Shown here: piece after piece, positions 1 through 64,000 of the stretch | Layout: the number at the start of each line of letters is the position of its first letter | How positions within the stretch are numbered: position 1 is the first letter of the stretch | DNA from: a virus | DNA length: 64,000 nt | Strand: one strand, 5' to 3' | Virus record (IMG/VR): IMGVR_UViG_3300043446_003513 | Span: 32,001-96,000 of that record | Position numbers and translations under genes: made by a program | Notes under the pieces: generated by a model | Told to the model about the DNA's origin: nothing | Databases searched by the model: none | The model's input: only the letters and a program-made list of their open reading frames with translations

Positions 1-55
1 GCTCTGGTAGCCTTTTATCATCAAGAATTAGAACTAGAGAAAGAAGGTAAGTAAT

Positions 56-208
56 ATGTTTGATATAGAGAACGATAGCGACTACTGGAGTAGTCAATTA
101 CCCGCCTCCGTTTATCGCAACGGATACCTTAGCGAAAAGCGCAAGAAAGAAATACGCGAAGCAGTTGCTCGCGTACAAGGTAGAACACTAGAGAACGGAA
201 ATAAATAA
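56..208 (+). CDS. small hypothetical early protein (50 aa, not in ORF track)
   Basis: ATG at 56 after AGAAAGAAGGT RBS; MFDIENDSDYWSSQ...; stop abuts next gene. Confidence 0.6.
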   Translation: MFDIENDSDYWSSQLPASVYRNGYLSEKRKKEIREAVARVQGRTLENGNK

Positions 209-209
209 T

Positions 210-416
210 ATGGCTAAATTATATTCAGTAGAAAGTTTGCTAATTGGCAAACGATACGATTCCGCTAGCCTCAATGGTGTAATCGTAAATGCTACCGAAA
301 CCGATAAAGTTTGGTTTGGTAGTGGATTAGATTCTTATCTCGTAGAGATTAGAGAGGATGGTAGTTTCATCAACACCTTCCGCTATGTTGCCGTAAAGAA
401 TGGAGAGCTAGTATGA
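210..416 (+). CDS. hypothetical protein, paralog of 1320..1517
   Basis: MAKLYSVESLLIGKRYDSASLNGVI vs MANLYTVEELLVGKRYNSASLAGVI. Confidence 0.8.
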   Translation: MAKLYSVESLLIGKRYDSASLNGVIVNATETDKVWFGSGLDSYLVEIREDGSFINTFRYVAVKNGELV

Positions 417-577
417 AAATAACCTACACACTTTGGATGGGCTCTAGAATTATAGGTAACGGATTAGTTGCCTATAAAGTAGAGGAAATAAACGAGATGA
501 TAGATGAACTAAAGAAACTAGATAACCTAATCGAGCCACACGCAACAATTCTAAAAGTAGAGAACGGAGATAACTAA
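413..577 (+). CDS. small hypothetical protein (54 aa)
   Basis: ATGA overlap with previous gene; open frame MKITYTLW... Confidence 0.6.
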   Translation: MKITYTLWMGSRIIGNGLVAYKVEEINEMIDELKKLDNLIEPHATILKVENGDN

Positions 578-578
578 A

Positions 579-758
579 GTGTATTCATTCGACACCATCA
601 ACGATTCAGAATATAAATATGAGAGCATTCAGGATTATTATCCGCTAGAGGAATTGGTAGAGGAATCAGACCCTATAGACCCTATCGAATACTACCTTTC
701 CGACATAGAGCAAGAGCAACGCGATTGGGAAGAAGACGACGGGTGGATGTTCTTATGA
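579..758 (+). CDS. very acidic small protein (59 aa)
   Basis: GTG start after AACGGAGA; 20 D/E vs 2 K/R. Confidence 0.6.
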   Translation: MYSFDTINDSEYKYESIQDYYPLEELVEESDPIDPIEYYLSDIEQEQRDWEEDDGWMFL

Positions 759-1039
759 GAGCCCTAGTATTCCTAACCCTTGCCTCGTGGGTGTATCTGA
801 ACTACCTATGGCTAAAGGCAAGGGCTAAGGGCTAAGGGCGGGCCGAGATCGGGTTACGGCACAATAATAAAAAATCCCAGAAAGGAAAATGAAATGAAAA
901 TAGATCAATACGGAGTAATGCTAGACTTTGGCGATACGCTATATATCTCGTCATCGTGGTTAGGGGTTCTTAGCCTAGCTGTTGTGTATGGCGTGTATAG
1001 AGTAGTAAAATACTACTACCTCTAAAAAAGGGGAAAATA

Positions 1040-1067
1040 TTCGTGTAACGCGTTCGGGCGTGTCGCC
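1040..1067 (+). repeat. 28-bp exact direct repeat, copy 1 (copy 2 at 2257-2284)
   Basis: TTCGTGTAACGCGTTCGGGCGTGTCGCC at both sites. Confidence 0.95.
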
Positions 1068-1257
1068 TGAACGCAAAACGGACAAATGGCCCACTCTTTT
1101 GAGGGGGCTTTTGTCCTATTATGTCCGATATTCAAAAATCCCTGAAAGTTTGACCATTTTACGGGCGTGTCGATTTGACAGACAAAACGGACATATAGGA
1201 TGTGACGCACACCACAAAAATATTTTTCAAGATGTCCGATTTGATAGCATTTCTAAT

Positions 1258-1286
1258 TTGATAATGTCGGTGGGTTCGTGTATCGT
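1258..1286 (+). promoter_or_regulatory. early promoter with TGTCGGTGG spacer motif (first of 12 copies)
   Basis: TTGATA-17-TATCGT; TGTC begins 16 nt before the -10 hexamer, as in all copies. Confidence 0.65.
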
Positions 1287-1319
1287 AGTACCTATCAACC
1301 TAGAGAAAGAAGGTTCATC

Positions 1320-1517
1320 ATGGCAAACCTCTACACAGTAGAAGAATTGCTAGTTGGCAAGCGTTACAATTCTGCCAGCCTCGCTGGTGTTATCATCAGC
1401 GCAACAAAGACCGATAAGGTCTATTATCAAAACGCCGAAACCTATTTGGTAGAGGTGCGAGAAGATGGCGGATTTATTCGCCACCCTTATCGCTATGTAG
1501 CAGTTAGGGGGGAATAA
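1320..1517 (+). CDS. hypothetical protein, paralog of 210..416
   Basis: start refined to ATG 1320 after AGAAAGAAGGT; alignment to 210..416. Confidence 0.8.
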   Translation: MANLYTVEELLVGKRYNSASLAGVIISATKTDKVYYQNAETYLVEVREDGGFIRHPYRYVAVRGE

Positions 1518-1639
1518 CATGGCAGATATGTTTATTTTCCGCATGGATTCAGAGGGAGCGGGCTGGGCTAATTTCTCAGACGCTACCCCTGAGGAAATCC
1601 TAAATTTGGAAATCGGTCTATATAATGAAATGGGGAAAA

Positions 1640-1807
1640 ATGCTAACTAGAAAACACTTTCAGGCAACGGCAGAAATTCTAAATACCCACCGCAAATTTA
1701 TACACCCCGCCGCTTATCAAAGTCTAATCAAAGAATTTGCCAAAGTTTATTCGGAGGAAAATCCCTCGTTTGATCCCGTCAAATTTGCCAAGGTAGTTTA
1801 TAAATAA
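1640..1807 (+). CDS. hypothetical protein (MLTRKHF...NPSFDPVKF)
   Basis: start refined; similar to C-terminal half of 21289..21738. Confidence 0.7.
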   Translation: MLTRKHFQATAEILNTHRKFIHPAAYQSLIKEFAKVYSEENPSFDPVKFAKVVYK

Positions 1808-1855
1808 ATGTCGGTGGCTTCCGCTATAATCTAACCAGTAACGAAAGGAAACGAA

Positions 1856-2053
1856 ATGAATAAATACAAAGTGTTCTTAGAAACTTATGTTGAGGCAGAG
1901 GATTATCTCAAAGCCGCTTTCGCGGCGTTTCATAAGTTAGACCCATTGGGTGATGTTCAGTTTCAGTTTGAGATTGTAGATGTTCATCACTTTACCAGCG
2001 AAGGCTGGAAATCCCCCACGGGAATTGTTGAGATGTTAGAGAGGTATCGCTAA
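1856..2053 (+). CDS. hypothetical protein
   Basis: promoter -10 TATAAT at 1825 and RBS AACGAAAGGAA at 1840. Confidence 0.75.
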   Translation: MNKYKVFLETYVEAEDYLKAAFAAFHKLDPLGDVQFQFEIVDVHHFTSEGWKSPTGIVEMLERYR

Positions 2054-2256
2054 AATGTTTTTTGTAATCGTATTTGGTTTGGGTGTATTGACTACACTTC
2101 TCGGAACAGCTCTCGCATTATTGTTTTTTGATTTGGAGGACTAATGAAAAAATGTAGTTTGTGTCGCAAATATCGAATTCTAAAAAATGCGTATTTGTGT
2201 GCGGAGTGTAATCAGCTTATTCGCGGCGACCTCAAGTAGTAAAAAAGCCGAATATT

Positions 2257-2284
2257 TTCGTGTAACGCGTTCGGGCGTGTCGCC
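2257..2284 (+). repeat. 28-bp exact direct repeat, copy 2
   Basis: identical to 1040-1067. Confidence 0.95.
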
Positions 2285-2336
2285 CAGTATTTTGCGGCCT
2301 CTTAGATCTTGTTACGACACGAAAAAATATTTCCCC
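2283..2336 (+). repeat. representative copy of the fixed-spacing intergenic element CCCA-N9-GG-N14-TTACG-N17-CC (14 copies in 1-12.2 kb)
   Basis: TTACG core at 854, 1119 (TTATG), 2312, 2522, 2820, 3600, 4566, 5597, 6833, 9069, 10465, 11137, 11991, 12124 with conserved offsets. Confidence 0.85.
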
Positions 2337-2608
2337 AAAACTTGATTATTGTCGGTGCGTTGTGCTATTGTTTTCCTATCAACAAAAGGAGCTCATATGC
2401 GTAACTGCGTTTATTGTAAAAAAGAAACCACCCTCTTTACCACCGACGACGGTGAGTACTACTACCCCGTATGTAACGAGTGTGGATAGGAGCCCACGTT
2501 TTTGCGGCCCCCAAGATCTGCTTACGGCGCAACACGCCGATTTCCTGAAATTTGGATAATGTCGGTGCGGTGTGCTATTATCTGCTTATCAACTACGAAA
2601 GGAAAAAA

Positions 2609-2779
2609 ATGGATAATCTCTTCGATTCCTACGACGGCTCTGACGAGGCTTGGGCTGACCCAGCTGAGCAGGAGGATTGGGTCGATACCGACCTTTTCTA
2701 CGAGAGCGTTTCTGATTCGGACGCCCTCATCTCTATCGGTTGGGGCACCGATGAGGACTACGGGTACTACGGGGAGTAA
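2609..2779 (+). CDS. very acidic small protein (56 aa, ...GWGTDEDYG)
   Basis: start refined after ACGAAAGGAA; 18 D/E, no K/R. Confidence 0.75.
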   Translation: MDNLFDSYDGSDEAWADPAEQEDWVDTDLFYESVSDSDALISIGWGTDEDYGYYGE

Positions 2780-2931
2780 TCCCCGCTAGGCCCACGTTTT
2801 TGGCGGCATTTTTTCTCTGTTACGGAGATCACAAAAAAATTCCTGGATTCTGTCCAGAAACGCCCAATTTTAGATTAGGTTATGTCGGTTAGCGATGATA
2901 CAATATACGCACCAACAACGAAAGGTAAAAA

Positions 2932-3225
2932 ATGGAACAACCGCTTATCAGCAAAATGCTTGACCACGCTATTGAGGCTATTCACTCTGATGATGTTACA
3001 GAATCTGCTCGTCGTATTATCAATACAGAATACGCAAATGTTGATGATAAGATTCGTGACCTCTTTGCTTACTCGCAAGAACTCTGCTCAATGTTCATCA
3101 CCAAATATCTTTGTGCTAACTACACCGATGAGCAAATCGAGCAACTACAAAATGATGTTGAGGAATATATGGGCTATCAACTCAGCGATGAAATTGAGCA
3201 ATTCCTACTTGCTGGGGGTGAGTAA
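2932..3225 (+). CDS. hypothetical acidic protein
   Basis: RBS AACGAAAGG at 2917, promoter upstream. Confidence 0.75.
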   Translation: MEQPLISKMLDHAIEAIHSDDVTESARRIINTEYANVDDKIRDLFAYSQELCSMFITKYLCANYTDEQIEQLQNDVEEYMGYQLSDEIEQFLLAGGE

Positions 3226-3226
3226 T

Positions 3227-3439
3227 ATGGAGAATAAGTTTATTCACGAAACAACAGTTGTGTTTCAGCACGAAATCTCTCTTGATGAATTTTCAGAAAT
3301 TCTACAATATGGTGAGGAGCATATCAAATCAATGCTCGACACTATGGTGTATGAAATTTTCAAGTTGCGAGAAACTGAAGCCGAAGTAAACGAACACGGA
3401 ACCAAGGCGTTTTGTAGAATCAAGGAGGTGTCTCGATGA
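3227..3439 (+). CDS. hypothetical protein
   Basis: start refined (MENKFIHE) after GGGGGTGAG; 3' part of track ORF 2882..3439. Confidence 0.7.
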   Translation: MENKFIHETTVVFQHEISLDEFSEILQYGEEHIKSMLDTMVYEIFKLRETEAEVNEHGTKAFCRIKEVSR

Positions 3440-3665
3440 GCTTAGAAACACTACAGTATCTTTGCGAAGTTTTCGATTGGTCAACTGATGTAGATAATGA
3501 AGGTCAACTAATTATTTACACGGGAATCTATAACTCGTAATGTTGGGAAGCCGCCCTTCGGGGCGGTGATCCCACTCTTTTGCGGGGTTTTTGATCGTGT
3601 TACGTAGTTATAGAAAATGTCCCTGCCATGTGGTAGAATAATCCCACCAAGAACGAAAGGCAACA

Positions 3666-4382
3666 ATGAAACTCAAACGCTCTAACGATAGGAAGGTCGC
3701 TAATGCGGTATCGAAAAACGGAAAAACACCCGCTATTGCTAATACTTTTGGGCTACCTGCTGGGAAGAATTTCTCATGTCCTGGCGCTACTAGCGTATGC
3801 GAAAGTGTCTGCTACGCAGGAAAGCTTGAAAAACTCTACAAAGGAGTAAAAAATAATCTTCTCCATAACTGGGAATTACTAAAAGACGCTGATTTTGATA
3901 GCATGCTCTTATTGCTTGACGATATGATTGTAGATTTCATTGATGATTGCACTAAGCGTAATGCGCCTAAATTATTCCGCATTCATTGGGATGGCGATTT
4001 CTTCTCCGATACTTATGCGTACGCATGGCGTGTAATTATTACTAATCACCCAGATGTTCAATTCTGGGTATACACTCGTGTAAAGTCTGCCGCCGAGATT
4101 CTTCAAGGCATTGAAAACTTATCTCTTTATTATTCTACCGATTCAGAAAATAAAGATATCGCTCAAGAATTATCTAATAAGGGCGTAAAGCTTGCATACC
4201 TTGCTACAACTTTTGCAATGGCAAAGGAAGACATGCTAAACCTTATCGGAAAGTCTGGTGTAAAGTGTCCTGAGAATAATAAAAAGATTCCGCTAATATC
4301 AGTCAACGGGTCTGCGTGTGTTACTTGCGGGCAATGCGTATATGAGCGTAACGATATTCTATTCTCCGCAACTAAAAAATAA
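3666..4382 (+). CDS. gp88-like Fe-S/radical-SAM-like phage protein
   Basis: CPGATSVCESVCYA and RIHWDGDF motifs, C-terminal C...CxxCxxC. Confidence 0.75.
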   Translation: MKLKRSNDRKVANAVSKNGKTPAIANTFGLPAGKNFSCPGATSVCESVCYAGKLEKLYKGVKNNLLHNWELLKDADFDSMLLLLDDMIVDFIDDCTKRNAPKLFRIHWDGDFFSDTYAYAWRVIITNHPDVQFWVYTRVKSAAEILQGIENLSLYYSTDSENKDIAQELSNKGVKLAYLATTFAMAKEDMLNLIGKSGVKCPENNKKIPLISVNGSACVTCGQCVYERNDILFSATKK

Positions 4383-4671
4383 GGAAGGAAAAATAAATGG
4401 ATCAAGATGTAAAAGATTGGGAAGATCGTATAGAGCTCTCTCATATTGAACAATTAGAAAAGTTTGGCTGGTGTGTTTGCGAAGATACAAATGGAGAAGG
4501 CCAAATGGCAGAGGATTGCCCTCCTAATTAGGAGGGCCCACTATTTTGGGGGGTCTTGTCAAGTGTTACGGACATCACATTTATTTTCCTGGATTGCCTT
4601 TACAAATGTCGGTGGGGTCGAGTATAATATACCCATAACTTCATACAACTACTATCGAAAGGAAATGCCAC

Positions 4672-5091
4672 ATGGCAAGAGGTAAAGCAATAAATGTAAA
4701 GATTGCCACAGCAAAGGTAATCAAAGCACTAGAAACAAAGTTAGCACAAATCAAAAAAGACAAGGCTAACCAAAAATCTAACGAGGAAAAGTATAAGAAG
4801 GAAGTTGAGAAGTGGGGCAAAGAACTTGCCAAACTTGCGCTTACTAAAATTAGTAAGGCAGAAAATCTTTCTGCCACTACGCGATATAACAATGATGTTT
4901 ATATCAACTTTACTTTACCTGCTGGAACCATCACAGTACCTGATGAGCCCGAAAGAAATTTCGAGGTAATTTATGACCACAACTATCGTGAGATGGTAGA
5001 GGAAATTGAGAACGCAATTCGTATTCTCAAAATGACCGACGAGGAAACAGTAAGCACCTCAACTTACAACTCTATCGCTAAATATCTCTAA
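4672..5091 (+). CDS. hypothetical protein (coiled-coil N-terminus)
   Basis: TTTACA-18-TATAAT promoter, CGAAAGGAA RBS. Confidence 0.8.
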   Translation: MARGKAINVKIATAKVIKALETKLAQIKKDKANQKSNEEKYKKEVEKWGKELAKLALTKISKAENLSATTRYNNDVYINFTLPAGTITVPDEPERNFEVIYDHNYREMVEEIENAIRILKMTDEETVSTSTYNSIAKYL

Positions 5092-5097
5092 CTAGAA

Positions 5098-5126
5098 TTG
5101 GGGAGGGACACGGACACCCTCCCCAA
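5098..5126 (+). other. GC-rich hairpin after CDS (terminator-like, no U tract)
   Basis: TTGGGGAGGG...CCCTCCCCAA. Confidence 0.6.
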
Positions 5127-5179
5127 ATATCCGCTAGGCGGTTTGGTGCTGAGCAACACCTAAGGTAAAAATGGCTACC

Positions 5180-5277
5180 TCACCTGAGTATGTGAAGGCT
5201 AAACTACTCACCAAGTGTATCTCCCAGTGCCATGGCGAGGGAGGCAGTTCCTGAGCATGAACTGAAACTGCTCACCA
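5180..5277 (+). ncRNA. two tandem H-type pseudoknot motifs (5180-5210, 5245-5274), each ending in ACCA
   Basis: TCAC/GTGA plus TGAGTA/TACTCA; CAGTTC/GAACTG plus TGAGCA/TGCTCA; both stems covary. Confidence 0.65.
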
Positions 5278-5296
5278 CTACTAACAAAGGAAAGAA

Positions 5297-5557
5297 ATGG
5301 CAAACCGATATCGAGTAGAGATATTCGACGAAATGAAGTCAAACGATTTGACGATTTACTCAGATACAAATGTTGATAAGGATTTACTAACTGAAATGGT
5401 ATTTAGTAATATCAGCAAGTTTGAGGGAAATATCAGCGCATTCGTTTATGATAATGAAAAAAAGAAAAAGACAACTGTTCTAATCCTTCCTTGGGAAACT
5501 GTAAGAAACATCAACTCCAAAATTCGTTGGGGATATGAGGCGCTGGGTCTCTCCTGA
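5297..5557 (+). CDS. hypothetical protein
   Basis: RBS AAAGGAAAG, ORF track. Confidence 0.75.
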   Translation: MANRYRVEIFDEMKSNDLTIYSDTNVDKDLLTEMVFSNISKFEGNISAFVYDNEKKKKTTVLILPWETVRNINSKIRWGYEALGLS

Positions 5558-5685
5558 GATCCAGTTGCCCACGTTTTTGTGGCCACATTTTATCTGTTAC
5601 GTACGCGATCAACATTCCCCAAAATAAGCTTTACAATGTCGTACCCTGCTGATATAATTCAACTAATCTAATCGAAAGGAAACCA

Positions 5686-6693
5686 ATGGCTCATAATCTC
5701 GAAGTCGAGAATGGCGAAGTTGCTTTTGCGCTACGCGGAACCCCCGCTTGGCACAATCTCGCCAATCGTATTTTCTCACAAGATGAGGAAGTATCTACAC
5801 AAACAATGCTATCAGAAGCGAAACTATCTAATTGGGATGTTCGCCTATCTCCAGTAACCGACCACATTCCTAGCGAATGGAATGATGTTAGCGGGGCACA
5901 ATATGTTCTTCGTACTAACCCATTCAATCAAGGAACTGATGTTCTATCCGTAGTTGGTTCTCGCTATCAAGTAATTCAGAATGAAGATTTATTTTCGTTT
6001 GCTGATAATGTTCTTGACGGGGATTCCCGTTGCGCTTGGGAATCTGCTGGTTCTCTAAAGAATGGTAAAGTTGTATTCGGCTCTCTTACTGTTCCCCGCG
6101 AAATGGTGTTAGACCCACAAGGTGCTAACGATACAACTAAACTGTATCTTATCGTTTGGACTTCACACGATGGTTCTGTTGCGGTTCAGGCAGCAATTAC
6201 TCCTGTTCGTGTTGTATGCCAAAATACTCTCAATCTTGCTATGCGTAACGCTAAACAATCATTCAAGATTCGCCACACGCAGACCGCTGACGGCAAGATT
6301 CAAGTTGCCCGCGAAACCCTCGGACTTACATTCGGATATTTTGATGAGTTTGAGAAACAAGCGCAGGAACTATTCAAGCAAGAGATTTCCGACAAGGATT
6401 TTTCTAAACTGCTAACCACTATCTATCCTAAGCCAGAGGCTGACGCTAAAAATGCTCTCAAGCGTTGGGAAAATAAAGTCGTATTGCTTGATGACCTTTA
6501 TTTCAATTCACCTACCAATGCTAACATCAAGGGCACAAAGTGGGGAGCGTTCAATGCGCTAACTGAACGCCTTGATTATTTCCGTTCAACTCGTAAGAGC
6601 AATACGGAATCTAAATGGGCTTCCGCTTCAGGGTTTGACCCAATCATTACTGCCGAAAAGAATAAGATTCTTCAGGTTGTAAAAGCGTTCTAG
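5686..6693 (+). CDS. DUF932 / phage-plasmid-like protein (TIGR03299-type)
   Basis: MAHNLE...PAWH, ESAGSLKNG, TSHDGS, TPVRVVCQNTL, IRHT, GTKWGAFNALTE motifs. Confidence 0.85.
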   Translation: MAHNLEVENGEVAFALRGTPAWHNLANRIFSQDEEVSTQTMLSEAKLSNWDVRLSPVTDHIPSEWNDVSGAQYVLRTNPFNQGTDVLSVVGSRYQVIQNEDLFSFADNVLDGDSRCAWESAGSLKNGKVVFGSLTVPREMVLDPQGANDTTKLYLIVWTSHDGSVAVQAAITPVRVVCQNTLNLAMRNAKQSFKIRHTQTADGKIQVARETLGLTFGYFDEFEKQAQELFKQEISDKDFSKLLTTIYPKPEADAKNALKRWENKVVLLDDLYFNSPTNANIKGTKWGAFNALTERLDYFRSTRKSNTESKWASASGFDPIITAEKNKILQVVKAF

Positions 6694-6699
6694 TACGCA

Positions 6700-6726
6700 A
6701 CTCCTGGGTATGAGTATAAACTGCCT
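6700..6726 (+). ncRNA. third pseudoknot motif copy, 4 nt upstream of tRNA-Asp
   Basis: ACTC-CTGGGTA-T-GAGT-ATAAAC-TGCCT. Confidence 0.6.
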
Positions 6727-6730
6727 TCCT

Positions 6731-6803
6731 GGCCCATTAGCTTAGCGGTTAAAGCGCTACCCTGTCACGGTAGAGATCGTCGGTTCAAATCCGATATGGG
6801 TCG
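6731..6803 (+). tRNA. tRNA-Asp (GTC)
   Basis: cloverleaf GGCCCAT/ATGGGTC, anticodon arm CTACC-CTGTCAC-GGTAG, T-loop TTCAAAT; no encoded CCA. Confidence 0.92.
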
Positions 6804-6920
6804 CCCCCAAAATCATGGGTGCAAAAATGCTTTTACGCAACCCAAAAATATTTTCCCGAAATGCTTGATATTGTCAGTGGCCTCGTGTATACTTCTGCCA
6901 ACAGAACGAAAGGAATAAAT

Positions 6921-7382
6921 ATGGACGAGTTTGTAGAGTTATCATATGATGAGTGGGTAGATACTTATAGGCCTATCAAAAATCATATTGACCCAAATGC
7001 TTCTATGGACGGCTATATGTTTGAGACGTATGATTCAGAGAAAGACTTTGTAAAGCAATCTTTCCCCGAATATATTTGGACTTATGGCGATGGTGATGAC
7101 GGCGGTATGTATATTTGGAATGGTTATGGAATTGTAAATCGCATTGGTTATTTTGTAACTGAGATTCCTTGCCCGCCAAAAACTACTATTCAGGTATTGG
7201 TATCTCATAACTGGTATTACTGCGAGAGCTGCGGTTCAGAAACAGAAGACCCAGATAATCTAATTAGAGATTCATTTCAGGATATTGACTTAGATAAGTG
7301 TCCTAACTGTGCTACCGCTGAGGAGCTAACAACCGCTGGCTTTACTCAAATAAGAGAAGGGCTCTGGAGCGTGGGTCAGTAA
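6921..7382 (+). CDS. hypothetical protein with C-terminal zinc ribbon
   Basis: start refined after AACGAAAGGAA; CESC...CPNC. Confidence 0.75.
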   Translation: MDEFVELSYDEWVDTYRPIKNHIDPNASMDGYMFETYDSEKDFVKQSFPEYIWTYGDGDDGGMYIWNGYGIVNRIGYFVTEIPCPPKTTIQVLVSHNWYYCESCGSETEDPDNLIRDSFQDIDLDKCPNCATAEELTTAGFTQIREGLWSVGQ

Positions 7383-7460
7383 TGACCCACAGGATCGTGG
7401 CGAGACTTGTGCTTGTCAGTGGCAACTGCTATACTACACCCAATCAACGAAAGGAAGGCA

Positions 7461-7883
7461 ATGTACCAAGACAATAACCCAATTGTCGATAAACCGATAC
7501 CGACATTGGAAGAGCAATACAAGCAAGAAATGGAATTAAGATATGGTAGCGAAATTACTATATTAAACAATAAGTTACACGACCGTAATCAACGCATATC
7601 TGATTTCAACACTAACATCAACGCTGTTCGTGATTATCTAGTTGAGAATTATGATGAACTAGAAGGTCACGCTGATTCTATCGCCGACCTTCTTGGCGTA
7701 GATTTAACTAAAACAACTACTTTCACAGTTGTCGCAACTTACACAGTTGAAATTACTCACGACATTAATCATTTGCCAACTGACTTTGATTTCGCAATTG
7801 GTTGGTCTAATGGACTTGAATACAATGGTGAAGGCGACATTGAAATTATTGATTCAGACATAACTGAGATTCACGAGGTATAA
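7461..7883 (+). CDS. hypothetical protein
   Basis: start refined after AACGAAAGGAAG. Confidence 0.75.
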   Translation: MYQDNNPIVDKPIPTLEEQYKQEMELRYGSEITILNNKLHDRNQRISDFNTNINAVRDYLVENYDELEGHADSIADLLGVDLTKTTTFTVVATYTVEITHDINHLPTDFDFAIGWSNGLEYNGEGDIEIIDSDITEIHEV

Positions 7884-8113
7884 TGTTCTATCGACTTAAG
7901 GCAAAGAATAAGGTCTCATTTAATGGGGCCTTATTCACCGCAGACATAAATGGACTTGACCCTGATAACTTTAACCCAAAAGAATATATATTTGAAATTG
8001 GAACGGGAAAGGTGGAAAAAGTTTCACGCTTGATTTCTCAATACAATTTAGATATACTTGTCGAATCGGACTACGCACCAAATCAATATGCGTATCTAGT
8101 GGAAGGGGTATAA
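7883..8113 (+). CDS. hypothetical protein
   Basis: TAATG coupling, GAGGT RBS. Confidence 0.7.
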   Translation: MFYRLKAKNKVSFNGALFTADINGLDPDNFNPKEYIFEIGTGKVEKVSRLISQYNLDILVESDYAPNQYAYLVEGV

Positions 8114-8262
8114 TGTCTGACAGTTATCAAGAAGGATACGCAGACGGCTATAAGTTTGCTCGTGATGAAATCATTGAGAAACTAAGAGAAATAGATATTG
8201 ACGATATCGATGGCTGGCTATTAGATAAGTTATCTGACATGATTGAGAGAAACGACATATGA
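8113..8262 (+). CDS. small hypothetical protein (49 aa, not in track)
   Basis: TAATG coupling; MSDSYQEGYADG... Confidence 0.65.
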   Translation: MSDSYQEGYADGYKFARDEIIEKLREIDIDDIDGWLLDKLSDMIERNDI

Positions 8263-8453
8263 CAGAAGAATGGATCGGCTGCGATAAATGTTCAGTAGCA
8301 CAGGCTAGGTATTTATTGAGAGGTGTTGAAGGGGATTTATATTTCTGCCACCACCACTATAACAGTTTCAAGGGTGGCCTAGACAAATGGTCCTTTGAAA
8401 TGATAGAATTGAACAAGAAGGAAGAAACACCACAACTAGAAAAGGCGGAATAA
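8259..8453 (+). CDS. small Cys/His zinc-binding protein
   Basis: CDKC...FCHHH. Confidence 0.7.
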   Translation: MTEEWIGCDKCSVAQARYLLRGVEGDLYFCHHHYNSFKGGLDKWSFEMIELNKKEETPQLEKAE

Positions 8454-8454
8454 T

Positions 8455-8859
8455 ATGGGAGACAGAGCAAACTTTGGATTTGTGCAGCCTAACGGTCACA
8501 CAATTGTATTGTATGGGCACTGGGCTGGTGAGAATATGCTAGCTAATTTAGCAGATGCAGTTAATGCAGCTCGTCCTCGTTGGGGCGATTCATCATATGC
8601 GACACGTATTGCAATTAGTCAATTAATTGGCAATGAATGGAACGGTGAGCTTGGCTGGGGTTTGGCCGTAGATGAGATTCTAGACAATGAGCACCACATT
8701 GCAATTGTTGATTTTGAACAGCAAATATTTTCTCTTCATCCTGAGGATGAGCACGTCAACAAGGATAACAAGGTTAGGGGAATGCGTAATGAACCTAAAT
8801 TCACCATGGACCTAGATTCATTTGTGAATAAATATGGAGACGTTGTAGTTGGCGTTTGA
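8455..8859 (+). CDS. hypothetical protein (MGDRAN...LYGHWAG)
   Basis: ORF track, AAGGCGGA RBS. Confidence 0.75.
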   Translation: MGDRANFGFVQPNGHTIVLYGHWAGENMLANLADAVNAARPRWGDSSYATRIAISQLIGNEWNGELGWGLAVDEILDNEHHIAIVDFEQQIFSLHPEDEHVNKDNKVRGMRNEPKFTMDLDSFVNKYGDVVVGV

Positions 8860-8885
8860 CATATTAGCCGAAGTTATTCTATAAT
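8856..8885 (+). promoter_or_regulatory. consensus sigma-A promoter driving a non-coding unit
   Basis: TTGACA (8856)-18-TATAAT (8880). Confidence 0.75.
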
Positions 8886-8890
8886 ATGAA

Positions 8891-9038
8891 TAGGTCTTCC
8901 AGGGCCTATTCATTATAGGTAAGGTGCCGCTACTAGGTCTATCACCGAGTGGCTAAGTAAGGCAAGCGTTCTTCCTTTCGTTTCGCTAGCAGCCTACCAC
9001 ATTAATCCCCGCAGCTTATGTTGCGGGGATCTTATTTT
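8891..9038 (+). ncRNA. candidate ~150-nt structured sRNA with anti-RBS loop UUCUUCCUUUCGUUU
   Basis: own promoter, several hairpins, intrinsic terminator, no ORF in track; loop 8969-8983 is the reverse complement of the early RBS. Confidence 0.6.
9005..9038 (+). terminator. intrinsic terminator
   Basis: ATCCCCGCAGC-TTAT-GTTGCGGGGAT then CTTATTTT. Confidence 0.75.
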
Positions 9039-9178
9039 GCCCATAAAAAATAGGGTAACAACTTTGTCTTACGGAGTCAAGTTCAATTTTCCCGAAATTT
9101 GTGATAACGATCACACGAAATTGGGTGGACAATTGTCAGTGTCTTGATATATAATTATGCCATAACGAAAGGAAAATT

Positions 9179-9427
9179 ATGGAAGAAGTATATGTTGAAA
9201 GAGTAGAATCTTTAGTTAACTATATAGAGATACACTTAACTAGTTTACAGCAAGACCTAGATAAACTATCTGAGCAAATGGAAAAGTATGATGAGGATTC
9301 TAAGGCTCACCGCTCTATGGATGAAGAGTATCTTTATTTAAGTGGACAGATTACTGCCGCCAGCCATTTATTGTCGGTGGTCAATGATACAATGGTCACC
9401 TGGAAAAGGGAGAAAAATAATGGCTGA
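9179..9427 (+). CDS. hypothetical coiled-coil protein
   Basis: promoter plus AACGAAAGGAA RBS; YLSGQITA motif. Confidence 0.75.
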   Translation: MEEVYVERVESLVNYIEIHLTSLQQDLDKLSEQMEKYDEDSKAHRSMDEEYLYLSGQITAASHLLSVVNDTMVTWKREKNNG

Positions 9428-9659
9428 TGTTTCATTCTTAGAAAATGAAAACCAAATGGTAATTGACGCAGAATTACAAACAATTGCCGAACAACTACTA
9501 GAGGACTGGCTCTATGAAAATTTGAATGAGGGTCAATTTTATGCTGATTGGCGTATTGCTTCTATGTCTGATAGTAATTACTTAAAAGGTAGATTTAATC
9601 AATTCTATAACTTACAGCCTGATAGCGATTATTATATTGAGTGGGATGAGGAGAAGTAA
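9420..9659 (+). CDS. hypothetical acidic protein
   Basis: start refined (MADVSF); own promoter at 9372-9393. Confidence 0.7.
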   Translation: MADVSFLENENQMVIDAELQTIAEQLLEDWLYENLNEGQFYADWRIASMSDSNYLKGRFNQFYNLQPDSDYYIEWDEEK

Positions 9660-9808
9660 TGTTAGGTTATAACTATCAAGATATACAAGATATGGGTGTT
9701 GGATTATCATGGGCTATTGATAATGCCCCCGCTGATATGAAAACTAGTTTATTAGAAATATGGAATTTCTTTGAAGGACTACTAGCAGAAGGGTATGTTG
9801 CAGAATAA
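9659..9808 (+). CDS. small hypothetical protein (49 aa, not in track)
   Basis: TAATG coupling, GAGGAG RBS; MLGYNYQDI... Confidence 0.65.
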   Translation: MLGYNYQDIQDMGVGLSWAIDNAPADMKTSLLEIWNFFEGLLAEGYVAE

Positions 9809-9999
9809 TGGAAGATGAAGAATTATTTACTTTCTTTGCTACTATGTATGATAAGTTTGGTCAATTTGCTGTAATTGACTTTGTTAGGTCCCGCCAAGAA
9901 AATATGCAGTTACAACATATTCATTGGCAAGACTGTAATGGTTGTGACTGGCACACCCCTTATTTAAATACTAATTGTTTGGTTTGTGGAGGATACTAA
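9808..9999 (+). CDS. small zinc-binding hypothetical protein
   Basis: CNGC...CLVC. Confidence 0.65.
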   Translation: MEDEELFTFFATMYDKFGQFAVIDFVRSRQENMQLQHIHWQDCNGCDWHTPYLNTNCLVCGGY

Positions 10000-10277
10000 T
10001 GGGAAGCAATATGGCATATGAGTTAGCAAATTCTGATCTAAGTATGGAAAGGGCTATTGGATATCACTTACAGGGTAATCATTATCCACCCGTCCCGCTC
10101 ACCATGGTCCAACCTTGCCTTGATGCAATTCAAGCATATTGGGAAGATGAAATAGATAGGGAGATTGCAATGCCAGAGGGTGTCTCATATAAAGGTAGAG
10201 ATACCGCACCTGCCTGGGCAATAATCGAACAGCACCACCTTGACGCTTGGATATCTCATGAGGAGGAATATGACTGA
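9999..10277 (+). CDS. hypothetical protein (HLQGNHYPPVP)
   Basis: start refined, GGAGG RBS. Confidence 0.75.
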   Translation: MGSNMAYELANSDLSMERAIGYHLQGNHYPPVPLTMVQPCLDAIQAYWEDEIDREIAMPEGVSYKGRDTAPAWAIIEQHHLDAWISHEEEYD

Positions 10278-10440
10278 GACATTAATAGATCTAGTTGAAC
10301 ACATAGAAGAACAAATTAAGTTATACGAGGATGACCTTGATATGACCACAGAGGAAGATATGGCCTCATTCTACCAGGGCCAACTGGAAGCATATGAGGA
10401 TTGTTTAATTAAATTAAAGTATATCTTGGATATGGACTAA
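10270..10440 (+). CDS. hypothetical acidic protein
   Basis: start refined after GAGGAGG; FYQGQLEA motif. Confidence 0.7.
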   Translation: MTETLIDLVEHIEEQIKLYEDDLDMTTEEDMASFYQGQLEAYEDCLIKLKYILDMD

Positions 10441-10540
10441 GATCTTAAGGGCAAGAAAAATTGCTTACGTATTTATGTCAAAATGCCCTTGACGGGTTTG
10501 CAAATTCAATATATAATATTAATATAGCGAAAGGATAACA

Positions 10541-10813
10541 ATGGAAACTTTAACACTGGACCCCCGTCTTCAACGACAGGTTGAACTTGGGAGCTCTGGC
10601 CTAGATATCATTCATGGCGAGCTGAAGAATCTCATGTTACAAGCAGAAGTACATTTAGAAGCTGCCAGGGAGGTTGAGGAGGAATCTGGCTCTGCAATTG
10701 ATTCCATGGAGCGGACGTACTGGGAGGGACACCTAGACGCCTTGTCAGATATCTACAGTCTCACATATGCATTGGCATTCGAAATTCAAGAAAGGGATTC
10801 TCGTGAAGTATAA
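10541..10813 (+). CDS. hypothetical protein
   Basis: CGAAAGGA RBS; YWEGHLDAL motif. Confidence 0.75.
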   Translation: METLTLDPRLQRQVELGSSGLDIIHGELKNLMLQAEVHLEAAREVEEESGSAIDSMERTYWEGHLDALSDIYSLTYALAFEIQERDSREV

Positions 10814-10982
10814 AGTATACGGTCGTAAGAACCAAGATTTTATAATTACAGTAAATGCTACAAGTCCTGAGGAGGCTGCAAGCATTGCAAATGGAATGTC
10901 TTCACATCTATGGACTGAGATTGAAACGGACGACGTCATCGAAGCAATTGACGTTGTTGACTATGAATTGGGGAATCGATAA
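10803..10982 (+). CDS. hypothetical protein
   Basis: GTG start after GAAAGGG. Confidence 0.6.
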   Translation: MKYKVYGRKNQDFIITVNATSPEEAASIANGMSSHLWTEIETDDVIEAIDVVDYELGNR

Positions 10983-11223
10983 TGGAGACTACTAAGGCCC
11001 ATATCTCAGACGTTTTAAAGAAGGTCCAGTCCCTTATGGACTCAGGATCCCTGCACGAGCTGGATGAGGCCTATAGCCTCATCTCAGATTTAATTAATGA
11101 TATCGAGATGTCCTAATTGGGGGCGGAAAAACCCAGTTACGGAAATAACTAAATATAGGCGGAAAGCTGTTTACAAATCCTTGTAAATGGTATATAATTA
11201 AAAAGATCATGAAAGGATCTAAA

Positions 11224-11367
11224 ATGACAACAAAGCGAGAATATCTAAAGTCCAAGGGAATCACAGTTGGAGCCCGTGGCCGTTTTTCAGGTGCAGCTAA
11301 GCAAGCCATTCAAGAGGCTTTGCAAAAGGGTGTAACCTTCACAGATGAGAAGGCCCCACGCAAGTAA
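11224..11367 (+). CDS. Lsr2-like DNA-binding mini-protein (47 aa, not in track)
   Basis: MTTKREYLKSKGITVGARGRFSGAAKQAI resembles the Lsr2 C-terminal RGR AT-hook domain; GAAAGGA RBS and TATAAT upstream. Confidence 0.7.
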   Translation: MTTKREYLKSKGITVGARGRFSGAAKQAIQEALQKGVTFTDEKAPRK

Positions 11368-11449
11368 CCTGAACTAATACGGAGGGATGGTTGAGGAGAC
11401 TTGCCATCCCTCCTTTCATTTGGTAGAATTGAACATTTGAGAGGCGGAC

Positions 11450-11728
11450 ATGAAGAAAAAGATACCTGAGGCAAAAGTAGTAGAGGCTCTAGCAAGCCTA
11501 TTAGATAATTACTGGTTCAACCCCAAGATATTCGCAAATCTAATTGTTAACGAATATCCACTATATACCCAAGATAAACTAACTGAGTTAATTGTAGAGA
11601 TAGTAAGATATCAGAAGCAACGCTTCTCACACGAGTTGGAGCACGGTGAGACGTCTTCGGGACTGCTCTTCTCCGAGTACATTGGGTCCATTATCGAAGC
11701 AAATGAGGGCAGCAATGGCCAGGGCTGA
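11450..11728 (+). CDS. hypothetical protein
   Basis: GAGGCGG RBS, TGGTAGAAT upstream. Confidence 0.7.
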   Translation: MKKKIPEAKVVEALASLLDNYWFNPKIFANLIVNEYPLYTQDKLTELIVEIVRYQKQRFSHELEHGETSSGLLFSEYIGSIIEANEGSNGQG

Positions 11729-11909
11729 ATTCGATAGCTTAGGAAGAAGCAATCGGCTCAAAAGAGGCAAGCGGGCCCAGGATAAAGACTATGCATGGCA
11801 AATGACTAAGAAGATAATTGATCGGCGGAAGGCCGATAAACAAAAAGAAATAGATCTCTATAATGAACTTTGTGGTCCAGTAACTATAACATATATAGAT
11901 AAGAACTAA
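11715..11909 (+). CDS. hypothetical basic protein
   Basis: start refined (MARAEF). Confidence 0.6.
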   Translation: MARAEFDSLGRSNRLKRGKRAQDKDYAWQMTKKIIDRRKADKQKEIDLYNELCGPVTITYIDKN

Positions 11910-11927
11910 TTAGATATATCTTCCCCT

Positions 11928-11960
11928 TATGCCCAAGTTTTATTGCTTGGGCATATTTTT
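11928..11960 (+). terminator. intrinsic terminator ending the + strand array
   Basis: TATGCCCAAG...CTTGGGCATA followed by TTTTT. Confidence 0.75.
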
Positions 11961-12038
11961 ATGGGCAAAATCAAGGGCCAAATGTCTGCTTTACGACATA
12001 TGATCAAAAATCCCAGAAATTTACATATAAATCTATCA

Positions 12039-12251
12039 ATATGTCGACAAATCTATATAGAATTATACCAATTTAGATCTAAATCTGCTAAAATTTAGTC
12101 AAAATATGGGCCATTTTTCTCGTTTACGAGGGCATATAAAATGTCCCTGAACGGTACAAATTGGACATATATGGACAAAGTGGAGCAAAATGGTATTAAG
12201 TGGGGCATTATGGGGTGGCTCAATTACTCATATATAAATTTGTCGATATAT
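12039..12251. repeat. 21-bp inverted repeat (12039-12059 / 12231-12251, 19/21 match) flanking ~10-bp phased GG boxes
   Basis: ATATGTCGACAAATCTATATA vs TATATAAATTTGTCGATATAT; TGG at 12162, 12172, 12181, 12191, 12201, 12211. Confidence 0.7.
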
Positions 12252-12297
12252 CTCTAGTAATTAGACCAATATCTATAGTCATTTAGATCATAGGATA

Positions 12298-12573
12298 CTA
12301 GTCAGAATAGCCTTTAAAGGGCTTATAAGGCCATTTAAGAGGGCGGGAGAATCTCTTGATAGTGTTCTCTTTTGGCTCATTTGATGAATTTTTATCAAGG
12401 CTATTAAGCCTTCTAATGGCATCAGTATAGCCTTTGAGAACAGTCTCGTAATTGGCATTTAATTTCTCGTATTTGGAATATATCATAATATACTGTCCTA
12501 CGATATATATAAAGGCTATTGTAGTTATTATAGATACTACTTGGTAGATTACCATTGAGCTTCCCCGTCCCAT
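12298..12573 (-). CDS. hypothetical membrane protein
   Basis: N-terminal hydrophobic helix; true start may be a few codons in. Confidence 0.55.
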   Translation of the reverse strand: MGRGSSMVIYQVVSIITTIAFIYIVGQYIMIYSKYEKLNANYETVLKGYTDAIRRLNSLDKNSSNEPKENTIKRFSRPLKWPYKPFKGYSD

Positions 12574-12740
12574 TCTGCCAGAATTTCCATGGCTTTTATG
12601 AGGCTAGTTTCTGGGATGTCATTAAATAGGATACGGTTCTTTTCTGTATGCCTAGTCCAGCCCCGCCATCCCTGCCTATCCTGCCACATTTTACTGGCAG
12701 TATTATGACGATCCAAAAGATGATTATTTATTGTATCCAT
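12549..12740 (-). CDS. hypothetical protein
   Basis: GGAG RBS, operon packing. Confidence 0.55.
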   Translation of the reverse strand: MDTINNHLLDRHNTASKMWQDRQGWRGWTRHTEKNRILFNDIPETSLIKAMEILAEWDGEAQW

Positions 12741-12879
12741 TTATCTCCATCCCAATTCTTTTTAGCCCATTCTGCAACGAAGTCTGCCGAATCTACGCAT
12801 GGTCTACATAGCCAAAGCATCTTATCTCCGTCCTGGTAAGCGTAGCTTCCCTTTCGGAGGCATGTGTCGCATCTAGTCA

Positions 12880-13077
12880 TCATAAAATTTCCTTCTCTCG
12901 CGTCGCACTTTTCGCACTTTCTGTCGAATTGTGATCTAATTTAACTATATGGTAATTATTTTTCTCTAATATATACATAATGAATTTAGCCATCTGTCTA
13001 GGCTCGTCTGGAAGCCCATATTGATATTGATGATATAAGCCTTCCTGTAATATATAGAATGGAGTATCTTTATTCAC
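12880..13077 (-). CDS. hypothetical protein
   Basis: operon packing. Confidence 0.55.
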   Translation of the reverse strand: MNKDTPFYILQEGLYHQYQYGLPDEPRQMAKFIMYILEKNNYHIVKLDHNSTESAKSATREKEIL

Positions 13078-13268
13078 TTTACATCCTTCATAATAAAAGC
13101 CGCTGCTTCATCGTAGCCAGCCTCTACTAACATATCCGCCACTGTTTCCCTTTCAAGCTTACGAGCCTTTGTACAGCCGCTGCAAGGGCATTTCCAGGAC
13201 GTCTTCCTGTAGGTTATTTGATCCCTGGGTGGTCTTAAATGATCCGTCTCTGCCGCTTCTAAATCCAT
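13074..13268 (-). CDS. small Cys-containing protein
   Basis: CPCSGC; GGAGGCGG RBS. Confidence 0.6.
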   Translation of the reverse strand: MDLEAAETDHLRPPRDQITYRKTSWKCPCSGCTKARKLERETVADMLVEAGYDEAAAFIMKDVK

Positions 13269-13309
13269 TTCCGCCTCCGTGTAAAGTATATAATATTAAA
13301 ATATTCTAG

Positions 13310-13498
13310 TCAACCACATTTAGGACATTGATATTTACTATGAACACATGATGGAAGTTTACGATAAATACTAAAATCATTTAACCAAGATATAATTACT
13401 GTGGTAGTAGTATTGCATTGATTAGCTATTTCTTCTACTGATCTTTTTTGATTAACATATTGTTCTATTAACCATTTTTTGTCTGTAAATTTCGCCAA
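13310..13498 (-). CDS. small HTH DNA-binding protein
   Basis: WLIEQYVNQKRSVEEIANQC; paralog of 35727..35873. Confidence 0.65.
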   Translation of the reverse strand: MAKFTDKKWLIEQYVNQKRSVEEIANQCNTTTTVIISWLNDFSIYRKLPSCVHSKYQCPKCG

Positions 13499-13577
13499 GG
13501 GCTTTCCTCCGCCTCATCAATATAGTCATCCATATTTTTGGTGTGATCGATAGTACAATTTCCACATGCCCTACACA

Positions 13578-14135
13578 TCATGGCATAAAATATCCAGGAT
13601 GAGGAAATATATAATCCATATAGGCATATCTAGTTCCAGATAAAACCTCCTGAGTATAATGATTTGTTTCTGGTAAGTAATCAAATATTAATAAATCATT
13701 GTGTTCTGGCTTATATTTAAAGTTTAAGTTAGGAAATACTATTTCCCCTCCAGTAAAATCTCCTAAATACCAAGCTATTTTATAATCTATGAAGCTATTT
13801 GATTCATGTTTTGAAATTTCAGACTTTTGACCAGTTCTCAATCTTATAAAATTAATATGCTGATAGGTCCAATGTGTTGGTGCCAACATGTCTATTAATG
13901 GATCATGAACATCTTGATAACTTATTATATCAACCCCACATTTATCTTCCCAATAGGTTCCTTGTATATCGCCAGACTCATAGTTTTCATGTTCGTACCA
14001 AACACTTTCTGGGTGGGAATTCAATATAGATATATATTTGTCAGCTATCGACAAATCAAAAAAGTTTTTATATAAATATACATGATCATTTAATTTAATT
14101 ATTTTTTGATCTGTCAATAGCCGTGGAGTATTCAT
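13578..14135 (-). CDS. 2OG-Fe(II) oxygenase, prolyl-4-hydroxylase-like (degenerate HxD)
   Basis: YLGDFTGGEIVFP, H...V.SGTRY; start refined. Confidence 0.75.
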   Translation of the reverse strand: MNTPRLLTDQKIIKLNDHVYLYKNFFDLSIADKYISILNSHPESVWYEHENYESGDIQGTYWEDKCGVDIISYQDVHDPLIDMLAPTHWTYQHINFIRLRTGQKSEISKHESNSFIDYKIAWYLGDFTGGEIVFPNLNFKYKPEHNDLLIFDYLPETNHYTQEVLSGTRYAYMDYIFPHPGYFMP

Positions 14136-14136
14136 T

Positions 14137-14646
14137 TTAAGCCGATAAGATTTTTGAAATTGCATTTATTGTTGATGCAATTCTTCCAATATCTCTAAGT
14201 TGTTCCGTAGAGTATCCTTCTTGCTTTAAAGTGTCATAATGAGCTTTCACACAAAAATGGCACTTTCCAATTATTGATGCTACTAATGAGTAGGCTTCAA
14301 ACTTGCCCTTGGTAGTTCCGCCATGACTTGAAATAGCATTCATTCTTAATTGAGCTGGAAGACCTTTTAAGTCTTTATCTCCCGCCATCTCAATATACGG
14401 GTACCAAATATTATTTTGAGCCATTAATGATGCAGCAGTAAGAGCGGCATCTCTTTCAGTAACATTATCAGCGCTTGCTAAAATAAAAGTTAAAAGCTTA
14501 CTGTTTCCTGTAGCAAATGCAGCAGAAATAGATAAATACTTTGCTTCTTCTGGATCAATAGAAGATCTATTAATAACTGCATCTAGATTTAACTTAATAT
14601 CTTTAGCGTAATCAGGAATAGACTCTTTTAGTTGATCAACCCACAT
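14137..14646 (-). CDS. ahpD: alkyl hydroperoxidase AhpD
   Basis: PDYAKDIKLNL, LMAQNNIWY, CHFCVKAH; downstream of ahpC. Confidence 0.9.
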   Translation of the reverse strand: MWVDQLKESIPDYAKDIKLNLDAVINRSSIDPEEAKYLSISAAFATGNSKLLTFILASADNVTERDAALTAASLMAQNNIWYPYIEMAGDKDLKGLPAQLRMNAISSHGGTTKGKFEAYSLVASIIGKCHFCVKAHYDTLKQEGYSTEQLRDIGRIASTINAISKILSA

Positions 14647-15181
14647 TTAATGTGTCTCCACCCAAAGGTCTGTTGCATGCACAAAGTTCTCCAGTTTGCA
14701 AGGCGTCCAAAACTCTCAAAGCTTCGTCTGCATTGCGACCAACGTCTAGATTATTGCAAGTAACATGTTGAATAATATTATCTGGATCTACAATAAATGT
14801 TGCACGATATGTAACTCCAGATGAATGGTGAACGCCTAAATCATTTGCTAATTGGTGCGCCGTATCTGCAAATGACCAAGAATTTGTTTTTCTTAGATCT
14901 TCATGAGCATTTCTCCAGGCCACCTTACAAAATTCATTATCGACAGAACCAGTCATTAATACTGCATCACGGTCGTTAAAATCATTGACTAACTTATCAT
15001 ATGCAACAATTTCTGTTGGACATACAAAAGTAAAGTCTTTTGGATAAAAAACAATTATTTTCCATTTTCCAGGAAATGAATCTTGTGTAATAGTTTCGAA
15101 AGTTGAATCGTCATAAGTTAAAGCTCCTGGCTTAACACCAGTAACAGCAAAATCTCCTAATTTGCTTCCAACAGTTTTCAT
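14636..15181 (-). CDS. ahpC: peroxiredoxin AhpC (actinobacterial three-Cys type)
   Basis: FYPKDFTFVCPTEI and GELCACN. Confidence 0.93.
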   Translation of the reverse strand: MKTVGSKLGDFAVTGVKPGALTYDDSTFETITQDSFPGKWKIIVFYPKDFTFVCPTEIVAYDKLVNDFNDRDAVLMTGSVDNEFCKVAWRNAHEDLRKTNSWSFADTAHQLANDLGVHHSSGVTYRATFIVDPDNIIQHVTCNNLDVGRNADEALRVLDALQTGELCACNRPLGGDTLNVG

Positions 15182-15231
15182 TTTTCTCCTTTGTGTAGGG
15201 TTTTAGTATACAAAATGTTTTTGTATCTGTC

Positions 15232-15264
15232 AAAAAAAATAATAGCTCGCATAAGCGAGCTATT
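15232..15264 (-). terminator. intrinsic terminator
   Basis: AATAGCTCGC/GCGAGCTATT hairpin with T-run on the - strand. Confidence 0.7.
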
Positions 15265-15279
15265 ACTATAATGTTATTT

Positions 15280-15483
15280 TTATACTTTTCTGCGACCAGT
15301 CTTTTTTGGTTTAATTCCGCCAACGGGCCTTTCTCTACGAATGCCATGTCGGTTTCTATCTACAACTAATCCTTGTTTTGGATATTTTCTTGTAGCCTGT
15401 TCGCTTGTTACAGCTCCTGCTGGAGCTGAATTTGGTGGCGGAACCATTCCAGTTCCATCATCCTTTTTAAAATTTTCAGACAT
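15280..15483 (-). CDS. hypothetical basic protein
   Basis: GAGGA RBS. Confidence 0.6.
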   Translation of the reverse strand: MSENFKKDDGTGMVPPPNSAPAGAVTSEQATRKYPKQGLVVDRNRHGIRRERPVGGIKPKKTGRRKV

Positions 15484-15486
15484 TAA

Positions 15487-15660
15487 TTAATCCTCTTCTG
15501 CATTTAAAGGATTTTCTAATTCTGACTCATTTTCCATTTCAGAAATTTCAAGATTCAATCCCTGATATGCTGCATTTGATCCAAGAGGGTTCATTGAGTC
15601 AGTAGAAAACATTCCACCAGAACGAATAACTTGAGGCTCTCCATTAATATTTTGTATCAT
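15487..15660 (-). CDS. small hypothetical protein (57 aa, not in track)
   Basis: GGAGGA RBS; MIQNINGEPQ... Confidence 0.55.
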   Translation of the reverse strand: MIQNINGEPQVIRSGGMFSTDSMNPLGSNAAYQGLNLEISEMENESELENPLNAEED

Positions 15661-15759
15661 TACATGTCCTCCTTTTTTGATTCGAGTGACATTGTCTTAG
15701 CATCTTTTAATGGTACACCCATAAAATCTTCGCTGTCACAACCACACATAGCGCACATA

Positions 15760-15963
15760 TTAGTTTCCTGCGCCGAAGTTACGAGTCTCTTCTACAGAGT
15801 GGACCATTTTGTTTGTTAATCCAGCTTCTCCCTGTGAAGACTTGTCTTGTGCTGCTGGGAATGATCCTGTCGCTGGAGAATAGTCTCCCGACGCATTAAT
15901 ACCATTTGTTCCTGCTGCACGACGATTTGCTGTAAAACCGTCCATGTTAATTCCGTTTGTCAT
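15760..15963 (-). CDS. hypothetical low-complexity protein
   Basis: AGGAGA RBS, TGCTATAAT upstream. Confidence 0.65.
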   Translation of the reverse strand: MTNGINMDGFTANRRAAGTNGINASGDYSPATGSFPAAQDKSSQGEAGLTNKMVHSVEETRNFGAGN

Positions 15964-16031
15964 TATATCTCCTATAGGTTATATTTAAGCGGGTCTAGAA
16001 GTCCGCTCATCAGTCTATTATAGCATTTAAA

Positions 16032-16709
16032 TCAACTAAAAGTACTTAGTTGGCCTAGGTCGTTTAAAGTAATTGGTCTCTCTTTTGGGTAAGAATTTGG
16101 TGGGGTATTTTTACCAGAACCAGGGGTGTCAGTTAAGAATATAACAACATTGTGTCTTTCCCCACTAATTATCTCAAAAACCTCGTGAGGAACTGATTTG
16201 TTCCCCTCAAAAAATATTAAGGTGCCTTCTTCTGGCTTCAATATTAAATTTTGTAAAGGAAAGGATATCTCTCCGCCAGAGTATTCGTTTGGATTATTTA
16301 AATACAAAAGAGCAGATTTATCATTTTCAAAACCAGGCCGTCCTTTAAAGCTTTCAGTAGTTGAGTCTAAATAATAATTATCCATGTGTAATTTATTTTT
16401 AGATCCTGGCACCATTTTGTTGTAATGTATATTTCTTACAAAATATCTTGATCCATATTTATCTGAAATTGTCTTTGCAATACATGTGGCAAGCATGGTA
16501 ACTAAATCTATTGCAATGTTGTAATTGCTATCAATTGTATATTCTGAAATTGGATTTCCGAGTTTTAAGTGATCTTCTGTTTGATTTTTTGAAAACCCGC
16601 CAAATACACCTGGATCTGGTGTTTCAACAGTATTTGGTCCAATTGTTTTGTATAAAAATTTTGCAGTATCTGAAGAAATATAACTTTTAATTATATTTAT
16701 TTCTTGCAT
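16032..16709 (-). CDS. 2OG-Fe(II) oxygenase, prolyl-4-hydroxylase-like
   Basis: HMD...LYLN...GGEISFP...HEV...GER. Confidence 0.85.
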   Translation of the reverse strand: MQEINIIKSYISSDTAKFLYKTIGPNTVETPDPGVFGGFSKNQTEDHLKLGNPISEYTIDSNYNIAIDLVTMLATCIAKTISDKYGSRYFVRNIHYNKMVPGSKNKLHMDNYYLDSTTESFKGRPGFENDKSALLYLNNPNEYSGGEISFPLQNLILKPEEGTLIFFEGNKSVPHEVFEIISGERHNVVIFLTDTPGSGKNTPPNSYPKERPITLNDLGQLSTFS

Positions 16710-16909
16710 TATTTAACTTTGTTTCCAAATTTAGCCCAAATTCTTTCATGAATATAATACCCTATTGATTCCCACGCAATGTAAATTAAAGCCCCCAGGC
16801 TGGCATATTCCCATTCGCCAGTAAATAAATAAATTACTCCAGCAACGCCAATTAAATGAAAGGTTTCCCAACTTAATGTTTTTATTAAACTTTTTTTATT
16901 AGATTCCAT
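16709..16909 (-). CDS. DUF2061-like small membrane protein
   Basis: SLIKTLSW...YYIHERIW. Confidence 0.7.
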   Translation of the reverse strand: MESNKKSLIKTLSWETFHLIGVAGVIYLFTGEWEYASLGALIYIAWESIGYYIHERIWAKFGNKVK

Positions 16910-17099
16910 TATATCCCCTTATATATTATTGTAGCATATTAATTAAGGTGAAATACTCTTACACAAAAAGCACATGGGTCTCCACCACTTTCCCATTGGT
17001 TCATTTCGTCATCATCCCATGGCGCTCCATCATGAGTGTCACAAAAAACATCTGATATCCAGCCTTGATCATATCCATATTTAATCCATTCGTCAAAAT

Positions 17100-17405
17100 C
17101 TATAGCCATTGTTTAAGCTCCTCAACTACAAAATGTTTAGGTTTAGCGCCAACAATTCTTTTAACCTCTTTGCCGTTTTCAAAAACTATGGTAGTTGGAA
17201 CTGATGTTATTTGATATTTGCTTGATTGAATTGGATTTAAATCAATATCTATTTTTGCAATCCATACGGCATATTCTTTAGAGATTTCATCTAAGATTGG
17301 GGAAAACATTTTACATGGTCTGCACCATTCTGCCCAAAAATCAACAACTAAAACATTGTGCTGTTGTAAATGAGAGTCTAAATTATCATCAGTTGCTAGT
17401 ATCAT
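17100..17405 (-). CDS. trxA: thioredoxin
   Basis: VDFWAEWCRPCK; start refined. Confidence 0.9.
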   Translation of the reverse strand: MILATDDNLDSHLQQHNVLVVDFWAEWCRPCKMFSPILDEISKEYAVWIAKIDIDLNPIQSSKYQITSVPTTIVFENGKEVKRIVGAKPKHFVVEELKQWL

Positions 17406-17871
17406 TTTTCTCCTTATGTGTTGGCCAAAAATAGTTACATGTATCACAACATACATACCCTATGTTTCTGTAGTCTGCAAACTCTGAATAAAACCAATAA
17501 TGATCTGGATCTTTTTCGTAGAGCCTCCCCTTGTGGCTGTAATGTAACTCTTCTAGTTCTAACCACCAAGGCTTGTCTGATTCAACTCCCCAAAAATTAT
17601 CCCAATATACTTTAATAAACTGATCTCTAGTATTATCCTTATACCCTCTTCTAATTACTTCTTTAATAATTGACTCGTTATAAAGTAGTAACCAGTCTTC
17701 GTGGCCATCCCACATTCTTACTGCTGGGTGATTAGACCAAGCCCCTGATTCATATAACCCAGCTAAAGATTTTAATATTTGAAAATTTTCAATTCGCTGT
17801 TTCATCAATCTTTTTGAATCTAAACTTTGTGCAATAAGATCAAAGTCCGACTCTGGTAAAAATGTCTGCAT
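17389..17871 (-). CDS. pyrimidine-dimer DNA glycosylase / endonuclease V-like (MSMEG_6728-type)
   Basis: MQTFLP...LDSKRLMKQRIE...WSNHPAVRMW...SH...L..KDP..Y. Confidence 0.8.
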   Translation of the reverse strand: MQTFLPESDFDLIAQSLDSKRLMKQRIENFQILKSLAGLYESGAWSNHPAVRMWDGHEDWLLLYNESIIKEVIRRGYKDNTRDQFIKVYWDNFWGVESDKPWWLELEELHYSHKGRLYEKDPDHYWFYSEFADYRNIGYVCCDTCNYFWPTHKEKNDTSN

Positions 17872-18455
17872 TATTTCCCGCCCTCTCTATTCGCAAACTT
17901 AAACCACGCACTAGCAGTATACCTATTTTTGCCAAAAACTTCAAGCACCTCGTGATAATAGTTTTCATTTCCTGGAAAAGAAATCGTACTATTTGCAATT
18001 GGTTTTATTTTTAAATTATGTTGAGGAAAATGTAGCTCTCCCCCGTCATAATCATCATTTAAATAATAAATAATTGAAAGGTTAAAATCTGACATAATTT
18101 CTTCATCGTAGTGAGCGTTCATGTGTATATTTTTTTTCCATTTATTTATAAACATTGAATTTGATCCTTCGTCTTCTATCCGATGCTCAAACTCAACTCC
18201 ATATTTTTTTTCTATTTGTTCTTTTACGGAAGTAAAAATATTTTGTAAAATATTTTTTATTTCATCTGGAAGATCTTTTTGATATTGCTTATATATATTT
18301 TTTTCTATCTCTAATTCTTCTAAAGTTTTTTCTTTAGTTCCTTGATAATCAAAATCTGCGGTTTCCACAAAATTCAACAACTTAATTCTATCAAACTCAT
18401 TTAAAATATCTGTATGTATCATTATGTTATCGGTGGAACCATCAAATTTAAACAT
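17871..18455 (-). CDS. 2OG-Fe(II) oxygenase, prolyl-4-hydroxylase-like
   Basis: HYD...YYLNDDYDGGELHFP...HEV...RY. Confidence 0.88.
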   Translation of the reverse strand: MFKFDGSTDNIMIHTDILNEFDRIKLLNFVETADFDYQGTKEKTLEELEIEKNIYKQYQKDLPDEIKNILQNIFTSVKEQIEKKYGVEFEHRIEDEGSNSMFINKWKKNIHMNAHYDEEIMSDFNLSIIYYLNDDYDGGELHFPQHNLKIKPIANSTISFPGNENYYHEVLEVFGKNRYTASAWFKFANREGGK

Positions 18456-18672
18456 CAGATTTTAACTCTTCCGCTGCAGCATTAAACTTATTCATAAAGT
18501 TTTGAATGATAAATATCGTAGTCTCATTAGCATTATTTGCTAAGGCTTTTGAGGACTCCTCTGTTTTATCTTCCTCTGGAATAGCGTTATACCATTTCTG
18601 GTATAACTCTATCGCAAGGTCTCTTATAATCTCTTCTAAGACTGTTAAATTAGCCATTAATAGATGCTCCAA
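18448..18672 (-). CDS. hypothetical protein
   Basis: operon packing; likely start MANLTV. Confidence 0.65.
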   Translation of the reverse strand: MEHLLMANLTVLEEIIRDLAIELYQKWYNAIPEEDKTEESSKALANNANETTIFIIQNFMNKFNAAAEELKSDV

Positions 18673-19582
18673 TGTTTATTAAGCCTGGGAAGGATCCTTG
18701 TCTTCCCCGAACCGTTGTTGATGTACGATAAACTAAATCAAATTGTTCTGTAAATGAAAGTCCTGGCTTAGCACTTTTTATTGCAATCCATTGTGCTGCA
18801 GCAATTTGAGTAGAAGCCGAAGTTCCAGCAGCATTTGCTTTAGCCCCGCCAGGAAGAATTGCAGTCGTATTACCAAGCGCAAACAACATTTTTAAATTTT
18901 TGTCTACATTTGAATACATGGCAATATCATTTTGTTGATCTGTCGCAGACACTGGAATGGCGCCAGCCTCACATGCTGGCCAATCAACTCTATTATAATC
19001 TCTATCATTTCCAGATGAAACAAAGAAAGGTACGTTCATAGAAGAAAGAGTCTTAATATTGTTGTTCACTCTTGCATTAACTGGACAGTAATTCTGTCTA
19101 GACATCAGATTGTGGTGGCTTTGTGCGCTTGCAACTGCTTGAATATTGTATTTGTCTTTATTATCAATAACCCATTTTAACGCATTTTCTACAGATCTTG
19201 GGCCAGCAAGTTGCCTACTGCCAGATTTAGTATTACCAATAATTCTAATAAAAACAATTTTCATATTTGGGTTAGCATTAACAGCAATTGAAGCCATTTG
19301 TGTCCCGTGATTAAAATCTCTAGTTACCATAAAATTAAGAGGGATAACTGAGGCTCCAGGGCCCTCCATGAAAGACGTCCCATTTGGACAGGAATTCCAT
19401 TCGAGGACACAAACCTCTTGGGCTATCCTATCTTGAAAAATAGGGAGTGATGTATCCAATGCTGTGTCGAGAATAGCTAAAGCTGGTTGCGCTACTGCAT
19501 CTTGATTTTTAATCGCTGCATTCGCTGTTGTTGGAATAATTAATAGTAATGATAAAACCGCCAAAATAATTTTTTTATTCAT
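18650..19582 (-). CDS. secreted subtilisin-like S8 serine protease
   Basis: signal peptide; ILDT, HGTQMA, SSGND, GTSAS catalytic motifs. Confidence 0.85.
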   Translation of the reverse strand: MNKKIILAVLSLLLIIPTTANAAIKNQDAVAQPALAILDTALDTSLPIFQDRIAQEVCVLEWNSCPNGTSFMEGPGASVIPLNFMVTRDFNHGTQMASIAVNANPNMKIVFIRIIGNTKSGSRQLAGPRSVENALKWVIDNKDKYNIQAVASAQSHHNLMSRQNYCPVNARVNNNIKTLSSMNVPFFVSSGNDRDYNRVDWPACEAGAIPVSATDQQNDIAMYSNVDKNLKMLFALGNTTAILPGGAKANAAGTSASTQIAAAQWIAIKSAKPGLSFTEQFDLVYRTSTTVRGRQGSFPGLINIGASING

Positions 19583-19588
19583 GATGTT

Positions 19589-19617
19589 ATTCTACTAAAT
19601 TAGGGTTAGTCTGTCAA
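19589..19617 (-). promoter_or_regulatory. sigma-A promoter giving a leaderless mRNA
   Basis: TTGACA-17-TAGAAT-6 nt-ATG (19582). Confidence 0.7.
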
Positions 19618-19780
19618 TCGTTTTTTGGAAAATTATCTAGATACCACTTATCTGCATCTAATGTAGGATAAGTAGATTTATTTAGCTGAATTAAGTAATT
19701 GACTAACTGGGTCAATTCATGCATTTCATATTGCATTCTAACGAAATCAAGTTCTAACAACCTAAGTCTTTCAGACTTTC

Positions 19781-20110
19781 TCATTCTGATTCCTCTCGAT
19801 CTACTGGAGTAGGCGCTGTTGCCAAACTACCACAATTTGCACATTCCATATCCAAAAAATAAGTAGATATTTGATAATCTTCGAATGAAGCTTTTAGGTT
19901 CCAAATGCTACACCCACATATACAAATGTGTGTTGGGGTTCCTCTTAAATCTACTGCATTTTCATAAGTTGGGGGATCATAAAAATCTTGTGGCTCTTCT
20001 AATCTATCTACATAGTAGAGCCCAACTTTATATCTAGAAAACAAGGCTTTTAAAACATCGAACAAAACAAACATTAATGCGAAAACCCCTAGCCCTTTTA
20101 AGATCTTCAT
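19781..20110 (-). CDS. hypothetical protein, N-terminal TM plus Cys motifs
   Basis: DLRGTPTHICICG...CANCGSLATAPTP. Confidence 0.7.
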   Translation of the reverse strand: MKILKGLGVFALMFVLFDVLKALFSRYKVGLYYVDRLEEPQDFYDPPTYENAVDLRGTPTHICICGCSIWNLKASFEDYQISTYFLDMECANCGSLATAPTPVDREESE

Positions 20111-20124
20111 AAGTACATTATACT

Positions 20125-20682
20125 CTATACTTGAATATATGTAAATGGTGAAGAAACGCTCATTGAAAATTCTGAAGCTGCCTCAAGAGCCAGTTTTAAT
20201 CTTGTCTTGGGATTCTTTATGTTTTTAGTAGCAAACAAAGCTCCTAGAGCAAAAGCTCCGCCGCTTCCCTCTGCCATGTAGTTAAAGTTATTTTCTGCAA
20301 CATGGAAATCCTCATCAATTGTAAAAAGTCTTCCTTCTACTCCAACTAAAAATATTCCGCCAACATCGCCATCTTCGTTAGGCCCAAAATTTCCGTAACC
20401 ATTTTCCTTAAAAGCCTCTTTGACAGAGTCAATAAATTTAGTTCTCATGAACTTATCTAATCCATTATTAGTTTTTGTAGGAGTATATTTTGGTGGGAGC
20501 CAATTATATTGTAAAATTTGTCCCATTCTGAAACTATCAGTAAATGCGATTCCGTATTGTCCAACCTTAAATACTTTTGGATCTTTTCTGACTAAAATCC
20601 ATCCGCTTTTTTCATCTGAAGCGGCATGATCGGCAGCCATATGGACTACCCCATTTTGAGCTATGGCTACAACACAAGTCAT
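20125..20682 (-). CDS. Ntn-hydrolase (HslV/proteasome-beta-like) peptidase
   Basis: N-terminal MTCVVA (Thr nucleophile), PKVF, AEGSGGAFALGAL. Confidence 0.75.
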   Translation of the reverse strand: MTCVVAIAQNGVVHMAADHAASDEKSGWILVRKDPKVFKVGQYGIAFTDSFRMGQILQYNWLPPKYTPTKTNNGLDKFMRTKFIDSVKEAFKENGYGNFGPNEDGDVGGIFLVGVEGRLFTIDEDFHVAENNFNYMAEGSGGAFALGALFATKNIKNPKTRLKLALEAASEFSMSVSSPFTYIQV

Positions 20683-20715
20683 ACCATACAGTATACTAAA
20701 TATAAATTCGAAGTG

Positions 20716-21018
20716 CTAGTACTCAATTGTTTGATTAATTAAAGATAATTTAACCAAGGTTTCTTCTAGCTCAGCTTTTACGGAAATTAATTCTTGAATA
20801 GTAGTATAATATTTATTTTTCCACTCATCTAAATCTTTTTCTAATTTATATAATTTAATTTGAAGATCTTTTAATTCAAGTTTTAATTCGTCTTGTTCTT
20901 TTTCTGCCTTACGAACTTTTTCTCTTTTTTGCTCCTGATAATAGGACAACAAAGATACACCAAATCCGCTTAAAACGGCGGAAATTAGCGTTAATGCTAT
21001 TACGGAACTATTATTCAT
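20716..21018 (-). CDS. membrane-anchored coiled-coil protein
   Basis: TM helix then heptad repeats. Confidence 0.65.
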   Translation of the reverse strand: MNNSSVIALTLISAVLSGFGVSLLSYYQEQKREKVRKAEKEQDELKLELKDLQIKLYKLEKDLDEWKNKYYTTIQELISVKAELEETLVKLSLINQTIEY

Positions 21019-21052
21019 TATATGAATATTATACCGTAATTTATTTAATTAA

Positions 21053-21289
21053 TTAAATTAATAGCTCTGAAGCGGAAATTTCTTCGCCAATATATCTCTT
21101 TTTTAATACAAAATCCTTAACAGAATCCGCACCGTTTTGCCTTCCAGCAATGATTACAGCCCACCTTGGTTCAAATTTAGATTCAATGCAGGTTTCACAC
21201 ATTAATAGATTAATAGAAAGCAAGGAAGACTTTTTTACATTTAACTTATTCTTAGTCTTATTACATGAATAACACAATATTTTTTCCAC
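21053..21289 (-). CDS. zinc-binding hypothetical protein
   Basis: CYSC...CETC. Confidence 0.7.
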   Translation of the reverse strand: MEKILCYSCNKTKNKLNVKKSSLLSINLLMCETCIESKFEPRWAVIIAGRQNGADSVKDFVLKKRYIGEEISASELLI

Positions 21290-21738
21290 TATTCTGTTAC
21301 CTCTCTGCTACATTCCGTAGCAATAAAAAATCTTACTGGATCAAATCTCCAATTATCCATAGAAAAAATTTTAGCAATTTCCTTTATTAGTTTTGCGTAA
21401 GAGTCTTCTTCAAGTTGCCCTTTAATGCTTAAAAGAATTTTTGCTATTTTATAATACTGTTCTCTAACAAAAACACATTCACCTGCTGGAGGCCTCTTTA
21501 ATATTTTTGTAAAAACATTACCGTTTGGCTCGTAGAGTGAAACAGTTAAATATTCTTTTGCAAATCCCCAATCAGTGTATGAATTATAACCATTTACTGC
21601 GTCTAAACAATTATTAAATATATAGACAGATCTTTCTGGAGTTTCGCCATCTCTAGCAATTGTTAACATATAATTGTTTTCTGGATTTTCTTTATATTTT
21701 TTAATTGTTTCAACCTGTGTATTAACAAAATACTCCAC
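21289..21738 (-). CDS. hypothetical protein
   Basis: C-terminus DNWRFDPVRF similar to 1640..1807. Confidence 0.7.
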   Translation of the reverse strand: MEYFVNTQVETIKKYKENPENNYMLTIARDGETPERSVYIFNNCLDAVNGYNSYTDWGFAKEYLTVSLYEPNGNVFTKILKRPPAGECVFVREQYYKIAKILLSIKGQLEEDSYAKLIKEIAKIFSMDNWRFDPVRFFIATECSREVTE

Positions 21739-21938
21739 TATTCGGATTCCTCTACATGTTCAAATACAATTTCGTCAACTATTGTAAAATCTTGGTTGTC
21801 CAAAAGCTCTTCCTTTTCTACTCCATCTTTAATATATTTTACCACAGATCCATAAACTCCGAGCGTTTCAACTGTTCCGTAACATTGTTCTTCATGAATT
21901 ACAACAACTGCTATCCTGTCATAATACTCTTTGCTCAT
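21738..21938 (-). CDS. hypothetical protein
   Basis: operon packing. Confidence 0.65.
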   Translation of the reverse strand: MSKEYYDRIAVVVIHEEQCYGTVETLGVYGSVVKYIKDGVEKEELLDNQDFTIVDEIVFEHVEESE

Positions 21939-22222
21939 TTTGCACCTTCCAGTTCACATCTTACGCCGTAAGACTCTATAGTATTTTTTATCATCTCAAT
22001 ATATTCAATTACTTTTACTCTATGTGATCCATCATATTTTGCAAAATTGCTTTCGTATAATCTTATAGCTAAAAATTCTGGATATTTAACTATATCCATT
22101 TTTAAATCTGGCACAGGACACCTTAATTCTCTTACTCTTTTAGCCATTTCTTTTGTATAAAAAACTGGCTTGTTTGGCTCACCAGTCCATTGGTTTATGC
22201 CATATTTAAAATGATTATCCAT
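21935..22222 (-). CDS. hypothetical protein
   Basis: operon packing. Confidence 0.7.
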   Translation of the reverse strand: MDNHFKYGINQWTGEPNKPVFYTKEMAKRVRELRCPVPDLKMDIVKYPEFLAIRLYESNFAKYDGSHRVKVIEYIEMIKNTIESYGVRCELEGAK

Positions 22223-22523
22223 TTTTCTTTCTTATTCTTTTCCATATATCTGGTGTTTTGTGAAGATTCTTAGTTTTATCTACAGATCCAGAGTTTAAAT
22301 AAACTCCACCCCACACCCCATATTCATTATTTTCTATACCAGACTGATAGCAAAGTTTAGAAACTGGGCATCCTAAGCATGCCTCATCTACATTTCTAGC
22401 TATATTTTGATCAATTTCATATTTATCAAAAAATAGATTTGTATCCATTCCCTTACATACTGCTATGTCATACCAATTAAAATCTTCTTTATCTATACCT
22501 AAACTATCTAAAATGTTTGACAT
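22215..22523 (-). CDS. whiB: WhiB-family Fe-S transcription regulator
   Basis: W...AVC...FF...CLGCPV...C...YGVWGG. Confidence 0.9.
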   Translation of the reverse strand: MSNILDSLGIDKEDFNWYDIAVCKGMDTNLFFDKYEIDQNIARNVDEACLGCPVSKLCYQSGIENNEYGVWGGVYLNSGSVDKTKNLHKTPDIWKRIRKKNG

Positions 22524-22737
22524 ACTTTAATGGCAACTTCCATATCCCAGTTTCATCAACAGAAATTTTTTCTGCTGTTCCCCATGCACTTTCTCTAAAC
22601 ATTCCGTTAATACTGGTAAAACCATTTGGATTTTTCTTCCAAATTATTAAATCATAATTATTCCAAAAACTGTGTTGGTTATTAGACTTAGATTTGTCTA
22701 TAAAAACCTCTACACCCTTTAGTGTAAGATGAAGCAA
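22504..22737 (-). CDS. hypothetical protein
   Basis: GGAGA RBS, TTG start. Confidence 0.65.
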   Translation of the reverse strand: MLHLTLKGVEVFIDKSKSNNQHSFWNNYDLIIWKKNPNGFTSINGMFRESAWGTAEKISVDETGIWKLPLKYVKHFR

Positions 22738-22758
22738 TTTTTTCTCCGAACTTTATAG

Positions 22759-22831
22759 CTGGCCCACCTGGACTCGAACCAGGAACCTATGAGTTAACAG
22801 CTCACCGCTCTGCCTATTGAGCTATGGGCCA
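22759..22831 (-). tRNA. tRNA-Asn (GTT)
   Basis: TGGCCCA/TGGGCCA acceptor, GTGAG-CTGTTAA-CTCAT, TTCGAGT. Confidence 0.92.
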
Positions 22832-22876
22832 TTACAACTCAATAAGTATAATTATACATTATTAAACAGGTTGATG

Positions 22877-23563
22877 TCAACGAAGCTTAAATTTTCTTTT
22901 TGCAAAAGAAACTGGGTCTAATTTGCCAGTCCATAAAGTTTTTTCTACCTTTTCTACTGGAACACAATTAGGAACCATTCTTCCGCCTTTTTCTTTCATG
23001 CCAACCTGCTTGTATCCAGTCCAACATTTTTGCATTTCGTTGTCCCATTTATCTTCATCTTCATTATCTGATTTATAAATTTCATTTTTATTTTCTGACT
23101 CAAGGTCGGTCTGACCATCCATTTTTTCAAAATCTTGATCGTCTTCTATTTCAATTACTGTATCTATTGGATTCATAATGTCATCTAATAAATCTGCTAA
23201 CTCTAGTGCTAAACTGTCTTCGTTTACAAAAGATTTTTTCATGTTCTTTTCTCTTTCAACAATTTTTCTAGACCAAGAAAATCCAGCATCTCCACCCCAA
23301 GCATCCCACATAATTCTTCCATTAGACGGATTTGATGTGTTGTAGAAATCTTTTCCCTTTTTGTCTACTTCATGTCTTGAAAAGAAAGAATACATGCGCT
23401 TAACTGTAGAAAGACTTAATGTTTCTCCACGAGCTAACTGTCCAGCTCTTGTCCAACCAACTGCAGTTCCAGCTCCCTTTGCCTTACCTTCTTCTTTCCA
23501 TCTAATTGCTCTTTTTGCCGCTGACTTCATTCCAGAAGTAGGCTTGTATCCTTCTTTTGCCAT
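22877..23563 (-). CDS. phage protein with head-associated-type domain and CWxGY...VPNCVP motif
   Basis: RAGQLARGETLSLSTVKRMYSFFSRH...WGGDAG; CWTGYKQVGMKEKGGRMVPNCVP. Confidence 0.65.
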   Translation of the reverse strand: MAKEGYKPTSGMKSAAKRAIRWKEEGKAKGAGTAVGWTRAGQLARGETLSLSTVKRMYSFFSRHEVDKKGKDFYNTSNPSNGRIMWDAWGGDAGFSWSRKIVEREKNMKKSFVNEDSLALELADLLDDIMNPIDTVIEIEDDQDFEKMDGQTDLESENKNEIYKSDNEDEDKWDNEMQKCWTGYKQVGMKEKGGRMVPNCVPVEKVEKTLWTGKLDPVSFAKRKFKLR

Positions 23564-23726
23564 TATTTCTCCTTAATACTATTAATTTTAATGCTCTTAA
23601 TTTCATCGTCTACGCTAAAAATATCACTAACATACTCTGAAGCATCATCTTCATTGAACGCCTGAATTTCTATTTCTACGTCTAGCTTAATTTTATAGGT
23701 GTTCACTAAATAATTATAGCATAAAA

Positions 23727-23753
23727 TAAGGCGACGCCAGAAGCGTCGCCTTA
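23727..23753 (-). terminator. hairpin terminator
   Basis: TAAGGCGACGC/GCGTCGCCTTA followed by TTTT on the - strand. Confidence 0.7.
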
Positions 23754-23763
23754 AATATAGGTT

Positions 23764-24009
23764 TTATTTCTTTACCCCTTTTTTGTCAACGGCATTAAAA
23801 GCTTCATTAATTTCTTCTAATGAAAGCTTACCGTCGTCAAGGAACGAACGTGCTAATTTTTCTACAACGGTAGCAACTCCAAGACCGCCAGCAAGCATTA
23901 CTGCCTTCATTGTATCAATTCCAACAACGGCCCCAGCTCCAATTACGGATAGTCCAGATGCTGCAAAAACTGCTACGATACGCATTATTACATTAACCAT
24001 GCCTTGCAT
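23764..24009 (-). CDS. small membrane protein (holin-like)
   Basis: two hydrophobic helices, DDGKLSLEEI tail. Confidence 0.6.
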   Translation of the reverse strand: MQGMVNVIMRIVAVFAASGLSVIGAGAVVGIDTMKAVMLAGGLGVATVVEKLARSFLDDGKLSLEEINEAFNAVDKKGVKK

Positions 24010-24010
24010 T

Positions 24011-24223
24011 TTAGTCCTCCTTTTTATTTCTTATTCTTAAAGTAACAATCCAAACAATTGTTGACCAAACAATTGCCCATCCAACTATTGTTCTGGCTGC
24101 TCCAGTAAGTGTTAGCCATGCGATAAAGAATCCAAGTAGTGTGAATGTTTGATTCATTATTTCAATAAATGAATCCCTTATCCATGCAAAAAATCCTTTT
24201 ATCATTTTAATTACTAGTTTCAT
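24011..24223 (-). CDS. small membrane protein
   Basis: two TM helices. Confidence 0.7.
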   Translation of the reverse strand: MKLVIKMIKGFFAWIRDSFIEIMNQTFTLLGFFIAWLTLTGAARTIVGWAIVWSTIVWIVTLRIRNKKED

Positions 24224-26412
24224 TAGATCCTCCTCGCTGATAATATATTTGCGACAGCATTCATAACTTGAGAAACTATAATTACAGGAATAATTACTTC
24301 CTGAGCTTTTTCTCTTTGATCATCTGTCATGTCCGACCCAAGGCTAGCTAAAGCTTCTCCTGGATTAGAAAGTAAATCTGAAGTAAATTGAGCTAATTCT
24401 TGTAAGCTCTCACCAACTGCAGCAGCAGCTGCACCTGGGTCTGTAAACGCTTCTGTAAGTCCTGAAATAATTTGTTCTGCTTGAACCTCTGTTGCTGCAT
24501 CAGCAAGTGTGTATGGCATAGGGGAATTTGCATTAGCCTCCGCTCTTTGATTAAATTGTTCTACTGCTTGTGCAATTACTGGATCAGATTTAATTAATTC
24601 TGCCAATAATTTTACATCTTCCTTTGATAAATCAGTTTCTTTAATTACTTCAATTAATTGTTCTGTTTCTTTTTTAGATAATCCGCTATCTTCTAATATA
24701 TTTGCTATAATTATTTCATCTTTAGAAAGGTTTTCAGTTGGAAGATTTTCTTGAACATCTTGGTCCTGGACATCATTTATGGTCTCTTGAGGATCTTGTG
24801 TCTCTGTATTATCTTCAACAGGGACTTCTGGCTCAGGAGGTAGGACTTCAGTCTGATCTGGCTCTACTGGAACAGGTTCTGGATTTGGTACATCATCGAC
24901 TGGGGGATTCTGTTCATCGATTGGAGTTTCATCAATTGGTGTTTCTGGTTCAACAGGAATTGTTGAATCCTGATTTGGATCAGGATCTTGTTCTGGTTCG
25001 GGAGCTGGCGGAACAACGGGATCGGGATTTGGAATTACTGGTGGCTGGACTGGTACGGGAGGAGGCTCTGGTGTCGGAGGTTGAACTGGTGGAGTGGGAT
25101 TGGGTTCTGGTGCAGGAGGAGGCTCTGGAGTCGGAGGTTGCTGAGGTGAAGGCTCGGGAGTTGGAGTTGGTGTTGGAGACGGCTCGACAGGAGCGGGAGA
25201 AGTTGGAGTGGGCGAAGGCTCCGTGGGAGTTGGAGATGGGCTCGGGGTGGGTTCAGGAGCGTTCTTAAAAGTAATAGAAAGTATTAATATTTTACCAACT
25301 CCTGGAACTGGATCTGTAAAGTTAGCATTTGTAGCAGATATATTTGCTGTAGCTAAATTTGTAAATTGTTCTGTAAGCTGACTAGAAACATTAATACCTT
25401 GAGAGCCATCATTTGGGTGCCCATACCAACCAATGATTTGATCTATTAGTTTACCTTCTGGTGCATTTATAACTATAGAATCATTTTCATTTATTGTATG
25501 TTGTGGAGTAAATGGTAGTGGTGATGGAATATATAAAGTTACTACATTAGAATCTTGAGAATAAGTTGACAAACTATCATTGTCTGCTCTTATTTTAAAC
25601 TGATACTCTTTACCAGTTCCGTCAGTAGTAATTACGCTATATGGAATTGTTATAGATGTATTTAATGCTGTTTCGCTTCCAACATTACCAGTTGCTACCC
25701 CCCACCCATTAGTTGTAAAATTTGTTGTAGACCAGCTGATTGCGTATCTTTCTACTGCTGTATTTGCTTGAGTTGGAACAGGTGCAGTCCAAGATAAAGT
25801 TATATTTTCTGATTGTGTGCTTAAAGACAAACCTGTGGGAGGATTTAAAGATGGTGGAAGTGGGGGAGTTGGTTCTGTCAAATAAAAAACTGTGGACGGA
25901 ACAATTTGATCCCCAGAACCATCGTTCCAATATAACCAAACATTTGCCCCACCGCCATTTTCATAAAACCATAAAGTGAATGGATATGGGGTATTTGCTT
26001 GTAAAGTAACTGGCTGACTTATACTTCCGCCGCCACCTTTGTCATACCAGTCATTAATTAAAACTATATTATTAAAAGTAAAATGTATACCATCATCGCC
26101 AGGAGCATAAAAGTTTACTGTCTTTGTTACTGGAGACATAATATAACCAGTAAATTTAACTTCTACATCTTCATATCTATTACTAAGTACTGGTCCACCA
26201 CCCCAGTTAAAATCTATTGTAGATACTGTTGTGGTATTAATTAACACATTTTGATAGCATGGTCTAGGTGGAGCATTGTTCCATCCTGCACAATTGTATA
26301 CTTGTGCTGTTATGCCATTCTCATTAGTAGCCGCTGCCGACTCTACAAAACCAAAAAAGGATGACCCAAAGATCACCCCTAGGACGGCAACTATGCGAAA
26401 AAGTTTTTTCAA
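24223..26412 (-). CDS. exported PA14 + FN3 + lectin-like protein with Pro-rich stalk and C-terminal hydrophobic anchor
   Basis: signal peptide; IDFNWGGG/DDG/YENGGGA (PA14); LSWTAP...YQFKIRA (FN3); FTDPVPGVGK; about 130-aa Pro-rich linker. Confidence 0.8.
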   Translation of the reverse strand: MKKLFRIVAVLGVIFGSSFFGFVESAAATNENGITAQVYNCAGWNNAPPRPCYQNVLINTTTVSTIDFNWGGGPVLSNRYEDVEVKFTGYIMSPVTKTVNFYAPGDDGIHFTFNNIVLINDWYDKGGGGSISQPVTLQANTPYPFTLWFYENGGGANVWLYWNDGSGDQIVPSTVFYLTEPTPPLPPSLNPPTGLSLSTQSENITLSWTAPVPTQANTAVERYAISWSTTNFTTNGWGVATGNVGSETALNTSITIPYSVITTDGTGKEYQFKIRADNDSLSTYSQDSNVVTLYIPSPLPFTPQHTINENDSIVINAPEGKLIDQIIGWYGHPNDGSQGINVSSQLTEQFTNLATANISATNANFTDPVPGVGKILILSITFKNAPEPTPSPSPTPTEPSPTPTSPAPVEPSPTPTPTPEPSPQQPPTPEPPPAPEPNPTPPVQPPTPEPPPVPVQPPVIPNPDPVVPPAPEPEQDPDPNQDSTIPVEPETPIDETPIDEQNPPVDDVPNPEPVPVEPDQTEVLPPEPEVPVEDNTETQDPQETINDVQDQDVQENLPTENLSKDEIIIANILEDSGLSKKETEQLIEVIKETDLSKEDVKLLAELIKSDPVIAQAVEQFNQRAEANANSPMPYTLADAATEVQAEQIISGLTEAFTDPGAAAAAVGESLQELAQFTSDLLSNPGEALASLGSDMTDDQREKAQEVIIPVIIVSQVMNAVANILSARRI

Positions 26413-26494
26413 CCTCTTTCTCCCAATGTTTTATAACTTATTTATAAAACATTGAAATTATAGCATGTTTTAAAGCCTAATTTATTTTAGTTAA

Positions 26495-26674
26495 CTACTT
26501 ATTATCTGTCTTGTAGAATCCAGTTCCTTTAAACTGTATTCCAACTGATCCATAAGATCTTGTAGTAGCGTAACCGCAAGATAGGCATCTGGGAACAACT
26601 TCTTCGTCGTGAAAACCCCTAGTTACCTCTAATGATTTATCGCATGTCACACATACATACTCATATACTGGCAT
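26495..26674 (-). CDS. FmdB-family zinc-ribbon protein
   Basis: MPVYEYVCVTC...CLSCG...FKGTGFYKTD; start refined. Confidence 0.85.
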   Translation of the reverse strand: MPVYEYVCVTCDKSLEVTRGFHDEEVVPRCLSCGYATTRSYGSVGIQFKGTGFYKTDNK

Positions 26675-27251
26675 TTTTATTTTCCTCATTTTTGTTAACT
26701 GGAATATCAAAAATTATGGTTGCTCTGGGCTCAAAAATTACAGCTTGATGTATTATACCCGTTGGTATATAAATAACATCTCCAGGAGATAAAATATATT
26801 TTTCATATTTTAATCCTCTAAAGTCTATGGGCTCTCCAAAATTACATGGAACGTCTTCATAGATTCTATACTCCACGCTTCCAATACATTGCCAAGAAAT
26901 CACATCTTGTGGATCTTTGTGTGCACTATAAAGGGCTTCTTTGCCAACAAAATTTATTAAGGCTTTTGCATACCATTCTTTTTTTTCTTTAAATAAATAT
27001 TTTTCTGCATTTTTAATTTCTTGAAAAAATGTTTTTTTATTTAAAAATGTTGCAACATTCCAAAACTGTGGATCAAATTTATTGTACATAAAAATGTCAG
27101 TACATTTATCTTCTTTAAAAACAAACTCGTCTTTTGATCCGTGTATAAAATCTTCATGTGGATTATTAAATTTATAATCCAAAGCACGAATAAAGTCTTC
27201 CCAGTGTGGCACTATTGGTAAAACATTTTTTTTGTATTCTACCACATTCAT
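26661..27251 (-). CDS. JmjC/cupin-type Fe(II)/2OG oxygenase
   Basis: AHKD...WQCIG...LSPGDVIYIPTGIIHQA. Confidence 0.75.
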   Translation of the reverse strand: MNVVEYKKNVLPIVPHWEDFIRALDYKFNNPHEDFIHGSKDEFVFKEDKCTDIFMYNKFDPQFWNVATFLNKKTFFQEIKNAEKYLFKEKKEWYAKALINFVGKEALYSAHKDPQDVISWQCIGSVEYRIYEDVPCNFGEPIDFRGLKYEKYILSPGDVIYIPTGIIHQAVIFEPRATIIFDIPVNKNEENKNASI

Positions 27252-27266
27252 TAATATCCTTAATAT

Positions 27267-27295
27267 AAAAGCATGGCGCGATGCGCCATGCTTTA
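27267..27295 (-). terminator. hairpin terminator (bidirectional-looking)
   Basis: AAAAGCATGGCGC-GAT-GCGCCATGCTTT. Confidence 0.75.
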
Positions 27296-27301
27296 TTTTA
27301 T

Positions 27302-27925
27302 TTATTTCTTTTTAGGAGCAGATTTTTTAGCTGGAGTTTTAGCTGGTGCTTTCTTAGCAGCAGGTTTTGCTGGTGCAGCAGCTTTTACTTCCTTCTTTTT
27401 TACTGGAGTGCCAAATGCTGGTCTGCCGAATCCAACAATTGCAACTGGCTTGCTTGGCATAACCTTAGATCCGTTTTTCTTCTTGTATGCTCGACGCTGT
27501 AGGCAAACCTCTCCGCCATTTCTTTGATCTCCAGCCTTTGCCTTTGTTGTGTTTCCTTCAATGACCATGACTGTTCCATCGCCGTTGTCTTTTACAACAA
27601 TTCCAACGTGTGAAATTCTATCTACGCCATCATTTGGAAAATCAAAATAAGCAATGTCTCCTGGTTGTGGGGTTGCCTCTTCTGCCTTTTGCCATGTTCC
27701 AGCCTTCATAAATGCTTGTGCCCCCGCTGGAGTATAAACAGTATTTGGCATTTTTACTTGTGCTTCATTTGCACACCACATGACAAAGCTTCCACACCAT
27801 GGCTGGAAATTTGATCCAGTAAATGCGCCAAACTTTGTCTCGTTGTCTTTTGGACCCTCGACATATCCTTCTTCCGCTAAAGCAATTTCTACTAGTTTTG
27901 CTGCAGAACCTGGTACTGCTGTCAT
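27302..27925 (-). CDS. endolysin, CHAP-domain peptidase with Lys/Ala/Pro-rich tail
   Basis: QPWCGSFV, PQPGDI, SHVGIV, IEGNT. Confidence 0.85.
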   Translation of the reverse strand: MTAVPGSAAKLVEIALAEEGYVEGPKDNETKFGAFTGSNFQPWCGSFVMWCANEAQVKMPNTVYTPAGAQAFMKAGTWQKAEEATPQPGDIAYFDFPNDGVDRISHVGIVVKDNGDGTVMVIEGNTTKAKAGDQRNGGEVCLQRRAYKKKNGSKVMPSKPVAIVGFGRPAFGTPVKKKEVKAAAPAKPAAKKAPAKTPAKKSAPKKK

Positions 27926-28386
27926 TATTCTCCTTGATTATTTATAATAGTTTTTAAAGATGAAACCATTTTCCATCTAAATTTTTCATGCACGGCAATT
28001 CTATCTGCAAAAAAGTTTGCCACTCCTTGCTCGCCAGCAATGTTTGCCATATTAAATGCATTCTTTAGGTCTTCAATAATTCTTTCATTAGAAACTACCA
28101 AAGACTTTAGCATGTCTGTTGGATTATTAGTATTTCCTAGATCGTACTTTACATTAGAAGTCATAACAGCTTTTGCAGCATCAAAATCTGCATACTGTCC
28201 AAAAATTCTAATCCATTCAGCATATCCATCTATAGAATTCCATGCATCGTTATATATTTCTGAGAAAAAATCATGGAACTGATTAAAAAGAATTCCTTCC
28301 GTGTTCCAGTGATATCCATGTGCCTTTGTGTAGTAAACAAAAGCATTGGCTTGAAGTAATCTTAATTGTTGAATCAGCGTTTCCAT
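27925..28386 (-). CDS. dps: Dps / ferritin-like DNA-protection protein
   Basis: KAHGYHWN..G..F.Q.H..F..IY...D..AE...HEK..W. Confidence 0.85.
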   Translation of the reverse strand: METLIQQLRLLQANAFVYYTKAHGYHWNTEGILFNQFHDFFSEIYNDAWNSIDGYAEWIRIFGQYADFDAAKAVMTSNVKYDLGNTNNPTDMLKSLVVSNERIIEDLKNAFNMANIAGEQGVANFFADRIAVHEKFRWKMVSSLKTIINNQGE

Positions 28387-28434
28387 TGATCCCTCCTTAA
28401 ATGTTTATAATCATTATACCATTTATATATTTTG

Positions 28435-28506
28435 AGCCCCCAGAGGGATTTGAACCCCCGACCTACGCATTACAAGTGCGTTGCTCTACCTCTGAGCTAT
28501 GAAGGC
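28435..28506 (-). tRNA. tRNA-Thr (TGT)
   Basis: cloverleaf, ACGCA-CTTGTAA-TGCGT. Confidence 0.9.
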
Positions 28507-28510
28507 GTTG

Positions 28511-28583
28511 CGCCTTTGGCAGGAATCGAACCTGCGACCTAATGCTTAGAAGGCATCCGCTCTGTCCCCTGAGCTACAAAGGC
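28511..28583 (-). tRNA. tRNA-Arg (TCT)
   Basis: GCCTTTG/CAAAGGC acceptor, GATGC-CTTCTAA-GCATT. Confidence 0.92.
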
Positions 28584-28589
28584 GTGTAT

Positions 28590-28748
28590 TTATTTTTTAC
28601 TATTTTTAGATTCTGAAGCATATAATGCTTTTAAATGTGCCAATGCTCTAGATTTGCTTGGATGGCAACCAACTAATTCGTTAGTTCCTTCTTTTACAAC
28701 AGCAAATCCTTTGCAACCAGCCGCATTTTGTTTTATTTGCCAAGGCAT
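28590..28748 (-). CDS. small conserved-looking phage protein (52 aa, not in track)
   Basis: MPWQIK...GC.GFAVVK...VGCH...LKALY. Confidence 0.65.
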   Translation of the reverse strand: MPWQIKQNAAGCKGFAVVKEGTNELVGCHPSKSRALAHLKALYASESKNSKK

Positions 28749-29042
28749 CTAGTCTTCCTCTCCTGGAAATTGAAACAATCCATACTCTTCAGCCAAAGAT
28801 ATCCCTTCGTCTGTTAATTCAAATGTTGCCTCTAATTCCTCATTATATGAGACAGACAATAATCCTTTTTCGTAAAGATCCATGAGCATTTCATCAACAT
28901 TTTGTTGATGCGCCTTCCATAAAAGAGGAGCCACCTCTTTTGCCTTTTTTGTTATTCTAAACATAAACTCTCCATTTTCGTCTATGCCAGTTAATTCTAC
29001 AGCGCCCACTTCAAGGTAGTATTCTAGATCCTCTGATTCCAT
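28749..29042 (-). CDS. hypothetical acidic protein
   Basis: GAGGAG RBS. Confidence 0.7.
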   Translation of the reverse strand: MESEDLEYYLEVGAVELTGIDENGEFMFRITKKAKEVAPLLWKAHQQNVDEMLMDLYEKGLLSVSYNEELEATFELTDEGISLAEEYGLFQFPGEED

Positions 29043-29072
29043 AACTTCTCCTCAATGTAATTATACAATAAT

Positions 29073-29789
29073 TTAAGAAAATTCTCTAACTATCTCGTCT
29101 AATATCTTTTTATTAAATTCTTGTTTTAAATGATCTAATTTAAAGTTTATAAATCTTGGATCTAAACAATCTATGCACTCATGGCACTCAAAAGACTCGT
29201 CTAGCCGATCTACTCCTAAAATATCTTCTGTGCTTATTGGTTCTTTTAATCCAAATTCTTTCAAATATTTTCTTAAAAAATATTTATATTCTTTATGATA
29301 TGGAAATCTGGATTGAAAATCGTAATTCGGGTTACCAGATCCTAATGGGTTAATAAATTGTGGAATTGGTTCTATAAATTGCAATTTGTATCCTTCAAAA
29401 AAATTTAAAGTTTTTTCAATATAATTTTTTATTACAACTTCTGTATTTTTTTGATGAGGTAAATGTGCTTTTATGTCAATATACCCAAAAAATGGAAAAA
29501 CTGTAAAATCTTTTGTAATTGTTTTTTTAATACAGGGATATTCCCCTCTGGTATATGAACATGAATAAGCGGAACCTCCCCTATGACCAGAAAAATAAAC
29601 ATCAACTGGCAAATTTTTTGATTTAGTAACATGAAACATTACGCAATCTGAATGATAATTAAAACTATCATCATGTTGAAAAATTTCACTATCTGGTTTC
29701 CATGTGCATCCGTCTACATGATCTTGTCCTTCTAACCCTATAGAATTTCTTAATCTAAATGTATGACTATCTCCTATAATATATAACAT
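29073..29789 (-). CDS. SGNH/GDSL-like hydrolase-fold protein
   Basis: N-terminal IIGDSH and late DH. Confidence 0.5.
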   Translation of the reverse strand: MLYIIGDSHTFRLRNSIGLEGQDHVDGCTWKPDSEIFQHDDSFNYHSDCVMFHVTKSKNLPVDVYFSGHRGGSAYSCSYTRGEYPCIKKTITKDFTVFPFFGYIDIKAHLPHQKNTEVVIKNYIEKTLNFFEGYKLQFIEPIPQFINPLGSGNPNYDFQSRFPYHKEYKYFLRKYLKEFGLKEPISTEDILGVDRLDESFECHECIDCLDPRFINFKLDHLKQEFNKKILDEIVREFS

Positions 29790-29803
29790 TAATAACCTCT
29801 TTC

Positions 29804-30385
29804 TTAAAGTTCAATTAGTTTTCCATTGTATGATTTGTCTGCATTTAAAATAATTTTTGAAATATTTTTTCTTATATCGTCTGTTATTGTAGGTGGAGAT
29901 ATACAAAAAATAGCTTGTTCATTTTTTGCATATAACGAAAAAGATCTCGCAAAAGATTGTATAGCTCCCTTTACTGCAGATAAATTAAAATCTTCATAAG
30001 GTACATTTGCAACTAAAGAAGAAATTAAAATTAAATGTCCGTCCTCGTCTAAAAAATTAAATAAATTATAAACAAGATATATATAATTAAACAAATACGA
30101 ATCATAGTAAATTTTAATTTTTTTAAAGTCTAAATTTAAATAATCTGAAGGGAAAGCATTTCCAGATAAAATAATTATTTTTTTATATTTATTGTTTGCC
30201 TTGTTTATAAAATTATCTATAGATTCTTTATTTTCTAAATCCAAATATTGCCAATTGTATTTTGAGTTTATTTTAAACCTATTTCTATAACTTACCAGGG
30301 ATATTAAATAATTTTTTTCCTCTAAGTCTTTACTTAAAAAATTAAAAATACTACTGGTCCCTCCAACTACTAAAACATTTTTCAT
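29804..30385 (-). CDS. short-chain dehydrogenase/reductase-like (degenerate)
   Basis: VLVVGGTSSI Rossmann start, ILISS; YxxxK reads LSAVK. Confidence 0.7.
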   Translation of the reverse strand: MKNVLVVGGTSSIFNFLSKDLEEKNYLISLVSYRNRFKINSKYNWQYLDLENKESIDNFINKANNKYKKIIILSGNAFPSDYLNLDFKKIKIYYDSYLFNYIYLVYNLFNFLDEDGHLILISSLVANVPYEDFNLSAVKGAIQSFARSFSLYAKNEQAIFCISPPTITDDIRKNISKIILNADKSYNGKLIEL

Positions 30386-30405
30386 AAAATCCTTTCAATT
30401 AATTG

Positions 30406-30479
30406 TACACCAGGTAGGACTTGAACCTACGATAACCGAATTATGAGTTCGGGGCCTTGACCAACTTGGCTACTGGTGC
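30406..30479 (-). tRNA. tRNA with CAT anticodon (Ile2 or Met)
   Basis: GCACCAG/CTGGTGT acceptor, CCGAA-CTCATAA-TTCGG. Confidence 0.88.
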
Positions 30480-30489
30480 AAGACCTAAA

Positions 30490-30738
30490 TTATAGCGTTC
30501 CATCTTGATTTTTGTCAATAGATTCTTCTACAATTTGCTGCACATATTCAGAAAAGTGTTTTCTAATACTACCAGCTGGTCTTGCTCCAATTAGTTTCCA
30601 TAATCTTGTATATTCCATTATATTTGCAAAAGTTGTTGGACATACTTGTATTCCGTTATATTCTTTTAATATTGTAGGCAATGGAACATGTTTTCCACAA
30701 CACTTACATTCTTTTGCTTTTTCTTGATAAATGCTCAT
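30490..30738 (-). CDS. hypothetical protein
   Basis: ATGA overlap with terminase. Confidence 0.65.
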   Translation of the reverse strand: MSIYQEKAKECKCCGKHVPLPTILKEYNGIQVCPTTFANIMEYTRLWKLIGARPAGSIRKHFSEYVQQIVEESIDKNQDGTL

Positions 30739-32537
30739 AATATCATCATGTTTTCTATTGAATCTTTTAAATGCTCTGGCATTCTTGGTGGCCTAATCAT
30801 ATTTTGCACATGCTCCTGCTCTCCATCTGGTTCTATTAAATCATTATCTTCAATTAAAGATTCATATGTATGAATTTTAATTTCATTATTTCCATCAAAT
30901 CTAGATCTGCTTATTGCATTATAAATAGATCCACACACCGCATCCGCCAAGTCCTTGGAACCTTTTCTTGGGTGGTCTACTCTATCACGCATAATTTTTA
31001 ACTGAAGTAATTCATCTATTAACAAGGGGATGTGCGGACCAATTAATCTTTCTTCTAAAACTACCATAGCCATATCGTCATAATGTTTTTTAGCAACAGA
31101 TAAAATTTCTGTGTTAATGCCATATTGTTTTAATTGCTGCATCATGTCATGAGAATTCCATCTGTCAAAAGTACAAACCCTTATTTTAAATCCTTTTGTC
31201 CTTAAAGATAAAATATAGTCTTTGACTTCTGTAAAATCAACAGACTTATCAGCTGTAGGCGTCCAATATCTTACAGCATCAATTTCAACAATTGGTGCTG
31301 GCTGAGAATATGTATCTGTTACTTTTACATTTACCCACTTTTGAACATGAGAAAGAGAAACCGCACAATGGTCATGTTTTTGTGCTAAGTCAACATGCAT
31401 AAAATATTCTTTGTCTGGATCTGGAACAAACCAGTTTTCAAATCTTCCAAATTGATCTATTGCTAATGACGTATTTCTAAATGCTACCTCAATTTTTTCT
31501 CTTGATTTAAAAAATGCATCAATTGCTTCTGGTGGCATACACGCAAATCTGCCAAGGGCGTCTGAAGAATTTTTATAAAAAGAAACTTTAAAATCATCTA
31601 TGCTTCTGGTTGGATTAACTTCCCAGGTAGGTCTTTTAAGAGCGTACACCTTTGGAACTGCATATGAAAGAATATGATCTTCTTCCCATTGAATTTCAAA
31701 TTCGTTACCCTCTACCCCATCTGGTAAATCAATATCCATTTTAAATTTATGCGTTCTTATCACCGTTTCTTTTTCTGCAATTACTGAATCATAAAATTTT
31801 TGAATGGGATCATTTTTAAATCTTGGGAATGAAAGAAGAATAACCTTTCCAAAGTCGGGAAAACGAGAATCCACGGAGGCACGATACATATCATATATCG
31901 CATCTGCTGTTTTTGCTTGATCGTGTCCAGTTGTATTTTCTGTAGCAAATCCAGAAATTTCATCTAGAATAACAACAATTACGTTATATCCTTCCCATGC
32001 TTCACGCTCAGAGTGGCCAGAATGAACCGTTATTGCTTTATCAAATTTTATTTCTGAGGCTTTATCTGTATACTTACCAATAAACCATTCGGACTTTTCG
32101 ATTCTTGTTTTAAATCCTTTAAAAAAAACATTATTTGCTTGCTGTGCGTTAATTGCAATATTTAAAATGTCTATTGCGTCTCCAGGGGGCTTTCCATAAT
32201 ATGATGCTGGATCTTTTAGACATAGGAGAAGATAAACTATATATGCAACTGCTATTGTAGAGCAATAATCTTTTCCAGAACCTTTACCTAACTGAGCAAT
32301 TACCTCGCTTGTTGTTTGCTTAAATATTCTTTTTCCTTCTTCTTCACCAAACAATTTGATTAGCGTAGATTCTTTATAGATTTGAGAAGACTTTTCAATT
32401 AAAGTGTATTGGTATTCAGAAAGCGGTGGCAAAGATAGGTATCTTGGGTCGGTGACAAAGGTCCTTAGATCCACTGGTTTTTCATCAAACTCTTCGCCGT
32501 CCAATAAATCAATAAGGTCATCAAAATTAAGATCCAT
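30735..32537 (-). CDS. terL: terminase large subunit
   Basis: Walker A GKGSGKD, Walker B VILDE, nuclease HVDLA...FDRW...KDLADAV. Confidence 0.9.
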   Translation of the reverse strand: MDLNFDDLIDLLDGEEFDEKPVDLRTFVTDPRYLSLPPLSEYQYTLIEKSSQIYKESTLIKLFGEEEGKRIFKQTTSEVIAQLGKGSGKDYCSTIAVAYIVYLLLCLKDPASYYGKPPGDAIDILNIAINAQQANNVFFKGFKTRIEKSEWFIGKYTDKASEIKFDKAITVHSGHSEREAWEGYNVIVVILDEISGFATENTTGHDQAKTADAIYDMYRASVDSRFPDFGKVILLSFPRFKNDPIQKFYDSVIAEKETVIRTHKFKMDIDLPDGVEGNEFEIQWEEDHILSYAVPKVYALKRPTWEVNPTRSIDDFKVSFYKNSSDALGRFACMPPEAIDAFFKSREKIEVAFRNTSLAIDQFGRFENWFVPDPDKEYFMHVDLAQKHDHCAVSLSHVQKWVNVKVTDTYSQPAPIVEIDAVRYWTPTADKSVDFTEVKDYILSLRTKGFKIRVCTFDRWNSHDMMQQLKQYGINTEILSVAKKHYDDMAMVVLEERLIGPHIPLLIDELLQLKIMRDRVDHPRKGSKDLADAVCGSIYNAISRSRFDGNNEIKIHTYESLIEDNDLIEPDGEQEHVQNMIRPPRMPEHLKDSIENMMIL

Positions 32538-33114
32538 TAACTGGCACCTTAATTATTTTTCTTATATTGTTGCTATATGAGTATCTAACATCTGACAAAA
32601 CTGGTTTTACTCCATGATAACAATGTTCTTCGGAGCTGTGTATAACTAAATCACCAGCATTTGGGTGATATTCTACATTTTGATTTGGATAATATATTTC
32701 TCCGCCATCAAAATTATTAAAATAAACAATAAGCCCATATACTGGAATTGATTCCTCTATAAAAGGCTCTCCGTCTTTATATTTTTTTGAATTTTCAACA
32801 ATTTTATTAAATGAATATATATCTGAATGTAGAGGCCATGAAGCACCATTTAACATTCTTATAAAAGAAAAAGCATCTCCAACAAAAAGTTTACCTGTTG
32901 TTAAATTATTTAATCTATTTCTTAATATCCTTAAAGAAGTGGTCGGTTGTGTATGCCAGTAGACATCTCTTTCTTCTGATCCTACCATGGTCCAATCTTT
33001 TTCATCAAAAAACAAAATTTCTTTATTATAAGAATTTAAGTCTGTTTTGGATAAAAAATTTTTATAAACATATATGTCTTTTCCAAGTTGTACCATGTTT
33101 GAAACATCAAGCAT
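32527..33114 (-). CDS. 2OG-Fe(II) oxygenase between the terminase genes
   Basis: HSD...YFNNFDGGEIYYP...HGV...RY. Confidence 0.85.
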   Translation of the reverse strand: MLDVSNMVQLGKDIYVYKNFLSKTDLNSYNKEILFFDEKDWTMVGSEERDVYWHTQPTTSLRILRNRLNNLTTGKLFVGDAFSFIRMLNGASWPLHSDIYSFNKIVENSKKYKDGEPFIEESIPVYGLIVYFNNFDGGEIYYPNQNVEYHPNAGDLVIHSSEEHCYHGVKPVLSDVRYSYSNNIRKIIKVPVNGS

Positions 33115-33646
33115 CTTTTGCCTCTATAACAACAGCTTCTATAATACCAGTAATTTGAGAAAGTCTCTTTGCAACTTCCATTTTACATTTAGGGCAGGTT
33201 GCAGTAACTTCTTTTAATATCCTTACAAGAATTTCTTGTTTCTTTTCTGTTTCAGAAATTTGAGTAGCCAGCTCTACATTGTCTAAAATTCCTACTTCTT
33301 GGAGCATTCCAATTCTTTTAGACTCTATGTCTGCAATTAATTTTAATGCTGTGGCTTTAACATTAAGTTGACCAGCTTGGTCGGCATCCTCTACTGTTTT
33401 CCAGGCTTCTTTAATTAACATTGCGTAATGCTGATCGGCACCACTTATTGCTTCTTTAGCCCTATCTTTGGCACCAGAATCATTTCTTACAACATTTTTC
33501 CACTCTTCAATATGTTCAAGAACTTCTGCTCTTTTGAATCCAGTTATAGTTGCTATTTGTGTTGGGTTGTTCCCCTTTAATAATTCTTCAACAACCTTGT
33601 TCATCCGATCAAAATGGTCTGCTAACTCAATTTCTGCCATAATCAT
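33107..33646 (-). CDS. probable terminase small subunit
   Basis: N-terminal HTH, helical body, position upstream of terL. Confidence 0.6.
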   Translation of the reverse strand: MIMAEIELADHFDRMNKVVEELLKGNNPTQIATITGFKRAEVLEHIEEWKNVVRNDSGAKDRAKEAISGADQHYAMLIKEAWKTVEDADQAGQLNVKATALKLIADIESKRIGMLQEVGILDNVELATQISETEKKQEILVRILKEVTATCPKCKMEVAKRLSQITGIIEAVVIEAKDA

Positions 33647-33962
33647 CTTCCAGGCGCTCTATATCGCCCTCATCTAAAAAATCTCCAGTCTGAACCTCTA
33701 TTAATTCTACTGGAAGATTGCCAGCCTCTAGTCTGTGGGAAACGCCTACTGGGATGTCAATACTTTGTCCTGGAGCCATGACCTGTGGATGCCCGTTTAA
33801 GGTCACCAGAGGGCATCCTGAGACGATAAACCAATGCTCCGAACGATGTTTGTGCCTTTGATATGAAATGCGTCTCTTAGGCTCTATATAAAGCTTTTTA
33901 ACCTGATACCCGTTAGACGAATATAAAACTTCGTAGTATCCCCACGGTCTTGTTTCTATCAT
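33627..33962 (-). CDS. cupin, mannose-6-phosphate isomerase type II C-terminal-like
   Basis: RPWG...SYQRHKHRSEHW...IEVQTG...DIERLEDDYGR. Confidence 0.85.
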   Translation of the reverse strand: MIETRPWGYYEVLYSSNGYQVKKLYIEPKRRISYQRHKHRSEHWFIVSGCPLVTLNGHPQVMAPGQSIDIPVGVSHRLEAGNLPVELIEVQTGDFLDEGDIERLEDDYGRN

Positions 33963-33993
33963 AACCACATTATACTTTTAGTCAACTAAAATG

Positions 33994-34317
33994 TCAATTT
34001 GAATTGGCTATTTTTAATAAAATTAAATATCCAATTAGATCATCTATATCATTATCTCCAGGAAATCCCTGGGCATTTTTTATCCTATTTAACTTATCAT
34101 CAATTCTTACTTTTAATTGCTCAATAGAGTCTGCTTGTGAAAATAATCTAATTGGGCTTAACGCCGAATCTCCATAAGATATATTTTTTAAAACTAAATT
34201 ATGTGATATTTCATGACACATATTTACAATTTTATATCCTGATGGGGCGCCGCTGGCAAGGGTCAATAGGTCATTACACGAAAAATATTTTGCATCTTCA
34301 AATACTGGTTTTAACAT
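33994..34317 (-). CDS. nucleotide-modification-associated / dNTP pyrophosphohydrolase-like helical domain
   Basis: KNISYGDS...RIDDKLNRI...DLIGYLIL. Confidence 0.65.
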   Translation of the reverse strand: MLKPVFEDAKYFSCNDLLTLASGAPSGYKIVNMCHEISHNLVLKNISYGDSALSPIRLFSQADSIEQLKVRIDDKLNRIKNAQGFPGDNDIDDLIGYLILLKIANSN

Positions 34318-35060
34318 TAGTCCTCCCATTTAATTTTTGCTATATCTTCATGTATACTATAAGGAATCTGTTTTATCCATTGATCATATCCTTCGTGCCA
34401 ATTTTGACTTCCATATAAATGCTGCACTGCTTCATTATGAAAAATTCTCCAATTTTCAGATCCGTAAGAATAAAATTTATATTCTTTTGCTTTGGGAAGT
34501 TCTAATTGTATCTTATCCATTTCAGTTAGTCTAGTATGTTCTGGAATATTTAAAGCATCCCTAATGCCTTTCGTCCAAACTGCTGGCCCAGTAAGTTTAT
34601 GAACAAAATGGTCCTCTGAATAATCTGGATTTTTAAATCCTTCTTTAATATTTTTTAAAACAGACTCAATTACTGGATGCTTTGGTGAAGCCGCAAATGT
34701 CCATTGGCAGAGGTGTACATCATTTTCTGGACATATAATCATGTCATAATCTTCTTTCATCCACGAAGATATTGGTTTTAGGCATAACGTATCTAAATCT
34801 GTATATACTCCTCCATAAACATATATAATCATGTACCTCCATAAATCTCCACGCATTACTCCAAGAGGTACATTGACAAATATGTTAAACCACTCCTCAT
34901 CAAAGTTTTCTCTAATAAATTTAGCAGCATCCATATCGCTCATATATCTATATTCATACTCAGGATTTAATTCTTGCCAGGTTCTTGCAACATTTTTCAT
35001 ATATGGACGAAGATCATCATAATCGCATTTATATGTTTGCCAAATTATTTTAGGAATCAC
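34317..35060 (-). CDS. glycosyltransferase, DXD sugar-binding (GT32/OCH1-like)
   Basis: IPKIIWQT, DLWRY, GGVYTDLD, TGP. Confidence 0.88.
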   Translation of the reverse strand: MIPKIIWQTYKCDYDDLRPYMKNVARTWQELNPEYEYRYMSDMDAAKFIRENFDEEWFNIFVNVPLGVMRGDLWRYMIIYVYGGVYTDLDTLCLKPISSWMKEDYDMIICPENDVHLCQWTFAASPKHPVIESVLKNIKEGFKNPDYSEDHFVHKLTGPAVWTKGIRDALNIPEHTRLTEMDKIQLELPKAKEYKFYSYGSENWRIFHNEAVQHLYGSQNWHEGYDQWIKQIPYSIHEDIAKIKWED

Positions 35061-35730
35061 CGTTAATCCTTTCATATATATCACTACAAACAAACCAGCT
35101 ATCCCATTTAGAAAAATCTTCTAAAATTTTTACATATCCTTTTGATTCTAATAATTTATCTATATTTTCTTTGTTTGAAGTATAATTATGCTCAATTGTT
35201 ATAAAGTTAAACTTTCTTGAAAAACTATAAGAGTTTAAAATTATAAATTCTGAACCTTCTGTATCAACCGACATATAGTCTACAGTTTCTGGAGCATTAT
35301 ATTTATTTAATAAATCATCTAAAGAAATAGTGTCTACCTCATATGCAACATTATCATTTCTTCTAGCGCTCGAATGCCCATCTTGTTCTGCATATTCAGC
35401 AAGTCCTGACAAGCCCTTGCCACCATTTAATTCCCAAAATAACATTTTTTTATTGCTTGTGTCCGCAACACATTTTTCTTCTATAAAACACCTTCTATTA
35501 TTTTTTAAACTTTGCACCCATCCAATCGCAGGTTCAGCTAATATACCATTCCAATTATATAGTTTTTCTAGCATATAAGTATTGCTGCAATCAAGCCCAT
35601 CTGATGCCCCAAATTCTACAAAAAACCCTGGGCTATTCCCTTTAATAAATAGCGCAAAAAGATCTTGTTTATTTTGCGAGTACGGAAAATTATAATATTG
35701 GTAAAAATCTTCAAATTTTTTTAAAATCAT
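35050..35730 (-). CDS. FkbM-family methyltransferase
   Basis: FVEFGASDG..SNT..LE...WNGILAEP; MSVDTEGSE. Confidence 0.88.
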   Translation of the reverse strand: MILKKFEDFYQYYNFPYSQNKQDLFALFIKGNSPGFFVEFGASDGLDCSNTYMLEKLYNWNGILAEPAIGWVQSLKNNRRCFIEEKCVADTSNKKMLFWELNGGKGLSGLAEYAEQDGHSSARRNDNVAYEVDTISLDDLLNKYNAPETVDYMSVDTEGSEFIILNSYSFSRKFNFITIEHNYTSNKENIDKLLESKGYVKILEDFSKWDSWFVCSDIYERINGDS

Positions 35731-35873
35731 CTTTTTTTCATCAATCCAAAATGCTCTAAATACCTATTAATTGTCATAGCTGAAACGCCACACATCTTGG
35801 CTATCTCTGTAACACTTTTCTTTTCAGCTAAATATTTTTTAAATAGCCATTCTCTGCTTTGATATAACTTCAT
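35727..35873 (-). CDS. small HTH protein (48 aa, not in track)
   Basis: MKLYQSREWLFKKYLAEKKSVTEIAKMCGVS; ATGA overlaps on both sides. Confidence 0.75.
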   Translation of the reverse strand: MKLYQSREWLFKKYLAEKKSVTEIAKMCGVSAMTINRYLEHFGLMKKR

Positions 35874-36436
35874 CTTTGAGTTAACACCGTATTCGAATAA
35901 TGTGCAATGCCGAATGCATCTGCAACATCAAAATCATCTAACTGCAAATTATATTTTTTATTAAAATAATCTACAGTTCTTTGTTTTCTGATTTCACGCA
36001 TTTTATTTTTATACCATGAATCAGCATGTCCTGGATTTTCAAACCTAAGTTTGTCTTTCTCCATTTTTGTTGGGTTTTTATTTCCAATGTGAGCTTGCCA
36101 AGAAGTAGGAGATATAGTAATAACACTAGCACCACTAGACATAAGCTCAGCAATGACGACACCGTAAACATATGATAATTTTATCACAGCATCTGGTGAT
36201 CTGACAAGTACCGCACCTTCTACAACAATGTAGTCTGATTTAAGTTCCATGAGCATGGCAGACATTTTAATTTTTGCGTCATATATTTTTTGATATATAT
36301 CTGAACCAATTAATTCAATCTTGCCCCATTTTATTGGTTTATCATTTTCCATTAAACAAAAAGCTATTGAATTAGTAGATGCGTCTATTCCTAAAACTCT
36401 ATGAGCTTTTGTTTTAACTAAATCAACTAATTTCAT
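35870..36436 (-). CDS. RuvC-like Holliday junction resolvase
   Basis: LGIDAS, VVE, DVADAFGIA. Confidence 0.85.
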   Translation of the reverse strand: MKLVDLVKTKAHRVLGIDASTNSIAFCLMENDKPIKWGKIELIGSDIYQKIYDAKIKMSAMLMELKSDYIVVEGAVLVRSPDAVIKLSYVYGVVIAELMSSGASVITISPTSWQAHIGNKNPTKMEKDKLRFENPGHADSWYKNKMREIRKQRTVDYFNKKYNLQLDDFDVADAFGIAHYSNTVLTQR

Positions 36437-36701
36437 TTATCATGTCCAAAAGTTTATTTTTTTGTTTAATATTAGTTTTTTTATTACATGTAGAACATAT
36501 ATTAGATTGGTTATATCTGCTTAATTTAGTCTTACATTTTTTACACTGTCTAATTGCGCCATTTCTAATAGCTTTTTTCTCATAATATTTTTCCATTATT
36601 CTTTTGTTAGTAGCAACTCTGCAGCATTCGTCAGAACAATACTTTTGATTATGAGTCTTTGGCTCAAATTCTGTAGCACACTCCTTGTTATAACAAATCA
36701 A
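36423..36701 (-). CDS. zinc-finger protein
   Basis: multiple CxxC motifs. Confidence 0.7.
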   Translation of the reverse strand: MICYNKECATEFEPKTHNQKYCSDECCRVATNKRIMEKYYEKKAIRNGAIRQCKKCKTKLSRYNQSNICSTCNKKTNIKQKNKLLDMINEIS

Positions 36702-37474
36702 TTTTTAAATACCTCTAGTGGCTCTATTTGTACTGTTCCAGTCTCCATAGACCAACAAGCTTTTTTGGCTGGACAATACTTGCAAACCGAACTTGATTTT
36801 GTATACGGCCTCATTGGGAGGTCGCCTTCTTTAAAGTTGTCCCAGACCTCGCACATCCAAATAAATGTATCCTCAATAATCTTTTTATTTCTTGCATTCA
36901 TTTGAATTGGAATAATTAATACTTCTTGAGTATTTTTATTTTCATACAAAAAGAAACCTTCTTTTACATTCATTAATTTCATATAAATTAAAAGTTGTAT
37001 CAAATGGTTTGGCGATGGATCCATGGTGGCCTGTCTGGTGTCCCAAACCTCCTGCTTTGCAGTTTTGATTTCTCCGAGAACTTCGGTTCCATCCCAGTCT
37101 AAAACTAGATCTATAAATCCTCTTATTGGTGGGTATTCATTTTTAATTTCTTTTTCTTCTTCTTTTAAAATTCCAATACTACTAATTAATTTTTGTAATC
37201 TTTCATGAGCCTGTGTTCCCTGCATCATATTAGCCAAGGCTATTGAGTCTTGATCTTCTATAAACATAACCCCAGTAAATGCTAGATACCAATATCTTGG
37301 ACAATTTCCTTTTCCATATCCGATAGTACTAGGGCTAAAGGAATGCTTTGTTGTTACCTGATCTTCTCTTTTTGTTGCTAGGTAAGCTTCATCTAGCATA
37401 GAGGCAAACTTTTGTGGATCAAAATCACCTGTAGATTTTTTAAATTTTAAATTACTTACAATTTCTCTTCCCAT
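36698..37474 (-). CDS. Cas4/PD-(D/E)xK-family exonuclease
   Basis: CPR, GT..H, RGFID, EIKT, Q..IY, CKYCP...C. Confidence 0.85.
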   Translation of the reverse strand: MGREIVSNLKFKKSTGDFDPQKFASMLDEAYLATKREDQVTTKHSFSPSTIGYGKGNCPRYWYLAFTGVMFIEDQDSIALANMMQGTQAHERLQKLISSIGILKEEEKEIKNEYPPIRGFIDLVLDWDGTEVLGEIKTAKQEVWDTRQATMDPSPNHLIQLLIYMKLMNVKEGFFLYENKNTQEVLIIPIQMNARNKKIIEDTFIWMCEVWDNFKEGDLPMRPYTKSSSVCKYCPAKKACWSMETGTVQIEPLEVFKN

Positions 37475-37809
37475 TATGAATTATATCGAACAACGTATTT
37501 GAGGGCATCAACTAGTTTGTCCAAAGCCTCCTTAACAGAGTAGTAAACATTCTTTTTATTATTATTGTCTGTTCCAGCCTTGTCCTTCATAATAGTAGAA
37601 TATATTGAAGCTAGGACTGAAAATTTAGTAGACATTGCTTGCAATTCAATAATTAATTGTGGTGCTTTTGCGGCTGGGACGTCTGGGTTCATTAGTAATT
37701 TTACCACAATTGATAATACTTTGTCTAAATGTTCATCTTTCATAAATTCATGCAAATCATTAAACTCTGTAATTTCACTTATTAATTCTAAAGTGTTTTT
37801 ATTTTCCAA
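37474..37809 (-). CDS. hypothetical helical protein
   Basis: operon packing. Confidence 0.7.
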   Translation of the reverse strand: MENKNTLELISEITEFNDLHEFMKDEHLDKVLSIVVKLLMNPDVPAAKAPQLIIELQAMSTKFSVLASIYSTIMKDKAGTDNNNKKNVYYSVKEALDKLVDALKYVVRYNS

Positions 37810-38691
37810 TTATATTTTCCTTCCGTCAATAAAGTTTATATTTTTTCTATCATTTATTTCCTTTAACTTTTTTTCATCAACATATTGTTCAAATTCCATA
37901 TTTTTTATATTGCATAATCCTAATTTAAGATCTAAAGATGTTCTTATTGTATATCTTGGCCCACCAATTGGGTATCTTGCTGAATGGAAATATGGGAAAA
38001 AAGAAGGAAAAACAATTATGTCCCCAGCCTGTGGTTTATATGAAATTATTTTTTTGTCTAAATCTAAAAATTCTATTTCTCCATCATCATAATCATCATT
38101 TAAATAAAACATCATAGAAATTATATGTTCTGAATTTGTTTTTGTTGCATCTGTATGAAATGAAAGAAGCGGCCATTCTGAAGACTGATAATCATACTTA
38201 AAAAATGTAAGTTGTGAATGGTCTTCTGGATTGTTTAAAACACTCATTTTTTTTATTAATGAGAAGTCTGCTGGCCAAATTTTACTTTCTTGATAAGTAT
38301 TTAAATAGTCTGACAATACATTATATTTTATATTAATAATTTTTTCTAAAATATGACATTCAATTTCCTGTTTTGATTTTTTTAAAATATTTTCTTTTTC
38401 TGAAAAATTTTTTATAATATTTTTGTTTAAAGAAACATGATGTCCCCATTCAGAAAATTTTTTTTGATTAAATTCAACGCTATATCCATGCATTACAGAT
38501 CCCCTATATAAATTTTTAAATGTATGAAGGTACACGGAATCTAATATATTTTTGTATTCTTCTTCATGATTACACATAACTGTACAGTTATGAAAATATA
38601 ATGATGAATCTAAAAGATCAATAATTTTTTTATCATAATTTAATAAATTTTTATAAACAACAACATGATCTAGCAATTCTTTTTTTATCAT
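37810..38691 (-). CDS. 2OG-Fe(II) oxygenase, prolyl-4-hydroxylase-like
   Basis: FHTD...YLNDDYDDGEIEF...PYFHSA...RY. Confidence 0.85.
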   Translation of the reverse strand: MIKKELLDHVVVYKNLLNYDKKIIDLLDSSLYFHNCTVMCNHEEEYKNILDSVYLHTFKNLYRGSVMHGYSVEFNQKKFSEWGHHVSLNKNIIKNFSEKENILKKSKQEIECHILEKIINIKYNVLSDYLNTYQESKIWPADFSLIKKMSVLNNPEDHSQLTFFKYDYQSSEWPLLSFHTDATKTNSEHIISMMFYLNDDYDDGEIEFLDLDKKIISYKPQAGDIIVFPSFFPYFHSARYPIGGPRYTIRTSLDLKLGLCNIKNMEFEQYVDEKKLKEINDRKNINFIDGRKI

Positions 38692-39656
38692 ATCACTCTT
38701 CCATCCAAATAAATACTTTTTGATCTTTCTATAAACAAAGGCTCCTCGGGATTGTTTGGATTTACTTCATTTTCTCCTATAAAAATAATCTGTCTTGCAT
38801 TTACTCCATCATTAACTCTTTCAATGACTTTTTCTTTTTCTATTTCAAGCCATTGTTCAACTCCCATCCGTGCAGAGCTTTCCAACCAATTTTTTGATCC
38901 AATAAATAACTTCGTTCCAAAAACTCTTATAAACATTTTATTGTCTCCAGAGTGTGCCGCTCTTGCTGCATGCCAATACGGTCTTCCTGAAGGGAATACG
39001 GTTATGTCTCCCCTCTTAGGCTTATATGTAATCATTTTTTTTTCATCTTCTATAAAAAAATCTATTTCTCCGCCTTCATAATTATCATTTAAATAAAATG
39101 TATAAGTCAATATTTGTTTTGGCCCTGGCCATTCCCATCTTTGTGAATGCCAATCAGTATGAACACCAATTGTAAATTCATTTTCTAAATTATTTTTATG
39201 TTCTAAAATTTCTATTCTTCCAAGATACAACCCATCTGGATCATTTATTAATCTAAAATTTTTACCAGCGTACTCTGGCCAAGGATGTGATTCGTATATG
39301 TCAAAATAATTATTGTGGACGTCTGTTAATTTTTTAGCAATTAAATTGCTGACCTCTAATTGTTTTTTACCAACGTCGTTTAAATTTTCATAATCTATAT
39401 CCACTCCGCCTAAAAATGTAGTTTTTTCCCCAAATGTATACCACTTGGTCCATGTTGTAATTATTGTTCCATCTTTTCTATCAACAGAAGGATGTCCATG
39501 ATAGTCATAATAAGAAGAATCAATTGGTTCTGAAGTAGGAATATGAGAGGTATCTTGTCTAGATTTTTTAATTGTATCAAAAATTAAATCTAATTCTTCT
39601 AAAGAAAATACATCTTTATAAATATGAACCTTGTCCATAATTTTAATATTTCTCAT
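38688..39656 (-). CDS. 2OG-Fe(II) oxygenase, prolyl-4-hydroxylase-like
   Basis: VHTD...YLNDNYEGGEIDF...PYWHAA. Confidence 0.85.
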   Translation of the reverse strand: MRNIKIMDKVHIYKDVFSLEELDLIFDTIKKSRQDTSHIPTSEPIDSSYYDYHGHPSVDRKDGTIITTWTKWYTFGEKTTFLGGVDIDYENLNDVGKKQLEVSNLIAKKLTDVHNNYFDIYESHPWPEYAGKNFRLINDPDGLYLGRIEILEHKNNLENEFTIGVHTDWHSQRWEWPGPKQILTYTFYLNDNYEGGEIDFFIEDEKKMITYKPKRGDITVFPSGRPYWHAARAAHSGDNKMFIRVFGTKLFIGSKNWLESSARMGVEQWLEIEKEKVIERVNDGVNARQIIFIGENEVNPNNPEEPLFIERSKSIYLDGRVI

Positions 39657-39788
39657 TTAAAAATCCTTTTATGTTTTACAAGATAGGGTCCTAGATCTGA
39701 CTTTATTCTACTATCTTTGTCTATCCTTACTATTCTACCATTTTTTATAATAGTTCGATTTTGAGGATACTTCTTTTTCCTTTGACCA

Positions 39789-40097
39789 CTAGACATTCTT
39801 TCCCTCCCGTTCTTCTAATAACTGCTCTAATAAAGACCATTCTATTACAGCTAATCTAGTTTTATTGTTGTCTTTGCCCAATATTAATTTAAGAACTGGG
39901 TATTTGTCTCTGTTTACCTTAAATGTATCTGTACAAATTTTTGCCCAAATAGATTGAGATATAGATATAGACTTTTCATATTCTTTATAGTCTACGACAA
40001 AATCTTTCCATTGTGCATCGCCTTTACTATAATCTCCTCTGCCACTATTTTTTTGCTGTTTTGCATTATCTCTTTTGGCTTCAGATCTCTCAGACAT
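39789..40097 (-). CDS. PD-(D/E)xK endonuclease / Holliday-junction-resolvase-like
   Basis: NSGRG...KGDA...VDYK. Confidence 0.65.
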   Translation of the reverse strand: MSERSEAKRDNAKQQKNSGRGDYSKGDAQWKDFVVDYKEYEKSISISQSIWAKICTDTFKVNRDKYPVLKLILGKDNNKTRLAVIEWSLLEQLLEEREGKNV

Positions 40098-40282
40098 TAT
40101 TGCACCTGAAATTTATTTTTGTGTTCATTCCCGCATTCCCAAATTAATATTTTTTCTACAGGATCCCATAATGCTCCTTCAACATCCAGGTCACAATATG
40201 CACATCCTCTTATGCCACCCAGCTCTTCATAATTATTATTTGTTGGTTTTGGTTTATTTATAAACTCATTTATATTTGGCAT
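40097..40282 (-). CDS. small zinc-ribbon protein
   Basis: CAYC...WECGNEH; start refined. Confidence 0.65.
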   Translation of the reverse strand: MPNINEFINKPKPTNNNYEELGGIRGCAYCDLDVEGALWDPVEKILIWECGNEHKNKFQVQ

Positions 40283-41273
40283 ACACTTCACTTGTAATTT
40301 TAGCAAGCACCTCTGGGTTATCTCTTAAATACTGTACAGTTTTGGATCTACCCTGCAATCTTTCTCCGTTTACAGTATACCAAGCTCCTCCTTTTTCTAC
40401 AACGCCGCACATTTCTGCAACATCTAAGGTTTCGCCAACCAAGTCTACACCGAGAACATCCCCTTGGTAGTAGAAGTCGTACTGTCCAGATAAATTTGGG
40501 GGGCCGAGTTTGTTGTAATCAATAATCCAATTAACTGGCCTTCCGATTTTTTGTTCAATAATTTTGTCGCCAACTTTAACGCCAGCTTTAATAGCATTCG
40601 CCTCAGCCTCAGAAGACCAGAGCTTGATGACAGTGGAAGAAAAGAACTTAACTGCCATCCCACCCGTGGGTATGTGCGAAGCATGCATAGATCCAAATTG
40701 ATTTCGTTGTTGTGATATGAGAATAAGTAATGTGTTCTTGTTTGCATAATTTAACATTTTGACTGCGTGGGTCATATCCTTTGCTTCTGCGCCGATTTGC
40801 TTTGTATCTTGCAAATCTTTTAATTCATTTCCATCTTTTTCAAAATAAATAGCTGGTAGCAAAGCTGAAATGGAATCTACAACAATTATATCCACATCTG
40901 CTTCCATGAGGCTTGTGGCAACATCTACCATATCGTTTACAGTTTTAGCTGGAGAATAAATTAATTTTTCTGAATCAACTCCAAGCTGACTGGCCCAATC
41001 TGCTGAATATGAATGCTCGGCATCTATCCATGCACAAGTTTTACCCTCTTGTTGTGCCAACGCAATTAATTGTAGACAAAAAGAAGACTTGCCAGCAGAT
41101 TTATTTCCCCACACAAGAACCTGTCTTCCATATCCAAGACCTCCTTGAAGAGCAAAATTTAATCCGATGCTTGGTGTGGGCTGCTTAATAATTTGTACAT
41201 CTACTGCTGACTGAACCCTACTTCTAGTTTTAGGATCGAGTTTAGCTAATACATCGTTTATCTGTATCGTCAT
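40266..41273 (-). CDS. recA: RecA-like recombinase
   Basis: GNKSAGKS, WIDAEH, VVDSISAL, GGMAVKF, KGGAWY. Confidence 0.92.
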   Translation of the reverse strand: MTIQINDVLAKLDPKTRSRVQSAVDVQIIKQPTPSIGLNFALQGGLGYGRQVLVWGNKSAGKSSFCLQLIALAQQEGKTCAWIDAEHSYSADWASQLGVDSEKLIYSPAKTVNDMVDVATSLMEADVDIIVVDSISALLPAIYFEKDGNELKDLQDTKQIGAEAKDMTHAVKMLNYANKNTLLILISQQRNQFGSMHASHIPTGGMAVKFFSSTVIKLWSSEAEANAIKAGVKVGDKIIEQKIGRPVNWIIDYNKLGPPNLSGQYDFYYQGDVLGVDLVGETLDVAEMCGVVEKGGAWYTVNGERLQGRSKTVQYLRDNPEVLAKITSEVYAKYK

Positions 41274-41276
41274 GTT

Positions 41277-41612
41277 CTACCTTCTATAAAATGGGCTATT
41301 GTAATCAACAAACCCTACCTCTAAATTTCCTCTTGTGCATTGAAATCCAATTGAATTTGATGGCCTCTCCCCATCAGATTCATATCTTAATTCAAAACCC
41401 ATTTCATCAGTATCTTGATTATATGTTACACACATCATGCTTCCATTATTTGTTATAAAATCATTTGGCCAAACCTGTTCGTTATCTATTAATTCATTAA
41501 AAATAGATCTTGGAACAAAAATTTTTCCATGATGTTTTAGTATAGCCACTAAGGCTGATGTTGCTCTTAATTTTTCAAATATGATTCTGTTTATATCTAG
41601 TTCTTCAGACAT
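41277..41612 (-). CDS. hypothetical protein (related to 41968..42174)
   Basis: leaderless promoter; shared FEKL.A...LVAIL pattern. Confidence 0.65.
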   Translation of the reverse strand: MSEELDINRIIFEKLRATSALVAILKHHGKIFVPRSIFNELIDNEQVWPNDFITNNGSMMCVTYNQDTDEMGFELRYESDGERPSNSIGFQCTRGNLEVGFVDYNSPFYRR

Positions 41613-41627
41613 AATATCATTATAGCA

Positions 41628-41978
41628 TTAAAATAAATTGCCGTGAAGCTTCGGGCGTTCTTTATTTTTATTAATTTTTGATTCTAATATTTCGTCTAAG
41701 CTATGTAAAACCATTTCTTCATTTCTCATTGCAGCATAAACATCTAGCAATCTAATAATAACGTCTGCCATTTCTTCTACAACCTTTTCGCTACCATGAT
41801 TTTTTCTAATTGCTTCTAATACTTCGGTAACTTCAGAATGAACAAGGGCTAATTTATTTCCAAGCTTATCGTAATTTGTTTGTCCGTCCCAAAAACCTTT
41901 TTCTTTAGCTGTTTCATGAAGTAGTGCAGATAATGCATCCAAACCATAATCTGTCATCAAAGAAATATTACTGTTCAT
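41628..41978 (-). CDS. MazG-like nucleotide pyrophosphohydrolase
   Basis: LALVHSEVTEVLEA...EEMADVIIRLLD. Confidence 0.85.
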   Translation of the reverse strand: MNSNISLMTDYGLDALSALLHETAKEKGFWDGQTNYDKLGNKLALVHSEVTEVLEAIRKNHGSEKVVEEMADVIIRLLDVYAAMRNEEMVLHSLDEILESKINKNKERPKLHGNLF

Positions 41979-42174
41979 TAGTATCCTCTTTAATCTTAAA
42001 TGTGAAACGATTTGTTTCATCATCGTAATCAACTTGAAGTTGTTTATCTTGTGCCACCATATTTATAAATGAATCTGCAGAAATAGAAATTTGTTTTTGA
42101 TCTTCTAAAATTGCAACCAATATTCTACTTGCAGTTAACATTTTAAAAATTTCTTCTGGAGTTTGCTCTGTCAT
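41968..42174 (-). CDS. hypothetical protein
   Basis: AAGGAG RBS, overlap with dnaE. Confidence 0.7.
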   Translation of the reverse strand: MTEQTPEEIFKMLTASRILVAILEDQKQISISADSFINMVAQDKQLQVDYDDETNRFTFKIKEDTNEQ

Positions 42175-45100
42175 TTTATCTCCTTTATCATTAAAGTTCC
42201 GTCATCCAATTTGGATAACACTACCTTACATTTCATACCCTCACGCATTTTGGCAAGGGAAGTCTTATACATGGCTGGAAATGCAATAGCTCTAGTTAAT
42301 TCTTTAGACTTATTACTAAGTACAATATGGCTCATCATCTTTCCAGCCTTTGTTTTATATGGGGTAAAGTTTACTACAATATACTCATCGTCTTGTAGAT
42401 CATATTCTTTTCTATAAAGATAATCAACAAACAAGTCCGAAGCATTTGGATCAATTTCCTTAACATTTATATACCTTGCAATTCTATTATCTCCAACTAA
42501 AATAAAATACATTTGATTTGGTTCAATCTGTGTGTCTTCGTGATGAAACAAACCAATAGATCCAGTTTCGTCTACAAGCTCAACTCTTGCCCAACCTGTG
42601 CCACGCTTAATACTTTTGACCATTCCAAACATTACAAAAGATCCTAGGTCATCAAAATCTTCAATCGGCCTAGCCTGTGCTTTAATTCTTGGAGGGATTC
42701 CAGATAAATTAAATGCTGGTATTCCAAGATACTCGTAGTAGTTATCTTTTTCATTTCCAGACCTTGGGTTATCTTCAAATGCTGCTCCACCAATAGAATT
42801 TAGTGCATCTATAGCCCTGCTATTAATCCCGCTACCCTTGGTAGATGCAATATCCATAAACTCTTTATAATTTTTAAATGGTCTTTTTTCTATAATCTTA
42901 TTAGCAATATTGTCTGAAATATATTTAATTTCAGCTAAACCAAATCTAATAGAATTGTCTTTTAATGAAAAATACATTTCAGACTCATTAATATGTGGTA
43001 ACAGGATCTTTAATCCAAGTCTTTTTGCCTCAATTAAATATTCCGTTCTAGCATCCTTATCGTTTTCATTTTTAAGAATTGAAAACATGAAATCCAAGGG
43101 GTAATAATACTTGAGCCAAGCTGTCCAATAAGATAACATACTGTAAGCAACGGCGTGAGAACGATTAAAAGAATAGCCCGCATGAGCCTCAAAGTCATGC
43201 CATAACGCTTCCGCCTTCTTTTCTCCAATATGCCTTGAAGCTCCAAGAACAAATTTTTCTTTAAACTGGTCGAATTCCTTTGCATCCTTCTTCTTTCCAA
43301 TGATCTTTCTTACCTTGTCAGCTTCTGACCAAGACATACCGCCCAGATAAACGCAAGCTTGCATAACCTGTTCTTGGTAAATAATAACTCCATAAGTATT
43401 TTTTGTAAACGGTTGCATAATTTCATGAACATAACTTGTTGCTTCTTTTCCGTGCTTTCTATTAATATAAGAAGCGCCAACAGTATTCATGGCTCCAGGC
43501 CTAATTAAAGCATTTGATGCAGCCAAATCTTCAAAAGTAGAAACTCCCATTTTCATCAACAAATTAGTATATGGAGTTGCTTCGGCTTGAAATACTCCCT
43601 TTGTGTATCCTTCACTTAGTGTTTGATAAACCAATTGATCATTCATTTCTAAATCAGATAAAATAATTGTTTTATTATGTCTTTTCTTTATTGATTCTAA
43701 AGTATCAGAAATAACAGATAAGGTTTTTAATCCAAGGGCATCTAGCTTAATTAATCCGATATCTGCTACTGTATCCATATCGTACGCAACAACTGGAATT
43801 CTTCCAGAAACTTTATCATTAGCATCTTCTCTAGACTCAACTGGAGCATAAGACCTTAGTTCATCTTTTGCAACAACAACTCCAGCAGCATGAACTCCTA
43901 CTGATCTTATTCTTCCGCGAAGTTTTTCCGCAAGTCCGACAACTTCTGGATACTTTGCTCTAAAGTCTTTTGTGTTTGGAGATTCCATAAAATCTTCAAA
44001 AGTATCTACTGGTTTTAACGCTCTATTTACTTCTTGAAGCGGAACCATAAATACACGTGCCGCATCTCTAACAACGCCTTTATCTTTAAAGTAAGTAAAT
44101 GTAGATATAGAGGCAACATGCTTAAATTTCTTTTTTAAATAATCTTTAACTTCCTTACGACGGCGATCTTCAAAATCTGTATCGATATCTGGAAAATCAT
44201 TTCGTTCAGGATTAATAAATCTAAAAAACAAAAGGTCGTATTCAATTGGATCGACATCTGTTATTCCTAGTAAATAACAAACCAACGATCCTGCCGCCGA
44301 TCCACGACCTGGCCCAACCATTATATTTTGAGACTTAGCCCAATTAATCATATCTGCAACTACTAAAAAGTAAGACGCAAAACTTTTTTCTTTAATTATA
44401 TTTAATTCTTCATATAGTCTAATTTCATATTTGTCATTTCCCAGCCACGATGAAGTCAGGTGTAGGTCTTCAAGGGCTTTAAAGGCCATCTCAGCCAACT
44501 TTTCATCGGCATTGGTCTTAGGTACTGGCAAAAGATCTAAGCCCTGTTTAAAATCGTACTCCTCAATTTTATTGGCTATCTCTACAGAATTATCATAAAT
44601 ATCTGTTCTTGAAATTCCAGCTTTATTAAAATCAAATTCTATTTGATTTCTTGTCTGAACAAATAAATTGTAGTCCTGAAAAGAAATTTTTCTATCTGGA
44701 TATAAATAATTAAATCTATCTAGTATATTTTTCATATTTCTAGACATATCAAAATCTGCATCTTTATCCATCTTGGGAGATGTAGAAAGAATTAATAAAG
44801 CTTCCTCTAAAATCCTATCTTCTTCTTTTGCAAAATGGCAATCTCCTGTTGCTACTGGCTTAATGCCCAATTCGTCAGCTAAATTTAAAAGAGCATTATT
44901 TACTTCTGCTGGATTATGAGACTGAACTTCCACGTAAAAGTCATCTTTAAATGTTTTCTTAAAGTCTTTTAATAAAAGCTTAGCAGAAGAAAGATCTCCC
45001 TTTTCTATAGCCTTGCTTACAAGTCCATTTAAACATCCGCTAAGAACAATAACGCCTTCGCTATATTCATTCAAAACTTCCCTATCGATTCTAGGCTTAT

Positions 45101-45452
45101 GGTAAAAACCTTCATTCCATGCAATCTCTTGAAGCCTATTTATATTTTCTAGACCCTTTTTATTTTTAGCCAATAAAATAATATGGTTGTAAGCTTGAAT
45201 ACTTTTATCCGTTTTAGAAGATTTATCAAACCTGTCAGTTGGAGAAATATATGCTTCTACACCGAGGATTGGTTTTACTCCTAGCTCTTTGCAAGCTATT
45301 TGCATTTCTCTATGTGACGACAATGTTCCATGATCAGTAATTGCTATAGCGGTTTGACCTGCATCTAATGCAGCTTGAGCTAACTCTTTAGGAGAGTTAA
45401 GCCCATCCATCAAGGAATAATATGAATGAACATGTAAGTGTACAAACTTCAT
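42171..45452 (-). CDS. dnaE: DNA polymerase III alpha subunit
   Basis: PHP HLHVHS..S..DG, AITDHG, GRGSAAGSLV, PDIDTD, YSFNRSHA. Confidence 0.95.
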   Translation of the reverse strand: MKFVHLHVHSYYSLMDGLNSPKELAQAALDAGQTAIAITDHGTLSSHREMQIACKELGVKPILGVEAYISPTDRFDKSSKTDKSIQAYNHIILLAKNKKGLENINRLQEIAWNEGFYHKPRIDREVLNEYSEGVIVLSGCLNGLVSKAIEKGDLSSAKLLLKDFKKTFKDDFYVEVQSHNPAEVNNALLNLADELGIKPVATGDCHFAKEEDRILEEALLILSTSPKMDKDADFDMSRNMKNILDRFNYLYPDRKISFQDYNLFVQTRNQIEFDFNKAGISRTDIYDNSVEIANKIEEYDFKQGLDLLPVPKTNADEKLAEMAFKALEDLHLTSSWLGNDKYEIRLYEELNIIKEKSFASYFLVVADMINWAKSQNIMVGPGRGSAAGSLVCYLLGITDVDPIEYDLLFFRFINPERNDFPDIDTDFEDRRRKEVKDYLKKKFKHVASISTFTYFKDKGVVRDAARVFMVPLQEVNRALKPVDTFEDFMESPNTKDFRAKYPEVVGLAEKLRGRIRSVGVHAAGVVVAKDELRSYAPVESREDANDKVSGRIPVVAYDMDTVADIGLIKLDALGLKTLSVISDTLESIKKRHNKTIILSDLEMNDQLVYQTLSEGYTKGVFQAEATPYTNLLMKMGVSTFEDLAASNALIRPGAMNTVGASYINRKHGKEATSYVHEIMQPFTKNTYGVIIYQEQVMQACVYLGGMSWSEADKVRKIIGKKKDAKEFDQFKEKFVLGASRHIGEKKAEALWHDFEAHAGYSFNRSHAVAYSMLSYWTAWLKYYYPLDFMFSILKNENDKDARTEYLIEAKRLGLKILLPHINESEMYFSLKDNSIRFGLAEIKYISDNIANKIIEKRPFKNYKEFMDIASTKGSGINSRAIDALNSIGGAAFEDNPRSGNEKDNYYEYLGIPAFNLSGIPPRIKAQARPIEDFDDLGSFVMFGMVKSIKRGTGWARVELVDETGSIGLFHHEDTQIEPNQMYFILVGDNRIARYINVKEIDPNASDLFVDYLYRKEYDLQDDEYIVVNFTPYKTKAGKMMSHIVLSNKSKELTRAIAFPAMYKTSLAKMREGMKCKVVLSKLDDGTLMIKEIK

Positions 45453-45476
45453 ATCTTCCGCCTTTTCTTATTCATG

Positions 45477-45549
45477 TACCCAGAGTGGGATTTGAACCCA
45501 CGCTTTATAGATTTTAAGTCTATTGCCTCTGCCACTGGGCTACCTGGGC
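45477..45549 (-). tRNA. tRNA-Leu (TAA) with short variable loop
   Basis: ATAGA-CTTAAAA-TCTAT anticodon arm, 5-nt variable loop, TTCAAAT. Confidence 0.85.
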
Positions 45550-45556
45550 CCCTCTA

Positions 45557-46225
45557 CTACCAGTCTAAATTGCTGCTGGTTGCAGAATTCGATTCGCTGT
45601 TAGCCTCTCCAGAGAAAAAAGACTCTTGTTCGGCATATGGCAAGTCCCTGACTGCTGTTGCCTCAAGATCATATAGATCCAAAGATGATGAATCAAACGC
45701 TGTCTCATCTTTTGCTAGAGGAATAATTGTATAGCTTGTATCTGTTTTTGTTCCAGTTCGCTTAATTCTCCACATCAAATTTGTGATGCTTCCCATTTCG
45801 CCAGCATATTCAATTAGTGTAGGTGTAACAGTCTTTCCACTAGAACCCTGTGATAAGATTGCTACATATGGCTCTTCTTTGCCATCATCGACAAGCACGT
45901 TGATATACAAACGAGACTTGCCCTTCCAGCCAGCCTTATAATCTTTTCTATGTTGCTCGCAACCCCAGCATTTGCCCTGATCTTCCATCGAGCACAATGC
46001 CTTGCGGCGATAATCTTTTGGATTTGTATGTTCTACTGCAATAAAACCCAGACCATTTTTTTGACTATATGTTGGTGAATCTGGATCTAGTTCTTGAAGA
46101 AATCTAATCTTGACGCTTTCTGAATCTTCAAGCTTTACCCATCTGGCCTTACTTCCTTCTCCAGATGTAATTTGTGGTTTATCCATTACTTTGTTTAGAT
46201 CTTTTAGACCTTTAACGATACCCAT
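45557..46225 (-). CDS. ssDNA-binding protein (gp32-like)
   Basis: KIRFL, CxxC/H zinc site, IKRTGTKTDTSY, acidic tail ending W; replication cluster. Confidence 0.75.
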   Translation of the reverse strand: MGIVKGLKDLNKVMDKPQITSGEGSKARWVKLEDSESVKIRFLQELDPDSPTYSQKNGLGFIAVEHTNPKDYRRKALCSMEDQGKCWGCEQHRKDYKAGWKGKSRLYINVLVDDGKEEPYVAILSQGSSGKTVTPTLIEYAGEMGSITNLMWRIKRTGTKTDTSYTIIPLAKDETAFDSSSLDLYDLEATAVRDLPYAEQESFFSGEANSESNSATSSNLDW

Positions 46226-46279
46226 TTATATCTCCTTCTGTATAGTTGATGGTATATATCCATCTGTTCTTTCATTATA

Positions 46280-47278
46280 TCATGGGTTCCAAGATCGATA
46301 TTCGATATCGGAAACTGCGTTTTTAATACAGGCTTTAATTTCTTCTTCAGTCATATCGCCAGCATCTTTTGCATCATGTGGGTATATCTTACCATAAGAA
46401 TGCGATGCCCACAAGACATCTTTATGTTTTAATTTATTTGCAATATTTAAACCGAGGTCTCTGCCAGCTTGGTCTGAATCTGTCATGATAATTATTTGAT
46501 TAAAATATCTGTTTAACAATTTAATATTATTTGATGATATATGTCCACCTAATGTTGCTATAACATTTGGAAATCCAGACTGGTGAACCCTCATGGCGTC
46601 AAAGGAGGATTCAGTAATAATGCATACACCACCAATGCGTTTAACGTTATGAATATTAAAAAGAGTGCTACTGCGGGGAAGCCCTGTCGAATTTTTAAAC
46701 TCTTTAGAGTCAATCCCACGCCCAACAATCCCAACGCAAAGGCCGTCAGGACTATATACAGGCACAGTAACCATCCTGCGGTTATTAGAATATCCAACAT
46801 TAAAATGCTCCAATGTCTCGTCGGTAAATCCTCGGCCATGCATGTATGCACGACCATCCTTATATTCTTTCATTTCTTTAGATAATTTGTCAATAGTGCT
46901 TTTATCAAACTCCACAAATTCTGGTTTCTCTTCTAATAATTCATTTAAAATTTCATCAAAATTCTGTAACGACTCAGATTCTTTTGAAGAAATAAATCTA
47001 AGTGCTTCGTAGTCATTTTTTTGTAAAACTTTTTTTACAAGATCCAGTAATGTGCCAGACTCTCCGCAAGAAGGGTTAAAGCAAATATATGCACCCTTGT
47101 CTCTGCTTACGCTAAAACTTGGTGTATGTCTATTAGAATGAAATGGGCAATAGCATAAAAAATCATTTGAGGTTTCTCCAACAACATCTAAACCAATTGA
47201 TTTTACGATTGTTTTAATATGTGCTGGGGCATACTGCGTGGGATCAACTTCCCTTGTGTTATACCCTCTGATAGCCAT
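46280..47278 (-). CDS. DNA primase
   Basis: CPFH zinc finger, TOPRIM ESSFD...DSDQAG...KDAGD. Confidence 0.9.
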   Translation of the reverse strand: MAIRGYNTREVDPTQYAPAHIKTIVKSIGLDVVGETSNDFLCYCPFHSNRHTPSFSVSRDKGAYICFNPSCGESGTLLDLVKKVLQKNDYEALRFISSKESESLQNFDEILNELLEEKPEFVEFDKSTIDKLSKEMKEYKDGRAYMHGRGFTDETLEHFNVGYSNNRRMVTVPVYSPDGLCVGIVGRGIDSKEFKNSTGLPRSSTLFNIHNVKRIGGVCIITESSFDAMRVHQSGFPNVIATLGGHISSNNIKLLNRYFNQIIIMTDSDQAGRDLGLNIANKLKHKDVLWASHSYGKIYPHDAKDAGDMTEEEIKACIKNAVSDIEYRSWNP

Positions 47279-47505
47279 GCCTTCTTCTTTCCTACGTAAA
47301 CTCCATAAAGCGTCATTAAGAACGCCCAGGTTTCTCCAGTAAATTCTACAGAAAAACTAGGGTCTATGTCAAGCACCCTAGCGTAACCTCTTGATCTCAT
47401 GTCATGAGTAAGCAAATTCTCATACTGAGCTCTTAATCTAATTATTTCAGAGTCATCCTTAAACTTAACTTCGACTTGAAATCTTTTAATATTTTTATGA
47501 TTCAT
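47203..47505 (-). CDS. hypothetical protein
   Basis: start refined; between helicase and primase. Confidence 0.65.
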   Translation of the reverse strand: MNHKNIKRFQVEVKFKDDSEIIRLRAQYENLLTHDMRSRGYARVLDIDPSFSVEFTGETWAFLMTLYGVYVGKKKAWLSEGITQGKLIPRSMPQHILKQS

Positions 47506-48736
47506 TCTTTTGCTCAAAAGGATTTTCAAATATCTCTTTGACTATTCCACGATTAATGTCCCAGTCTAAGAAAACATTAAATTCATGACCATGTCTATTT
47601 TTTCTACTAACAACCTCAATCATATTTGTATTTGTATATTTATGAATAGCAATTGCCATATCTGCATCATACTCAATTGCTTTTGACCACGCAACTTGAG
47701 AGAGCATGGGTGGGTTATCTTGATCAGAAACATCATCCATAGTTGCTGCAGTAATATCAATAATTGGAATTCCATTTGTCATAGCAAGCATCTTAAACTC
47801 ACGAGAGATGTTCATATTTCTTTCAGTGGCTCCAGAGCTACGCTTAGTATCTGAAAAGAGTTGATGATAATCAAGAATTACTAAATCTGGTTTATGTTGA
47901 TCTATTTTTGCCTGAACGGTATTAGCATTGACTTCAGCCATGCCCTCATTAGAAACCAATATAAAACCATTTTTATTTTCAAATCTTTTCTTTCCCCAAG
48001 ATCTCAGATCGTCTATATTAATGTCTCCTTTTGCAAAATCACTTGCCTTAAATAACCCAGACCCCATCATTGTATAGATTCGGTCTCGCATATTTTCTGG
48101 AGACATTTCTAGAGAAACAATCATTGGCTTGAATCCTTGTTCCCAAGCCTTGCATGCTAAGTATGAAGTAAACCATGTCTTACCTCTACCTGGCCAACCA
48201 ATTGCCACAATTAAATGTCCTGGAGCCATACCAGTTGGATAAGCCTTATCAATTGCTTCAAACCCTGTTAGAATTCCTGGACTTCCGCCCATGGCTGCAG
48301 AGCGTTCTTTTACTGATACTAAATGTTTTTCTGCAAGATCCAAGTCTGTAACATCTATATCACGAACATTATTTGTATACTTTGCCAAACTAGATAGTTT
48401 TGCTTGCATATCTGCCAAGACTCTTGATGCGGCATCTTCTTTTAATGCAGATCCGCCCTGCATAATAATTCCTTTTAGCTTAGCAGTTAGGTATTCATTC
48501 TTGAGCTTATCTAAATAATAGCCAGTCTGACCAGATACATCCACTGGCTCAAAGTCTTTGAAGCGCTCCATTAGAATTCCTACCTCTGGAACGGCTTTAA
48601 ATTTATAATAATACGATTTTAATGAATCCCAAATATCTCTGTGCGATGTAAAAATATCATCAACATTGTCTGCTAATAAAACACTTATATCTTTATTCTT
48701 GCATACTGAGGATAAAAGTTCCGCTTCTGTGTTCAC
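47495..48736 (-). CDS. DnaB-like replicative helicase
   Basis: GWPGRGKT, SLEM, ILDY, IEYDAD, KNRHG. Confidence 0.92.
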   Translation of the reverse strand: MNTEAELLSSVCKNKDISVLLADNVDDIFTSHRDIWDSLKSYYYKFKAVPEVGILMERFKDFEPVDVSGQTGYYLDKLKNEYLTAKLKGIIMQGGSALKEDAASRVLADMQAKLSSLAKYTNNVRDIDVTDLDLAEKHLVSVKERSAAMGGSPGILTGFEAIDKAYPTGMAPGHLIVAIGWPGRGKTWFTSYLACKAWEQGFKPMIVSLEMSPENMRDRIYTMMGSGLFKASDFAKGDINIDDLRSWGKKRFENKNGFILVSNEGMAEVNANTVQAKIDQHKPDLVILDYHQLFSDTKRSSGATERNMNISREFKMLAMTNGIPIIDITAATMDDVSDQDNPPMLSQVAWSKAIEYDADMAIAIHKYTNTNMIEVVSRKNRHGHEFNVFLDWDINRGIVKEIFENPFEQKNES

Positions 48737-49050
48737 TCTTCTCCCTCCACCAATTTTCTAGTAGCTTCTAATAAAACTCTTCTATTCGATTTATCTTTTT
48801 CCATTTCAGTTTTATAGTAATCAAGCCTATCAAAACTATAGAAGAAAAAATTAATCGGGTGACCAGCCTTGCTTGTTCTAAAGTAATATACTAAAAGCTC
48901 TTTAGTTCTGTCAAATCCTATGCTATCTATTACATCCTGCATAGCCCACTTTTCACGAAACTTATTTAGCTTAGGCTTTTGCCCATACTTTTCTTTATAC
49001 AAAGACTCATAAAGGCTTAACAAAATATAAGGTTCTTTATCACTTGCCAC
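48733..49050 (-). CDS. hypothetical protein (replication cluster)
   Basis: operon packing. Confidence 0.7.
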   Translation of the reverse strand: MASDKEPYILLSLYESLYKEKYGQKPKLNKFREKWAMQDVIDSIGFDRTKELLVYYFRTSKAGHPINFFFYSFDRLDYYKTEMEKDKSNRRVLLEATRKLVEGEE

Positions 49051-49249
49051 GATTTGACAATTCCTCTTCTACCTCACGAGTTTTTTCTATCAGTTTATCT
49101 TCCACAAATTTATACACTCGATCTGTAGCGGTATCAACATTTTCTCCATCACGAACCCAGTCTTCTACGCCAATACCAATTTTGATACTCTCATAGTTTC
49201 CTAGGTTGCGAGTAAAAGAAAGATCAACCTTAACTTTTGTGTCCATCAT
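49040..49249 (-). CDS. conserved-looking phage protein (TRNLGNYES motif)
   Basis: start refined after AAGGCGG. Confidence 0.75.
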   Translation of the reverse strand: MMDTKVKVDLSFTRNLGNYESIKIGIGVEDWVRDGENVDTATDRVYKFVEDKLIEKTREVEEELSNRGK

Positions 49250-49731
49250 TCCGCCTTCCATACTGGTACAAATTTACCATCTTCTGTCTTAGTATACAAT
49301 ATTAAGTTGTTTCTGAGAATAGCTAACAGTTCAGTTTTTGATGGTATATCGCTGTGATATCCAGCATCTAATATAAATTGGTGCAAATCTAATATATCGG
49401 ACTCGCTAAACATATATTTAGACCAGTTTTTATTTTCTGGATCACCAATTGGATATATTTTAGACGGTGGCTTTATTTTACCATCCAAAATATAATCCTC
49501 AATAGTAACTTTATGTTTATTTAAAATCTTTGCTACCTGTGTCATAGAATATGCTGTCTGCATATTTTTTTCTACAAGAGAGTACGAGTAGAGCACCCTT
49601 TTTCTATCTGGGTAGCACCAAGCAATTATTTCATCCCTTGGTCTAGACGATCTAATAACTTTATGTATTTTATCGTTTAGGAAGAAGTAGAGAAATTTTT
49701 TGCGTGTTTTTCTTCTATTTGACTTAGCCAT
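49246..49731 (-). CDS. HTH (MerR-like) DNA-binding protein
   Basis: YSMTQVAKILNKHKVTI. Confidence 0.65.
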   Translation of the reverse strand: MAKSNRRKTRKKFLYFFLNDKIHKVIRSSRPRDEIIAWCYPDRKRVLYSYSLVEKNMQTAYSMTQVAKILNKHKVTIEDYILDGKIKPPSKIYPIGDPENKNWSKYMFSESDILDLHQFILDAGYHSDIPSKTELLAILRNNLILYTKTEDGKFVPVWKAE

Positions 49732-49865
49732 CGACCTATTGCTGTTCTTTCTTTATGTAACATCCACCTTTTGCCACATGCAATACAGAATACCTCAACA
49801 GATAAGTATTGAGAAAATACTCTATCTATAAAAACTCTTCCGCCACATTTAGCACACCACATCAT
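49677..49865 (-). CDS. small zinc-ribbon protein
   Basis: CAKCGG...CIACG. Confidence 0.7.
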   Translation of the reverse strand: MMWCAKCGGRVFIDRVFSQYLSVEVFCIACGKRWMLHKERTAIGRWLSQIEEKHAKNFSTSS

Positions 49866-50665
49866 AATGAAAATAACTTCCCATCAACTACACAAGTATA
49901 ATTTGGAGAAATATGAACCATCTGAATATGCGGCCACTCTCCATTCTCAATATGAGCAATGGCAAAACCTTTTTGCCAGTCGTGATGCTGTGTATATTTC
50001 ATTCCTGGCCCCTTTTCATCACACATATGACCGATTTCATATCCACGAATTGTCTCGCCAAGTCCGTTGTTTCTTAACTCGTACGTTTGGAAATGCGATG
50101 CAATTCTATGTGAATGTCCTCTAATTAAAGATATCTGGAGATCATTCATGTCTTTTCTTACCGCACCAGTATCTGCAACGGATAGTCCGTGATGTACGTG
50201 TATATCTCCAAATCTGCGCTTTGGCAATTCGTTATAGTAAATATACTCGTAACCCAAAGAATCTAAAGACCACAAAGATTCTGGTGTAACCTCATTAATA
50301 TAGTCTGGAAGTTTTGCATCTACATAATTAAAAATACGAATATCATGATTTCCTAAAGCAGAAAACAATTGAGCGTTCGGCAACATTTCCCTAGTTTTAA
50401 CATAAAAGTCTCTAGCGCCTTTTGCTTCGTGACGCATCATTGGAACAATTAAATCTTTACTATCTGTTTTGTGCAAATTTAAAAATTCAGCAGATCGTCC
50501 TTCTGTATACTTGCTATAGCATGCCTGGTCATCAGTATCGCCTAAATAGTCTACTACATCTGGCTTAAACCATTTCATTACTTTAAACCAAAGCTCGATG
50601 GCTTTGTCGTCTTGATATGGAAACTGTTGATCTGACGACAACATCCATTTTAAATCATTACTCAT
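49862..50665 (-). CDS. calcineurin-like metallophosphoesterase
   Basis: SDQQ, GD..D, GNHD, HHG, GHSH. Confidence 0.85.
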   Translation of the reverse strand: MSNDLKWMLSSDQQFPYQDDKAIELWFKVMKWFKPDVVDYLGDTDDQACYSKYTEGRSAEFLNLHKTDSKDLIVPMMRHEAKGARDFYVKTREMLPNAQLFSALGNHDIRIFNYVDAKLPDYINEVTPESLWSLDSLGYEYIYYNELPKRRFGDIHVHHGLSVADTGAVRKDMNDLQISLIRGHSHRIASHFQTYELRNNGLGETIRGYEIGHMCDEKGPGMKYTQHHDWQKGFAIAHIENGEWPHIQMVHISPNYTCVVDGKLFSL

Positions 50666-50679
50666 ATTTTCCTTATATG

Positions 50680-50705
50680 AAAAAAGTCACGGGTTCGTGA
50701 CTTTT
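50680..50705 (-). terminator. intrinsic terminator
   Basis: AAAAGTCACG/CGTGACTTTT hairpin. Confidence 0.7.
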
Positions 50706-50740
50706 GTAATACACTTATTGTAACATTTATTTTGAAGATG

Positions 50741-51145
50741 TCAAAGATCTTCGCCCTGCTCATGCATATTAGTTTCTGAATCACTTACTTCAATTATTTT
50801 TGATCTATCTAGCCCATACTGATTAAAAGAATCTGGACTAACTATGTGCCGTCTTTTGTTTTGCGAAATTAAATAAATCTTACTATCAGAAATATTTTTA
50901 ATTAAAGTTCCGTCTCTAAAGCCTAATTTTCCTACGGTCTTAATTCCAGATAAGGCTGAATCTTCAGCGTTTACTGTTGTAAATGACCAAGACTCTTCTG
51001 CTCGATCCGATATAAGTTTAAATCTTTTACCATCTTTTATCCAGTATGTTCCGCTATTAGTTTTTACTGCGATGCCAGATGGAAAATTAGTTGGCACACT
51101 TACAATAGTCGGTTGACTATTTTTAAATAGCTTCATTTTTCTCAT
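50741..51145 (-). CDS. hypothetical protein with two-fold internal repeat
   Basis: G...K...TYWIKDGKR / GTLIK...IYLISQNKRR. Confidence 0.7.
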   Translation of the reverse strand: MRKMKLFKNSQPTIVSVPTNFPSGIAVKTNSGTYWIKDGKRFKLISDRAEESWSFTTVNAEDSALSGIKTVGKLGFRDGTLIKNISDSKIYLISQNKRRHIVSPDSFNQYGLDRSKIIEVSDSETNMHEQGEDL

Positions 51146-51164
51146 CTTTCGATTATACTATATG

Positions 51165-51572
51165 CTAATAAGCTAATGCAATCCAGTTAATGCTAACTGG
51201 TTTCTTTTTTGTTTTATTTGTACTTTGAAAATATATCCAAACAGTTACGGACTCTTTTGTGGTTTGTCCTATTGCAATATTAATATTATCGTCTGCAAGC
51301 CCACCTTTTGGGCTGGCTAATGTTGCAACTACAGTAGGAACTTTTGAAAAAAATGTTTTAGAGCTTGCCGTTGTCAATGGAATAATTCTAGAAACAGTTT
51401 TTCCAGAATCTAAATCTCCGCAATCAAACGTGCCAGCTAGCATCTGTGGAGCACTAGATCCAATTGTGCTATCTCCAACAGTAATAACCTTTCCTTCTAC
51501 CAAAGATAGCTTTGTTTCTAGCGATGACAAAAGGCTTGCATCCAGTGGTGCGCCGTCTACAAATTGTGACAT
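51165..51572 (-). CDS. tail-associated protein (lectin/gp53-like C-terminus)
   Basis: FSKVPTVVAT...INWIA. Confidence 0.55.
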   Translation of the reverse strand: MSQFVDGAPLDASLLSSLETKLSLVEGKVITVGDSTIGSSAPQMLAGTFDCGDLDSGKTVSRIIPLTTASSKTFFSKVPTVVATLASPKGGLADDNINIAIGQTTKESVTVWIYFQSTNKTKKKPVSINWIALAY

Positions 51573-51573
51573 T

Positions 51574-51753
51574 TTAATCTCCTAAAGATTCTAAGGACAA
51601 CTCGTAGTCTTGAATCGCCTTTTCTTTTTCTTCTTTTTCATTTAACATATGTGTAATCTCTGCCCTTAAAATTGCAATTTGTGTTTCATAAGATGCAGCC
51701 ATTTCACCAATTCTTTGTTGTAATGCTGTAATTATTAGTTGTTCTTTATCCAT
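51574..51753 (-). CDS. small coiled-coil protein (59 aa, not in track)
   Basis: MDKEQLIITALQQRIGE; AAGGA RBS. Confidence 0.7.
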   Translation of the reverse strand: MDKEQLIITALQQRIGEMAASYETQIAILRAEITHMLNEKEEKEKAIQDYELSLESLGD

Positions 51754-51760
51754 TTTATCC

Positions 51761-52021
51761 TTAAGGGGCTGTTGGTGAACTGGTTGGCTGTGTATAAGAA
51801 CTTGAATCCTCTGTTACATTTAATTTAGAAAGTTCTGTTTGCAATGCTGTAATTTGTGCATCAAATTGTTCAATTCTACTATTTTGATTAGAAATAAATT
51901 CTGAACTTGGGCTATCCAGTGCTTCTTCCGCCATTATAGATGTTTCTGCATTATATTTATTAACCTCAATATTTCTAATATGAGCATTAATAATTGCTGC
52001 TTTTTCATTATCAGTTAACAT
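51761..52021 (-). CDS. hypothetical protein (tail region)
   Basis: AGGAGG RBS. Confidence 0.7.
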   Translation of the reverse strand: MLTDNEKAAIINAHIRNIEVNKYNAETSIMAEEALDSPSSEFISNQNSRIEQFDAQITALQTELSKLNVTEDSSSYTQPTSSPTAP

Positions 52022-52037
52022 TTATCCTCCTACCCTA

Positions 52038-53753
52038 TTATAGCGTAATATAAATTGCTCCGCTATTTGTCGTGTCATATCCTTGAGTATTCCACACTCT
52101 TGATTCTACCAAATAATAACCACTAGTCAAGCCTAGGAAAAATCCATTCATATTTGATAAAGATCCATAGCCAGTATTGTGTGCATTATCATCATCTAAA
52201 CTGCTTCCATCAATCCTATGAAATCTGGCTGCCTGAAATGCATAAAAAGACCCATTCCATTTAAATAAAACTAAGGCAAACCACGGGACTTGAGACGGGA
52301 TTGATGCTGGGACCCTAGTATATCCAATTGCTGTCGTTCCCACGCCACCCGCAGTAAAAGACGTATTTGTGCCAGATGTTGGTACTGCTGTTGCATTAGT
52401 AGTAATATATCTTCCATATGGAACAATATTTGAAGAGCTGGCAAATAAAGTAGATGCACCATTTACAATACCATAAGAACCTCCATATACAACTGCAGTA
52501 TATGCAGCGCCAGGAGACAATCCAGAAAAAGTAATTGATGACGAAGAAGATACTGTTACTGCTTGATATGTTGGAGCTGAAAAAAGTGTTTGATATTTAT
52601 AAAGTTCTACAATTTTTGGATTTGTTCCTCCAGTAAACGAATCGAACGTTATGCTTGTTGTCGTCACAGACCAGCTAAAATTAGTTGGATAAGCTGGATA
52701 ATATGGGGTTGTATAGTTTAATGAGGTAGCTGATGGGCTCAAATACCCATTTGCTAATGGATACACATAAAAAGTATAGGTTGTATTTTCTGATAAATAG
52801 GCAACAGGAGACCACGTAAGCATGCCAGCAGTATAAGCAGACTGTATAAATGTTGATCCAATATAGTATGAAACAAAATAATCTGTTGCATTTGCAACAG
52901 CATTCCATTTTACTTCAATATACCCAGTTGTCGGATTATAATTATATACTTGAAATCCAGTTACTGATGAAAGCGTTGGGGGAGCTGAGGTTGTTGCACT
53001 TACTTCAGAACTTAAATTTCCAGCATATCCAGTAACAGATCCAGATACAATAGATCCAGTATATGGTTTTACCGCAAAATAGTATGTATTGGATGGAGAT
53101 AGTCCAGATATTGTTATTGAAGTAGAACTTGTATGAACATTATTGTTTAGGATTCCAGAAGCTCCGCCATAATATACTATATAAGAATTACTGTATGCTC
53201 CCGCAGTCCAGCTTAAATTAATACTGGTTGTGGTTGCTCCAGAAGTTGCAAGGTTTGAAATATTTCTTGCTCCCTCTACTGTGACGGCAGTAGAGTATGA
53301 ATAAGTTGTTGTTCCATAAGTGCTATTATATGCTTTAGTATAATATCTGTAATAATTAGTTGTATTTGCAACAACGTGGGTTCCGTTGTTTAAAAGGTTT
53401 TGAGTGTTTGATGTAGTTAATCCAGCAGCTGGATTTGTTGCTGTAGCATCTGAATAAAAAGAACTATACGAAGATCCATCCGTAGACATTTGAAAGGCAT
53501 AATCTAGTGTGTCATAGTCTGACCAATGGTAGTGTGTTCCAGTTAAATATCTCAATCCAGTAGTAGCATTTGCAGCACTTACTGAAATTTCAGATTGAGA
53601 TTCTACGGAAGGTGAAACAACTGAAGAAAAAATTTGTTTCCATGTTCCAGAAACTCTTATATATGCAGAAGAAACATTTTTCCATGCACCAGAAACTCTT
53701 AACTTAATTGAGTTTACATCTTTCCAAGAAGAGTCTCTTAATTTAATTGGCAT
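52038..53753 (-). CDS. tail fiber / receptor-binding protein with FN3 repeats
   Basis: N-terminal RVSG.WK repeats; several FN3 (LSW...Y...GLSP...Y.F.V). Confidence 0.75.
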   Translation of the reverse strand: MPIKLRDSSWKDVNSIKLRVSGAWKNVSSAYIRVSGTWKQIFSSVVSPSVESQSEISVSAANATTGLRYLTGTHYHWSDYDTLDYAFQMSTDGSSYSSFYSDATATNPAAGLTTSNTQNLLNNGTHVVANTTNYYRYYTKAYNSTYGTTTYSYSTAVTVEGARNISNLATSGATTTSINLSWTAGAYSNSYIVYYGGASGILNNNVHTSSTSITISGLSPSNTYYFAVKPYTGSIVSGSVTGYAGNLSSEVSATTSAPPTLSSVTGFQVYNYNPTTGYIEVKWNAVANATDYFVSYYIGSTFIQSAYTAGMLTWSPVAYLSENTTYTFYVYPLANGYLSPSATSLNYTTPYYPAYPTNFSWSVTTTSITFDSFTGGTNPKIVELYKYQTLFSAPTYQAVTVSSSSSITFSGLSPGAAYTAVVYGGSYGIVNGASTLFASSSNIVPYGRYITTNATAVPTSGTNTSFTAGGVGTTAIGYTRVPASIPSQVPWFALVLFKWNGSFYAFQAARFHRIDGSSLDDDNAHNTGYGSLSNMNGFFLGLTSGYYLVESRVWNTQGYDTTNSGAIYITL

Positions 53754-53760
53754 GATTATC

Positions 53761-55098
53761 CTATGGTGTATATACTAATAAAACGTCGCCATCTGATGAC
53801 GAATAAGATGATGCAGAATTATAATTAGATGTAGATACAGTTAACATATTTCTCAGCATTCTTGCTCCACCAGAATTTGTTGTATAAGAAGCTCCAGCAA
53901 TTGGATATAATGCAGAAAAACCAGATGATTGCTTTCCACCTATTACAATTTCTGATGTAGAATTTGTTTTTAAAACATTAACGGGATCTAAACTTGTTCC
54001 ATAATATCCTTGATCAACAATATGCATTGGTCCTAAAGCAGCATATATTCTATAATCATTAAGTTTAATTTGTGGAACTGGAACTATAGTTGAGTTTGTA
54101 GATGTTAAAACTAAAGACCCATCTGAGGATGAAATTTCTGTGATGCCGCCATTGTTGTCATCTGTTGAAAGTATAGACCATGCGCCATACGAAGGGTTTC
54201 CTATGTATCCAGAAGTGGCAGTTACCTGTCCAGTTAGTGTGATATTTCCAGATAAGTCTGCTGAAAATACTTTTTGATTTGCTGTATTATAAACTGCCAT
54301 TCCTGGAGTAATTACATATGTAAGTGGTGTAGGAAGTCCAGTTATTGGATCTGGATAAGATGTAATATTTGTTGTAGAGCTAGACAATTCTATTCTTGCA
54401 CCAGTTGCATTTCCAGCTCTTAAAAATGATGTTGCTGATATTGTTCCGCCCTTAATATTATCAAATACTAAAACATCACCTTTTAATTTACTTATTGTTA
54501 CTGCACCTGGACCCAAATCTACATCAGATGCCCTGGTTGCCCCTCCTGAAATTGTTGCTACAAGAGCTTTGCTTGATTCTGTTCCGTCTAAATTTACTGC
54601 AGAAGCAAAAATATAAACTGGTTGGCCATACTGAACATATGTTCCGTCGACTGGAAGAGTTACCGTATTATCTACTAAATCAGCATATAAAATTCCAGCA
54701 AGTTTTGCGGTACCAGATGAATATGTATTTTGATACCCAGCATAAACATTAATACATTTAAAGTTATTAAAAGATTCAGTCGGATTGCTGCCTTGATATG
54801 TTCCATCCCACTCAACAAGCACCGAAGCAAACTGGCTTGTTCCAGTAAATCCAGTCGGAACCTTTGGAGCATCTGTTGGAATTGTTATTCTATATGATGG
54901 AGACCATTCTTGTCTTCTGGTGCCATCTTGCATTACCCATCTAAATTGAATTGCATAAGTTTTTCCAGGAACTAGGTCTGGAATTCTTTTAGTAACAAAG
55001 TTTAAAAATGACTGTGCCTTATATGTATCAGATGCAGTTTTCCTTAAATCTGGAGGAAGATATACTGTTGACCCACCCAATAATACTGGAATAGACAT
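53761..55098 (-). CDS. minor tail protein
   Basis: FN3-like plus beta-helix-like repeats; tail cluster. Confidence 0.7.
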   Translation of the reverse strand: MSIPVLLGGSTVYLPPDLRKTASDTYKAQSFLNFVTKRIPDLVPGKTYAIQFRWVMQDGTRRQEWSPSYRITIPTDAPKVPTGFTGTSQFASVLVEWDGTYQGSNPTESFNNFKCINVYAGYQNTYSSGTAKLAGILYADLVDNTVTLPVDGTYVQYGQPVYIFASAVNLDGTESSKALVATISGGATRASDVDLGPGAVTISKLKGDVLVFDNIKGGTISATSFLRAGNATGARIELSSSTTNITSYPDPITGLPTPLTYVITPGMAVYNTANQKVFSADLSGNITLTGQVTATSGYIGNPSYGAWSILSTDDNNGGITEISSSDGSLVLTSTNSTIVPVPQIKLNDYRIYAALGPMHIVDQGYYGTSLDPVNVLKTNSTSEIVIGGKQSSGFSALYPIAGASYTTNSGGARMLRNMLTVSTSNYNSASSYSSSDGDVLLVYTP

Positions 55099-56066
55099 TA
55101 GAAATTAAGTCCTACTCTATATTCTAAATCTAATTGTTGTCCAGCTGTTTTAACTATTTCTGTATCTAAAACAGATCGGCTAATCATTCCGTTTATTGGA
55201 TCAAATGTGTCCTCATCATTTATTCTTAAAGCATCTAAATAAACTGTAGCTGGAGATGCAGCTGAAGAACAGGTGACTTCAATTCCTATTGCGATTATAT
55301 TTGACAATAGAGGTGTTCCAGAATATTGATTTATTAAATTTTCTAAAGTAACAGAATGTATTTTATTTCCCAATGCGGCCCATGTTCCGCCATCCTCAAT
55401 TGTTCCACTAGTAGAAGAATAATCCAAATAATAATATGATGCAGTGTCAGAATATAATTTAATTCTTATTTTTGATAAATTTGTATCTGCTTTAATATAT
55501 GACAAAGTCAATGTGTCTGCGGCTGTGTAACCAGAAAAATCTGTTACTGGAATAACAGCTTTATATTCTATGCTTGTAGTAAGTCCGTCATTAATAATTT
55601 TAGATGTACTGGATCCTACTCTTGCAGTATATGTATTTGATGTTGGGGTAAACTCTGGATTTCCAGATCCACCAACTAAATTCCAATTTGTAACATCGTC
55701 AAATAACGAAATCATCTTTCCAGTAAATTTATTTGCAGCTATGCCAGATGCTGGATAAACTCCAACTTCGCTAATTACTCCAGATACTTCTTGAGGAATA
55801 GTTGTTTTATAAACAACCGAATAAAGTGTATCTCCAGGAGCAATTGTAGTTTGACCATCCCTTGCGGTTATTGGTGAAGCAGTTTCATTTGTTTCAATGT
55901 CTATACTTCCAAACTCAACTGGAAATCTAAAAAACTCAAAGTCTAGTCTAGTACTTAGATCGCTTTCGGCACTAGAACCTACTCCCAATGCAATATCTTT
56001 TTGTGCAAATGGTACATTGCCAGCTAAGTAGTTAGTTAAAAATCTTTTTCCAAATTTTGTAATCAT
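55098..56066 (-). CDS. minor tail / baseplate protein
   Basis: MITKFG...ALGVG...ISEVGVY...LDLEYR. Confidence 0.7.
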   Translation of the reverse strand: MITKFGKRFLTNYLAGNVPFAQKDIALGVGSSAESDLSTRLDFEFFRFPVEFGSIDIETNETASPITARDGQTTIAPGDTLYSVVYKTTIPQEVSGVISEVGVYPASGIAANKFTGKMISLFDDVTNWNLVGGSGNPEFTPTSNTYTARVGSSTSKIINDGLTTSIEYKAVIPVTDFSGYTAADTLTLSYIKADTNLSKIRIKLYSDTASYYYLDYSSTSGTIEDGGTWAALGNKIHSVTLENLINQYSGTPLLSNIIAIGIEVTCSSAASPATVYLDALRINDEDTFDPINGMISRSVLDTEIVKTAGQQLDLEYRVGLNF

Positions 56067-56458
56067 TATTGAACCTCTGCTATTTTATAATCTACATCTT
56101 TAATTAATAGTCTTTGTGAATTATTAATTTTAAAAGTTATCTCATATCTTTTTCTTGACCCATCCATATATGATGTTGGACCGCTATAAATTGTTATATC
56201 ATCTAGGGCTATAGCAAAAGCTCCTTGAGAGGCAGTTCCAGAAAATTTATCAGATGTTGTTATTTTAGAGGATTGAGAAAATTGATTTTGTGGAGTAGAA
56301 ATAGAAGGTAGTGCGCCTCTTAAACTTGATTTTCCTGGTATGGAGTCTACAATTCTATGATATCTTGGATCCAATAAATACTCTTCTGGAGAGCCAGCTT
56401 GAATAAAAACTGGATTTGCTAAAGGCAAATTTCCTGTAGAATATATTGGATTGCTCAT
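56066..56458 (-). CDS. tail-region hypothetical protein
   Basis: operon packing, leaderless promoter. Confidence 0.65.
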   Translation of the reverse strand: MSNPIYSTGNLPLANPVFIQAGSPEEYLLDPRYHRIVDSIPGKSSLRGALPSISTPQNQFSQSSKITTSDKFSGTASQGAFAIALDDITIYSGPTSYMDGSRKRYEITFKINNSQRLLIKDVDYKIAEVQ

Positions 56459-56481
56459 TTTATCATTATACCATTAGGTTA

Positions 56482-58422
56482 TTAGGAATATGAATTTATA
56501 GACCTACAACCAAGAACGGTTTCTAGCCCCCCGTCAAATGACTGTTCTACTGCTGTAACTAAAAACTTTTGAGAATCTGTTATTCCAGACCTTGGATATG
56601 AAACTGTAATTATATCTCCAACTGCAACAAATGGGTTGCCAAAAACTTGTAACTGTAAGAAAACAGAATTTTTAGACCATTGTTCTTTTAACCAATTAGC
56701 CATTTTCTCAGCATCAGATTTTCTTTGTATCCAGGTTGATTCTAATATGATAAATTCATCATTGACATATTCTGTTGGTTCAACTGTATTATATTCTGAC
56801 TTTTCTCCAGTTATTACAGAATTACCAATCATAAAAAAGCTAATCTGTTGTTCTGGATCAGACAACGGAACTGTAGTGGAAGAGTTGTTTATTACATATG
56901 CTTTAAATCCAAAATTATTAGATTTTTGTGCAAGAACCTCTACGTATTTATTTATTCCAGTACTTAAAAATTTAGCATATCCTGGCGTTTGTGTAGTAAA
57001 CTTTTCCTCAATTACCATTAATTCTTTTGCAGTTGTTCCAAATTCTTCGTAATATCCATTGTACTCCTGAGAATTTTTATTTACTACTTTATTTCCATAT
57101 GCTATTGAAAGGGCAGAAAACGGAGCTCGACCTGCTGTAAACTTATCTAACTCCAATGAATTATATTGATCTTCGTATAGAGGATAGGCGTAAACATAAT
57201 CAAAATTGCATTCGCCTTTCATGGTAAAAAGACCAATATTTTTTGTTGGCTGTAGCGGGCTTACAGAATCTTCTGCAACAATTTTTGCCCTTCCGTTAAT
57301 ATAAACGGTTATTAAGTTTGAAGTTGTGCCACAATTTACCTTTAAATCTATTACATACTCTTCTGCACTTGTAATGCCACTAAATGATTGACCTAAATTA
57401 CCTTGGCTGTCTGGAAGTCTTTTAAATTTATTTGTAGATTCAATTTTAACAATTGATATGTCTGTATTTACCTCTTTATTGTCTGTTCCAACGTTTGATT
57501 GTGTTGTTTTGACAACTACTGCATATCCAGAAGACCCAGAAGGATTTAAGAAAAATCCAATCCCGCCTTGGGGTGCATCTACTTTATCTTTCCATTCTGA
57601 AAAGAATAGTTTAGTTCCAAATGTAAAATGTTTGTATTGTGGATAAACAACAGGTGGATTAGACGCTGGATAATATGTAGGAGAGCCATATTGTAAATCA
57701 ATTCCAGTTCCTTTTACAGCAAGAGTGGTTTGTCCATCTATTGCAAACGGATTACTTATTGTAAAAACAGAACCAGAAATTTTTTTGTGATCTAATAAAA
57801 TAGACCCCGAAGAATTTGTTCCTAAGGAAAGTGTATCTTCTTGTACTGGATATGTCTCGGACCAAAATTCTTTATTCTCTTCGTAATTCCATGGAGTCCA
57901 CATATTATTTATATCTTTATTTACAACTTGATCAGATATTACTGGAGCCAATAAACTAGGATTTGTAAAGCTTTGAATTCTTGCAATTCCGTTTAAACCT
58001 ATTGGATAAAATGTAGTAAATGTTGCATATACATAATTTCCATATACTGCACCATTTGAAGAACTAACAGACCTTACTCTAAAGTCATATTTTGTATTCT
58101 GATCTAACCCACTTAATTGTAATGTTTTTAATTTACCAGAAGTACTTTGATTAATTTCTATATCCTCTTCATTAATTACATTAACTCCAGTAAACGCAGT
58201 TCCCTGACCCCATGACTGTGATTCTTTTTTATACTCACCCTGAATAGTTCTTCCAGTATAAGTTACAATATAAACAAGCATGTTATTAAGATTTAAATTA
58301 TTTTGATCTATCTCGCCTTGTGCTAAATCATATTCTGCGCCTGGAAAAAAATCTAAATCATATATTTTTCCAGCAGCACTAGAATCGGTACCACTTTGAT
58401 CATATGTTAATGTTTGACTCAT
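56482..58422 (-). CDS. minor tail protein (hub/Tal-like C-terminus)
   Basis: FN3 domain; WIQ...A...GNPFVAVGDIITV; start refined. Confidence 0.7.
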   Translation of the reverse strand: MSQTLTYDQSGTDSSAAGKIYDLDFFPGAEYDLAQGEIDQNNLNLNNMLVYIVTYTGRTIQGEYKKESQSWGQGTAFTGVNVINEEDIEINQSTSGKLKTLQLSGLDQNTKYDFRVRSVSSSNGAVYGNYVYATFTTFYPIGLNGIARIQSFTNPSLLAPVISDQVVNKDINNMWTPWNYEENKEFWSETYPVQEDTLSLGTNSSGSILLDHKKISGSVFTISNPFAIDGQTTLAVKGTGIDLQYGSPTYYPASNPPVVYPQYKHFTFGTKLFFSEWKDKVDAPQGGIGFFLNPSGSSGYAVVVKTTQSNVGTDNKEVNTDISIVKIESTNKFKRLPDSQGNLGQSFSGITSAEEYVIDLKVNCGTTSNLITVYINGRAKIVAEDSVSPLQPTKNIGLFTMKGECNFDYVYAYPLYEDQYNSLELDKFTAGRAPFSALSIAYGNKVVNKNSQEYNGYYEEFGTTAKELMVIEEKFTTQTPGYAKFLSTGINKYVEVLAQKSNNFGFKAYVINNSSTTVPLSDPEQQISFFMIGNSVITGEKSEYNTVEPTEYVNDEFIILESTWIQRKSDAEKMANWLKEQWSKNSVFLQLQVFGNPFVAVGDIITVSYPRSGITDSQKFLVTAVEQSFDGGLETVLGCRSINSYS

Positions 58423-61013
58423 TTCCAGGTCACCCCAACAATATTCCAAGAATTTAATATAGCAGACACATCAATCAAATGGTCTTGTGGCGTTGTTCCA
58501 AAGGAACCTCGCTCTTTAATTCTATATCTACCGTTAGGCTGAATATTATTCTTGCCAACTTCAGGTTTTGCTATAGAAATAATTTGTTCTAAATCGCTCT
58601 TGCTTTGTATTAGTACTGTTTCTTTATTTCCAGTATCGGCAGAATAATACTCATACTCTACCCCGTCAAATTCTATAATTTCTGAATTCAAGGTTAGATA
58701 TCCATTATAACTCATTACTGCTTCTGGAATTAATGAAGAATCTTTTACTGGATCTAACTCTACAAAAAATCCTGCGCTTTGACTAGAAAGAAGGTTTGTT
58801 CTTAATACACCAGCTCCAATATTTTTAGCTCCTTGACTATCCCATAAATTTTGTTTGCTTTGTTCTAAATCCATTTCAGAGCCATAGGTTGAATAGTAAA
58901 CAACTTTAACCTTATTTGTTGCCCTCTGTTCTGTTTTTTCTAAAGATATAATATTTGCCAAGTCTGGAGTCTTAACTACAGTTCCTCCGCCACCCCATAG
59001 TAAATTTGGAAATGGACTTGAAATTTTACTGTTAGTTCCAGTCGAAGCACCATTACTATAAAGAGTAAATGTTGTAGAATTTGCAGATATAACAACACCA
59101 GAAATATTATATATATTATTTACAACTCCAGTGACAGTAACTATATCTCCTTGTTTAAAATTATTATTTGCAGTATATATATACTTAAAGTCATTTACTG
59201 TAGCTGGATGATTTGGAGGAGGGTCTGGCATATTTGTTGTTGCGCCTGTAATTTGAATTGGAGTATTTGATTCAGTGGTGTTCCTAAACTCCCACATAAC
59301 CGAAGAAGAATCTTGCGGATAAGCTTTTCTATTTGGATCAAATAGTGCATCCTTTGTATAGAACTGAAGAACATTTTCTTCATCAAAGAAGGCGGTTAGC
59401 TGAGAGTCTCTACACAATTCACCTAATGCATTCCAAACAGTTTTATTTGAGTCTGTCCACCAATAATATGGTGTTATTGTAGAGCTTTCAGAAATTGTTC
59501 CATAGTCAGTTGTAACTGAACCATATGTTGGATCTACCCTTCTAAAATTAAATTTATAATTTGTAAACCCAATTGAATCTAGTAAATACCTTATGATGCC
59601 TGGAACTGTATAGTTTTTGCATAATACTGGAGCTGCAGAAATTTCTTGTAAATACTTTGCCCCATCTCTTGCCGAAATTGCTATTTCTCCATATTCATTT
59701 ATTGTCCAACTATCTAAATAAAAAGTACCTTGTTTTGCAATTAATAATTCACTTCCAGTAATTTCGCTTAAAGTAATAAAGGGTTTAATAACCATATTTT
59801 TGGAAAAATATAATGTTGATTGGTTTAAAGTTTGGCTTTTATCAAATGCTTTTACATATTCCGAAGCAAGGGCGGCTGGACTGAATAAATTTAACTGTAA
59901 TGAGTTTGCACTGATTCTTCCAACTGGAAGATAATCTTCACTACCAGACGACGAATCTTTTGTTATAGAACAACTGACAATTTCATCTAAAATTTGTTTT
60001 CTCCATACAGGGGAAACTTCTATAACTCCAATAAATTTATCAGTGCTTCCAGTTTCTTTTGTAGCCGTCACCCTTATATCCGTAGTAGATACTGGTGCAG
60101 CAGCACTCCAAACATAATCTTTGGTCCATGTGGATCCGTTATAGTATAGCTCAAATACTCCCTTATTAACGCCTTCGTTTGCCGTAGTATATGGAATATC
60201 TGTATTTACTCCAGAAAAAATTGGGGTAGTTGAATTAGACAAATAAATATTAAAGGTTGCTGGAGTTGAGTGAGATAGTTCAAACTTAACTACAATCTTA
60301 TTTGTTAATATAGTTTTTGGATACTTTAATCTAAGATCAATTCCTTTTCCTCTTCCACCCACCCAGTATTTATAATATGTATCTTCACCTGGATAATAAA
60401 CCCTGTGTTTAGATGTCATTTGATATCCATACTCTAATGCTTTAGGGTCTGAATAGTTTGGCGCTGTTCCTTCTTTTTTTAAGTCTCCAAGAATTGCATA
60501 TTTAATACCAGAACTATTTGGCCTAAATGGTTCTTTAATTGTATCTATTGGAAATAACTTTTTAAATGGAAGTCCTACTACATTTTCAACTGGATAGTAA
60601 TCAGATTTCTTGCTTGCTTTTCCACCACTAGAATATGTTCCAGTTATTAAGCTGCTTACAGTAAAATAAGAAGAAGTGGCGCTAGCTACCACCACATCTT
60701 TTAAATTAAATTGTGATGGGTTAACCCCAATAATACTTACGGTATCTCCAGCCGAAAAAGTATTGTTTGCAGTATATGTTATTACTGCACCAGTAGCTGC
60801 AACGGAAGTTATTGTTGCTTCTGTTTCTAAATCGTAATTAGATACAGAAACTGTTTGAGTTGGTGTCTCACCATACTCATTCATGTTATATTCTATAAAT
60901 GTTTCACACATTGCTTTAATAGAATAGTCTTGATTCATTCTATTAAAAACAAGGTTGGTAGATGTTGTATCTGTGGTTAAATTTCCATTAGATACTGTTG
61001 TTGGTTGGATCAT
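58419..61013 (-). CDS. large minor tail protein
   Basis: two internal YTANN.F..GD.V...GV repeats; follows distal tail gene; start refined. Confidence 0.72.
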   Translation of the reverse strand: MIQPTTVSNGNLTTDTTSTNLVFNRMNQDYSIKAMCETFIEYNMNEYGETPTQTVSVSNYDLETEATITSVAATGAVITYTANNTFSAGDTVSIIGVNPSQFNLKDVVVASATSSYFTVSSLITGTYSSGGKASKKSDYYPVENVVGLPFKKLFPIDTIKEPFRPNSSGIKYAILGDLKKEGTAPNYSDPKALEYGYQMTSKHRVYYPGEDTYYKYWVGGRGKGIDLRLKYPKTILTNKIVVKFELSHSTPATFNIYLSNSTTPIFSGVNTDIPYTTANEGVNKGVFELYYNGSTWTKDYVWSAAAPVSTTDIRVTATKETGSTDKFIGVIEVSPVWRKQILDEIVSCSITKDSSSGSEDYLPVGRISANSLQLNLFSPAALASEYVKAFDKSQTLNQSTLYFSKNMVIKPFITLSEITGSELLIAKQGTFYLDSWTINEYGEIAISARDGAKYLQEISAAPVLCKNYTVPGIIRYLLDSIGFTNYKFNFRRVDPTYGSVTTDYGTISESSTITPYYWWTDSNKTVWNALGELCRDSQLTAFFDEENVLQFYTKDALFDPNRKAYPQDSSSVMWEFRNTTESNTPIQITGATTNMPDPPPNHPATVNDFKYIYTANNNFKQGDIVTVTGVVNNIYNISGVVISANSTTFTLYSNGASTGTNSKISSPFPNLLWGGGGTVVKTPDLANIISLEKTEQRATNKVKVVYYSTYGSEMDLEQSKQNLWDSQGAKNIGAGVLRTNLLSSQSAGFFVELDPVKDSSLIPEAVMSYNGYLTLNSEIIEFDGVEYEYYSADTGNKETVLIQSKSDLEQIISIAKPEVGKNNIQPNGRYRIKERGSFGTTPQDHLIDVSAILNSWNIVGVTWK

Positions 61014-61441
61014 ATTTCCTCTAAAGTTAGAGACACATTCCAAAATTCTTCTGGAGAAGAGGATACAGTATTTTTTACATTTCGTCTTACAATTTCAAAA
61101 CTTGCATCTGTTACAAATGCTGAAAATGAATGAGTCGTAGATCCGTTATAATTTACAGTTACAGTCATTTGTCCGCTTGTACTTAAATATAAATCTCTTA
61201 TTTGTGCTGCACCATATTTCCCATCTACAGTTGAAGCAGATGTAGAAGGAAGCATTTGCCATGAAACGCTTAGCGTTCTATATGTGTCAATAAAAAACCT
61301 TCTCATTAGACCGCTAGCCATTCTTTGAGATTTTTCGATATTATTAAATGATATTGTTATTGGACCTCTATTATGCTCACTAAGCTGATTTCCCTCAAGC
61401 GAGAGTGCTGAACCTACTGGAAGTACTAATGGATATGCCAT
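61010..61441 (-). CDS. distal tail (Dit-like) protein
   Basis: immediately after tape measure; RMASG.MR...VSW...VSLTLEE. Confidence 0.7.
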   Translation of the reverse strand: MAYPLVLPVGSALSLEGNQLSEHNRGPITISFNNIEKSQRMASGLMRRFFIDTYRTLSVSWQMLPSTSASTVDGKYGAAQIRDLYLSTSGQMTVTVNYNGSTTHSFSAFVTDASFEIVRRNVKNTVSSSPEEFWNVSLTLEEI

Positions 61442-63999
61442 TATTTACCACCAGCCGTATATGTTAAGCTTCTGCCCATTCTTATTTCCTCAAATTTAGT
61501 TTGTTGTTTGTATGCAGCAATTGTATCATTTATTAATGCTTTTCTATCGTCTGGGTGGATCTTAGCCTCAAATGTGAAATTAAACACAGCCGAATTGCTT
61601 TGACTTGATACCAATCCACCATTTGCATATTTTACTGTCCCCATAGACATACTAGGTATGTCGTATCTTGCTGCAAGTCCGCCGCCAGCCATTCTATTGA
61701 TTTGATCCAACATTGGAACACCAATATTTCTAACTGCAGATGCTTTAATTACATACTCACCATTTGAAAGCATTGCTGGAATGGAGTCCGATGTTCCATT
61801 TCCTGGCCCAGAAATAAATCCTCCAACAGCAGCTCTTCTAATTCTAAATTGATTATTTGTTGTTAATTCTGTTCTATAAATTTTGCCCTTATAATATATT
61901 AAATCTCCTGGAGCAACTAACTTTCCACCAAAATTTCTTGGATTCCTATCAATTAAATTTTTTCCAAAAAGTGGTCCAGTATATTCTGGATAATTTTGTG
62001 CATTTGGAGTTGTTGTTTTTCCAGACTCAATAATTTTTCCTGGCTGTCCACCAAAATCTCCTGCCATGCCAGCTCTTTCTCCGCGTGACCTTTCAATTTC
62101 TTTTGCTTTTATAAGAACGTCAATTAACTTATTTAATTTTTCATCTAATGTTTTTCCACTAACATTCCATGTAGAAGTCATTGCTTCTTGTAATGGCGCT
62201 TGAAGTTCTCCCATTGCTAACTTTATTGCCATAACTAAAGCTTGCTTTTGTTCTGCTGTTGGATTGGCCAATAAGCTAAATCTTGAAATAAAATTTTCTA
62301 TTCTTGTTGAAACATCAGACACTTTAGAGGTGTCTATATTAGAAGCTGCAGCTTGACCTGCTTGAGCCTTTGAAGACAATCCTTTTTCTGACGCCTTTAA
62401 AGCTTCAAGTGTTTTCTTTAGGCTTGCATCAATTCGTTTTAATTCAGGAGTAAATTTTTCTATTCTTGCTGAACGGTCATCTTCAATAGCAGTTCTTGCC
62501 AATTCATATTGTCTGTCTCTATTTACTTGATCTATTCTGGCTTTTGCAGCAGCTGCCGCTTGAACATTTCCAGTAGCAATTGCATTCTGATATTCAAGTG
62601 TAGCTTGTGCAAGTTCTGACTCAAAATCTGCTGAAGCTTTTGTAGCATCTAAGGCTTTAAGTCTTGCATCTGCTTCTTTATTAATTAAATCAATTTTATC
62701 TTGAATTGCTTGCTTTTCTTTATCTGCCTGTTCTTGTGCTTTATCTCTTAAATCTGAAATTTTTTGTGAACTTTTTTCTACAGCAGAAGAGTAACCATAT
62801 TGTGATTGAGTTAATTGTTTAACTTTATTATTTAAACCATCAAATATTTTATTTGCAGAAAGGAAATCTTTTGTTTTTGCACTATTTACATCTATATAAT
62901 TTGCTAAACTAAATAGTTGTGCTCCTTGAACATCGGATAGCTCAACTTTTATTCCAGAGGCAAGAACTTTTGCTTTTGCTAAAACTTCTCTAAATGTATC
63001 TGTAGAATTAATCACGTTTCCAAGTTCTTTATTTTGAGCAAGAATTGTATCTCTAACTTCACTACCAATTTGTTTTGTAGACAAGAAGCTAGTATTTAAT
63101 TTATCTAAACCAATTCCAGATTGAGTTATTATGTCAGAGGCCGCAAGTAGGGACTGAGCCATGCTTCCTTGATTACCGCCTTTGATAGCATTATTTAACG
63201 AATCTATAGAAGATTTAGCAGCAGTTGCTTTGTCTTGAATTGCAACAAATCCTTCGTCTGCTATAGCCTTAACTGCCTGTTTTCCTTTTCCAGAAGCAGT
63301 GATCAAGGCGTAAACAGCATTTGTAGCTTCTTCTATGCTCATGCCTGAAGCAACAAATGCAGCTTTATAGTTTTTAGCAATTTGAGTCACATCTTGTTGA
63401 GTAGCAGCATTTTTAAATTCCGCAATAATTTTTGGAGAAGATTGTTTTACAGACTTAACTGCATCTTTTAACTGTTGATATGTAAGAGTCAAGCCCTTAA
63501 TATTTTTAATGCTTCCTTCATTCAGAGCACTTTTTGTTGCAGCTTCATAAAGTTTTTGTTCTTCTCTTGCTCTTTTAATTCTTTCGCCAAGCGTTTCGTA
63601 ATTGGTGGCTATTTTTTTAACATTATCTGCTTTTGCTCCGCCTGTGGCAGCCTCTGCTTTATTTAATGCTTCTCTTTCTTTTCTGGCATTTAGTATATAT
63701 TTGCCTAACATAAATGCACCAGTAAGTACTAACCCTGGTATAGACAAAGATTTAAGTATTCTTGCCAAATTAAAAGCAATGCCACCAGTTGCCTTTAATG
63801 TTGTTAAAAACTTTGCTCCTCCACTTAACAATTGTGGACCAAACATTAATGCTGCTCCGCCAGCCATTGCTGCTTTATTTCCGCTACCCATTCCGCTAAA
63901 CATTAAGGCCTGTCCAGCCATTCCAGCGGCCATTCCTCCAGCGCCTTGTCCAAAACCTGTTCCAGTTAATCTTCCAAGCATTGTACCTTTTGCTGGCAA
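61441..63999 (-). CDS. tape measure protein (3' part; gene begins beyond the window)
   Basis: long Ala-rich helical ORF; GGFISGPGNGTSDSIPAMLSNGEYV motif. Confidence 0.88.
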   Translation of the reverse strand: MPAKGTMLGRLTGTGFGQGAGGMAAGMAGQALMFSGMGSGNKAAMAGGAALMFGPQLLSGGAKFLTTLKATGGIAFNLARILKSLSIPGLVLTGAFMLGKYILNARKEREALNKAEAATGGAKADNVKKIATNYETLGERIKRAREEQKLYEAATKSALNEGSIKNIKGLTLTYQQLKDAVKSVKQSSPKIIAEFKNAATQQDVTQIAKNYKAAFVASGMSIEEATNAVYALITASGKGKQAVKAIADEGFVAIQDKATAAKSSIDSLNNAIKGGNQGSMAQSLLAASDIITQSGIGLDKLNTSFLSTKQIGSEVRDTILAQNKELGNVINSTDTFREVLAKAKVLASGIKVELSDVQGAQLFSLANYIDVNSAKTKDFLSANKIFDGLNNKVKQLTQSQYGYSSAVEKSSQKISDLRDKAQEQADKEKQAIQDKIDLINKEADARLKALDATKASADFESELAQATLEYQNAIATGNVQAAAAAKARIDQVNRDRQYELARTAIEDDRSARIEKFTPELKRIDASLKKTLEALKASEKGLSSKAQAGQAAASNIDTSKVSDVSTRIENFISRFSLLANPTAEQKQALVMAIKLAMGELQAPLQEAMTSTWNVSGKTLDEKLNKLIDVLIKAKEIERSRGERAGMAGDFGGQPGKIIESGKTTTPNAQNYPEYTGPLFGKNLIDRNPRNFGGKLVAPGDLIYYKGKIYRTELTTNNQFRIRRAAVGGFISGPGNGTSDSIPAMLSNGEYVIKASAVRNIGVPMLDQINRMAGGGLAARYDIPSMSMGTVKYANGGLVSSQSNSAVFNFTFEAKIHPDDRKALINDTIAAYKQQTKFEEIRMGRSLTYTAGGK

Positions 64000-64000
64000 G

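Follow-up and report, generated by a model that had tools for sequence, protein, structure and literature searches.

A widespread, uncatalogued family of ~28-nt H-type RNA pseudoknots at gene boundaries of phage and bacterial genomes

Three short RNA structures in a phage genome, here called PK1, PK2 and PK3, are members of a very widespread and uncatalogued family of H-type RNA pseudoknots of about 28 nt, which we found at no fewer than 120 IMG/VR viral loci and on at least 119 bacterial or archaeal genome contigs, with about four chance matches estimated for the genome pattern. All three lie in the window, by which we mean the whole 64,000-nt stretch analyzed (positions 32,001 to 96,000 of IMG/VR record IMGVR_UViG_3300043446_003513). 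The fold, the family, its placement rules, and the occurrence of hairpins or terminators in the same slot are established by the results below; from them we infer a nuclease block and the side on which it would act. Specifically, we propose that the knot is a protein-free, compact boundary roadblock in phage transcripts that would protect RNA ends, a reading to which we give an even chance. The three copies are as follows.

5180..5210, + strand: PK1, pseudoknot copy 1 (sequence; pattern match in its own genome; model R1)
5245..5274, + strand: PK2, pseudoknot copy 2 (sequence; model R1; orthologous slot comparison)
6700..6727, + strand: PK3, pseudoknot copy 3 (sequence; model R1; gene order kept in relatives)

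A preliminary description of this DNA had reported an H-type pseudoknot in three to four copies, and the three clean ones are present at the positions it gave. In PK1, stem S1 pairs 5180-5183 with 5192-5195 (TCAC/GTGA), loop L1 is C5184, stem S2 pairs 5185-5190 with 5205-5210 (TGAGTA/TACTCA), the junction nucleotide is T, and loop L3 (5196-5204) reads AGGCTAAAC. PK2 has S1 at 5245-5250/5259-5264, (CA)GTTC/GAAC(TG), L1 again a C, S2 at 5252-5257/5269-5274 (TGAGCA/TGCTCA), and (TG)AAAC as L3. PK3, with S1 at 6700-6703/6712-6715 (ACTC/GAGT) and ATAAAC as L3, carries a variant S2 with A-U to G-C compensation (6705-6710/6722-6727, TGGGTA/TGCCTT), where five of the six positions pair, two of them as G-U. 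The loop-S2' spacers of the three copies are CUAAAC-UAC, UGAAAC-UGC, and AUAAAC-UGC, and the bases that follow are CCAAGU (with CCA thus directly 3' of PK1), CCACUA, and CCUGGC, with no U-tract after any of them. Model R1, a covariance model built from 100 copies at other loci, to which this genome contributed none, recovered PK1 (24.5 bits, E 2.8e-4), PK2 (41.6 bits, E 1.6e-8), PK3 (34.3 bits, E 1e-6), and nothing else in the window, the next best hit having an E value of 0.34. A strict pattern run over the whole 106.7-kb genome gave three forward, zero reverse, and zero control matches, and neither a relaxed descriptor nor model R1 detected further diverged copies above noise in this genome. 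The earlier impression of an unrecognized family is upheld: Rfam 15 gave no match to the knots at the gathering threshold and none at E<=10 over 5000-6900, the curated preQ1-I model (RF00522) gave no match to them, a literature search by motif sequence (CCUGAGCAUG, AAACUGCUCA, and similar) returned unrelated primers only, and the motif is absent from the text of a phage structured-RNA survey (PMC10690425).

Carriers of the family span Patescibacteria, Actinobacteria, Firmicutes, Cyanobacteria, Proteobacteria, and some archaeal MAGs, and the cultured phages among them include Labelle (Mycobacterium), phiEF-1.1 (Lactobacillus), and S-EIVl (Synechococcus); a degenerate copy is present in Staphylococcus phage B166, where the element currently carries the label "predicted promoter". 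The consensus consists of a 4-bp S1 of free sequence except for a C-G pair beside the loop, a single C as L1, a 6-bp S2 formed by UGAGYA with URCUCA, one junction nucleotide (usually U), and an L3 of the form NN-AAAC followed by U(A/G)C, in which the commonest NN is UU. By analogy with luteovirus-type knots, L3 probably lies in the minor groove of S1.

Both stems are supported by compensatory change in tests that do not select for pairing. At S1 pairs 2 to 4, positions left free by the search pattern, 99, 98, and 83% of copies are paired, compared with 42-46% after shuffling, and all four Watson-Crick pair types are present. For S2, 106 candidates with non-canonical loops were picked without an S2 pairing rule, and 17 of these had all six pairs and six had five, compared with zero and three, respectively, in a reversed-sequence control (n=95); variants include TGGACA/TGTCCA, TAAGCA/TGCTTA, TGGGCG/CGCCCA, and TGAACA/TGTTCA. 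The C-G closing pair occurs in 128 of 133 copies where the G was unspecified by the pattern, and in 100 of 100 aligned copies, a count demanded by the descriptor that picked them. Likewise, 98% of cells in the 100-copy alignment pair (22-41% with the partner slid), which is not an independent test because the descriptor required pairing, and the conservation of L1 is not an independent measure since every search pattern set it to C; PK1, PK2, and PK3 all have both the C-G pair and this C. The compensatory changes claimed for the window copies hold at the family level, and stem covariation bears out the RNA-level selection on an H-type pseudoknot that had been read from them. The reading of a tRNA-like 3' end fared otherwise: ACCA does follow both tandem copies, yet it follows only nine of 133 family members (ACC, 21 of 133), these counts match independent base preferences at each position, and the first A is the sixth S2 pair, the C-rich tail being part of a CA-rich spacer. 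As ACCA is not conserved, that reading fails.

Around the knots, the window contains the following genes and elements.

4672..5091, + strand: orf139, the gene upstream of the PK1/PK2 spacer (ORF list)
5098..5126, + strand: 10-bp GC-rich hairpin, 6 nt past the orf139 stop, without a U-tract (MFE fold; slot comparison)
5145..5160, + strand: hairpin GGTG/CACC with loop CTGAGCAA (sequence)
5220..5244, + strand: hairpin TCTCCC...GGGAGG, between PK1 and PK2 and adjoining PK2 (MFE fold)
5297..5557, + strand: orf86, the gene downstream of PK2 (ORF list)
5630..5658, + strand: sigma-70-like promoter consensus, TTTACA-17-TATAAT with TG, upstream of DUF932 (consensus scan only)
5686..6693, + strand: gene of PHROG family phrog_1221 (E 1.4e-100), presumably a DUF932 gene and called DUF932 here; PK3 comes next
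6730..6806, + strand: tRNA-Asp (GTC), directly 3' of PK3 (ARAGORN; Rfam tRNA, 68.7 bits, 6731-6803)

PK1 and PK2 start 88 and 153 nt, respectively, past the orf139 stop, and 22 nt separate the 3' end of PK2 from the orf86 ATG. PK3 begins 6 nt past the stop codon of DUF932, and 3 nt separate its end from G6731, where the Rfam match puts the 5' end of tRNA-Asp (ARAGORN places the start at 6730); the closeness to a tRNA remarked on earlier is a recurrent trait of the family. By contrast, the supposed fourth, degenerate copy at 5145-5160 is only a 4-bp hairpin around CTGAGCA, without the C-G closing pair, AAAC, or the 3' strand; model R1 at E<=10 and the relaxed descriptor are blind to it, and the 7-mer CTGRGYA has about ten background matches on this strand of the window. 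It is possibly a decayed copy, at best a relic, and stands outside the knot family. Orf139 has no Pfam or PHROG match, and its homologs occur in at least 20 related phage loci; the DUF932 gene has about 50% amino acid identity to Streptomyces phages (e.g., Jay2Jay, Bmoc, and Mildred21). Sigma-70-like consensus matches similar to the one listed lie at 4599-4628 and 6865-6893.

Across the family, the knot is a feature of gene boundaries. A co-oriented gene lies within 200 nt upstream of 102 of 115 viral and 64 of 91 bacterial intergenic copies, and S1 never begins closer to the stop codon of that gene than about 5 nt (4 nt in two bacterial copies), a distance that is also the mode (17 of 87 viral and 18 of 59 bacterial copies). 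This floor equals the length of mRNA in the ribosome entry channel, as Takyar, Hickerson and Noller are said to have reported in 2005. Convergent gene arrangements at knots outnumber divergent ones (21 vs 5). In ten cases a same-strand tRNA begins 2-27 nt past the knot, and no knot follows a tRNA within 30 nt; the order DUF932-knot-tRNA-Asp is conserved in relatives, and in two loci a type III hammerhead begins at the 3' edge of the knot. Where a gene follows, its start codon most often lies 19-34 nt past the knot, and a Shine-Dalgarno sequence stands between the two. In the 26 nt 3' of the knot, a stable hairpin starts within 4 nt in only two of 198 copies, compared with 10-18 of 198 at control offsets; the exceptions are a UUCG hairpin in loci L018, L047, L066, and L075 and UUUU/UUUA loops in L071 and L019, and at PK3 the tRNA acceptor stem comes next. 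Some relatives have arrays in which nearly every gene boundary bears a knot (e.g., six copies in L105). PK1 and PK2 are located behind another hairpin, and the phiEF-1.1 knot lies behind a canonical terminator and before scaffold and capsid genes.

The genes on either side are diverse. Upstream are phrog_1221/DUF932 (9), Hsp20 (4), ribonucleotide reductase (3), and various head proteins; downstream are SNase-like nucleases (6), HNH endonuclease, endonuclease VII, integrase, and primase, and a test for enrichment of flanking gene families gave no decisive pattern. In Saccharibacteria, Nostoc, and others, the flanking genes mostly have no Pfam family except DUF3768 and DUF7249. The 131 aligned upstream flanks gave no signal of a promoter at a fixed distance upstream of the knot. 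A large upstream ncRNA in the bacterial loci was considered and rejected, as Rfam found none and the conserved upstream sequence is an ORF of about 20 codons.

In orthologous slots, the knot alternates with ordinary hairpins. Past DUF932, loci L091 and L030 have a GC hairpin with a U-tract and other loci have the knot; in L091 the hairpin is followed by GTTTTTATTTGG, in L029 the knot is followed by TCTTTTTATTTGG, and tRNA-Asp lies 3' of both. Past orf139, a GC hairpin occupies the slot in the window, L080, and L013, and a knot occupies it in relatives. Further, in the same slot after gene 85, phage Patience has a 9-bp hairpin and phage Labelle a knot. PK2 is the ortholog of the relatives' knot between orf139 and the next gene, a knot that lies 5-11 nt past the orf139 stop, and in this slot the variable positions track the downstream cassette (partial Mantel r 0.55, p = 2e-4). 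The same inheritance test shows no link for the slot past DUF932. Family-wide, S1 is identical in 24% of pairs with upstream homology only and in 31% of those with downstream homology only; the knot is thus linked about equally to both flanks.

As a boundary roadblock, the knot would lie just outside the footprint of the ribosome terminating on the upstream gene, and, being beyond it, we propose, would stay folded. There it would halt enzymes moving along the RNA, namely exoribonucleases and possibly ribosomes, and by halting them would define and protect the ends of message segments. In the window, RNase P cutting at tRNA-Asp would make PK3, followed by a tail of 3 nt, the 3' terminus of the DUF932 message, and PK1, PK2, and the two hairpins would form a multi-barrier spacer between orf139 and orf86; PK2, inherited with the orf86 cassette, may therefore shield the 5' side of the orf86 message. 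On the direction of the block the evidence conflicts. A 3' cap is favored by the neighboring tRNAs and hammerheads, the convergent genes, and the hairpin swaps, while the position of PK1 and PK2 behind a hairpin, the phiEF-1.1 layout, and the linkage of the PK2 slot (slot A) to its downstream cassette point to a 5' role. The resemblance to the coremin element of eukaryotic RNA viruses strengthens the unproven idea that RNase J or another 5'-3' exonuclease is stopped by the knot. Against a roadblock stand the missing coremin-type second hairpin (hp2) and the post-knot 26 nt, which are less structured than controls.

If the knot blocked ribosomes and not nucleases, it would be a translational insulator: at the mRNA-channel entrance of the terminating ribosome, it would prevent both sliding after termination and re-initiation, uncoupling cistrons and leaving the next ribosome-binding site in a defined, unstructured context. 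This would suit the floor of about 5 nt past stop codons, which is the spacer of frameshift-stimulating knots, the 19-34 nt knot-to-start peak with its Shine-Dalgarno sequence, the post-knot 26 nt, unusually unstructured and U-rich mostly where a gene follows closely, and the resistance to ribosomes, without hp2, of Watson-Crick-type coremin variants (PMC10321173). However, it leaves unexplained the copies before tRNAs and hammerheads, at convergent ends, or with nothing within 200 nt downstream, and we regard it as unlikely. To our knowledge, moreover, there is no experimental example of such a knot stopping bacterial 70S scanning. A role as a pseudoknot-type intrinsic terminator or attenuator, with S2 forming as its 3' strand exits RNA polymerase and a U-tract releasing some transcripts, draws on the U-tracts (at least six of eight) found directly 3' of 30 of 200 copies, compared with 0-7 of 200 (mean about 3) at control offsets, on the same U-tract in the same slot after the L091 terminator hairpin and the L029 knot, and on the B166 copy, which is followed by TTTTTATTAT. 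Yet none of the three window copies has a U-tract, 72-85% of the family lack one (15-28% have it), and the share of copies with a U-tract is lowest at convergent gene ends (8%) and highest with a gene close downstream (33-37%), so U-tracts are not concentrated at transcription-unit ends; with tRNAs 2-13 nt downstream needing co-transcription through the knot, and S2 being short and GC-poor for such a role, we think a terminator improbable.

The strong conservation of S2, L1 (fixed by the pattern), and AAAC across phyla, with S1 free, would suit a recognition or guide element for a conserved endoribonuclease or RNA-binding protein that punctuates polycistronic RNA, for example an RNase Y/E guide structure or an RNase P pseudo-substrate (compare the RNase III sites in T7). 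The single-stranded, A/U-rich downstream flank and the arrays with a knot at nearly every boundary would fit as well, and S. aureus RNase Y reportedly needs a downstream structure, a point attributed to Marincola and Wolz (2017). Nevertheless, the host range is wider than that of any single endonuclease except RNase P, whose NCCA-type tail is not conserved, and coremin functions without a protein partner, which makes this reading improbable to us too; the conservation of S2 sequence is not obviously needed by a purely mechanical barrier and so leaves room for a conserved binding partner. The options of the preliminary description, an aminoacylatable tRNA-like end, a ToxI-like antitoxin or decoy, a riboswitch aptamer, or a self-cleaving element, had in their favor the ACCA past PK1 and PK2, their tandem arrangement, and an architecture like that of the preQ1-I aptamer, in which the loop pairs with the tail past an A-rich stretch. 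We now hold them highly improbable. Beyond the rarity of ACCA and the failure of any Rfam model to match, no ToxN-like or other defense or toxin protein lies nearby (no PADLOC match for orf86, orf139, DUF932, orf153, or orf73), and hundreds of unrelated genomes have copies scattered over their gene ends, which speaks against an antitoxin decoy; several copies per genome between mutually unrelated genes speak against a ligand-binding RNA. Nothing favors self-cleavage, and the genuine hammerhead adjoining the knot in two loci suggests that the knot itself is not a cutter. Nor is there a sign of -1 frameshifting: no X_XXY_YYZ heptamer lies upstream of any copy, and the -1 frames close after 7 and 26 codons, with no extended alternative frame.

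Absent from every catalog, the family may rank among the most frequent structured RNAs of phage genomes; annotation is affected too, as the label of the B166 element shows. If the boundary roadblock proves right, with nucleases or ribosomes being halted, bacterial RNA decay would gain its first described xrRNA-like element, the different levels that phages set for genes of one operon would be explained, and synthetic biology would have a portable insulator of 28 nt.

Several known systems share parts of this design. The luteovirid -1 frameshifting pseudoknots (BWYV and PLRV) are likewise about 28 nt long, with a 1-2-nt L1 containing C, an extruded junction U, an A-rich L3 ending AAAC-like beside a short S1, and a 5-9-nt spacing from the ribosome A-site codon; the phage knot differs in lying past stop codons with no slippery heptamer or overlapping frame, and in having an S2 of 6 bp, not 3. 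With 3' stabilizer hairpins and intrinsic terminators it shares its slot in orthologous loci, and, like these and the RNase III sites of T7 early RNA, it lies directly upstream of sites that generate 3' ends (tRNA 5' ends, the hammerhead, and U-tracts). Unlike the hairpins, it is a pseudoknot of conserved sequence, mostly without a U-tract, and, unlike the T7 punctuation sites, it has no known processing enzyme. The preQ1-I aptamer (RF00522) is also an H-type fold of about 30 nt, whereas the knot, with L2 reduced to 1 nt, has no preQ1-like pocket, and it recurs within genomes between unrelated genes. The TYMV-type tRNA-like 3' end shares with PK1 and PK2 a pseudoknotted coaxial stack followed by ACCA; the knot, in contrast, has no further tRNA-like arms, lacks a conserved ACCA, and is internal.

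The closest comparison is coremin (xrRNA-C) of beny-, cucumo-, and many other eukaryotic RNA viruses (PMC6546385, PMC10520033, PMC10321173). Both have a 4-bp hairpin with a loop-proximal C-G pair and then a single C bridging to the loop-spacer interaction, both have a spacer UUAAAC followed by U(A/G)C (the conserved coremin spacer being (G)UUAAACUAC), and both occur as tandem repeats and at sites just past stop codons or between genes. Twelve phage or bacterial copies equal coremin at 15 of 16 non-loop positions (PMC10520033, PMC10321173), the Xrn1-resistant coremin heptaloop CGAGUAA, the nearest among the loops assayed, is almost the phage loop CUGAGUA(U/A) (PMC10520033), and the SPlV5 coremin variant pairs GGAG with CUCA where the phage knot pairs UGAG with CUCA. 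Set against the coremin consensus YGAD/YGNNAD, the phage loop CUGAGYAU fits at its ends (Y...A-D) and has its G at position 3. The loop contact, by contrast, is 3 nt and largely non-canonical in coremin, while the 8-nt phage loop forms a canonical 6-bp S2. Further, coremin requires hp2 for Xrn1 resistance (PMC10520033), its Watson-Crick-type variants being ribosome-resistant (frameshift-stimulating) without hp2 and needing it to stop Xrn1 (PMC10321173), and the phage and bacterial knots mostly lack it. Coremin, which stalls a 5'-3' exoribonuclease one nucleotide short of its first hairpin, also faces Xrn1, whereas the knots occur in DNA phages and in bacteria with RNase J and RNase E. We tentatively suggest, as a possibility well short of even, that the coremin xrRNA has its bacterial-world counterpart in this knot. 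DNA phages, and some bacteria, would use it as a protein-free, directional roadblock and so divide long transcripts into segments of unequal stability, with ribosomes, scanning RNase E, or exonucleases of the RNase J type being halted. In that case, the same minimal fold would be in use from plant viruses to phages.

The source record is a 106,679-bp IMG/VR phage with direct terminal repeats, of which the window is bases 32001-96000, and the three clean pseudoknot copies proposed for it in a preliminary description (hereafter the knots PK1-PK3) were borne out. All three follow one plan: a first stem (S1) of 4-6 bp, an 8-nt loop C-UGRGYA-U, the S1 return strand, a linker ending in AAAC, and a six-base 3' strand that forms the second stem (S2) with loop positions 2-7. 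The knots and their neighbors are as follows (window coordinates, + strand).

3666-4382: GP88-like gene, matching Pfam GP88 (PF17338)
4518-4537: GC-rich hairpin at a gene end, U-rich tail present
4599-4628, 5630-5658 and 6865-6893: strong predicted sigma-70-like promoters
4672-5091: orf139, upstream of the PK1/PK2 spacer
5098-5126: 10-bp GC hairpin in the orf139-orf86 spacer, without a U-tract
5180-5210, +: PK1, S1 TCAC/GTGA, S2 TGAGTA/TACTCA
5220-5244: second hairpin in the orf139-orf86 spacer
5245-5274, +: PK2, S1 (CA)GTTC/GAAC(TG), S2 TGAGCA/TGCTCA
5297-5557: orf86, downstream of the PK1/PK2 spacer
5686-6693: phrog_1221 gene, which we take to be DUF932, upstream of PK3
6700-6727, +: PK3, S1 ACTC/GAGT, S2 TGGGTA/TGCCTT
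6731 (a G, by Rfam match; 6730 per ARAGORN): 5' end of tRNA-Asp

The orf139-orf86 spacer (205 nt) houses PK1 and PK2 plus two hairpins, and PK3 starts 6 nt past the stop of the phrog_1221 gene. PK3 does abut tRNA-Asp, with a gap to G6731 of 3 nt rather than the 4 nt first given. A supposed fourth copy at 5145-5160 proved to be only a GGTG/CACC hairpin around CTGAGCA, without the C-G closing pair, AAAC or 3' strand, and is at most a relic of a knot. Across the whole genome, the strict pattern gave three forward, zero reverse and zero control matches, and a relaxed descriptor returned only noise beyond PK1-PK3 (20 and 16 matches vs 27 and 34 on reversed sequence). Window 4500-7500 reads like an early gene block. 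Its gene-end GC-rich hairpins lack U-tracts (5098-5126; 4518-4537 is the exception), a style common in actinobacterial systems. GP88 is presumably named after a mycobacteriophage protein, and the best matches of the phrog_1221 gene among cultured phages are Streptomyces phages.

Covariation supports both stems. S1 was left unspecified in the search pattern, and across 133 distinct copies its three variable pairs form at rates of 99, 98 and 83% (42-46% when shuffled), with all four Watson-Crick pair types found; the loop-closing G, also outside the pattern, occurs in 128/133. For S2, candidates were picked by S1, L1 (the single C after S1) and AAAC alone, with no demand for loop-tail pairing. 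Five to six of the six S2 pairs formed in 213/213 canonical-loop copies, and of the 106 non-canonical-loop candidates, 17 had 6/6 pairs and 6 had 5/6, vs 0 and 3 in the reversed-sequence control (n = 95). The S2 variants are double changes (TGGACA/TGTCCA, TGAACA/TGTTCA, TAAGCA/TGCTTA, TAGACA/TGTCTA and TGGGCG/CGCCCA). A 100-copy alignment, in which 98% of cells pair (22-41% with the partner slid) and 8/10 pairs show two-sided changes, is not an independent test because its descriptor demanded pairing. On the covariation in S1 and S2, we regard the H-type pseudoknot fold as established, and the compensatory change claimed for both stems extends to the family copies. The loop triplet UGA is not kept as a stop codon, since UGG, UAA and UAG variants exist.

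The knots form a real, very large family. At least 120 IMG/VR loci carry the pattern CCTGAGYAT-N6-16-AAACTRCTC, with uniform 24-nt spacing in 111 of the 140 matches listed. A stricter 25-nt pattern, run on a set with a single genome for each prokaryotic species (about four chance matches estimated), occurs on at least 119 contigs; among the carriers listed are many Saccharibacteria/Patescibacteria, Weissella, Nocardia, Nostoc, Anaerolineae, Aminicenantes, several Proteobacteria and Bacteroidota, and two archaeal MAGs. A BLAST query with a single 32-nt knot copy against GenBank phages brought up carriers in culture, namely Mycobacterium phage Labelle, Nostoc phage NMeng1, Synechococcus phages S-EIVl and S-H35, Microcystis phage Mwe-JY13, Lactobacillus phage phiEF-1.1, Arthrobacter phage Molivia, and Paracoccus, Bacillus, Moorella and Vibrio phages, as well as 83 Staphylococcus phage records. 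The sequence was read for Labelle, S-EIVl, phiEF-1.1, one Vibrio phage and Staphylococcus phage B166, in which S2 is down to 4 bp and which the other listed Staphylococcus rows equal in identity and coverage; the remaining carriers are BLAST matches alone. The family had gone unrecognized at first reading, and Rfam 15 gave no match at gathering thresholds, nor at E<=10 over the knot region. The covariance-model check proposed there was run with a model of 100 copies from other loci, this genome left out, and recovered PK2 (41.6 bits, E 1.6e-8), PK3 (34.3 bits, E 1e-6) and PK1 (24.5 bits, E 2.8e-4), the next-best match having E 0.34.

The knot is intergenic and co-oriented with genes. Among the matches listed, a same-strand gene end lies within 200 nt upstream of 102/115 viral and 64/91 bacterial intergenic copies, and convergent arrangements outnumber divergent ones by 21 to 5. 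S1 starts no closer than about 5 nt to the upstream stop (4 nt in two bacterial copies), most often at 5 nt (17/87 viral, 18/59 bacterial copies), which is the stretch of mRNA that occupies the ribosome entry channel past the A-site codon; termination therefore does not require the ribosome to melt the knot. Distances to the next start codon cluster at 19-34 nt. Among the matches listed, ten copies precede a same-strand tRNA by 2-27 nt, and no copy follows such a tRNA within 30 nt; the tRNA is tRNA-Asp in 6/10, and since several placeable cases share the DUF932-knot-tRNA-Asp order of the window, the independent cases number about five. In two bacterial MAG contigs (L129:7541-7617, - strand, and L152; Polynucleobacter and Saccharimonadales), a type III hammerhead directly abuts the 3' side of the knot, with a predicted cut 5 nt past it (in L129, Rfam RF00008, 50.5 bits; cut position read from that sequence). 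Both knots have the same S1 (ACAC/GTGT), and knot and hammerhead may move together as one unit. Over the 26 nt behind the knot, structure is weaker than at control offsets (mean MFE -1.2 vs -2.1 to -3.1 kcal/mol). A U-tract opens the 3' flank in 30/200 copies vs 0-7/200 (mean ~3) at control offsets; their frequency is lowest at convergent gene ends (8%) and highest with a gene close behind (33-37%), and so they do not mark transcription-unit ends.

Several bacterial settings recur. In most of seven Saccharibacteria/Patescibacteria loci (L242, L240, L178, L172, L140, L164 and L170; Pfam-checked in L242, L178, L140, L164 and L170), the knot lies 4-8 nt past a DUF3768 stop, and in L140 and L170 a convergent ORF lies directly behind it. 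Saccharibacteria have at least three other conserved knot loci, beside genes without a Pfam family. Twelve bacterial MAG contigs (L150, L156, L158, L168, L180, L196, L199, L202, L215, L220, L222 and L233) carry a class of tiny stand-alone genes at the knot, with a sigma-70-like promoter, a Shine-Dalgarno, an ORF of about 20 codons (consensus M-K-R-F-T-x-P-R-x-A-H-C-x-E-G-C-x-x-K-S) and, often, an intrinsic terminator behind. The ORF terminates at the UGA within the knot loop or at a UAG 3 nt upstream of it, and here, unlike elsewhere, the terminating ribosome must melt the knot.

Orthologous slots reveal swaps between knots and hairpins. The gene order GP88-like, orf139, orf86, DUF932, tRNA-Asp is partly common to at least 20 fetched loci. 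After orf139, the knot lies 5-11 nt past the stop in most relatives, and a GC hairpin takes its place in L080, L013 and the window, whose knots lie further downstream. After DUF932, most relatives have a knot, and L091 and L030 have a GC hairpin plus U-tract: L091, the closest relative among the fetched loci (79% protein identity), has the hairpin then GTTTTTATTTGG, and L029 the knot then TCTTTTTATTTGG, each with tRNA-Asp directly behind. Independently of these loci, Labelle has a knot 6 nt past the gene 85 stop (L244:1495-1530), then about 180 nt and tRNA-Gln, and in the corresponding slot phage Patience carries a 9-bp hairpin (L250:2496-2553) with a different tRNA-Gln directly behind. Labelle-Patience nucleotide homology runs out where the upstream gene ends, and the knot thus marks a mosaic junction. 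Given these swaps, the knot is positionally interchangeable with hairpins that normally end or cap messages. Copy number in this phage lineage changes quickly. Some relatives have a knot at nearly all boundaries of the shared gene block (six copies in ~6 kb in L105, four each in L052 and L184), and the window has three.

The function we consider most likely, with about an even chance of being right, is that of a boundary roadblock which needs no protein and which delimits and shields message-segment ends; we infer both that the knot stalls nucleases and in which direction. PK3 would then be the 3' cap left behind by RNase P cleavage, and PK1/PK2 a barrier ahead of orf86. Evidence on which side the knot serves conflicts. 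Service to the 3' side of the upstream message is favored by the tRNA and hammerhead adjacency, the convergent gene ends and the hairpin swaps. Service to the 5' side of the downstream message is favored by PK1/PK2, which stand behind orf139's own hairpin, with PK2 ending 22 nt before orf86, and by phiEF-1.1, whose knot follows a canonical terminator and precedes the scaffold and major capsid genes. A degenerate Staphylococcus copy lies at the equivalent place, between a minor head gene and scaffold/capsid genes. This B166 copy (L243:1498-1535, record 21039-21076; loop CUUAGCAU, four S2 pairs, then UUUUUAUUAU) is labeled in its record as a BPROM-predicted promoter, and the canonical phiEF-1.1 copy (L253:698-740) agrees with it in S1 and is similar in the 3' flank. 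Inheritance in the PK2 slot also favors the 5' side: the knot's variable positions there track the 150 nt downstream (partial Mantel r 0.55, p = 2e-4), with no link to the 300 nt upstream (r 0.02, p = 0.37). Two further comparisons are neutral. The knot after DUF932 was linked to neither side. Across the family, S1 is identical in 24% of pairs with upstream-only homology, 31% with downstream-only and 65% with both, against a 4% baseline. The knot behaves as a module able to travel with either neighbor.

Among known elements, several were rejected. A tRNA-like end of the TYMV type had been suggested by ACCA at the knot's end, which occurs in only 9/133 copies (ACC, 21/133); the A belongs to the last of the six S2 pairs (77% A), positions beyond are merely C/U-rich, and relatives have CA-rich spacers there, e.g., CCAACCAAC. 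The decoy and ligand-binding roles initially raised found no support, the knot lacking the defining features of ToxI and of the preQ1-I aptamer (the latter also without an Rfam match). Luteovirus frameshift knots were set aside for want of their defining features, and intrinsic terminators, as the identity of the knot, on the 30/200 U-tracts. A likeness does exist to coremin, the xrRNA-C motif of eukaryotic RNA viruses (GUCCGAAGACGUUAAACUAC), in which a 4-bp hairpin, closed by C-G, carries a C-first loop and is followed by a spacer UUAAAC, then UAC, and by a second hairpin, hp2, that is indispensable. Coremin stalls Xrn1 as well as scanning ribosomes and stimulates frameshifting, and its loop-spacer pseudoknot is inferred, with Watson-Crick variants such as GGAG with CUCA (PMC10520033, PMC10321173). 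Coremin and the knot have in common the C-G pair, the C of L1, UUAAAC and U(A/G)C. Twelve knot copies match 15/16 non-loop positions of coremin, and its Xrn1-resistant heptaloop CGAGUAA almost equals the knot loop. Unlike coremin, the phage knot has an 8-nt loop and a full 6-bp S2, and most copies lack hp2. A short hairpin does follow the knot in six relatives (L018, L019, L047, L066, L071 and L075), with a UUCG loop in four. In Watson-Crick coremin variants, hp2 is needed against Xrn1 and not for resisting ribosomes (PMC10321173), and a ribosome-roadblock reading therefore stays alive. Without filing the knot as a coremin member, we consider that it resembles coremin and may work like it.

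Follow-up and report, generated by a model that had tools for sequence, protein, structure and literature searches.

What is the function of a stretch without open reading frames that lies between two operons of an uncultured freshwater phage of actinobacteria, and why does it contain a sequence that is the exact complement of the unusual ribosome-binding site (RBS) shared by about ten of the putative early operons of the same phage? To address this question, we analyzed a 64-kb stretch (hereafter the window), comprising bases 32001-96000 of a 106,679-bp IMG/VR virus record that has 127-bp direct terminal repeats and is rated complete by CheckV. GC content is 28-42% along the window and 38-42% in its + strand arm. 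The DnaE of this phage is 57% identical to those of Streptomyces phages BillNye and Samisti12, and a WhiB-like protein of 102 aa, with four Cys and a GVWGG motif, is encoded at 22215-22523 on the - strand, which supports an actinobacterial host. No integrase or resolvase was found in the complete genome, and near-identical DNA occurs in freshwater, river and estuary metagenomes. The phage is therefore most likely a virulent phage of an uncultured, low-GC actinobacterium. When the locus was compared by blastn with 50,697 phage records, no match was found.

We first examined whether the sequence features reported in the initial annotation were correct. It had described an ORF-free unit with a consensus promoter, an intrinsic terminator and a stem whose 15-nt loop is complementary to ten RBSs, and this observation was confirmed in every detail. 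The promoter (TTGACA at 8856-8861, an 18-nt spacer and TATAAT at 8880-8885) is a 12/12 match and the best in 14 kb. The terminator stem lies at 9005-9030 (11 pairs, 7 of them G-C, with a 4-nt loop) and is followed by the U tract CTTATTTTG, so that the element spans 9005-9039. No + strand ORF of 30 aa or more lies between 8860 and 9036. The stem GCAAGCG (8962-8968) / CGCTAGC (8984-8990) has one A-A mismatch and encloses the 15-nt loop TTCTTCCTTTCGTTT at 8969-8983. The fold of the unit is more stable than those of shuffled sequences (z = -3.9). The possibility that the loop region instead belongs to a small ORF or a - strand gene was rejected, because there is no ATG at RBS distance on the - strand and the indels among relatives are not in threes.

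The ten predicted target sites, all on the + strand, were then inspected individually, and the contiguous Watson-Crick matches to the loop were exactly of the lengths claimed. The sites are AACGAAAGGAA at 1840-1850 (11 nt; ATG at 1856), ACGAAAGGAA at 2595-2604 (10 nt; ATG at 2609), AACGAAAGG at 2917-2925 (9 nt; ATG at 2932), AACGAAAGG at 3652-3660 (9 nt; ATG at 3666, encoding a GP88-family protein), CGAAAGGAA at 4656-4664 (9 nt; gene start ATG at 4672), CGAAAGGAA at 5673-5681 (9 nt; ATG at 5686, encoding a DUF932 protein), AACGAAAGGAA at 6905-6915 (11 nt; ATG at 6921), AACGAAAGGAAG at 7446-7457 (12 nt; ATG at 7461), AACGAAAGGAA at 9164-9174 (11 nt; ATG at 9179), and CGAAAGGA at 10528-10535 (8 nt; ATG at 10541). 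The site at 7446 heads a five-gene operon with abutting or overlapping stops and starts that ends at 8859, just before the RNA, whereas the site at 9164 precedes the first gene after the RNA, which has its own promoter at 9126-9155. The window holds 13 copies of CGAAAGG against 4.1 expected; ten of these are on the + strand at 1842-10528, and each of the ten lies 10-27 nt after a -10 box and 5-9 nt before the ATG of an ORF. A standard actinobacterial 16S tail (..CCUCCUUUCU) pairs with only 6-7 nt of these sites. As the initial annotation had also stated, no - strand gene uses CGAAAGG as its RBS; in a crude scan, these genes used AGGAG, GGAGG or GAGG, or had no recognizable Shine-Dalgarno (SD) sequence.

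Next, to determine whether the unit is conserved, we collected relatives through the upstream gene (8455-8856, 134 aa), which has 52 relatives at 66-77% identity in IMG/VR contigs. The non-coding stretch following this gene is conserved at 71-79% identity. RNAalifold and a covariance model (R1) gave a fold in which a helix P1 (8918-8925 / 8992-8998) encloses a P2 hairpin (8926-8931 / 8948-8953, with an inner hairpin), the junction UAAGUAAG at 8954-8961 (UAA(G/A)UAA in relatives), and P3 (8962-8968 / 8984-8990) with its large loop. R1 found exactly one copy in the window, at 8916-9002 (68.7 bits), and a signature search revealed no second copy in the genome. R1 also found one copy in each of 42 non-redundant loci anchored on the upstream gene, 61 copies in contigs found by pattern, and 66 copies in 79 loci anchored on the DUF932 gene, the last always on the same strand and 1.6-2.6 kb downstream; together these sets, which overlap, hold about 170 loci from related IMG/VR phage contigs. 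When a related group lacking the RNA was sought through the DUF932 gene, the 80 loci returned were all close relatives. On the 42 homologues, 96.6% of cells were paired, ten of 19 pairs showed changes on both sides, and the covariation score was 0.418, compared with 0.117 in shuffles (0 of 500 reached it) and at most 0.082 when partners were slid. A second, independent set (alignment A4) gave the same picture, with 93.8% of cells paired and a score of 0.473. Against Rfam 15, only tRNAs passed the gathering threshold; the best local hits scored 11-19 bits against cut-offs of 37-45, and no match to any family, including 6C, was obtained. These combined data indicate that the unit is a real RNA gene belonging to a new, well-supported family, with its transcription inferred from sequence alone.

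The flanking elements were less uniform. Relatives retain an extended -10 (TGnTATAAT) instead of a good -35, and they keep a terminator of different sequence. A 5' hairpin, H1 (TGAATAGG / CCTATTCA, 8887-8912), keeps its pairing with different sequences in relatives, but is absent, together with the promoter, in three relatives (loci L047, L049 and L050), and is thus not part of the core; in these three, the RNA would come from the 3' end of the upstream operon. Because H1 starts only 2 nt after the -10 box, a normal start site would cut into its 5' arm, and H1 may form only in read-through transcripts from the upstream operon and could be a processing site. Directly after the terminator, at 9040-9075 and at the same place in relatives, lies a conserved element GCCC(G/T)CA..N..(T)GAGGGTA followed by TTACG, which seems to belong to the repeated element upstream of the next early promoter rather than to the RNA. 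The gene after the RNA in the window has no homologue after the RNA in relatives and, as noted above, has its own promoter; thus, the RNA is not a leader or riboswitch of one particular gene. Among the RNA sequencing data searched, no run was found to contain window 7400-10600, and two wastewater runs that were possibly derived from RNA contained only scattered short contigs of relatives and none over the RNA, which gives no evidence either way.

We then turned to the loop itself. The P3 loop UUCUUCCUUUCGUUU carries the core CUUUCGUU at 8975-8982 and is complementary to (A)AACGAAAGGAAG. In sets chosen by protein homology rather than by the motif, CUUUCGUU was present in 42 of 42 RNAs anchored on the upstream gene and in 65 of 66 anchored on the DUF932 gene, while the stems varied. 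The base before the core defines four loop types, with C in types A and B, A in type C, and U in type D. Moreover, seven relatives that gave no R1 hit carry CCUUUCGUU in the loop of a plain 9-14-bp hairpin (for example, in loci L333 at 14445-14485, L337 at 14685-14730 and L358 at 11350-11395), in one case in the same slot and followed by a terminator. The same loop on two scaffolds argues that display of this sequence is the function, and the displayed loop therefore appears to be the selected feature, rather than the scaffold. The one relative with ample sequence but no AACGAAAG complement (locus L306) has, at 8868-8895 just upstream of the DUF932 gene, a small hairpin GCAGCUCC / GGAGCUGC with loop GUACCCCUUUC, which may or may not be an analogue. 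These findings also bear on an alternative in which the conserved 8-11 bp is a DNA site, that is, an inverted eleventh copy of a box bound by a DNA-binding regulator of the early units, with the RNA fold being incidental. Although there are ten direct copies and one inverted copy in a single 10-kb arm, the direct copies lie downstream of the -10 box in the transcribed leader, at RBS distance from the ATG, and the inverted copy always sits in the loop of a covarying helix, on two different scaffolds. We consider this alternative very unlikely.

The target motif was also examined across relatives. In every related locus, CGAAAGG followed by ATG recurred on the strand of the RNA, 3-10 times per 8-19 kb, and the only reversed copy was the RNA loop. 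Of 245 NGAAAGG sites followed by ATG, 193 have C, 22 A, 22 T and 8 G, whereas pairing with a 16S tail ending in UCU would favor A. Thus, the non-SD bases, AAC on the mRNA and GUU on the RNA, are the best conserved part of both partners. Contiguous Watson-Crick pairing averaged 9.8 nt over 204 sites in relatives. Predicted duplex energies were -14.3 to -18.4 kcal/mol with the loop and -7.4 to -12.0 kcal/mol with the tail, a difference of 4-8 kcal/mol. The initial annotation had named a host 16S tail matching the motif as a condition that would refute its reading. Tails of the form ..CCTCCTTTCG were found mostly in Dependentiae and Xanthomonadales, plus one Acidimicrobiales MAG. In 401 Actinomycetota genomes, 29 tails were read, and only with the added restriction of A or T at one downstream pattern position; of these, 25 were TTTCT, 2 TTTCG (one of them from an unpublished genome, G227), 1 TTTCC and 1 TTTCA. 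Given that these tails are not from an identified host, they are indicative only.

Because the loop contains UCCUUUC, which is identical to the end of the actinobacterial 16S rRNA, and sits in a large open loop, it could also be considered a mimic of the 16S tail that acts as a decoy for a host or phage factor recognizing or cleaving the anti-SD region, such as a MazF-type nuclease; such nucleases can cut UCCUU-type sites. However, loop types C and D replace UCC by UAC or UUC, yet keep CUUUCGUU, which is not rRNA sequence, and this reading does not explain why the RBSs carry AAC. It is therefore unlikely. A related idea, mimicry of h45/16S by GGUGCGGCU, was rejected because the G/C in it covaries with its P2 partner.

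The slot occupied by the RNA is filled differently in BE-cluster Streptomyces phages, which carry a true tmRNA there and lack the motif. In Streptomyces phage Yaboi, of the BE cluster, the position directly after the homologue of the 134-aa gene (locus L174 at 6416-6694) holds a true tmRNA with a tRNA-like domain and the tag ANSNVASAYALAA*, and this phage lacks the RNA and uses GGAGG/AAGGA sites with no CGAAAGG. This raised the possibility that the RNA has another main job that depends on its conserved scaffold, such as binding or titrating a protein or a role inherited from the tmRNA, and that the pyrimidine-rich loop is complementary to the SD sites for unrelated reasons. In favor of this view, GGUGC, UAAGUAA and CUAGCAGCC are invariant and are not needed for antisense action, the P1/P2/junction scaffold is not explained by simple antisense action, and no compensatory covariation with the targets was found (see below). 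On the other hand, ARAGORN found no tmRNA in the window or anywhere in the genome, Rfam found none at E values up to 10, the ..LAA frame runs on without a stop, no tRNA-like domain is present, and R1 does not match the Yaboi tmRNA; the idea of a tmRNA remnant was therefore rejected. The upstream 134-aa protein was also considered as an SmpB-like or RNA-binding partner, but it had no Pfam hit, belonged to phrog_31860 of unknown function, and gave an AF2 model (pLDDT 69) with no PDB fold match at E of 0.001 or below. Given also that relatives that dropped the scaffold kept the loop motif in a plain hairpin, and that the match extends 3-4 nt beyond the SD on the non-rRNA side in both partners, a scaffold-based function appears doubtful, although it is the least improbable of the alternatives considered here.

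We next asked whether loop and RBS sequences covary. No clean compensatory covariation was seen. The core never varies, and the RBS -3 position (the position before AA) does not track the loop +3 position. At the one variable position (C to A or U before CUUUCG), loops with A lose a pair with the SD GG, and the RBS does not change to compensate; the G after CGAAAG is merely less fixed, at 70-72% where the loop has A or U compared with 94% where it has C. RBS sets paired about 1.2-1.5 kcal/mol better with loops of their own superclade, but this weak effect is a single evolutionary contrast. Seven of the eleven loop bases equal the 16S tail (UCCUUUC), and thus part of the complementarity to any GAAAGGA-type SD is automatic. 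A genome-wide duplex-energy scan ranked the early RBSs near the top, at places 3, 8, 16, 23, 25 and 40, but not exclusively; the ranking was noisy because of G-U pairs, and many purine-rich coding sites scored about as well.

Taken together, these data are best explained, in our view, by a trans-acting antisense RNA that masks a regulon-wide RBS, a reading to which we assign a probability of about 0.55. In this model, a stand-alone RNA of about 147 nt (about 8892-9039) is made from its own sigma-A-type promoter and ends at the intrinsic terminator. Its P3 loop, carrying the seed CUUUCGUU (usually as UUCCUUUCGUU), would pair with the very short (20-30-nt) leaders of about ten + strand operons, all of which use the extended RBS (A)ACGAAAGG(AA) 5-9 nt before the ATG. 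Pairing would cover the SD inside the 30S footprint and block initiation on the first cistron, and, where stops and starts abut or overlap as in 7461-8859, would also lower translation of the cistrons behind it. Because the RNA sits at the end of one such operon and some relatives lack its own promoter, it would build up as early transcription proceeds and give a delayed, regulon-wide shut-off of early protein synthesis. The analysis itself establishes the RNA family, its structure, the invariant loop, the shared RBS and the complementarity between them, whereas transcription, pairing in vivo, repression and timing are inferred. That the + strand arm is early is likewise inferred from host-type promoters and small genes of unknown function, and, given that the RNA is encoded among its proposed targets, the timing logic is conjecture. 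The interpretation in the initial annotation was thus partly supported: a structured actinophage RNA whose loop fits the special RBS better than the rRNA does was borne out, but its early-to-late switch and its suggested targeting of host mRNAs remain inference.

The same pairing mechanism could serve a different role, in which the RNA is an exclusion or immunity factor like P1 c4 or P4 CI, made steadily from a host-type promoter and blocking early-gene translation of superinfecting relatives that share the RBS code. Consistent with this, the RBS motif and the loop core are shared across the whole phage group, so that the RNA of one phage would act on its relatives. Moreover, nine of the ten early-type promoters (window 1800-9160) share TGTC(G/A/C)nnn about 8 nt before the -10 box, most often as TGTCGGTG or TGTCAGTG, a motif resembling the mycobacterial RecA-NDp/PafBC motif; the promoter of the RNA, like the one at 10489, lacks this TGTC(G/A)GTG-type spacer motif and so is regulated differently. 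However, the absence of an integrase or resolvase makes a prophage state unlikely, and the RNA would hit the phage's own early mRNAs just as hard. We regard an exclusion role as improbable.

The proposed mechanism is that of the c4 antisense RNA of phages P1/P7 (and of P4 CI RNA and P22 sar), a small, structured phage RNA whose loop sequences pair in trans with complementary sites around an RBS and block translation (PMC12197685). In contrast, c4 controls one operon (icd-ant) of a temperate phage and is cut out of that same transcript, whereas here one loop matches a shared RBS of about ten separate operons in a phage without an integrase, with no sequence or structural similarity to c4. The host of the present phage is an actinobacterium, a group in which Hfq is not known. 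The actinobacterial 6C/B11 sRNA and firmicute C-rich-loop sRNAs such as RsaE/RoxS are chaperone-independent sRNAs that also present pyrimidine-rich hairpin loops to purine-rich SD regions, but those loops are C-runs that hit many unrelated host mRNAs, whereas the loop described here is UUCCUUUCGUU, with a specific non-SD extension, and matches a dedicated phage RBS.

On the RBS side, the closest parallel is with the start-associated sequences (SAS) of cluster K mycobacteriophages, an asymmetric conserved motif that contains the SD but extends beyond what 16S can pair with, lies 3-9 nt before the ATG of 11-19 non-structural genes, all in one orientation, and has a single reversed copy; its role is still called unknown (PMC3203893; PMC11373665). 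The motif studied here likewise goes beyond 16S pairing, lies a few nucleotides before the ATG, keeps one orientation and is confined to the non-structural arm. Its sequence, (A)ACGAAAGG(AA), differs from the 13-bp SAS motif GGGATAGGAGCCC, as do the phage group and the host, and it is thus an analogue and not a member. We examined the reversed SAS copy in Mycobacterium phage Adephagia (locus L295 at 36655-36725; record 58654-58724) and found that it lies in the non-coding gene 92-93 gap, in the 11-nt loop CCUCCUAUCCC (the CCUCCUAUCC loop) of a 19-bp hairpin that is conserved in K1-like phages with two compensatory pairs. Late transcription is reported, from a published RNA-seq study, to start in that gap. 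The parallel is incomplete, however: the anti-SAS loop is limited to K1-like phages, Keshu, Pharb and SirPhilip have different loops, and the loop of Ekdilam does not match its own SAS. That an RNA acts in cluster K is our inference and is not published. A broader reading, which we offer only tentatively, is that actinophages repeatedly evolve a private translational code, in which a set of early or non-structural operons shares an extended RBS and the phage displays a single antisense copy of it in an RNA hairpin loop, which in cluster K would lie in the leader of the late transcript. One RNA could then switch off the whole set, and this would explain the 15-year-old puzzle of the SAS and their lone reversed copy.

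Post-transcriptional control by phage RNAs is known mainly from single-target cases in temperate coliphages, whereas here a whole set of operons appears wired to one RNA through a shared, non-canonical RBS. The finding yields a concrete, testable hypothesis for the unexplained SAS of cluster K mycobacteriophages, which can be grown and engineered, and the RBS and loop could serve as an orthogonal translational off-switch. The group of uncultured freshwater actinophages that carries the RNA is large, comprising more than 150 contigs, and, if the proposed reading is true, the RNA would be a compact RNA-based way to end early protein synthesis in Actinobacteria.
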